Source: Perkinsus olseni
Taxonomy: Eukaryota
Direction: 5' to 3'
DNA length: 46,513 bases
Assembly: GCA_013115125.1 (NCBI GenBank)
Contig: JABANN010000259.1
Span: 1-46,513 of the forward strand
Shown here piece after piece: positions 1-46,513 of this stretch; positions within the stretch are counted from its first letter, which is position 1, and every line of letters starts with the position of its first letter. A program made the position numbers and the translations under genes. The notes under the pieces were generated by a model. That model saw nothing but the letters and a program-made list of their open reading frames with translations, ran no database searches and was not told where the DNA came from.

Positions 1-1074
1 CAAGAGTCCTGCAATGGTCTGACACCTGCCGCTAGCTGAGACCGACAGAGTTGTGTGCCAAACACAAAATAGGCTCGAACTGTACCTCCAAGCACACGTG
101 CTTTCCAAATACGTGCGTAGGGAGTCGGAATCAACCGTTAAGAAAATAGAGCTGGGTGGCACAGGGAAAGAATTAATGGAATGTGTTATGGTGCATCACG
201 ATCTCGAGCTAAGATGACGAATAACGACCAGTTACGCCCATTCATGATTAAGTGACATGATGTAACTGTGAGGTACTCTATAGGCTATAATCTATCCTAG
301 AAGGTTGTTGTGAGCTACACAGCAACTACAGCATGTGGCCTACGGGTATCGACAGTGTCGATTCGACACCTCTGGGTTCCACCTGTATCAACGACAGGAA
401 CGCAAAACATGAGTTGAATCATTCACAACGTAATCATGATGGCATGATAGCCCTTCATAAGCAACCATTCGCTATAACGAACTTGGGCCTCAATTATATC
501 GTCAATGCTTCACCGTACATGGTTCCGAGGCATCACGATGGACCAGAGATACTAAAACCTGCAACGTCTTCGATGGCGCGACTTAACGTTCGACACTTCA
601 TAGCGATTGCGTCCCAAGAGATGCGACCCGGCGATGGCTCTGACACGCCGCCATGAGTCAGGCGTCGCAGAGCCGCTAGGTCAGTCCGTCGTGGTTGGAG
701 CGGTGGGGGCGGCGTTGTGGCTGTCCTCAGGCGAGGTGCTCGATGGAGCCTGCAGGGTATGTAGACCGATGCTACGCCAGACTCGGTCTTTAGCTCCGTT
801 CGGTCGCTGAGAGAAACAACATTAGCCTTGACGAGGTGATCCTCACATAATTGAATCCTCCATGCGTTGGGGAAATAGGTAGCCACGTGAGCGCTTACCT
901 GCTTCGTGTTCGCAGTGCAGCGGCTTGGTTCTCCGCCATCTGCATGATTGAGTCGAAGAGCTTCTCGTGGTTGGGGAGGCTCGGCGAGCTAAAGTCAGTT
1001 GACGTTATCCCCTCAACGTCTCTTAGGGTGGACAGTAGGTCGCCGCGGACACATACTCTGTCCTTACTGGTCAT
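1..1074 (-). CDS. Hypothetical multi-exon protein, runs off the left edge of the window
   Basis: ATG at 1074 (MTSKDRVCVRGDLL...) is followed by a GTAAG donor. Further short open segments bounded by GT/AG continue to the edge (LCEDHLVKANVV..., SIDDIIEAQVRYSEW..., VEPRGVESTLSIP). No domain recognised. The start could be the upstream ATG at 1104. Confidence 0.45.
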
Positions 1075-1709
1075 TTGAACGCAAGGCAAACTGTCATATG
1101 CCATCACTACTCGACGTCCGACGCTGCCCGCCACAATCTTACCCGTGAGTTAAAGAAAGAATCCTGCGCTTCAGTTAGCGCACGCCTTTGCGAGCGATTG
1201 AGCCCAGTAGAAACGATGATTCTCCCATTAACGCGCTCTTCTCATGGGCTCTCCTACCTTCATTCAGCTAGCTTCACTAGTGAAAACACTGTGAAAGTGC
1301 TCTTCTCGATTGTCCCCAGCCCGTCGTGTGCCTTTCGGGTGGTGTTCATCGTGCTTTGCCTTAGTTATCTCATCAGCGCACTTTCGACTGGGCGGTGGTC
1401 TACCCATCGGCTGGTCCTTGTCTTGGTTTGTAGTGTGGTCTACGCCTTGGATTGATGTCTAGCTCCGAGACTCGTTCAGACTCCGCCTCTCCTGTTAAGG
1501 AGAAGTCCCTCTTAGCTCAGGTGGAGTCGTATATCAAGAGGCTTATGAAAGGGTAGGTCTGAGAGTAGGGCTTCGCTCGAGTATTTCTGGTTTGATATGC
1601 TCTCGGGAGCTGCTTTCTCGAGCGCTCCTTTCAAACTTCGCTCACGACTTCATCGTTATATAAGACGGTCCTTGTTTGTGCAGGATCCCGGTAATTCTAC
1701 GTGTCGAGC

Positions 1710-3496
1710 ATGATGACGGAAGCTCGGACGATGAACCCGTCACCAAGTCTGCTATCTGTCGGTTTCCGCACCTTGCCTCAAGGCATAAGCGCTTGTGCTT
1801 TCTCAGGCACCGGTATCCTCAACCGCAACCTCGAGTCAGTGAAATTCATTCCCTTGAAGGAAGAAGAGTCCTCGGATGACAGCAAGGAGCCCGGTGAGTC
1901 TCTGTCGAGTGCTTTAACTGCCCAGTCACCATGTCTAGGTATTGTAATCGAGCTTCAGGATGTCGAAAAGGTCATCTGTCTTAACGAGAACCATCCTTCA
2001 GTTGTCCTGGTAGCACAAAGCCGTCTGCAGCTACTGCATCATTATTCTTGGTCCTGGACCATTGTGGTCAGGTGATTCCCAAGTATGACCGTTATGTCGA
2101 GATAGTTAGCAGCGGTGTGGAAGACTTCAAAGCATGGTCAGTAGAGTACAGCCCGGTTGCGCAGATCCTGCTTGTTCAGGTACGCTACCTTGCGCATGCT
2201 CTGCCCAGAGGAGGCTGAAGATGACTCGTCGATCACAGACGATAGCGGAGAGGCCTCGTCGGACAGTTATGGTGCCTCATCTCCCTCTCCTGAGGTCACC
2301 GCCAAGGCTCGGAGGGCTATGATGAAGGTTTGCCGTCACGCTTTGGCTTGACCTCTATGATCTTTCATTCAGTCATTCAGCCCAGCTTCCGATGATTCCC
2401 CTTCCCGCGGTCTCGAGGAGAGACAGTTGGCGCAGGCAAGTCCTCCTTGTAGTTAGCACGCGATTGATGTTCGTTGGTCCGCTTCGTTTCCATTCGACTC
2501 ATTCAGGTCAACGCTTTGAAGCAGATCATATCCAGTCAGGGGAGGCTGATCGATGCCCTCCGCCGAGACAGGCGAGTGTTCTTTTCGGTTAGTGGCTTGA
2601 ACTTCCATCGCTTTCAGGGAGCGCATGCAGATGCTGGAGGTGCAGAATAAGGACCTCGTCCGCGTCTTGAAGGGTAGGTGATGATGACACTTGTTCTTGC
2701 TGTAGTTATTCCCGCGCAGAGCGCGAGATTAGCATGGATGAGTTGATGGGTGTCTGCCAGCGTCTGATGGACCAACAAGCCAAATGGGTTAACATCCACC
2801 TCGAGCGGAACACGGTGGTCTTGAACCCTCGCAAGCCTGCTTCGGACAGCAGAGCTCCTCTGGCCCTCCCCGCTGCGCCCCATGTCCCCGAGTCGGTGAA
2901 GAGCGAGAAGGTGAATTGCGTCCATCGATGATAGGCCCTATAACGTTGTCTGCAGCGCCCTGCCTTTGCACCCAAGCCGCGCGAGGTGTCGACTGGCCAA
3001 GACAGCGGCAGCGATGACGACTCTTCCGGCGTAGATGTTGCGGATCTCGAGTGAGTCAAACTAGTCTATCATGATGTGCTATCTGAATACTGCTCTGTAG
3101 CAACAGCGAGTTGGATGTTCTCATGTCTTACTTGGATGACAAGCTGACGATGCTGAGGAAGATAGGGCAGGAAATTGGTACGGAGCTGCCATATCGTGCC
3201 CTTTCTGGTCATCGACGGCGACACCGTTGTTGACGACAGGCTCCAGCTCTCCGAAGGACTCGAAGGATGCGGACAATTCCGACGAGGAAGATGCTAGAAT
3301 CGACGCGACGCTCGAGAATGTGGTCGCAGAAGAGGCCGAGATCACTAAGCTCCAGGACGAACTGGATTCGCTTCAGAAGCAGAAAGTCGCTGTAAGCTGA
3401 GTCGTGCCTGTCGAGCTGCATCATCTGCGCCATTTTCAGCTTCAACGCGTCCTGGACCGTACGGCGCTGAGGAACATGGTGAAGGGTCATGAGTAG
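1710..3496 (+). CDS. Hypothetical multi-exon acidic protein with C-terminal coiled coil
   Basis: Spliced segments: MMTEARTMNPSP...TGILNRNLESVKFIPLKEEESSDD, ...EISMDELMGVCQRLMDQQAKW..., ...EEAEITKLQDELDSLQKQKVA|LQRVLDRTALRNMVKGHE* (TAG 3494-3496). Internal exon boundaries are approximate. Confidence 0.5.
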
Positions 3497-3671
3497 TGAA
3501 CGCCGTGTCGGCAATTAGATATACGTATGAGCTACTATATTCATCGACTATTTTTTGGTAGCTAGTAGGGCATGATTTAATCATTATCGGTTCAATCATC
3601 ACATGTCTCCGACCAGGGTCTTGCTGTCGCGTTCTGAGTCACTCCATTAGCAGTGGAGGGTTATCAGCCAC

Positions 3672-6600
3672 ATGTCAATGAAAAAGCCGACGGAAGCGGT
3701 TAGGAGGCCTTCTGTTCGACGGCGGGTGGTGCAACCTCGAGGGAGTGCGGACGAGGGATGGACGGATCGATCTTTGCTTTGGGCTCTGCTCTTCATGGTC
3801 TCCCTATTACTCTGTGTAAGACTTTATTCTCGCGTGTTGCTAATCACGGCGGCACCTAGCACCATCTCCAAGAGCCGCTAATGGGGTGTATCTCAGGTTC
3901 AAGGAGTGATCTACACTAAGTGGCTCGGTGATCCATCGACTGTGGATGTCGCCTCGCGGTCGGCTGCCACACTGCCGCATTCAAGTGTCGCCGAACGCAG
4001 GAGTCTCAAAGCTCCGCCGACGGTCCCGTCGCCATCTTCTGACGTTGATCCAATCGGAGGTATCCCCAAACGTGAGGCTCATTGCGACCTAGTGGAACTG
4101 GAAAAGGATTGGGATGGTCTGAGCTTATCGCCGTTACCGAGCCAGCAGTGGTGGGAGGGGGAAGGTCCTACTAGCATTGTCGGAGGATCGGAGCTAGATG
4201 TCACGGCTGATGTTGATGATAACGCTGTACTGGACGCAGCGTTTGAGCAACTGAGGTGGAGGCTGGTAGCACCTTGCCGTGACCTTGTTCTCGTATTCTC
4301 ATCCTCCCAGGCGTGAGAGTTCTCTACGATTGTTGTCGGTGCCTTCGTCGTTACTCTACCATTACGCCTTCACTTAGGAGCACTGTGTTCTGTCCGCGTC
4401 TGTGGATGGAGTCAGGGCGAAGCTCGTTCGGCATGTGCATGTCCAAGTGGAGGATCGCGGCACCACCAAGCTCGCTTTCGGGGTCAGTGAGGCGTTCGAG
4501 CTATATTGCTCCGAGGGGAAGTGCCTCATCATGTCTCGAACTGTGTAGTGATGGAGGTCGCCCTTCACGCAAGGCCCCTTGAAGGTCATAATCAGATTCG
4601 GTGCTCTTCATGGACTCGACACCCTGTGGAAGATGTTCATACCCGGGAGTGCTCCGTGGGACTCGATGTCGATCTTAGACGAGCCGGAGTATCAATGGAG
4701 AGGCCTTATGCTCGACATGGGGAAAAGGTAGTAGTCGGCGAAGTCTCCCTTATACGCACTTGAAACACCGTTCAGGTTCGTCCCGGTATCCCTGGCATTA
4801 GAGATCATCGACGGCATGGAGGCCAGCAGGCTCAACGTCTTGCACCTGCACTTGAATGACTTCTGCCGCTTTGCCATTGAGGTCCCCGGGTTTGAAGACA
4901 CTCTCGGGGAGCCAGTGAGTGGCGATCGACGGTGTCGGACAATGCCGCTGCTTTCCTCCTGTAGGGTGAGCGTTGGAGCGCTGTGGAGGTGGCAGCCTTG
5001 ATCGAGTACGCGGGGCTGAGGGGTATCCGGGTCGTTCCCGAAGTCGACATGCCTGGCCATGTGAATGTGAGCTACTGAGGGTCACTCTGAGAACTGCAAA
5101 ACTCTGGGCAGGCACTAGGCGGGCTTGAGGGAGCAGGGCTGCAGTTTTGCCGATCACCTGCCGACAGTCGTGCTGAGGACGCCACTAAACTCTACGATGA
5201 TCAGGGAGGGAGGACTCGAGAGGTGCTGCCGCGAAGAAATGGCGGCGCCGGGTTTCTGCGGCCGTCAGCCTCTGCTCCAGGTCGTCGGTCGTTTGCTCGC
5301 AGCAGTATCGGCAATCTTCCCTGATGACCATTTCCATATCGGGGCTGACGAGACTGAACCGATCGGGCTTTGCACGGTGGATTTCATGATCGCGGTACGA
5401 CGCCGCCGTTTGCTCACCACTGCCTTCGATCCTCCCAGCTTGAAGGGTTCATATTGGAGCATCTGCAATCACTGGGTAAGAAGCCAGTGGCCTGGGAAGA
5501 GCTGGTATGGAAGACCGGAGGGAAGCTGGACGCGGCAACATCGAAGGTGTGGGCGGCCCCTCATCTGCTCACACCTGCTGGACGGAGGATGTTCTCACCA
5601 CTAGATACCGGGGACGGTCATTCAAGTCTGGAACAGGCACAAGGCGTCTGACGTCACAGAACAGACATGTAATAGCTTTCTGGCCAGTCGGTGGCAGTCC
5701 AGCCTACTCCTTTGTGAGTCATCATAGGCTATTCCATTCAGCCCATCCCGTGATCGTATCGAGCAACAGTCGTGTATACCTGGACCATCCTAAAACACCT
5801 GTGGAGGACTACTGGTGGGACATCACTCGATCGCCGGAGTTCCGTCCGAGTAATGCTAGGCAGGGTGTCCAAGAACAGTCTAAAAATGTTCCCTAGGCAC
5901 CTCATCGAATGCCTTCGAGGTCTTCGGGCTCACCTCTCGTGCTACACCACCTGCTTTTGAAAAGCTTAACTGTCGACTCTACCTTGATGGTAGCGGTGGC
6001 ATCGAGTGCCCGGGAAGGAAAGGGCGTTGGGTGAGGCACCCGACTGCTGTGCTTTCCCCTTCCCGCGTGCCCCACAGGCGAGACGCTCTACTCGAACGCT
6101 TTCGATCATATTCCGGGGCGATGGTGGGTCGTTCGAACTGGCCACGCCAGACTCCGGCCGGACCTGGATTGGCGATGATGTGGTGAGATTGTGACTCTGT
6201 AAGAGAATGCAAGCAGCAGGGTCGTGTCGAAAATGTCAGGTGCTGCGGAGGGAGGTGTCGAACGCCTTAGGGAGAGTCCTAGGTGGCGAGGCCGCAATGT
6301 GGACGGATAACTTCTTGCAGAAGTGGGAACAGCCCGCGAGTTGGTGCGGGATCGCGTTGGAAGGTACCAGTGTGGTGCGGCAAGTGCGGCCGTGGCTGAG
6401 AAAGAAGATCTACTCCCGCGAGCGCCCCTGATGTGGCCGAGGGCTATGGATGCGTCCTTCAGCCATGCCATGCTTGGTAGTTGGACGTCCCGGGCCGACG
6501 GCTTCTGAAGGCAGAGCTGTTGCAGCCTTCCTCAGTGTAGGTATGATCTTCCCGAAGGCAGCCGTGTATGGCGCTGCACTATGGCGCTTCGATCCACTCC

Positions 6601-7518
6601 TGACGGCGGCTTTGAGGCGTCCAATGATCAGACGTGTAGGGTTAGAAAGGGGCATCAGTTGGGCCTGCCCTACAGTCACCCACAGATAGTCAGCAGTCTT
6701 CGAGGACTGGGCGTACGATCTTGTGATGCAGAAGGGGGCTGCGATGAGCTGCATGGCAGTGGCGGAAAGATGATTCGACCGTGAGAAATCCCGTGGGGCA
6801 GTGGCCTGGAGAGGTGACTCTCATCCCCACTCGGTCTCCGTGAAGTTGATGATACTTACTGGGATACAGCTGCAGCCCGTCATTTACTTTCTTCCCGGTT
6901 TCATCAGGTTTTCCGGATCCACCTTGGATACTTGTTACAAGCGTCATGATGGTGAGTATATTCCGGACTTCACGAAGGCCGGCGAGGTACCATATGGTAA
7001 CGCTGAGGACGCGACTGTTGCATGCTACTGGGCGGGAAGCGACTGCGCGGGGGTCACATGCGAGGCTGGACTTCGGCAGTGTACGTTGAGGGCGAATAGC
7101 CACGGAGTAGGTTCCTCATATTTAGTCCCAGCTGGAGTTCTACTATCGTCTCTGTTAGGTGCCGAGCCCCACACACGAAATCAGCTTCATTAAGACCGCA
7201 GCCTGTATCCCGAGGCCGACCCCGGTAGATCCTCAGAAAAGTCCCGCCATCAGTTCCTGTTACACGTCGCACACAGGGAAATACATTCCGAATCTAACGA
7301 ATGGTGGAGGCGGTGAAGTGCCCCTTGCTCAAGCGGAAGAACTCTGCCGCGAGCAGCCGTCGTGCGAGGGGATAACATGCAGTTCGACTTCTTTGTGCAC
7401 CCTCCGCGCTGGCCCGGGCATCTCGTCCAGTCCAACAGGGGAGATCTCTTACGTGAAACGACAGCCGCCGCCTCCAGAGTGTCACTTCGCCGAGTCTGGG
7501 AGCTCTGTGCTTTACTGA
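3672..7518 (+). CDS. Beta-N-acetylhexosaminidase (glycoside hydrolase family 20), type II membrane anchor, multi-exon
   Basis: GH20 motifs occur in order across exons: IIDGMEASRLNVLHLHLNDF, EYAGLRGIRVVPEVDMPGH, FPDDHFHIGADE (catalytic DE), KPVAWEE, VYLDH, LGGEAAMWTDN, MIFPKAAVYGAALW. An N-terminal hydrophobic segment (LLWALLFMVSLLLC) follows a basic region. Confidence 0.9.
6933..7458 (+). repeat. Two tandem Cys-rich protein repeats (PAN/apple-like) at the C-terminus of the GH20 protein
   Basis: CYKRHDGEYIPDFT...CAGVTC...CTLRANSHG|VPSPTHEISFIK aligns with CYTSHTGKYIPNLT...CEGITC...CTLRAGPGISSSPTGEISYVK. Copy 1 has an intron at 7107-7158. Confidence 0.8.
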
Positions 7519-7855
7519 GCATCCTACGATGATCATTGTTCGACTGCCTAATGTGCCGTTCATGACCTTCATGTAAACGCCGAGACCTGTTTCACCTCCA
7601 GAGTGTCGAGTCACTGACCGCCAGCCAGACGTTGGAGTCCGTCTGCACCGCACTACGCGTTAATTCGTGGATCCGAGCCACAGTGCGCGTCAGGAGAAGT
7701 ATACGGTAACAGATGGGCATTTCCTTTCTCGCATTAAGCGTCGAAGTTTCTCGCCGCAAGAAGCTCGCTCTCGCAGATTGATGAATGACAGACGGCCCCA
7801 CTAGAATAATGCGTCTTATATCCACTCTGGACCAACACAAATCAACTTGATACCA

Positions 7856-10690
7856 TCAAGGACCACCCTTATCAGGCATGAATTCCCATGTACAGTCGCT
7901 GTTGGGTACAAAGTCTGCCTGTATCTCCAAGGCGCGGCTCTTCGCAACTTGAGCGACATCCAAATACCCGGCCTGAGAGCGGCAAGCCTACGACACAGAC
8001 GCAGCAAGTTGGCCTCACCAGTTCGCTGAGGGCCCACAAGTTGCCCCAATAGATGACGTTGTCGACAGCGGACTCCGCAGCTTCCGCCACTGCATTCAGC
8101 GCCATCTCTCGGTCACCAGCAGCCCACTGTATGCAGCCGAGGTTATTCAGAGCCTTGGGGAAGTCTCGGTTGAGAGTCAAAGCTGCCGACATATAGTACC
8201 TTACAGTTAAACTGATCAAAACCCGAGCGCATTCGTCGCATTCGTCAGAGTGAGTGGTTTCCGACAACCCCCGGGTACATGGCCTCTTCGAGTCTTCTGT
8301 TATCATGGAAGCATGCCACAGCAGCGTCGTGGAAAACCTCTTCTTCCTTGACCATCAGCTTAGCGCCGTACTTCGTAGTGGCACCTGTCAAACTTAGCCG
8401 AGCCGGGCGTCGAGCTTTCCCTCACTCACCTATGAGAAGCTCGCGAGCCCTGGCGAAGTTCCCGCGGATGATCTCAATCTGTCCTGCCCTCCAAAAAGCT
8501 GTGGCATCTCGCTCCTCCGGATCGGATTGCCAACTTCTCTCGAACGCCGCCATTGCATTGTCGAACTACATCACAGTTTCAACCAAGGGACGCCATCGCT
8601 CGAGTTTACGTCTCCCATAGAGAAGTAACGAACGCCGAGGTTGAACTGTGTTTTGGCGGACTTCAAGTTAGCGTAACTGCGGCATGCAAACCATACCACT
8701 CCATCGCGAACGGCCGAGGCGCACCCGTCAACAAGCGTGAGATGATCAGCGGTCTTCCAGTCGTCGACACGTTTTATTGTCCGAACCAACATCAGAGCCC
8801 ACACGGCCAGCATCGCGTTTTGGAACTTCCTAGGAAGTAGCCCGCACACTGCCGCCAGGAACCCGAACGATGGGATGTACAGGAGGCGCTCCCCTACTAC
8901 GGTACCTGCAAAGACTGGAACATGGCAATCCGGTGTAGGCGGGAGCACCCACCGACGGGGAACAGTATGTTCGACATGGGAACGAACGTCAGCAGAAAAA
9001 AGGCTCCACTTAGTAGGGCGCCGCGGAGATTCAAAGAGAAGGCCAGGCTGGCCGCAGCCGATACCAGAGTGTAACTACCACAAGTAACAGCGCAGCGGAG
9101 AAACCCGTGTTTGAGATGCTCCCACGTGGTTAGAGGGATGAGAAAACGGACGTCGTCGAAGCCGCACAGTAACGGTAGTGTGTCCAATGAATAGTCATAA
9201 CATAGGAAGTTCGGGAACACCAGCAGTCGCATGTACCTACGCAGTGGACAGCCTAAGGGGTGACGAAGTAGGAGACTCGTGAATGGACGAACATACTCGC
9301 CGTGGATCAACGCGAAGGAAAGTCGGCGACCCAGAGCGTCGGGCTCGAAGGCGATAGGATTATCCTGCGGTGACATCCGCAAAGAAGTTCCTTCCGTATA
9401 CCTGCGTGGAGCCTAGCGCTGTGAAGGTCAGGTCTGAGGTTCCCCTACCAATGCCTTAACGCCATGACCACCACACCGATAATAATATTGAGGAGGGTTC
9501 TCCTCCTAAGACGACCGAACAGGAAATCCTGCGCTACGTACACCCAGAATAGCATGAAGCCCAGTTCTTTTGATAAACCAGCGAGGATAGCCTGAGGACA
9601 GTGAGGCAGTGAATGTCGGGTACTCCAAAAAGAATTAGCAGGCAAACCCCACGATGGAAGACATCCAGACGCGGCGTTTCCGGAGCGTCACCAGCAGCCA
9701 TGCAACGACGCTTCTGTTGTGGTGGCAGGCAAGCATACCGAGCAGCATGAGGCAGAGGCATAGCACGTCTGCTCTGCCCACCATGTATAGCACGGACTCG
9801 GCGTGAACGGGATGGACGGCAAATAAAATACTGCATAGCAGTGAAGTACTGAGGGCATTGGCGAGAGTTGCACATCCCAGAACAAAGTCCTGGTGGCTGA
9901 AGCTGGACCCACCGTAAGTCCATCTTCATTATCGACAGCCCCACTGGTAAGATCAGGAGCGATGCAAGTGAGTGTAAGAGTACGTTGGTAACATGAAACA
10001 TAGGAGTGTCCAGACCGGAGATAAGATAGTTCAACCGGAACGTGAATGTAGTCACTGGGCGAAAAGACTTGTGCGTCCACTCTCCTGAGGGCGAAGGCGA
10101 CTCGGCAGTTTGCGGACGGCCTCCTTCCACGATCATGGAAGCCGCGGGCGTTCATTATGAATACCTGCAGACTACTTTTCACGTTCCACTAGAGTAAGTA
10201 ATGCGCTTTAATGACATTCGCCCGGTGACGATGCCGGGAGTGGTCATGCGCAGGAGGGTGGATGCGCAGGGGAGGGCATACCCGAGAACATGTCCAGACC
10301 CCAGTAGTCATGCCTTAGAAGGCCATACCACGACCACTGCTCGGGAGATCCTGTGACGTCTTTGTTCTTGTACCTGGTCCATTACTATCCCTTGCTGATA
10401 CACACTGACCTCACTCACACTCCGACAACATCATCCATATGGTAACCGTTCTGATAGGAGTTGAAACCCAACGCCTGGTAGTAGGGCGTCGCAAGGCTCA
10501 CAATCAGAATCACCACGAGCACTATCGTGAACAACTCCTTTCGGACAGATTTTCTTGATGGACTGTCTCGGGAGTCATGCTCCCGTATTGCAGAGCTATG
10601 TTCTTTCAGCAACTTTTTGAAGCTGTCGACATCGCTCGTGCAAGAGGCGAGAATAGCCAGGGACAGCGGGGCTCGTTTCGCTTTGGTCAT
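7856..10690 (-). CDS. TMTC: TMTC-family protein O-mannosyltransferase (DUF1736 + TPR repeats), multi-exon
   Basis: Family motifs: GYHMDD (acidic luminal loop), HDYWG...THKSFRPVTTFTFRLNY, FHVTNVLLH, HPVHAESV...[57 protein letters not shown], then TPR-like segments (KTQFNLG, KALNNLG). The start at 10690 (MTKAKRAP) is a best guess. Confidence 0.9.
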
Positions 10691-10885
10691 GAAAGTACGT
10701 ACTGATTGGGAAGCACAGATAGCATGACTGATGAGTAGCCATGGTGAGAGGCTCGAGAGAAAAACAGGTCGATACTCGCGAGAAGTCAACATACGGGAAG
10801 GAAGAAATACAAATTGACGTGCCATGAGCCAGTTGAACATCTGACTCGAATACACTAATGGACGAAGTGCAAGAGCACTAGATCA

Positions 10886-11580
10886 TCAGCTACACAAGGC
10901 GGCGTAGTCGACCCTTGGACAATTCTTCCGTACAAACTCGTCTAATGCAGCACGAGTCAAAGCGAATCCTGGCGGCACATGGGCTGTTTTGATTCGCCCT
11001 TGTACGTGGACAACGACGGTGCATGCAGCAGGGGTACGGGGCGGAGAGAGTCCCTGTGAACTCGGGAGCAGAATATCTGCTACTACGAGGAGAAAGATAA
11101 CGGTAGAAATAAGGAAAAGAATCAGCTGCTGCAGAGAAGTGAGCTGCAAGCGCTCTCCATCCGGTCTCTTGTAGACGACACGCGTGAGGGAAGGAGGGCT
11201 ATCTGAGGCTCGGCCCTAAATCGTTTCGTCAGCCGGAAGGCCCACCTTCACTCCACTGACGACCCCAACGAACTCCGTTACATTCCACGCTGATGGCGAG
11301 ACCACGTCCACTGTCATCCACCGGAATGAGGAGTGCTGTTGGGAGTTCACGTAGGCTGCATAGCCAGGGAGATCGGGGCGAAGAGAAGCAGACGGAGCAC
11401 TGAATGGAAAACATCCCTCAATCCTCGACCTCTTCCGTCGTGGATTCCCACCTTGTTTTCGGTGGTTGGAAGATCGAGAACGTTGACTTCGATGACACTA
11501 CCAACATTGTAGACCACCGTTGGCACGGATATGCCCACATGCACCACGATGACAGTGGCCAATAGCAGTCGGGAGATCAT
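10886..11580 (-). CDS. Hypothetical protein with signal-peptide-like N-terminus
   Basis: MISRLLLATVIVVHVGIS at 11580. Further open segments at 11229-11414 and 10886-11149 include a hydrophobic stretch (LILFLISTVIFLLVVA). The 3' end is uncertain, and it might splice onward toward the TMTC gene. Confidence 0.4.
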
Positions 11581-12046
11581 GATGGGAGGGGAGCAGTAAC
11601 TTCAGAGAAGGCTCTTTTCCGCGGTACACGATGACCGACCTGGTACGAGTAGACGGCCGCGGAGTTCTTAGAACCAGTTACGAGTTAAACGATCGTACCC
11701 TCCCGACGGGAGAGTGTCGCAAGGGTGATGCTTCATCTGGCTCATCGAGTTTGAGTGCTGAGGGAAATCCTGCTTTTTTGGCTTCCCCGGAATGCCTCAT
11801 ATAAAACGTTGAGCCATCTTGCCTTCGTTCGTAGCGCGCCGGTCCTTTGTTGATTGACTCGGTAAATCCGTTAACACAAGCCGCTATCATAAAGACTGAA
11901 ACTATCCAGAGTCGACCGCCGCCGAGCTGTCTTGAGACGCGACTGATTTCCACAAGGAAATTAGTCGCAACCCCAGACTAGCGCACAGCCACGACTATAT
12001 AGTATTAGATCAGATTAGAAAAATCCGAATGAGAACGAGACAGACA

Positions 12047-14203
12047 CTACGCATCGAGCATCTCACAGTCGGCCTCGGACTCGGGTTCTTCCTTCACGAC
12101 CGGCAGCGCTCGCCACAGAGGAGCACCTCGCACTGGATGGCCCGAGCCTTCTCCGACCAGCAGATCGATAGTCCAACGCCCACTAGCCCTGATCACGAGC
12201 CGGCCTCCGGAAGGGCTGTCGGACTCCAGTTTCACCGGGAAGATCTCCGTCGGGGAGTGATTGTGGCTAACGCCGATCTCGACACGGGCGAACTTGTCCG
12301 TACCGGCGGAGGTAAGGACCAACGCTAGCAGGTCTACCTGGTGCATTCTGTACGTATCCATCTTGTCGGGCTTCCCGCGGTTCCACTTTACACCATCACT
12401 GTTGAACCCAACGGAATTCCGACAACCTTGTCTCTTACCCTGCTTGGCCCCGGGGTACTTCCTCCGGCACACGCAAGATGGAAGATCGCATTCGGTCAGA
12501 CCTATGCTGAGGTTCCCTTCGAGCTCCGCCAGCCTCAAGAGAATCTTCTGCGGCCCTACAGCCCGTCCTTGCGAGCGCTTGAGCGTGAACTCAGCACCGT
12601 GCCAAGCAAGAGGCTCCTGTTGATCGTGGTTTCCGCCGGAAGTAAGCTTCCACCCACGACTAGTTGAGTTCTCCTGGTAGTCCACAGTCTCATCCAGCCG
12701 AGAGAGGACCAGCTCATCGCGGCTGAGATCAGGAATACCCTCCAGGCTGCTGATGGTGGGAGTGTCGAGACGCGGAAGATACCGCGGTCGTACTTCGCGT
12801 GGTCGTGCCCTGTCGGCATCCGCCGCTGCATAACGACGAGCCACGCTCTCAGAGGAGCCTGCGAGACCCTCTAGTAGAGGATCGTCAACGTATGGAGCCC
12901 GGGATACCTCCAAGAAGCCCGAGCACTCATCCGTGGTGACGCTGACAAAGAAGGAGAAGGGTTTGTACGTGACCACCCCCGGCTCAAGTCTAATGGAGAC
13001 CTCCGTGCCGGGCTCGAGGACAACATCGCTCTGGGCCCCCGCGCTGGGGGATGAAATCAGAGCTGCTCGCCGACGGAGCTGAAAGAAATGCCAATAAACG
13101 CTCTCGAGCTTTCGAGAGAAGTCTGAAGCATCCTCACTCTACCAGAAGTGAGTGCACAGGAGAGAAGAATGTCGTGCCCAAACGAAGAACTCCGATGAGG
13201 AAGATGGAGAGATCTCACCTTAGCAGCCATGGCTGGAAGCCCTTCTGTGGTTCTTAAAGCCTCCTGAATCTCATCATTCTTCACCTGCCCGAGCTTCGCC
13301 GCCTGCGCAGGGCTCATCTTCATCAGTTCGAAGTGCTCCCGCACATACTGGACCCATCGAACCTTCATATCCTAAGGACATGGCGACAGGGAAGCTCTCG
13401 GCAGAGGGGGGTGAGGGGTAAGCTTGGTCGTATTTTACGAAGCACCACAATGACCGTAGACGACAAGGAAGGGAACCTACCTCATCAACAAGCCTTGGAA
13501 CCATCCGGGCGTCCTCCTTGACCATTATCACCTCGGGGTTATCGACCAACTTGACCCAGTCGGAGCTCTTTGGATTGCCCAAAGGAACACCGATGAGTAC
13601 GTCCTTCACGAAGGCGGCCATCATGTCCCTCAGAGAAGCGTTAAACTGGGACACAACCCCCTCCTCTTCGCCAGCCGGACCACGCTTTCCACTCTTACGG
13701 AGTCCTTCGAGCGACTTCCGAAAAGCAACCTTCACTGCTTTATCGCTGGACTTCACGATATGCTGTGCACCGTTACTGTCGAACCTCCTGAGCGTATTCC
13801 TCGTCAGCATGAAGACGGTGCCGTCAACGCAGGAGAACAGGAGATGGTAATGCCTGGTTTTGCCGTGCTTCCGTGCGATGGCTTTGGTTATCCCACCATG
13901 CCCGAGGAGCTCCTCCCGCCACTCATGATTGGCCACGAAGATTCGCCAGTCGAAGCCGCCAGGGCTGCTTGGCAGTGGCAGCTCGATCTCCAACGGAGCA
14001 GCCGCTGCATCCTCAATCGCGCCATTTATCGCCTTGCGGCACTGTTCCCAGCTCGGAACTTGGTTCCACGGGCGGAGATACTTCGTGTAGCTTGCGGAAG
14101 GGTGACTGTCAGGAGCGAGGAGGATGGAAGGATCGTGCGGGGGCTGAACCATTGCTGGGGACATAAGGAACTGGCAGAGGAGAATCATCTCAGGTGATGG
14201 CAC
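12047..14203 (-). CDS. Hypothetical protein with C-terminal SPRY/B30.2-like domain, multi-exon
   Basis: Two 309-aa ORFs (13274-14203, 12047-12976) are joined through short exons. The C-terminal part (LSIGLTECDL...KYPG...NSVGFNSDGVKW...YRMHQVDLLALVL) follows the SPRY IGL/PG/SxG/GK/DxIG pattern. The start codon is uncertain (ATG at 14238, 14231 or 14188). Confidence 0.55.
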
Positions 14204-14569
14204 TTGTGCAGTTCAGGATGAGAGTTACCATATTTCATAGCGTGACGGCGACTGACTGGAGCGCCTTCGCCTTCGCATTTTACTTGTCACGATCGAAGGC
14301 TTCTGGGTTCCAGGGAGACCAGCACAGATCGATACGCAGCCAACAGTCGAATAGAGACGAGGCTGCCCACCTAAGTTGGACTATCCCGTCTCCAGCTCCT
14401 CCGCCGATAGTCTGGCATCACTGATACAATTCACGTGCCGCTAGACTACTTGAGATCCTCTCGAAACACTGTTGGCCCCTACCACACGCATGAACAGCGG
14501 TTAGGATGCCAGAGTCGAGTTGCTAACATTCTGGCTGGTCGGATTCACAATCAAGCGGGATTTTTTAAA

Positions 14570-15310
14570 GGGGACCGCCCATCGCGGATCGCCCATTCAG
14601 TGAGTACCAATGCATGCATCAGTTTCATCCACGGCTGTGCGGTGAATGAGCCTCGACTGCGTGTGAAGGTGTAGCCATAGAGCAAGCTCTAGGACGAACT
14701 CGAGTGAACACGCCACGCACGGGAATGGGAAACGGTCGGGCGATCGAGCGAGCACGGGGTCGTGGGTGCTGCCGTGGCTTGGCCTTCCCCCTGCCGCTGG
14801 TTGGACGACACTCTGATATTAGACCCAGTTAAGGGACAGTTCGAAAAGGTCACCCATCTTCCGTCTTTATTTTTTCCCTTAGTGTTGGAGAGGGCGTTCA
14901 CTCCGGTGTGGGGAGTATGGTCGTCTAGCGGTAGGCGACCAGGGGCCTTAGCCATCGGTGGCGGAGGCTAGGACGTACGCCAAGGCGGCGACACTTCGGG
15001 TCAAACAAGTGTGGCGTCGCCTGGGTTGGCGTGATGGGCACCGGAGATGAACGCGTCAGCTCAGCGGTGGAAGCGAAGGAGCTTACCGCTGGCTGACCAA
15101 TTCCCGATACCTCCCAACTCTAGGATAGCGGGTGTAAGGGTCACGAGAGGAGGAGTTGAACAATACCCTAGCGACTCGCGTCGACAGCTCCTGTCGAGTG
15201 CGGGACACCGTGCTGCGCAACCCATGACCGTTTCAGCACGCTGATCGTGACGCGTGCAACCAACTGGGAACATCGGAAGCCGGTTCACGAGGAACCAATC
15301 CTTGACCTCA
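14570..15310 (+). ncRNA. Candidate large structured non-coding RNA of unknown family
   Basis: More than ten mutually compatible nested helices found by eye, e.g. 14894-14908/15039-15054, 14729-14737/15226-15234, 14977-14996/15007-15032, 15055-15074/15081-15097. Imperfect pairs are mostly G-U on the + strand. No credible spliced coding gene. Ends are approximate. Confidence 0.6.
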
Positions 15311-15343
15311 AGCGAACGAAAGGTACTGAAGAAGACACAACAC

Positions 15344-15348
15344 AAAAA
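15344..15348 (-). terminator. Pol III oligo-T terminator of tRNA-Ile
   Basis: TTTTT on the minus strand immediately after the discriminator base. Confidence 0.85.
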
Positions 15349-15422
15349 TGGTCGATGCAGGGCTCGAACCTGCGACCCTCGCGTTATTAGCACGATGCTC
15401 TAACCGACTGAGCTAAACGACC
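15349..15422 (-). tRNA. tRNA-Ile (anticodon AAT), intronless
   Basis: The reverse complement GGTCGTTTAGCTCAGTCGGTTAGAGCATCGTGCTAATAACGCGAGGGTCGCAGGTTCGAGCCCTGCATCGACCA folds as a cloverleaf with A-box, B-box (GGTTCGAGCC) and AAT anticodon. Confidence 0.97.
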
Positions 15423-15885
15423 GATGATGCTAGAAGCAATATGATAGATTTCACCCCACGAATGCCGCAGCCCAGAAATCAAGAGACTGTATCTCATCTT
15501 TGCTCGAGAGGGAAGTCTACAGGCGGGATCTAATACGCAACAGTCAGACGCACCGAACTACCGTTCCTTTTCCGGCCAGCACCTACTAGAATACAGACAG
15601 TGAGGTCACTCGACTAGGCGTGGAGCGCGCCCCCCGGCGAAGACGGGAGCCCGTCGACATTTTTCACTCGCGCGCGCCGCTGCACGCGTGCGGGCCGAGC
15701 TCGAAAATCTTGTACGTTGCCTTGAAGCCAGGCTGGCAAGTTAATGTGATATGCTCAACCGAGCTACTTACAGGACTCGTAGTGGAGAATCCCTACGGAC
15801 CCCATCCTCGCTGAACCAACCGAGAATTGCATACTGAGCACAGATACATAAGTACATTAACAAACAGCTTTAACAGGACAAGTCA

Positions 15886-17404
15886 TCATTTACGAGAATA
15901 GATATCAACTGCCTTCCGCAAAGTTCCGTAGGAGGGCCGGAAAGGAATTTCGCCGCCACTTGTCCGTACCCGAGGCGTCAGTTGCCGGTGTCCACCTTTC
16001 GGTTGCGCTCCGTACACCTTTGAGCTGCCCAAGGCAGCGGCAACCGGTAATTCAGGGATGACGGGCAGCTTTCGTTCAGCCAGCGGCGTCTCGTGCGCCG
16101 CTGAGTACTTCACCAACGCACCGATCTTCGACACACCGGCGGAAACCTGCTAACGAGCCAGTCAAACTTCGGCGGAGGAGCAACTTTTTCAACTCGACCA
16201 ACCGGGGGGATCGGTTCAGTGCCGAAGCGTTAGCTCTGCAACTAACACCACTAATCAATGCCTCCCTAAGGGTCAGTGTTTACCCCGATCCGACACACCT
16301 GTTTCAGTCTCGCAGTCGTCGAATCCAAATTCTTATTCGCAGCAATGAGTTTCCGCCGCAGATCTCCCGATCGACGTTTCTCTTCTCGCAGCTCTGTGCG
16401 CATTCGTTCCAGCTCACTACGCAGGAGAGCGTTGTCGTGTCTCAAATTTGATATAGTTGAATCTTGGGCGGACACCTGATTCGAATAAGCATGCTTGCAG
16501 CTTCGTAAGCGCCAGTGCAGAATAATTTAAACCTGCGCGATCTACCTCTATATATGCAGGAGAAAAACGCGACCTGCAGACTCCTAGAATATTCCTCTCA
16601 CCCGGGCATCCGCTTCTGTGAGTTTCCGCTGGAGGTAATAGACGTTGCTGCTCATGCCAGCCACTAGACGAGGCCGACGAGCTGAGTCAACTTTTACGTG
16701 GCGCTCCCGAGGCCTGTCGCCACGTGCAGCCGGGCACCTCGCGGATCCGATTCTCGTTACCTGGCATGAACAAATTCCAGAATACTCGAAGGTCTGTGCA
16801 CTTCGTTGGATCAGCTACTGTGCAACTGAATCTTAGTTCTTCACTCTCAGAAACATCATAGGACCGGTAAGGCTCTCTGGCCGCCACCTCACCTCGGTCG
16901 ATATTCGCTCGACATCATGGGCCAATTTCGACAAGATATCCAAGTCATCCGTGAGCTTTTGCTGAGCTCTGGCTGGGTCCCCACTCTCAGCCGGCGAGAG
17001 TTCCGGTGTGTCAGCGTTAGGCTCAGGCGATTCTCCAGTATTGCCAACCTCCACAGCATCGGATTCTGCCTCCGGAGACGCCTCTCCGTCACTCTTCACT
17101 AGCGGACTTCCCGCCCCTCCTGATCAGCACCAACTTAGTCAAGGAGGAGCCGCTAGGGACGCAGATTGCAATCTTCTGGGCGCCTCACCGCCAAAGACAC
17201 GCCACGTTCCCCATCCGTATCACCCGTTATGGAGCGCACTGTGACAACATCACTCTTAGGGTCCGGCCTAAGGGACACCTGAATAGGTGCGCTGCGTTTA
17301 GTCGGACTGGAGACCCCTCCCGGGGGGTTTTCTTGAGCGGATGACGATGGTGGCGAGTCGTTTGACGGGGGTCCCACAGATTTTGCAGGAGAGCAGTTGG
17401 ACAT
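15886..17404 (-). CDS. Hypothetical Ser/Pro-rich protein with coiled coil, multi-exon
   Basis: MSNCSPAKSVGPPS... at 17404. Coiled-coil exon SAQDSTISNLRHDNALLRSELERMRTELREEKRR... Last exon ...YGTLRKAVDIYSRK* ends at 15886. Confidence 0.55.
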
Positions 17405-17473
17405 ACACACAAAGGCTTAGAGAGATCACTCAGAGCAGGCTTGGTGATACGACCCAAGAACGACAGAGTGCTG

Positions 17474-17503
17474 GACTTTACCACGAATGACTTTACCACG
17501 AAT
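17474..17503. repeat. Perfect 15-bp tandem duplication (GACTTTACCACGAAT x2)
   Basis: Directly visible, ~70 bp upstream of the predicted ATG at 17404. Confidence 0.9.
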
Positions 17504-17907
17504 GCCATATGCGCTATGCAATCGCTACACTGCGATCCACGGTCGGTGAGCATACGAGGCCCCTGCAGGAATGCCAACAGAGGAAGAATGACCCACTGAT
17601 TTTAATGTATTGAGAATGACAACTCCGGAGTCTGGTAGACAATAATACCGATGCAATGGTAGCAATGTATCTACGAGATTCCCACCAGCGACTTGGTCGC
17701 AGCCGAAACTAGGGGATCCGGGAGTCTAATTGACCGCAACCACAAAAGAAAGGATACTATCGACTAGAAGAAACGATATGTTACGAGCGCTCAGTATAGC
17801 GGAAAACTATGCGACAAAATACGACACGGTTATCGACTTGTAACGTCACGAATACTACGACTTCGTAAATAACTAGTAATGCAATTGTACTTTTAAGGCA
17901 TCGAGGT

Positions 17908-19375
17908 CTAAGCCAGAGGCAGGAAGGGCCCCCCTGTAGGGACATCAGCACCTCGACCTCGTCCAGAGCGGGATGCCTGAGGGACTGGTCGCCGCCACCC
18001 CTGTATACAACCTCCCAGACAAACGTAGTGAAATGCTCGAGACGTCGTGCTGGCGATGTAGGATGCCAACTTCCGTGGCGACCGACGCGCCTTTGGAACT
18101 GCTCGGTGACGCGCGGCTTCTGAAGCCGGCAGAGCGCTTGACCGCCGTCTGGAAGCTAGCAAAAGATAATCCGTACCATAGTCGGACACATGAGATCGAG
18201 CCGAGTAGAAGGCGATATCTCCCCAAGTGGAGCCACGAGACCGAGCTCGGTAGGTGGTGACAGGAGGATACCCTGTTTGAATGACCGACTCCCACCACGG
18301 TGACAGGCACTTGTTCGCAATGAGCATGTCAAAGTAATACTCATTCGTCACCATATCCTTCATCACTATATGAACCGGCTGTGGACCAATAATCCGACTC
18401 AGGCTAGTGCCCGATGCTCCCAAAACTTTCCGGACGTCCCAAGTCGCAAAGTCACAGTACATAGAATAGTAACAGAAAGTATAAACCTTGCCAGGACTAA
18501 AGACATGATCTCGCGGTACCTTCCCTAGGAGGTCGGACCTCTGGCAGATATCCGGTGTATCAGGGTCACCAGGCTCATTACAGAGGATAGTGTCAGCGCA
18601 GTACATAGGGAAGAGGAAATGGAACTTATCTTGCGACGTTCCGTTCTCATCGACAGGAAGCGTCGAGTCCCCATCGTAATTACAATCTAGCGGATAGCCC
18701 TTGACTCCGCTTATACGTATTGCAACCGAAAGCATAATACGTACCACAGTCTTCGTAGCAAAGCCAAACTCAGGCAAGTCGTAGTCGACTTCGGCACCGA
18801 ACTGGACGGTGGGGGGCAGCCGTTGCTTGAACATGCCTTGCCACCGAAACTCCCATCGTCTGAAAGAACCCTGCAATCACAGCATTTCGACCGACGGAGC
18901 GGCGCGAGACAGAACATGAAAATGAACCTGTCAGATCGATATACCGCAAAACAGTCGGACCGGAGAACCCTGGATCTTTGGTATTACACGAACGAACTAT
19001 TTCAAAGAGACTAAGCAAGAAAGCCACGCCTTCCACAGTTAAACCCTGACCGACCGTCGCCCGGGCGTCGATTGACCCCCTCCGTTACTACCGTTGTTTC
19101 GGAGCCAAGTACGCCTCGTACGGCGAAGTCATGCTCTCGTCGACCGTTTTATGCATCACAACCGCAGTGCCGACGAAAAAATCATTCTCAATCTTGGTCG
19201 GCTGCGGATCATTAGAGAATATCCGACTCTTGTCGGACACCAGTCGCGGGTCCTTTGCCTTATGCAGGTCGTAGACCCCGAAGTAGTTGTCCAACGAGTC
19301 CGGTGCCTCCTCCGTTGGTGCTACTGACAGGGACTTGTAGACCGGAGTCGGGGACGGTGAGATGGATGAGTACAT
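17908..19375 (-). CDS. DUF1769-domain protein, paralogue A (exons 19375-19092, 18859-17908)
   Basis: KIENDFFVGTAVVMHK...YLAPKQR|RWEFRWQGMFK...VQFGAEVD...FSPGKVYTFCYYSMYCDFATWDV matches my recollection of DUF1769 motifs. A phase-2 GT-AG intron restores the frame. Confidence 0.8.
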
Positions 19376-19878
19376 CAGACAAAGAGGCCAAGCAACTGCA
19401 CAGTTCTAACGGTAATGCTGGATGCTTCAACTGGCGTAGCAGATCATATCCCGAGCGTTGTCATAAGGGGTTGATCAGAAGCATTTACAGTATTGGGGTA
19501 GCGGAAGTATTGGTCCGAGTAGAGCCACGAACGAGTTGTAGTCGCAGGACCTATACATGGTTTCTGCCTTGAGTGTTGAAGAAACATCGTGTGGAAGACG
19601 GGACGAGCAAGCGAAAATGGCAGTCTTGACGCACTTCGCTCCGCCTTAGCTAAAAGCGCCCGCCCTCGGGGAAATCTCACTTCCCAGTTTTTAATCCTGG
19701 GCAAATTCCCTATTCGTCTCCACGCTCTTGGAGCTTTCAAGGAAGCATGTTCACGCACCTGGGGTCGAGCTGGGAACAGTTGCCGATTGTACGATTGCTT
19801 CTGTCCTCCGTCGAGCATTTAAACCGACCTAATCATACCTCTCAGTTGGTAGTTTTGTTCAATAGATAATTTCTTCAC

Positions 19879-20747
19879 ATGTCTGGTAAGGGAAAGGGAG
19901 CGGTCCTTGAAGGACTGCACAAGGGTAGTAACATCATCACTGGGAATCGCCTCCTTCTCTGAGGACACTTGACGTTGGTTATGTGACCATCCATCTCACA
20001 CAGAGACTCCAACGGCTTTTTCGTATCTCGAGTGCCATCACTTAAATAGTTATTCACGGGTATTATTATCGGGTTCTGCCTCTACCTAAGCTGAGATTCA
20101 ATAACTACACCGGGCTCCGCGAACGTACAATTCGGCCTTGTTACGCGCTTCCTCTGTTTCCCAGATAAGAAGACTCGCTCCGCCAAGGCAGGTCTGCAGT
20201 TCCCTGTTGGACGAATCGCCCGTTACATGAAGCATGGCAGATACGCCAAGCGTGTCGGTAATCATAGGGTGCATCCGTTACCTCGCCTCGCAGTCGGACT
20301 GTAGATCTACTGAAGGAAAGCGCTGACCAGTGATATACTGATTGGAATAACCTTGGAGACTGGAAGCTCTCCGTCCCCATTCTAAGTTTCTCCTTCATAG
20401 GCGCTGGTGCTCCTGTATACATGGCTGCTGTACTAGAGTACTTGGTTGCTGAAATATTAGAGTTAGCCGGTAACGCTGCGCGGGACCATAAGAAGACTAG
20501 GATCAATCCTCGCCACATCCAGCTGGCAGTCAGGAATGATGAAGAACTCAATGAGTAAGCTAACGTCTCTTGAGCAACACGTGGACTCTTCCACGTTTGG
20601 AGATAGATCTCCGTTAGCACGAGCTTCAAGGTGGTTAATGTGCTCAGGTTCCTTAGTAACGTCACGATTGCCTCTGGTGGCGTACTGCCCAATATACACA
20701 CCAGCCTGCTCCCCAAGAAGAGTACTAAGAAGAGCTTGGAATACTAA
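19879..20747 (+). CDS. H2A: Histone H2A (H2A.X-like tail ending SLEY); exons 19879-19924, 20165-20257, 20401-20554, 20648-20747; 130 aa
   Basis: Spliced translation: [130 protein letters not shown]. Confidence 0.97.
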
Positions 20748-21097
20748 ATAACGTAGGGGTATCGCGAGGCTTACCAGTGGCGCGATCGTGACAGTTCGGA
20801 CAGGCTGATGGTTTCAGGCGCGGGAGGACCCCGTTGGAGAATGTACGGTTTCTACTGAAGTTCTTTCCTTTCGACTACATCTATAGTCTTGTTTCGAGAC
20901 TCAGCTGATGAGTGCCCGAGCTTCCTCGACGCAGGAACGCCGTCATTCGGATTAGACAATGCAGAAACACATTTGTTTCTGCGTGGACTCAAGTGATCCA
21001 TCTCTTGTAGTGTTGTCAATTGCCGGGTTTCTGGTGGGCTGGCATTCGCCGACCGGGCCGAGTAGGAACTCCTAAGGTTCGCTTTGGGGAACTCAAG

Positions 21098-22221
21098 ATG
21101 GCAGAGAGTGCAAACGTAGCGGAAGACGATGCTGATAGACACCTCGACAAGCTGCAGAAGGCCGTGAACAAGCTGGTGGGTGAGACGGCCAGCTACCGTG
21201 CTAGTAGTCGTGCCGGAGTGCAAGAAAGCGGAAGCACTCTTCGCCGTGGCATACCTTCTGACAGACTGACCTTATTGTTCAGGCGACTAAGGAAAGGATA
21301 TCAGAGGATTCTCTGCGGAGGCTAGACCGGCAGATATTCCTGACCGAGGAGGCCGTCGAGGCCTTGGCTTTAGACGCAATTCCTGAAGATAAAATCAACC
21401 AGCGGCGCACACGGTAGGGACCTTCAGTCTCCTATTTGCTTGAGAATCTGTAGGCAATCAGCCTTCTGGCTCTGAGGAGGGCCATCGACGCCGCGAGGCG
21501 AAACTTGGATCGGAAGTCAGTTCTCTCAAGCCGTGTAGATGACCTGCCACATGGCAGAATGGGAGCATACCAGGGCACAGAAGATCCTACACAAGTCTGC
21601 TACTGTTATGCGCGAATCCTGCACATGCGCGTTGGTTCAGGTTCAGACGAGCGCCCAGGCGGTCGAGTTGGGTCACGCCATAGTGAATCAGTCCGCGGAA
21701 TCTGTATCGCGGTAAGACACAGAGCGGCATCAAGGTTGTTCATCTACGAATCAGCACTAAAGCGATCGCTAATGAAGCTGAGGAGATCGGCCGGGGTACT
21801 CTGAACGAAATGCATAAACAGGAAGGGAAGGCTGAGATGGTAGTGGGAAAAAGGTGGAGACTCGACTAGTGTGTATCGAGTAGATCCTGGAGCACTTCGA
21901 CGTTATCGAATCCAACTTGAAGCGATCACGCAATGTGATGAAACAGATAGCACGAGGCGCGGCAAATGACAGGTAGCTGCGGAATCGTGGGCGCCGAGGA
22001 CACAGTGGTAAAAGGATTGTTTTCGTTTGATCTCTTATAGAGATTCTCTATCCCTGCTCTAACCAATTCGAGAGGATATCCGGACGACTCGTAGCTCTGG
22101 CAGATGCGTGCAAGTCCTCTGCGTGTTCATATTCATCGCCATTGTGGTTATCATCGTGCTCGACACCACGGGTGGAGACGGTGAAGTAGAAGAGAGCGAG
22201 TCTACTACGGTGTCTTTGTGA
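21098..22221 (+). CDS. Qb-SNARE, NPSN/Vti1-like, C-terminal transmembrane helix, multi-exon
   Basis: SNARE motif EAEEIGRGTLNEMHKQEGKAEM|ILEHFDVIESNLKRSRNVMKQIARGAAND|RCVQVLCVFIFIAIVVIIVL. The D-R/K-C followed by a TM helix is NPSN-like. Confidence 0.8.
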
Positions 22222-22325
22222 TGCTCCGTTTCATCCTGCCTTAATGCAGTATTCTGATTGGCTGGCGGTGTAGAGTTTTCCAACCTATGGTACAGCTCAC
22301 AAGTCAGCACTGTTCTCCTGTCCGC

Positions 22326-23112
22326 ATGAACCCGTCAACGAAGGCACCAGCCCCTTCACCTGCACTTGGCGGATTCTCGACTACTGCTACTGGTCTCAAG
22401 CTACGAGTTCAGAATGTTGCAAAGACACTGCAGGTAGCCGACGAGCCCAACCCTGCCGGAATTCCGCGGTTCGCGCGGAGGTGGAACGTTTGAGCTCTGC
22501 TACAGGACAAATGAGAGACCCCTCCATATAGCGTGGATGATGTGGTCTATACCAGCCGCGGTTTCTCTCAGAATCAGACGGATGTCCTAGGAGAGGACCG
22601 AACCTACCTCAACCATATCAAGTCCGCGACCTCCTCTGCTGACCACGGACTCACCAAAGAACTGGACGATATACAACGGTACTCCTACTCGAGTATGGGG
22701 GCACATCTCAGAGCTCAGATACTTCCAAGCCGAGTTGCAGCAGATGGACGAAGACTTCAAAGTTAAGGTAAGCTTATTCGATGGCATCCGAAAGAACGCA
22801 GTGCGTCTGGTCGTCGTGCTTCCCCACTCGTTGGTTTGGCTTCATCGCCTCTGACGAGTGGTGCTCACAAGACGCTGAGGCGTCCTCAGCGGGCAGGCTC
22901 CTGTGCATAATGAAGTCACCTGTTCAGGTGGATGTCCAGAAGAACGAGAATGTCCGCCTGCAGCAATGCCTCACCACATTGAAAAGTAAGCTCATTCCAC
23001 TGTTCAAGGTACCCATTGATTTTATTCAGCTGAAAAGACCATGCTGCATCAGCAAATCATCTCAATGCAGCACAAAGTGGAGGAGATAGAGGAAGAAATT
23101 GGCTCGGAGTAG
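22326..23112 (+). CDS. Small coiled-coil hypothetical protein, multi-exon
   Basis: MNPSTKAP...LKLRVQNVAKTLQ|NQTDVLGEDR...LTKELDDIQR|YFQAELQQMDEDFKVK|VDVQKNENVRLQQCLTTLK|..EKTMLHQQIISMQHKVEEIEEEIGSE* with GT-AG junctions. Confidence 0.7.
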
Positions 23113-23407
23113 CGAGGTGATAACCGAAAGGTCTCTCCTGCGGAATTCGGTACTCCGGAGATATCTCCAGCTCGAGTCCCCTCTTCTGTCTATTCGTTAG
23201 CCGCTCGTCTTCTTCTCAGGCATGTGTATGTAATCTACAGTAGAAGAGCATATTATCATATAGATGTACAAAATGATGACGCATGTCGTTGTGTGTGGGC
23301 ATTGCACTGCACCTAGTCGAGTTCCTCACGACTCCCAAGGGGTTAATAATGCGGCAATAGGTCTCTCTTCTGCAGGGTGTAGGCGGATCTGCCGAAGTTC
23401 GACTGAA

Positions 23408-24654
23408 ATGACTCAGCCCGTCATCCAGGATTCACCGCGCATGAAGAATGAGGATGGCATTAAGGTCGACCCTCGCAGCACGTTCGACTACTACGGTGCA
23501 TGCTACGATGTATCGTCGGACGGGAAAATACGAGAATGTCGACGACTCACGGTGAACTCAGCAGAGTATTACGCTCGAGTCGCCTACAAATCCCGTGAGA
23601 ACGATTCCTCAGACCCATGCCCATCGAGACTGAGTGGTTCAAAGGCCACATAATGGTCATGCACAAGCCCCCAGGTCCGGATGGCACGCCCTTCCGGTAT
23701 CTAGACTATCTGGGATCCAAGCGCAGGTGAGTTGCTTGTACCAGCCCGACGGGATGACCATTCTCTTCCAGGCGCTGGGAGATGCGGTGGCAAGGCCGGT
23801 TCAAAAAGGAAGTCCCTTCCGACTTGCGGTTCGGCCTCGAAGTCGATAACGATCCGCCGGAGCTCGGCTTTGCAACACGCACGCTGGTGCGAATCCTCTT
23901 CAAAGTTGCTTCGCGACTGGCTGAGGCCCGAGGGTCTCATTTGTACTGCAATTATGGAAGCCAGCGGCACAGCGATCATGGTGCTACGTACTTCATGTTT
24001 CCACTACAGTCCGCGGATACGGTCTTGGAGCACGACCTCGACGACCCGACTATCCCGGCTATCTGCACGAACGAGAACTTGAAAGGGACAGTGCCAATTA
24101 AGCACAAGTTTAGAACTGATAAAGTGTACACGTTCTGTTACTATTCTATGTACTGCGATTTTGTCACTTGGGATATCCGAAACGTCTTCGGCGTATCCGG
24201 CACTTGTTTGAAGTCTATGCTCGGTCCCCAGCCATTCCGCATTGCCCTGAAGGATCCTGTCAGAAACGAGTATTACATGAACATGCTCCTAGCGCATAGA
24301 ACCCTGACTCGAGAGTGGGCGGCGCATTTCGAGAGCCAGGACCAGGAAGAGCTGCAGAGGGAGCATAGTGTTGCAAGCTTCTACTCCGCAGTCAGCGGCA
24401 ACGAGAGCCCCAGTGCTTCCAATGCACACACGGTGAGTTCACCTGTGAGCTGCACGAAGAGGTCAATAAGATCGCGTATTTGGCAGTGGGTGTTCGTGCC
24501 TTGTATTGCTTCACGGAAACGACTTGCAGAGCAGAGCTCTCGTGCATGCCAAGAGATTGTTATTAGCTCATTACCACCACCTACCGTCAGCAGGCAGCCT
24601 ACGAACAAGAGGCAACGGCGCCGACAGCTTGCTCGACCTGGGCAAAGATTCTGA
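23408..24654 (+). CDS. DUF1769-domain protein, paralogue B (two short introns, second at 23727-23771)
   Basis: PIETEWFKGHIMVMHK...YLGSKRR|RWEMRWQGRFK...LRFGLEVD...KVYTFCYYSMYCDFVTWDI. Colinear with paralogue A. Confidence 0.8.
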
Positions 24655-25130
24655 CAATACTACTGTACCATTTTGAAGTAGATCGCTCATCACGGTATTA
24701 CTGTGGAGCAGCACGTGCTTGTCGACGACGATGTTCAAGCTATTTGAAGTTTCGAGTTCAAGTTACCACAAAGGGACCCTCTCGCGATTAACGTACACCG
24801 CACAAGGGACAGTTAGAAGAGTGTAGTGATTAGAAGTCGTAATGACGTCGAATTCGCGTTTACCCTTGGTGCACACTGTTAACGCAGGTCTCTTGATAAA
24901 GTACCGTTCATGTCAGTAAGACCACGGAAAGCATGCAAAGATTTCATGAAGATGCTCGTCAAATGACCAATGGAATGACTAAGAAAGCTCGAAAGTTTGG
25001 ACTTCCATTGTCACTGGACTAATGCTGGGACGCTGGTTCAGCAATGGGCTCGTCGAAGCCAGCAGACCTTGCATCCGGGGCTACACCCCGCTTGAACCCT
25101 CTTTCTTCACCGGAGCTACCACATGATCTC

Positions 25131-28100
25131 CTAGTAAGAGCAGCTGTCCTCGCGGTAGGTAGAGGGAGAGCCTGCCCCCTTAGCCGTCAGAGGCGGCAAA
25201 GCCTTGATACGAACAAGCTTAGGCAGGACAGTTTTGACTCCCTCAGATGGCCGTTTCAAGCAGATAGTGTCCGCTGGTTGCAGCTCCTGTTCAAGCCCCC
25301 TCCACGGCTTTATCTTGCTACCTATAGAGGGCCCACCTCCACGGCCTGGATTCACGCCCACTCCAGCCGGATCGGCGAAGGTCCCACAGGTTTGCCCATG
25401 GCGGCTCGACGTTGCAAGGCCACCGTTTCCTCGCGCAGCCGACATCGAGAGGCTTAAATTCGGTTTGCCCACGTCGAGTACCCTCCTGCCACCCTGTCCG
25501 GTACAACAACCCCTCGAACCGTTTTCAAACAGACTCTCTGCCGGCTTGACTCTAGGCGATGGTTTGATTGCCTCACTCGTGCAGTTCGTTATCTTTCCAA
25601 ACACGCCAACCCCTCCCAAACAATCCTCCAGTGACATTTCGTGATCGACACGCCCAGTACGGTCAGTAGCCCGAGGTGAGCTCTCCTTGGATGCCTTGAG
25701 CGCCGAATCCACCCCACGCTCTGCCCTACACCCTCCCCTGCTCGTCCTCGCTTGCCCCGACCTATTTGTCCCACAGCCCGCAACCGGCGCCGTGTTACAG
25801 GTCTGCACTACGGGCTCCTGGTAAAGCATCGTTGCGCGACCATCCTCCAACGTTGCCTCGATAAGTCTCCTCTTGACTTTGGGAGAGGCGCGATCACAGC
25901 AGCTGGTGGCCCGGGTTACTTCTGTTTCTACTGGAGGTTCACAGCCCGCGGGGGCAATCGGGCCCAAGCCGAAGAGTTCGGCTGGTGATGCAGTGAGAGG
26001 TCCCCGCCGTGCTAGAGATGGGCCGCTGCGCTTCTGGCGAAGGTTGAGTTGCCGAGCACTGCTAGAGGATCCCGGCACACATTTCACAATCTGACAGCGA
26101 ACTCGTGGACAGCCCAGGGTGGCGGCTTTCTAGAACTGGCACCTACCCGAGATGAGGTGACTGAGTGCATCTTCCATAGCCTCATCTGCTCTGTTCTTCG
26201 AGGGGTGTCTCCCACGGACCTGCGACAATCGCCGAGTTCGGAGACGCTGTGGAAATCCGATAGCCACTTCCGAAAGACCATTACGCGAGCTCGTGCCAGG
26301 CGTCTCACCTCGCTGCGTTTGACCCTCGGCACAGGCCAAACCCATCGATGATCAGTAGTGAGGGAGATGAAAGCGGCCGGAGACAATAACGACGGAACTC
26401 TGAGTCGGGGTGTGTTCGACCGAAAAGGCTGAGCTGATTACTCTGTCGGCGATCGAGCAACCTTCGTCGCTTCAGTTTACGTCTTTCCCATGGAGAGAGA
26501 ACAGTCTCCAGCTGGGGCAGGTAGACGACGGCGCTGGCCTGAAGCGAGCACGTCAACCAACAATCGTTCTGCTGATGGCGGCACCCTTGCTCTGGAAATG
26601 ATGTCAACTTCGCGGACGCAGGTAGTACGATGGACAACGCTACGACAACGATCCTCACCACCATCCTTGAAGGCTGAGAACATCGTCCCAACCAAGGAGT
26701 AGCCAGATAACCGGGAAGACTTCATCGGGCATTTATCTGTGGACTGGCCAGTCTCCCTAAATGCGAAGCGAATGGCAAACTACCCTCTTCTCTGCCGTCC
26801 TCTTGGGGAGAGAAGGCCTCTGAAGTGTCTCCGACCATCCGACTTGCATTGATAATACGGCGGAAGATGCCCGTAAAAGTGGAGAGCCCGTGCTGGGCGC
26901 TCTGTTCGCACCCCAATCCCTCGCCCACCTTCGACGCTTCTAGAGACTGTCTTCCACCGGCCGTTGCTCTACAGATGAAAACGGAACAGTCGTCTAGCGT
27001 GGCCAACCACCAACGAGCGGGGGAGGATCTCGGTAGTTTGGTCGAGTCATGTCTAACTCACCCAATTCGTCGTGCACGCAAGGGGACCCTCCTCCCTGGA
27101 GCCGGTAGACGGTCGCTCGGCGGTGCCACAATCTGAAGCTTACTCAGGTTGAACGACTAGCGCCTCCCTCGTCCGGGACCCACACTCACATGCGTAGCGA
27201 GTTCCTCTTTCGTGAAGTAACGACGAGAGAGAAAGCACCTCGAACAGAGATCAGGTGTTCAACAGAGCACTCACAGGACCCTACTGGGATAGCCGCTGCC
27301 TGGGCTTCGGGGCGAGCCTCGATCCTGCGGAGGTCTTCTCTTCCTCTTCCTCCTCTTCTTGCAGCTGTCGCCGGTCCTGTCTGAGTTTCTCTGCGTTTAT
27401 CTCCTCGAACATGTCGTCCACTCGTTTTCTCCATTCATCGTACCGCCGCTCCTGTCACACGACTGAACGCGCAGCATTGACCCCTCTGCCGCTCCTACTT
27501 GGTACTCATCCAACTCATTCGCTTTACAGCGGATAGTTGGACTATCAGCATCGCGAGCCTTCTGCACAGGTTGAGCCATCGCTGGGCCGCTGTGTACCTG
27601 ACCGCCACGATCAACCTCGCATTATAACCGCCCAATTACGTTATCAACTTCGGGCCACTGCCGCTCAAGGTCACTCACAGGGCGCTCATACTGGTGGAGT
27701 GATTGGTCCCATGTAACAACCTAAACGAGGCTGATTTATGCATTCGTTCTTGGACTGAGGGTCACCCGCCGACTCACAGCAGAACCCTCTGTCTCGAGCG
27801 GAAGTTCGTAGTCCTCAAAACTAGCGTCCACTAGCATCGATGTCAGGGCGTCCTCCAACGAAGCCTTAGCAGCCCCCTGAGGTTGATTGAGAATACCACA
27901 CTCTTCCTAAACGGTCTACGATGTTCCATGTCACCTCGGAGGCTCCAAGCTCAGCGCATTGACGGTCGGAGTCTGATAGTCGAGCTATAAGAGAGGACCC
28001 GCACGCGCCACACTACCGACCATCATGCGTATCCTCTACTGGGCTGACGCCCATAAGGACGCTCTTCAATCGATACCACTCGTTCCGGAGCTCTCCGGCC

Positions 28101-30245
28101 ACCTAGCATTGGAACCTCGGTATCAAATCGCCAACGGCAACTGACTCACCAGACCGCTACTCGGGTCGTGCGCGGTACTTTTCCGCTCGAGTATCCCAAG
28201 CAACTCCTCTATGACCAGCAGCCTAGTCTTAGGCGGGATTTCTTCAAGACGGTCTCGAAGGATCGGGAAGCTGACAGAATTTTCAGATATGCTCAGTCAG
28301 AACGGACAGGACGTGCTCAAGGTGAATTGGAGCGCTCTCTTCAGTCTTCTGTCTTCCCACCAAACCCACTTCTTGTGCAATTCCTCAGCGCTGGACTGCT
28401 GCATCGCAGCTATGAGATAGCCTAGCTGCGTGATCTCCTGTCCAAGCCGTTCCGCGGCTGCCACAAGATGCACGCTAACGGAGGATCTGCGACGTCTCCG
28501 GGGATCCTGCACGGCATGAATCTTCTCGATCTCCCGGTCAACCTCCGAGGCTACCTTCTGAGCCACTGCTACCACACCGCAACCTTGAACATTCAGGTCA
28601 GAAGATCCCGCAAAAAATGCGCTCTGACGAGGACTCGAGAGACCCCCATGCCTGGGGCGGCCACCATAGACGTTACTGCAGCCTGGAGATAGATCTCGAA
28701 CTCGATCTTGCTCGCCAACAGCTGCAAAGGGCGTCCTCAACTGCCCAACCAAAGGCGAGAAGCTACTCACAAGTGGTCGGAGATTCCATAACGGGTCTGC
28801 CGACGATGTGCCTTTCACTACCCAAGTCATCGCCTCTCGTTTGAGCCGCCATGCGCCCCTCCTCCTCGCCTGGTACGAGCTCTGATCCAGCCGCTAGTCC
28901 AACGGCGATGAAGTAGCTCCGAGATTCATCGTGTGTTTCCACTGCGGATCTCTGCTCTATGGTTTGTGCGTGTCGCGCAGCCGGATTAGATTCCCGCTCC
29001 TGCACGACCATATCTTCCGTATCTGAAACATCCGCGATGCGATAGTGACTGCGTTCAACTGAGGGCACTTGAGGATAACAGGTCAGGACGAAGGCGGTGG
29101 TCTGCACCGACGCTCTCCCCTCGACTTGAATGCTGTGCGTGGCTCTCGTCACCCACAACTGAACGGAGCGTTCAGCCACGCGAGCCGCTGAAATATCACC
29201 TACCAGACTCAGAAGCCTCTTCTGCGGGATTTGGGGTAACCTCGGCTCCGCTGCCAGAATCATGACTTCTTGTCTGAGCCGCAGCAGGCCCGTCCTCCTC
29301 AGTGCGTTCCAACTGGATCTGTCGGGCCCTGGTTATCCTGCGTTTCCAGAACCTCTCAAGCTTCTCCGCGACCGCTATCTGCTCCGTCAGGCGTCTACGC
29401 TCCACAGCCAAGTCCTCCTCTTCAAGCGTCTTAGCTCTACTCGGCGTCGCTCGGTTTCTTGTATCTGAGGTCCTCTCAGTCTACCGCGACCCCTTGACTT
29501 CCCCGAAGGCCATGTGTCCGACTAGAGTCGAGACTCAAACTACGGGGGGCTGAGCTCACGTATGGACGGCGGTACACAGCAGTGGCTCACATCAGGTGCC
29601 CTCACACGCAAGAGACACTATGGTGGTTCTGATGATGACGTCAATAGCGTAGAGAGGAGCAGGGAGCAGACGTGTAGCCGTTTGGCCTCCCGTAATGCAC
29701 ACTCACCTGCAAGCCTCGTCGCAGCTATAACGGTGCGTCCACCTTGTTTGAACCTCTGTAATGGACTGATACGACTGAGGGGCACGTCAACGAAGAAGCC
29801 GTGGAGCTCCATATCATTCCGTACCTCTTTCGGCCGTCCCTTGGGAGAGAGGGCGCTGTCACGGATCGGCGAGGACGCCACAGCGAGGATCGTTTCTTGT
29901 CAACCACGACCACCTAGACGATAAAACTTGCCCACTACGTCAGCGCAACCGGCAACTAACCTTCGACTCCCTCTCTTCCCTCTTGGCTGCTATCCGCGCG
30001 TAAACTCCATAGAGAATCAGCCGGACCGCCTGAGAACAAATCTGCGGCGATGTCGATGAGCAGGACTTGCACCCGTGAAGGGTCGAAAATTTCGAGGTCC
30101 TCGCCCTCTTGAGTCTTCTCACGGAGCGCGATAATCTGAATCATCCGACAAATCAGGACAAGAAAAGGGCCGGGGGGCCGCGAGAGCTCCACGAGCCCAC
30201 CTCAGAGCGAGTTCTCGCCCCCTCCTCACGAATCACTGAGTTCAT
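25131..30245 (-). CDS. Large hypothetical multi-exon gene (possibly more than one gene), coiled-coil and low-complexity
   Basis: Chain of minus-strand open segments from ATG 30245 (MNSVIREEG...) through 29196-29411 (coiled coil), 28297-29263 and 27186-27579 to the 318-aa ORF at 25131-26087. It may extend to ~24800. No domain recognised. Confidence 0.4.
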
Positions 30246-30339
30246 TGCGGCTACTCGCAACGCGTGACCTCGAAAATCCTCGTACCTACAGTGCGTTCAG
30301 GTCTGATTCAGAATTGGTTTACATTCAGAACTTGAAATT

Positions 30340-33300
30340 CTATGCCCGGACTGCTACTCTGGTGCGAGACCTCTCACACTTGGCACGCTTCCGGAATCAG
30401 AAATACTGATCACCTACTTGCACAGCAGCCTTTCGAACTCCTCCCTTTCCTCCTCCTCTGGATCTGGCAGAACCTCCTCAGCATCCGCCTCCTACAATCG
30501 CTACACATCCGCCCGAGGTACCCAAGCCAGGACTCACCTCCCCCAACAGCTCCCGTACGAGTTCTCGGTATCCCGGATAGACATGAGTGAATCGCTCGAT
30601 TTTAGCGGGGAGATGCTGCAGCGCACGGTTAACCTGCATAGGAATTAACAGGCCCATGTGATCGAAGGCAAGGAATGACTAGACGCACAGATGGTCGTTT
30701 CGGCGCTACACCACGACCGTCGTTCTCACATCAGCCGCTTTCACTTCCCATAGATGCTCCGGCGTATGCGCTAGTTTCTCCAAGGCCGTAGTTAGCCACT
30801 CAATGCCGCCTACGGCACGCCGATGCGCATTCCTAGCCTCTGCGATGAGCTCCTCTTGCGCAGGCTCAAGATAGATCTGACACACTGAGGGCTGCAACTC
30901 AGTTAGGCCAGGCAGACTTCTCTCCACGCCCAGGGGGGACGCCACGTACATCGTCTGGAACCCCAGGTTCTCTTGAGAGGTAGCTCCGGACTTTCCTGCT
31001 GAACGCGATACCCCTGCGGTACAACATTGCAGAGAGAGTGTCGAAGCGGCGGGTAGCCTAAAAAGAGAGGAGATGATTTCGCTTTCAGCCCAGCTGGACT
31101 AGGAGCGGTTTGCCCCACAATTACCTCCTCGAATTGAGAACGCTGAGCTAGGCAGTCTTTCTGAGCTTTTCTGCTGTCAAGCCAGACCCCATAAGGGATC
31201 GTTTGTTGCCGACCTCCGGTCGTTTCAGCCTCCTTTCGCCCCGAGATGGGCCCGCTGGGGATTGAAGAATCCAAGCTCATCTCGGCCAGCCTCTGAGAAA
31301 CAGCACGGGTGTGTCACAATGTCAACCAGAATGCATCCAATTGACCCACTTGTTCGGCAGCTTCGATCCTTTCTACTAGGATTTGGCGTTCCGAGCTGAG
31401 GTGCCTAGCCCTCCGTAGATGTGCCTCCCACTCGGAGTTTCCCTCGAGTGCGCCCTCGAACTGAGGCGGAGACTCCACGCCACTAGCAGCGCCCTCCCTG
31501 TACGCTACCTCTGAACTGACTATCTCCTGGATTTTCCTTTCGAGCATCCCTCTTGTGTGAGCGATCTTCTCTTCCACCGCCTTCTTACGAGCTTCTAACT
31601 TCGTATGCCTCCTGTCGACTGTGTCCTGAGATCGAACAATGATCGAGTGCAATTCACGAAGGGAGCTCACTTCTAGCACAGCAGCACCGTTCGAGTAGCT
31701 GGACACCGAGTCCGACGATAAGTCGGCCTGACGGACAGATCCACGTGGGGTGGTGAAGTCGCTGTCATGTATGGGCAACTCTTCGTGTCCTTCCGAAGCA
31801 ACCTGGCAGTGCCCAGCTGGCGACGCCAATGCTCTAGTAGCTGGCAAACGGACCTCAGCCGTTCCCTCCGAACTCTCCAGGGCGACTATAAGCTTGAGAT
31901 TGGTACTCTCCGTGACAGCTGTTGTGTGCGCTTCATGCGGAATAGATGCCTGAGCACAGCAATCACAGCGTTCTTCGAAACTCGTGAAGTGATTCCAGCT
32001 AAGTGCCTCCGCGATCAATCCTAGCTTGAAGTTGAATATCGGGTGATTCCTGACTGCCCGCGAGAATGCTGCGAGAAGGCTCTCAGACGGTGCGAGACAG
32101 ATTGAGCAATTTTACAACAACCACGACCTCAACGTCGTCTTTCATCTGGCAAACTTCACTTCCACATCGCAATGAATTGAATACCATTTCGAGAGACCTT
32201 TCCGTCATTTTCGCAGCCCGCGTTAATGCCTGGTACGGAAGGCAGGAAGCTCAACTGAGTCTCCGAAACCCCCGGATTTCTTACGCGTTTGTCTCTTCTC
32301 GCCCGCGCGGTTTGAGCCTGTAAACTTATCTTGCCGTACAATGCAGCCATGCCCTTGTACAGAGAGAGCACATACGTTTGTATGGACAATTTAGCGATGC
32401 ACGCAGAGTCGGCAAGCGCCTCCTTCAATCGCGGCTCCTCCCGAAGCGCCATCAGCTGATACAGTTTCAGCCGCCTATCGGTGTAGCGATGTCTGAAAGT
32501 GGCCGAACTGCGACTACTAATAACGAGGCATCTCGGAGAACGGCGAGCAAAGGACGTCGCTACCTGACCCCGAGCGAGTTGATATCGTCCAGAATTGCCA
32601 CGTACTCCTCGAACTTAGCGGTGTAGCTGTCCATGACACGGCGCATCTGGGTCTTGGCGTGAGCGATCTCTCTCCCTCGAACTTGTCCCATCGAAGATGC
32701 TCCCATCCTGATTCGTCTGGCGTCGAGCCATGATTCCCGCAAGGCGTGAAGCCCTCCCCTAAACGACGACCTCGCATACGTGTCCACTACGGTGAGCAAC
32801 CACGGAAAGACAGAAAATGGTGACCTGCACCACCTGCGAGCGTTTTTCCTTTGTTTGTGTGGCGGGACGCTCATTTCCTCCAGGCAGACGTTCGCGGCAC
32901 TTGTCACAACCCTGGCCTGAAAGGAACGTCTCGCCAAGAGCAGCCTGGCTGAGAGAGTCCAACCTGCTGTTGGATACGGTCGTAGCAATGCAGCAGCTCG
33001 ATGAGACCTTCCGATCGTGAACCTGCGGTCAGTTTTGAACCGTGGGACCGACGAGAGGGGTTTTTTAAGCTTGCTGGAGGTTTTTACGTTTCGGCGGCGT
33101 CAATGGTGGAGGGGCATCTTCCTCCAAAGCCCAAGGCTCATCGATATTGTCTGAAAGGGATTGCTGATCTGGCTGAGAGATCAATGATCATCGTTAATGT
33201 ACAGGGAAAATGAGTACATCAGACCTCTATGTAGTTCGTCGGATAGGACATTGGCGTGGCGGCGTCTCGTGAAAGTTTACACAGATCAGACGGAGGTTTG

Positions 33301-34100
33301 AGTATGATAGACTTGCCTTTCTCGAAAAACTCGGGAGGCCCTGCGATGATGTCCTGGACCTCATCGATAACTTCAATCTCACACGACTCTTCGTCGGAGC
33401 TGAGACGAAAAAGACGTATGCGCCTCGGAGCCGAATGATTCCTCTCCGATCGTTGAACGGGAGCAGTCGTTAAGCACCAGTCGGCCAGCCTTCCGAATAT
33501 CTCTTGCACGATATTCGTAACGCCCGAGCGAGAGCTCGATCTCGTGGCCCTGTGGGGGAGCACAGCTCGACGTGTAGAGATACCTAGGGGACCTACGATT
33601 CCCTTATCGTCCAGGGAAATTCGTCGTCACCGCACACCAGAGACTCAGCGAGGACCTAATTGTGGAGAGGTTCTCTAGCGATGAACGAGAACGATGAGTC
33701 ACATGACGCCCCACCCGATCAGGATCATCTCCCTGCAGTAATCTCGTCAATAGAGATATCGTGAAGCTAGCCCTCCGGTGCATCTCGGTGGGTCCCACTC
33801 CTTCGCGGGCGTTGAGATTCCTGACACGGCACTGCTTCTAGAATGCTCCCATATCCATAGCAAGGTCGGCTAGGGCCCGAGCAGCCTCACCTTGTGCTCA
33901 TCCGGTTCTGGGATCGCCTGCATGGTGCGAAAGGTGTTGGAAGAACAGCCGACGTTGAAACTGAGATTAGTGGATGTTCGTTGGGAGGTGCATGCTACTG
34001 CTCCCCACCTATTGGCACCAAAGGCTTCAGTGGAACGCTAGTATCCGTCCGTGCCGGCTGACTAGAGTGAAGTTTTGTGAAGCGACGGCGACGTGGTGAG
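30340..34100 (-). CDS. Large hypothetical multi-exon coiled-coil protein
   Basis: Chain of minus-strand exons (33219-33563, 32560-32760, 32156-32452, 31314-32018, 30706-30900) ending ...EEEREEFERLLCK|VAVRA* at 30340. The start is not resolved. Confidence 0.45.
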
Positions 34101-34453
34101 GCACGGTTATGAGCAGGATGCGTCAGGAGCCCATCGTGGCGCATCGAAGGGAAAGCTTACGATGAAAACAAATCATAGTAAGACACAGTTCGAGGTGCCC
34201 GCACTTTACGGAGGAGAGTGAAGAAATCTTGCGCAGTTAGTGCTTGGTTGAGGAAATGAAAGTGCGGCTAAGTTGAGCAAGTTTACCCTCCGACAGCAAC
34301 AAATCGGCAAACGGGCCTTTGGTAATCCGTACTGCGATGATGAAACCAGGGAAGGCTGCTTTAGGGTTTGCCGCGCGGAGACGAAAAGAGATGATTCGAC
34401 TTTCCGAGTTAGGGTCTAGGGAGCTAAGGAGACGCTTCTGGCAGTCTTGAGTG

Positions 34454-37247
34454 ATGGCTGATCCTGACACCCCCGTTGCCCCTGCCGAGGACCTCACCGC
34501 CAAGGCTGATGCATATAAGGATGAAGGCAACGCACACTTCAAGGCTGGTCGATATAAGAATGCTCTTGTGTAGTATTGTGGGGCATAGTTGGGACTCTCT
34601 CACCTCGGCACGGCCTTAGATGCTACTCATTGGCAATAGAACTAGCCGAAGGGGACTCGGATGACGAGGAAGACTTCACTCAGACCACTCCTACCACACC
34701 CTCAGAAGGCGATGGTGAGTCAGAGCTCTACGGGGCCGTCGTTGGTTATCCATTGCTGTCGAGCAGTTGACCTTGAGGAGACTGGACGGTCACATGTGAA
34801 CTTCCCGAGCCTGCACATATACTACTCCAACCGAGCCTTGTGCAACACGAAGTTGGAGAACTTGGGATCGGCTATCGAGGATGCCACAAGGGTAATAGAC
34901 GGTTGACGGAAGGCGTCTTCTGGCCACCTCCTTTTTTAATGTTATTGCAATATTAAATGCGTGTTGGTAGGCAATAAGTCTGAAGCCGTCGTACAGTAAG
35001 GCTTATTACCGAAGAGGATGCGCCCGGATGGAGCTTTTTAAATACGCAGAAGCTTCCAAGGGTAGGGCATGAATCGCCTTAATTTTGCAATGTGTGTCAA
35101 TCATCGGAGTTCGTATAACACGCATTTCCCTGACCTTCCGAGTTCTCTTGGCAGATTTCGAGCGAGTCGTTCGCTTGAGTCCGAAGGATCTTGACGCTCG
35201 CGCTAAGTAAGTTCCGAGTTCGTCGTCGTTGGTTGCTCAAGATGTTTCATTGGTGTAGGTATAAGGCTTGCAAAAAACAGATTCAGGCAGCAAAGTTTGC
35301 CAAGGCCATCGCCACTGAGCATACAGTTCGTACCAGTGAGACAGCTAATCTGGAGAGCATCGACGTACGCCCTATCAAGTTCAAAAGAGACTCCTTTCGG
35401 CAAGCATTCACACTTAGGTGCCGGCGTCGTATGACGGCCCTCGGATTGAGAATGGAAGGATAGATCAGACATTCATAGATTCCCTCACTGCATGTCTCAA
35501 GGACGAGAAGGTACTCTCGAAAACGCACTTCCCCACACCACATTGCACGGAATGCCATCGCTCAACGACCAACTATAATACTGCTGATTTCATGGCCCGG
35601 TTATTTCTGGTTCACGACCTGTTGTGTACTTGCTCAGACTTTAGCCAAGAAGTTTGCTTACCAAATAGTGCTTGAGGCCATCGCCTACTTGAAGAAGCAA
35701 CCCACACTATGCAATATTGACGTTCCTCTTGGGAACCACTTCACCGTTTGCGGAGATGTAATAATCGGGGTCGCCGTGCTCCGACTGTCCGACAATAACT
35801 CATGTTGTTTCAACGAGGATCTCCAGGAGCATCAGCTTTCTCTTTGGGTTCTATACAGTTGCCAAGTTTGACGGATATCGATGGAGCGTTTGCCTGTCTC
35901 TTCTCGTAGATTCACGGACAGTTCTACGATCTGCTGAATATCTTCAAGCTCAATGGGGCTCCGGGGCCGGAGAATCCCTACTTGTTTAACGGCGACTTCG
36001 TGGATCGCGGGAGTTTCTCTCTAGAGTGTATACTCCTCTTGTTGTCTTATAAATTGGCGTAAGTACGCCGTTTCCGGTTCTCGAGGCGATCGCTCGTCGT
36101 ATGCAGGTACCCCGATTCGCTGTTCCTAGCTCGGGGCAACCATGAGTCAAGGAACATGAATCAGCTGTATGGCTTTAAGGTGCTGAGTCTTCGGGGTCCT
36201 CCTGCGATGAAGCCGCCTTCTCTCGTCAGGGAGAGGTCGAAGCAAAGTATGACGAGACGCTGTACAATCTGTTTTGCGAAGCCTTCTGTCTTCTACCTCT
36301 GGCGCATGTCATCAATGACACGGTCTTTGTCACTCATGGAGGCCTCTTCAGCAAAGATGGTGTCACCCTCAATGACATACGTAATATTCCAGGCCAGTGG
36401 TGATGCAGATTACTGTGGAGAAGGTGTGGTGGCTGGGGCATGTACTTTGCTTTTTTCGCAGGTGCAGTGGATCGGGACCAGGAGCCACCGGACAGCGGCT
36501 TGTAAGGATCAACACTTCCTGGCTTTGCTCATTACAACTCACTCAGGATGACGGAAATGCTGTGGTCGGATCCTATGAGCGTCAGAGGCCGAGCGCCAAG
36601 CCAGAGGGGAGTCGGCGTCATGTTCGGGGAAGGTTAGATTGTCCGTTCGGTGCCCCGTACCATATAGCGTCTTGATAGACGTCACTCGTAACTTCTTGGA
36701 GACCAACAACCTGCAGCTAGTAGTGCGAAGTCACGAGATGAAGGATGAAGGCTATGAGGTATCCGCTGTAGGACTGAGGGTGTAGTTCAAGAGGGCCGTA
36801 CGTTCAGGTTGAGCATTCTGGGAATCTCATCACTGTCTTCTCGGCTCCGAACTATTGTGACCAAATGGGCAACAAGGGTGCGTTCCTGAGGTTCACGGTA
36901 CTCACGGATGCTGAGCGCGAAACTGAGGAGAAGAAGGCAGCGATGGCCAATGGTGACCTTGCGTGATTGCGTCGCTCCGCTAAGGTCGTGTGGTGTTTTA
37001 GGCCTTAACCGCAATAGTGAGCGGACGCTGTATGGTAACATGAAGGTGCAGTACACTAAGTTCGAACATGTTCCTCATCCACCGAAGAATGTACGTTCGG
37101 TAGACGCGGTTCTGCTGGGTCCATGCTCGTACTGGATGATTGGGTGACTCGTCGTTGTATCAGGCTATGCACTATGCTAATCCGGCACTCCTCGGTCCAA
37201 TGATGGGCGGTATGAACCTCCAGCAGATGATGGCCTCTTCCTCGTGA
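34454..37247 (+). CDS. PPP5: Serine/threonine protein phosphatase 5 (TPR + PPP catalytic domain), multi-exon
   Basis: N-terminal TPRs ([26 protein letters not shown]...[16 protein letters not shown]). PPP motifs [75 protein letters not shown]5-type tail FEHVPHP...AMHYAN. Confidence 0.96.
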
Positions 37248-37651
37248 GTATACATACCTATCGACATCACTGCTAGGAACCACAGTGTCCCTCCCTGCCC
37301 ACATCTTTGGCCCCCAAGTTGTACTACTATATCGTTGCCGTAGTCTCTCACTGACTTGCCTTGTGTTCTGCTAGAGGGTAAATGCGATGCTGTGGTCCAT
37401 TAGTCTAGTTGTTCCGGGTGATCATACGTTCTCTATTTTGAAGACATTCGGAGCGTAGTCTTCTAGCAGGGTTGGTGCATCGTGGCCTGCCAGTCGGTGG
37501 AAAGGCTGTGCTGCGTTTGTCCCCCCTCCCCCTTCAAGGGGGTCTGTGACCTGTCTCTGAGAATCTCGGTGGAGGATTGTAGTTAACTTTACCAAGAAAT
37601 TGGAGGAATGCCTCCTTCTTTGTAGTTGTTGTTTTCATAGTATCAGCCGCA

Positions 37652-40600
37652 ATGTTAGCCGTAACTCCCAAAGTGACCGAACGGCTCGACCTTGTCAAAC
37701 CGTTGACCACGTACTGTGAGGAATACTACGGCCCTGAGGAGGCTAAAAATGTAGTTACGATTGAGTTGCGAGGGGAAGATCTGTGACGGAAGTATCTCTA
37801 GGTCATCCAGTTCATCTCACTGGCTAACTCATTGCGTGCCGAAGTCGCGTCGCCTATGTCAGTCGACGGCGCTGGTTTCAGTGGCCATGTGGAAAATCTT
37901 ACCCGGTGAGCCGTGCTTTCCTTACTTAACGGCTGACGTTGTCGGAAGCCCTCGATGTCTGACCGGAAGGCAGATTCATGTCGTCTTTGCGGCAGGTACT
38001 TGGCGGTCCTCAATCTGTTGGAGCAGAAGTTCAACTTCGAGCGACAGTCAGACAAGTCCCCCGCTTCCAGTACCGTGAAAGGTGAGGAACACACGTATCC
38101 TTCACTCATTGACAGCGTCAATGGGTCAGGTGTGAAGTTCCAGTGGAGCGACTCGTTTAAGGCCCGCAGTATGGGAGAGTCTCCATCCATCGCCTACGAG
38201 AGAGCCTGTGTCCTGTTCAATCTCGCAGCCGCTAAGAGGTACGCTCAATTCCTGCCTGCTGAGAGCTCATTGAGGGGCATGTCAGTATCAAGGCTAGGGA
38301 CTCCGACCGGTCCTCACCGGAAGGGCAAAAGGCTGCTATTACCGAGTTCCAAGCGGCAGCGGGAATGTTTGCCATGATAAAAGATAACGTGGTAAGTCCG
38401 GCTTTAGTGGCTACTGCTGTTGGGATATGAAGTGGTACCTCCTCAGCTAGCACAGCTGGTATCAGGACGAACCTCGGCGGACCTCTCGAACGAGGGTCTG
38501 TCACTGTGTGCATCACTGATGCTTGCTCAAGCACAGGCTTTGGTTTATGAGAAAGCCGTTAAGGATAAGCTTAATAGGGGACTGCTCTCTAAACTAGGTG
38601 AGCCAATATTGCACCGGACGATGAAGTATGGCCTTCGGCAGTCGTAGAATAATATTTTATGCATATGTCTCTGATAGTAGTTTGACCATCTTTCAGCGTC
38701 CCAAACCGGCAGCTACTACCATACAGCGGCATCATTTGCGGGGCAGCTGGATGCGGAGATGCATTGCTCATGGAAGGGTCATTGCCATTACCAGGAAATG
38801 GCCTTCCTTGCAGCTGCTAATCTCCAGTGAGCTTTACGCCGTGGCCTGCTCCGGGCTCACTGTAGCTGGGTTTTCAGGGCCGCGCTGAACGAGAAGCCGC
38901 GAGTGCTGGAGAAGCTCGAGGTGAGAACTCTATGCCGTGGGTTGCATCACGTGCATCTTCCTGGCCGTAGGGATTCGGCCCCCTCATCGCCCGCCTGCGA
39001 TATGCGAAGAGTCTGTGCGACCAGGCTGATGCTCTGGCCGGTGAATACAAACTTATACGAGACGTTGATGTGAGTACATCATAGCAGCGTCGGAAGGCAG
39101 GAGGTTGTACTTGGTAGGCTCTGCGTAAAGTGATAGACCAGGAACTGGCAGAGTTGGAAAAGGACAACAATACAGTTTACTTAGAGGTTGTAAGTAGAGT
39201 ACGGAAGCTTAGCGTGGGTCCCTTCATAGGACACACTGACCCAATAGGACTCCGATTGGCATGAATGGCTCCTTCTTAGGTACCGGACAAGTCGAGTTTG
39301 CCACCATTAGCGATGATCAGTCTTGTTAAAGCCACACCAATCACGGTTAACAGCATAATTGAACCTTACGCTGCAGAGATGAAAGAATATGGCCAGGTGA
39401 GTCTGTCACGCGCCAGGAAATTATCGGCAGTTGAAACTACAGATTCTGGATAATTTGGCGCCAGCGAATGTTCGTGAAAAGGCTCAACAATACAAGTAGT
39501 GGTTCTGATTGGTCCTGCCGGCTTATTGCACGGTTCCCACGACAGGTCCCTGTTAGAGTCGCAGGTCGTAGGCCCGGTGGATGAGGCGTTCTCTCAAATG
39601 ACGGAACTCATAAATGATGCACTGGCTGAGCGAGGGCTGCCATCTGCAGGTGTGTCCAGTCGAGGTCGTGAGGTGATCAGTATTGACTCATCATTGTGTT
39701 CAGTCCAGAAGCAAGCAGCCGATGATGGGGACGCGGAAGACGTTGAGGTCCCCGATAGCGTCTGGTTGAATTTGGAGAAGGTACTGTATAACCCATGAAA
39801 GCAGGTTACAGCGACGCTCACGCAGGCTCGTCTGACGAACTCCGGAGCTGGTCCGCTGGGTCTGAAGGCACAGATTGACGCCCTTGACCAGATGTCACAG
39901 GCAGCAGAGCACTCGATAACTAAGTGCGAGGATCAGCTTCGAGAAGAGGCTCAAGAGGACTCCCGGTAAACGAGCGACGAGCGAGGTTGCATGTTATGCT
40001 GGACGATAGATGCCATGATCGATTCGGCGATCGCTGGAATCGTACGCCAAGCGATCAAGTGCCACATAGCTTCTTCACCCAACTGCAGCAGTACAGAGAG
40101 AAGCTCAACCTGGCGAACGAGACTAATGCTAAGCTTAGGAGGAAGGTGTGATTGAGACCTTCATCGGACGAGTAGCGTTTTTGGGTTCAGATCGACGCGA
40201 TTGACGTTGCAGTGTTCGACGCGGTCAGCAAGAAGACGAAGGAGGAGTTGGAAGCCGATCTCCGCAGGTTCGCCTCGGCGTTTGGCTCTGCTCCCTCAGT
40301 GCACTTGTGGTTATTAGTACCTCCGCCACGCCTGGTCAGTCGCGACTCGCGGCGGACCCCAAGATAGAGGCTGCAAGGATACGTTGTGCGGAGGCTGTTG
40401 ACTACCTCCAGGCCGAGCTGGTAATAATTCATTCGGAATTGAATGCGTGGCGAGTAACGTTCACCTTTCTATTAGGCTAATGTCAAAGAGGAGGTTGAGT
40501 CCTCTCGCCAGAATGCACTGCAAGAGAACCCGACCCCTTCGCTCTTGCAAAGGCAGGAAGACCTCGATGCGGCTGTACAGGTGAGATGGACTTCTCTCAC

Positions 40601-41287
40601 GATTCGCCCACTACTCTCGTTCTTCAGGAGCTGTTGGCTGCTCATTCCAACACTCGCGTGCTAGAGAGCATCCGAAGCCTGCAAACCCGCTGCCTCGAGC
40701 CGATGATAGCATCCTTCAACGAATGGAACAGTGCCGTTGTGGCCAAGATAGGGCAGGCTGAGAACTCCCGCCAGGGGAAACTACACGTAAACCTTGTTGT
40801 ATATAGCCTTTGATTGACGAAGCTTCTGATGTTTAGGCGTGGGACTCAACAGCAACAGCATTGATAACGTCATCCGGGGAGGCTGCGGAGGGCGTTGCAT
40901 TCTTCTCTCGTTTACTGGATTATCTCGGACAGGTAGCAGGCGTAGTTTCAGCTTTGTGACTGTCGACAGTCTTTTCTTCTTCAGATTGATCAGCAGATTG
41001 GTGACTACGTTTTCGCAAGGACGGAGGAGAAGAACGGCATGTTGCGCAATCTCCAGGGAAGCTACGGTGCCCCTCATGGACAAGTAAGAGGGCCTCATCA
41101 CTCGTCAGTCATCCCGATCATCCAGATGCCATCGTCACCGTACATTCAGCAAAGCCCTGCTGGGCCTTATCAAGCAACATACTCTTACCAAGCCCAATCG
41201 ACTGGTGCCTCCGGTAGTGCTCCGCCTGCATCCGCACCGTGGGGCGCCGGAGGTCCTCAAATCCACCCTGGGCAGCAACGTTTCTGA
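37652..41287 (+). CDS. BRO1-domain protein, ALIX/PDCD6IP-like (BRO1 + V domain + Pro/Gln/Tyr-rich tail), multi-exon
   Basis: MLAVTPKVTERLDLVKPLTTY, VKFQWSDSF, SIAYERACVLFNLAA, FQAAAGMF, DLS...SLMLAQAQALVYEKAV, ELEKDNNTVYLE, RFGDRWNRTPS, and a C-terminal PSSPYIQQSPAGPYQ...PGQQRF*. Confidence 0.92.
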
Positions 41288-41559
41288 GCGCGAATTCTAT
41301 GTATGACAAGTTTTTTGTACCGAACGTAAGGAACCATTTGCCTGTCTAATTCGATCATTGTTGCGTACGAGGACGAAGAACTTTCCCACCCGGCAGCGGG
41401 CCGAGTCAGCGTTCCTTTCCCTGATGAATGCTCGTCAGCGATCTTCGTCGAGTGTTTTCTCGTCTTCTATCCGCACGGCTTGCTTGACGGTGTGTGGCTG
41501 ATCTGTGGTGCTGGAGTGGAAGCTTTCTTCTCTTTTTTGCCTTTCCGGCATTGTTCAAG

Positions 41560-44500
41560 ATGGCGTCTGTGGGACATGACCCCTTCGACCCAGAGGTTAT
41601 GAAAGAGTTGAAGAAGGACATAACTCACGAGGAGGTGCCCCTTTGTGTCATCTAGGCCATCATTCTGTCGAACAGATTTTGTGTTTAGGTCAGCCAACTA
41701 ACGCGAGCCATGAAAAGGCCGGAGTTCAAGGAGCATTTCCAGGAATACATCGACGAGATATCCGACCCCAAAAACAAGAAGGTAATTGAAGGCTTTCCCC
41801 CAGCGCAGTGAGAGCGCTTTGCGGCGCATGGATATGGTTCAGGAGTATGAGCAGTACTTGAAACAGCTCGAGGATGCCGGGGAGATGCCGAAAGGCAAAG
41901 TCTTGCTCAGATGCAAACCAGGTAGTGAATTCTCGTTGTTGAGAGATGGACTCGATGCCTCAGGCATCTGTGTGAAGACGTCGATAAGGTTCCAATCGGG
42001 GCAGGTGCAGAAGCTATTCCTCAACATATGCCACACAGATAAGCTTGGTGACGTGCAGTTCAAGAAGCAGGAAGTCAAGGCACATGAGAAGTAGCCAAGC
42101 CCGCTAGTCGGATCGCGATGGACTCAGTTCGGCACGCCTTCAGCCCTGAAGCTGCCGGGCGAACGCCAGGGTATGCAGTGTCATTGCCCTACTCGGCCTC
42201 GCCCCCAAGGCCCGATAAGGATAAAAAGGATCATCTCTGCATGGTGTCCGACGTAGCCGTCAGCCAGGTGCCTCACAGTTGGCCATGTACTAACAGATGA
42301 GAATAGTTGGCTCGGTTGTTTCCAGCGCACCTTCGTCCAAGCCGTGCAGAACGAAGCTTTACTCAAGCTCGTGGTGGACACCGTTTGCGAAGCCATTACA
42401 GCTTCCTGCCTGAAGGGAGGCGAGACAGTATCTCGGGACTTCAAAGTAGCGTTCTGTTCCGGATGGCTATGAGGAGGGAGCCTTGAGTAGGTACTGCAGA
42501 AGATGCGGTGTAAGGGCGGCACGCCAATGCCTATGAGCATCAGTGAGGATATGCTGCTCACTATGAAGAAGGGCCGCCAGAACGCCAAAAAGAAAGTATA
42601 CCTGAGATTGGACAGTGGTGTTTGTATAACGCGCTAGGTTGAGGGAATGACGCCTGCGGAGTTGCGCAAGATGCAGAAGAGGGCGAAGAGGGAACGGGAC
42701 GAGGGAAAGGCGAATGATGAAGAGCAGCAGTCGGCAGCGAGTCCCGTGGCCGATGAGAACCAGGTAGAGTAGTTCATTGGCCACATGGAGTTCGCTCTCG
42801 CCTGGATCACCGTCTATTCGATTCGCTCCGTCTTCTCTGGCCTTTACGCACCCTGTCGCCCTCCCTAGGAAGCTGACGAGAACAACATATTCGGCTCCTC
42901 CGCGGAAGCAGATGCATCGTCTGGGCTCCTACTGCAACCCAAGTTCAAGATAGTGGAAGTCGGGCAGCTGCGAGACCTCTCAAGTTTCGTGGACTCCTCG
43001 GCTGGTACTGAACCTTTCCGCCGCTTGACCTACTGTACACCCCGCTACAAAGTCTTAGGCTAAGAATTTGTGGAGGGGTGTAGATGGTCCCAATGGAAGC
43101 TGTTGACACGTGGTGGCTGCCATTGTCGACCGGTCGATCTTAGTGGAGAGCCTGTTTCTGTCTTTACTCTCCCAGGTCATGCGTCCGCTCCATCCGTCCA
43201 CTGGACTGTCCCCGAAAATATTCGCTTGGAAGTGGAGCTTCCTGGAGTGAAGCACAGCAACGAAATCGACGTTGATACCGCAGGAGTCGCTGGTGGTGTG
43301 ATCGTGCAGACTAAGAGGTGAGAGGTACGCCATATCGAGGCCTGCTGCGAGGAGATGTAGATGTGCGTGGCCGGCAATGCCGATACGGATAAGGTCCCTC
43401 TTATTGGATCTAGCGACAGGAATACGGGGTTTTTCTTACCTCAGATGGAATGTCGTTAATACGGCAGATAATCGTCCATCCCTGCTTTCTATCGTTCTGC
43501 TCAGCCGTCTGTGTTGAAAACTTCTTTGTTGTACCTCGCAGTCGTTCGAGTTACTTGGCGGTGGCAAGTTCTTTGTAGGCCGGAAGCGGTTGCCTTAGAG
43601 CTCTCCACAATTGTCCCCATTCGCACGTACGATGAGATGACCGTGGGGTGAGACTGTTTTAGGTACTACTTGGATATCGCTCTCCCCTATGTCGTGGACA
43701 GTGACAAAGCCGTAGCACGGTTCGACAAGAGGCTCCACAGGCTTTCAATAACCTATCCTGTTACAGGTAGGATGGATCTCGGTGGCTGTGGAACATCACT
43801 TGATAGACGACTTTGTCTTGGTGCGGCAGGCCGGAAAGTTCGTGAGAGTGCGGAAGGGATGGATGTCGTGCCCGTTGTATCGCAAGAGAACGACGGCGGT
43901 GCGGTCGACGATACTACAAAGTTAAATTCAGCAGACGCTGGAGCTGCGGTGGAGGAGCACAAGACTGAGGTGGAATGTGCAGATGACAAAGTTGAAGATG
44001 ACGGGGTACGGGCGAGTACAGACGTAGCCGATTCTTCCAACCAGTGCAGCAAAGGTCACCCTCACGACATGAGCAGTTCAACTGAGGGTGCAGTAGAAGG
44101 TTCCGAGAAGAGCTCGTCGGTCGTAGAACTCGGATTTGAGACTATCTCACAACGGAGCCAGGATATAGAGGAAGATGATGGCGACTTTATGGCTAGTGAT
44201 ACATTCGAGGGCCCCCGTGTTGGATACTATTTCGGGATGGGCGACGAGGGACTTGGCTACTACAAGGACAGTGAGGCAGCGTGTACCAAGCAGGAATCTG
44301 AAACGCTGGAGAGGAGCGGCGATGAGGGAGCTGGCTTGTATGGAGATGGCCAAGGTTGTGAACCGCTGGAGGGATCGGTGATCAGTGAAGCCAGGGCCCG
44401 AGCACCTGAGCCACTGGTCATCGCTGAATCCACCAGCGTTCCGGTCGGGAATTCGGAGAAGGCAGAGTCGCGAGGCGAAGCAGATTCTTCTCAGCAGGCG

Positions 44501-44584
44501 GAGGATAATGGAGTAGATCCCGCAGCCGCCCTGCTTGGTCAAAGTGTGCGGCTGGAGTCCTCCCTCCCCTGGATTCTCTTGTAA
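41560..44584 (+). CDS. DNAAF2: Kintoun / PF13, PIH1-domain dynein axonemal assembly factor, multi-exon
   Basis: LTRAMKRPEFKEHFQEYIDEISDPKNKK|EYEQYLKQLE, KPGICVKT, KLFLNICH, SLPYSASPPRPDKDK, KMRCKG. The CS-like end YYLDIALPYVVDSDKAVARFDKRLHRLSITYPV is followed by an acidic tail. Confidence 0.9.
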
Positions 44585-44895
44585 CCCCATGAAAGCGAAT
44601 GTTGCTTCGTTCTAACGGTCTTCCGCGTTCTCGAGGAATGGCGATCTGCTATTCGGACGGTTTGGAACGACTTGTTGAAGCTTACCTTCCCTCTTCCCCT
44701 GGTAACCGCGGTGCTCTGCTTCTGTTCGTACGTTCAGGGCAGCCTAGAGCGGCACTTGAGGCCTCTCGCGCCGATTCTTCGCGTAACTATGTGTCCGCTG
44801 AAAGTTACAACTGCTGCATGCGGGACAGCGATAGCCTTCGTCTGAGCTGATTTATCGAGATATACGTGTTTGTCATTCTCGTAGAATAATTTTTC

Positions 44896-45876
<981 letters not shown>

Positions 45877-46513
45877 TTCTGACGGAGTCGGAGCAGCGTC
45901 CGAGTGGGAGCGCTCTGTGTAGACACTCTGATTTCACGAACTCGATATCAAAACCCGGCTCCTCATTGCTATAATGCTTGTAGTAAGAATTTTGCTGATA
46001 CAATTCTCGCTAGCAAACAGAGACCATAAGCAATGTCTGCTTGCGTTTAGTCACATGACACTCTGGGAGTGGGGGAGGGTAAATGTGTTCCCAGATACCC
46101 AATGGTGATGTTCAGCTGCATAGTCGGCGCATGTGTTACCTCATCGTTCTTTTTCTACTCGCTTTCGCTGTACTCGCTGCAATAGCAAGATGGTAATGTT
46201 ATACTCGATCTGTGTGAGTCCACCCTTCAGTCGGAGCACTATTGCACGCTTAACCGATTTTCCTACCAGGAAATTCCTAGGTTCAATCTCGAGAGCAATA
46301 TAATAGCAAGAAATGAACCTTCCCCTTCCGTGAATTGAGGCTGTAGAACTAGGGAATTTCACCAAGACAATATTCCGCAAGAAAAAAATGTCTGTAGCTT
46401 TTGCAATTGTATTCCCATCGGGTGGCCTCCTATACTGTGGCTTGACCGGTCAATTTATTGGGCGAGTTTAAAGCGAGGCGCGCGCGATCGCGATTGGGAG
46501 GGAACATATGGGG

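Follow-up and report, generated by a model that had tools for sequence, protein, structure and literature searches.

The region described here lies in a 46,513-nt stretch of Perkinsus olseni DNA (the window, by which we mean the whole stretch analysed), between two spliced genes on the minus strand. The first of these, at 13000-14388, has introns of 140 nt (13079-13218) and 109 nt (13371-13479) with GT..AG ends on that strand. Its contig ends at 14172 with seven unaligned letters that may come from a trans-spliced leader; another contig, of low depth, covers 14229-14388, and the 312-residue frame of the gene has no Pfam match. The second gene, at 15721-16476, has a 152-nt intron, and its contigs become unlike the window after 16476, where another intron or a variant may lie. 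Between the two genes are found a tRNA-Ile gene and a non-coding repeat unit some 500 nt long, which is transcribed, exists in few copies, has a core of clustered hairpins and matches no known family (Table 1).

Table 1. Features of the repeat unit and its tRNA neighbour; z-scores compare predicted folds with 100 dinucleotide shuffles
Feature	Position	Strand	Description
Repeated transcribed non-coding unit	14657-15160		Contigs of X9, X10, X12, X13
Segment missing from copy (b)	14736-14936		201 nt; X10 record 4, X12 record 8
Pyrimidine tract ending in AG	14853-14882	+	Putative 3' splice site or trans-splice acceptor
Four-way junction	14894-15054		Predicted fold; z -5.5 (+), -7.1 (-)
Closing stem	14894-14909 with 15038-15054		Predicted fold; 16 bp, A15047 bulged
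Hairpin 14918-41	14918-14941		10 bp; loop GCGG; inside closing stem
Hairpin 14944-69	14944-14969		10 bp; A/G 1x1 loop; loop UCGG; inside closing stem
Hairpin 14974-15036	14974-15036		23 bp; three G-rich bulges on 3' side; inside closing stem
Hairpin 15055-97	15055-15097		17 bp; directly 3' of junction; z -5.8 (+), -7.2 (-)
tRNA-Ile(AAU)	15349-15422	-	ARAGORN; Rfam 64.7 bits; neighbour, not in unit

Contigs of four runs (X9, X10, X12 and X13) were aligned to 13000-16500. Those of X9, X10 and X12 skip the intron at 16145-16296, and those of X10 also skip both introns of the other gene; because the skipped introns have CT..AC ends, these three runs can be taken as RNA. Their contigs extend over 14657-15160, in agreement with the suggestion of an earlier note on this DNA that a structured non-coding element here is transcribed. 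Such contigs report that RNA is present, not its strand, its ends or its level. Three stretches, 14404-14637, 15223-15339 and 15457-15690, are uncovered in the four runs, which is no evidence of silence.

The contigs over the unit are of at least three diverged kinds. Copy (a), represented by X9 record 14, is identical to the window over 14921-15027. Copy (b), found in X10 record 4 (669 nt) and in X12 record 8, matches 14663-14735 and 14937-15160 apart from nine differences and two small insertions. Between these parts is a gap of 201 nt, in which five other letters replace the window's sequence, and the flanks of the copy, 20 nt before 14663 and 341 nt after 15160, are unlike the window. Contigs of the third kind, (c), keep the 201 nt: X10 record 3 covers 14861-15140 with five differences and X9 record 13 covers 14657-14894 with nine. 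On the two neighbouring genes, X10 contigs show no difference from the window over 924 and 604 bases. Given this perfect agreement, copies (b) and (c) are probably other loci and not strain variants. Removal of the 201 nt as an intron fits poorly, with non-canonical TC..GC ends and the five filler letters, and since the same contig carries other differences and other flanks the gap is better read as belonging to a different locus. Within the segment concerned lie a T-rich tract, a predicted domain at 14811-90, the greater part of hairpin 14918-41 and the 5' arm of the closing stem; copy (b) therefore lacks that domain, that arm and most of that hairpin. The number of copies, being drawn from transcript contigs, is a lower bound.

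Likeness to the other copies begins at 14657-14663 and stops at 15160. Compared with the window, contigs have a loose end at 15160 in all four runs, and in X10 also at 14663. The repeated and transcribed extent is thus about 14657-15160 and not 14570-15310, as had been drawn before. No further copy occurs within the 46.5-kb window. A 20-mer of the core found a single metagenomic locus (L001), which has no more in common with the window than these 20 letters and must be a chance match, and a 21-mer found no match among viral sequences. A search of sequencing runs listed no RNA run as holding the unit, and the small shares that it gave for oyster and crustacean metagenome runs carry no weight. 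No description of such an element came up in the literature searched, which included PMC5028923 and PMC9399869.

The earlier note had proposed a multi-branched RNA of about 740 nt, spanning 14570-15310 and closed by long-range helices. Every helix that it named does exist in the sequence, and the long-range pairs 14729-37/15226-34 (9 bp) and 14751-61/15204-14 are among the computed inverted repeats. The full stretch also folds slightly better than its shuffles: on the plus strand the 741 nt reach -310.3 kcal/mol against -289.3 +/- 7.4 (z -2.86, 20 shuffles), and on the minus strand -286.5 kcal/mol against -266.1 +/- 5.7 (z -3.60, 20 shuffles). This excess, however, comes wholly from the 204-nt core at 14894-15097, the only segment of 14570-15310 that beats shuffles in fold stability. 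When the remaining pieces were each compared with 100 dinucleotide shuffles, 14570-14662, 14663-14735, 14736-14893, 14736-14936, 15098-15160 and 15161-15310 gave z-scores from -1.04 to +1.33 on both strands, the segment absent from copy (b) having z +1.3 and 0.0. The 5' hairpins, the 14811-90 domain and the 3' part are accordingly no more stable than shuffled sequence.

Inverted-repeat counts lead to the same view of the long-range helices. In the 741 nt there is one perfect inverted 9-mer where 1.2 are expected; perfect inverted 7-mers number 30 against 19.7 expected, a count reached by 5% of shuffles, and 6-mers 94 against 76.7. With counts so near expectation, the long-range helices are at chance level. 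Moreover, their 3' partners are found at 15208-15288, past the point (15160) from which the other copy is unrelated, and this natural copy, lacking 14736-14936, also lacks AGCACGG at 14751-57 and the end of GAAACGGTC. Comparison with shuffles on both strands thus upholds the core and gives no support to the outer parts, which fall outside the repeated and RNA-covered unit, and we consider the 740-nt architecture improbable in the extreme. It illustrates how an architecture drawn by hand can rest on some 200 nt of real signal joined to chance helices.

The signal in the core itself is strong. For 14890-15100 the z-score is -7.86 on the plus strand and -8.38 on the minus strand, and none of 200 shuffles is as good. 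When 1158 windows of 210 nt were ranked over the 46.5 kb and the eight next-ranked were re-tested against shuffles, these gave z +0.5 to -3.6. The best fold of the eight, 241-450 on the plus strand, has z -3.6, and -0.6 on the minus strand. The predicted core fold, a four-way junction followed directly by a hairpin, has 77 pairs on the plus strand and 68 on the minus strand, 65 of them common to both.

Which strand carries the RNA? Imperfect pairs had been described as mostly G-U on the plus strand, and as a sign of selection on a plus-strand RNA. Taken literally the description is right, with seven G-U pairs among the 77 on the plus strand and none among the 68 on the minus strand. As an argument for selection it is weak, because the core has far more G than C on its plus strand (84 G, 51 C): in shuffles of the core 72% of G-U pairs fall on the plus strand, so that an asymmetry with p ~0.008 against a 50:50 null has p ~0.10 against a composition-matched one. 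The plus strand is favoured by a slight lean.

The differences between copies provide a second test of the fold. Those listed were checked against the minimum-energy fold of 14657-15160, in which four of the 20 distinct variant places are unpaired and 16 paired. Among the latter, seven keep their pair, all through G-U, and nine break it; within the core four keep the pair, four break it and one is in a loop. Transitions would keep a pair about half the time in the absence of selection, and transversions never, so that pairs appear to survive the copy differences at a rate not above that expected of neutral change. The pattern in copy (b) is more favourable. At 14975 a G-U pair becomes A-U, and the change at 14997 affects a loop position. 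The two neighbouring changes at 14968/14969 would, as judged by eye, allow hairpin 14944-69 to rebuild its outer helix with a register shift of one base; all four changes within hairpins 14944-15036 are thus harmless to the fold. Copy (b) has no change in hairpin 15055-97, and four listed changes in the 63-nt tail at 15098-15160. These numbers are too small to call selection.

Such observations bear on the possibility that the unit is a cellular RNA gene, namely a member of a new lineage-specific ncRNA family, transcribed from the plus strand by RNA polymerase II, whose junction and hairpins scaffold a ribonucleoprotein and whose other copies are duplicates or pseudogenes. The core z-score of about -8 on both strands agrees with this, as do transcription without coding signal, the placing of all seven wobble pairs on the plus strand, and the compatibility with the fold of all four changes of copy (b) in 14944-15036, with none in 15055-97. 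The contig of X9 record 13 passes the T6 run (noted earlier, and present at 14870-75), which fits a transcript not made by polymerase III if its strand is plus. Against this, one of the expressed copies is missing half of hairpin 14918-41 together with the 5' arm of the closing stem, and another has three pair-breaking changes in the core, at 15015, 15043 and 15059. The seven of 16 paired variants that keep their pair are about what would be expected without selection, the G-U asymmetry weakens to p ~0.10 once G-richness is allowed for, and the 300 nt of the unit outside the core are unstructured. Helices of 16-23 near-perfect pairs are also unusual in old ncRNAs, which counts against a cellular ncRNA. 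Since a copy without half of the closing stem is expressed, a functional fold common to all copies is not needed. We therefore regard this explanation as possible, if on the unlikely side. The narrower proposal that the 204-nt core is a conserved module of a new lineage-specific RNA family, transcribed from the plus strand by polymerase II and serving as a ribonucleoprotein scaffold or as the precursor for an RNase III-type enzyme, seems to us fairly doubtful. If selection on an RNA fold were demonstrated for the core, a protist lineage in which, within the literature searched, few ncRNAs beyond the universal ones have been described would gain a structured ncRNA family.

Nothing indicates that the stretch encodes a protein. 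All six frames are full of stops, and nothing in Pfam matches the ten open reading frames (50-112 residues) at an E-value better than 0.06. Eight of the frames, two of them looked up again without the stop codon, are absent as exact entries from the protein collection searched, and a search among proteins of 35-112 residues gave no homologue for a 64-residue frame that overlies the core. A coding gene or exon was rejected on these grounds.

Could the unit belong, in strongly diverged form, to a known RNA class, such as RNase P or MRP RNA, telomerase RNA, SRP RNA, U3 or another snoRNA, or SL RNA? Its size range and multi-helix build would agree. A comparison with Rfam had been proposed as a check, and no family matches the element on either strand. 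At gathering thresholds the whole window gives tRNA alone; a cmscan search of 14300-15500 with 4227 Rfam families, on both strands and at E up to 10, adds one chance match, to RT-12 (19.3 bits against a gathering threshold of 44.2, E 1.5). None of the covariance models for RNase P, MRP, SRP, snRNAs, U3, telomerase RNAs, ribozymes or Y, vault and 7SK RNAs among the Rfam 15 families has a match here. For tRNA-like genes, ARAGORN and the Rfam tRNA model find 15349-15422 alone, and D-arm-like words at 14926-36 and 15057-74 stand outside any cloverleaf.

Nuclear RNase P and MRP RNAs, which the earlier note had put forward together with telomerase RNA, resemble the unit in their length of a few hundred nucleotides, in their many helices and in its position near a tRNA gene. 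By eye, two stretches, 14729-42 and 15097-15112, recall what we take to be the conserved P4 regions of RNase P. The first, however, needs an extra base and a mismatch to fit the consensus, and the second misses about four of its nine invariant positions. The unit differs further from these RNAs in having no Rfam match at E up to 10, and in being multi-copy, with one copy lacking a third of its sequence. In the case of telomerase RNA, no template for any of 11 common telomeric repeats, which may differ from the host's own repeat, was found on either strand of 14389-15348, a template being defined as a C-rich word of the repeat length plus 3 with at most one mismatch. With no Rfam match, no template for these 11 repeats and several invariant positions missed, neither of these readings finds support.

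The words GUGAUGG (15031-37) and CUGA (15093-96), flanked by GGUUGG and CCAAUU, are by eye presumably C-box-like and D-box-like, and C/D boxes with a 6-bp stem can be drawn at 15024-15102. This stem would have to form at the expense of the base of hairpin 14974-15036, and the would-be guide is locked within the 17-bp hairpin 15055-97. Resemblance to the spliced leader is seen in GTAGCCAT at 14671-78, just inside the 5' border of the unit, and in CCTTAGCCATC in hairpin 14944-69. Against the leader sequence given in PMC9399869, assumed to apply to this organism, these words have local scores of 16-17, where 21 is reached elsewhere in the window and peaks of 18-26 in five shuffles; they are at chance level, no GT donor follows them, and a relic spliced leader or SL RNA was rejected. 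With cmscan silent apart from tRNA and the chance RT-12 match, and with multiple copies, one bearing the 201-nt gap, a diverged known class is highly improbable and already close to refuted.

A different kind of explanation is that the unit forms part of a longer polymerase II transcript, the other copies being small segmental duplications. It could be a divergent ncRNA sharing a promoter region with the minus-strand gene whose contig ends at 14172, the outron of that gene (minus strand), or a UTR. Copy (b) does lie in a 669-nt RNA contig that reaches 341 nt past the unit, and the stretch separating the unit from the 5' end of the neighbouring gene holds the contig at 14229-14388. The pyrimidine tract with its AG is acceptor-like, and its pyrimidine run is longer than the tracts of three nearby introns. 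Splicing at AG 14881-82 from candidate donors at 14669, 14704 or 14735 is, however, not among the joints listed, and contigs run through the site; the sole listed joint that touches the unit is the 201-nt gap, with its non-canonical ends and filler letters. The likeness between copies is also confined to about 500 nt, with an abrupt end on either side, and the strong structure of the core would be left unexplained. A longer transcript of this kind is in our judgement unlikely.

What kind of element, then, is the unit? The unit has several diverged copies whose flanks are unrelated, is present in RNA assemblies, shows an excess of structure in its core, and has neither a coding signal nor a match to a known family. 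Our tentative preference, a real possibility without being probable outright, is for an unclassified non-autonomous repeat, mobile or retroposed, whose hairpins would be a recognised module, and not for a housekeeping RNA gene. Under this proposal 14657-15160 would be one copy of a small dispersed family of transcribed non-coding units, either an element that is mobile or retroposed or a remnant of such an element. The hairpin core may act as its functional module, offering a double-stranded handle to a copying or processing protein or to a nuclease. Of the alternatives raised in the earlier note, a novel ncRNA or an RNA-based non-autonomous element, the fallback comes close to this proposal, shorn of its 740-nt form. 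If correct, it would mark as a repeat a transcribed, low-copy, non-coding element that annotation might otherwise take for a gene or for a long non-coding RNA.

The proposal has evidence against it. Inspection by eye of the borders at 14657-14663 and 15160 found no target-site duplication, terminal inverted repeats, TG..CA ends or A-rich or simple-repeat tail; no hallmark of a transposon class is thus seen, and about three copies are in evidence. The fold-compatible changes of copy (b) and the seven G-U pairs on the plus strand, moreover, fit selection on an RNA fold, and these signs count against a repeat because an ordinary cellular ncRNA would show them too.

Comparison with known types of repeat shows partial likeness to two of them. 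Like SINEs and other retroposed repeats, the unit is short, non-coding and transcribed, with a structured RNA part, and its copies are diverged, with unrelated flanks and internal indels. It differs from them in having no convincing polymerase III A and B boxes, in the T6 run inside it, in the want of an A-rich or repeat tail or target-site duplication, and in the few copies in evidence. At 15057-67 there is what we take to be a partial A-box-like word. With no B box at the right distance by eye, and with the other features named, a SINE was rejected. MITEs and foldback elements, for their part, share with the unit small size, absence of coding capacity and long near-perfect inverted repeats that are equally stable on both strands. 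In the unit, however, the 16-bp inverted repeat (14894-909 with 15038-54) is in the middle and not terminal, and its limits are not those of the 201 nt by which the copies differ. A MITE or other terminal-inverted-repeat transposon was rejected since this repeat is internal and no duplication is present beside 14894/15054 or 14663/15160. Readings as an LTR, with TG..CA ends, or as the end of a Helitron do not fit by eye.

The neighbouring tRNA-Ile gene had been described as lying tail-to-tail with the element. The gene is indeed present on the minus strand, but its placement looks incidental, since copy (b) is unrelated to the window for 341 nt beyond 15160, none of it on the tRNA, and since other copies of the tRNA-Ile gene carry other flanks. 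The tRNA-Ile(AAU) at 15346-15422 is itself multi-copy, with contigs from other loci ending loosely at 15346, 15348 and 15422, and one of its flanks starts with a word that we take to be the typical start of 5S rRNA.

Finally, several features elsewhere in the window may be recorded. Open frames at 17908-18876 (minus strand) and 23758-24654 (plus strand) are paralogous and carry a Duc1 domain (PF08588; E 1.6e-19 and 9.3e-20), and a plus-strand frame at 43652-44584 has a weak PIH1 CS-like match (PF18201; E 4.5e-05; score 24.3 bits, cut-off 23.3). A near-perfect palindrome at 43036-43082, its 23-nt arms 87% complementary and separated by 1 nt, is longer than any other short-range inverted repeat reported in the window. 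A plus-strand word, AGCGGT, that resembles a tRNA D-arm or A-box word is found near 14496, 14928 and 15063; the complement, ACCGCT, or a close variant of it stands at 14437, 14794 and 15085.
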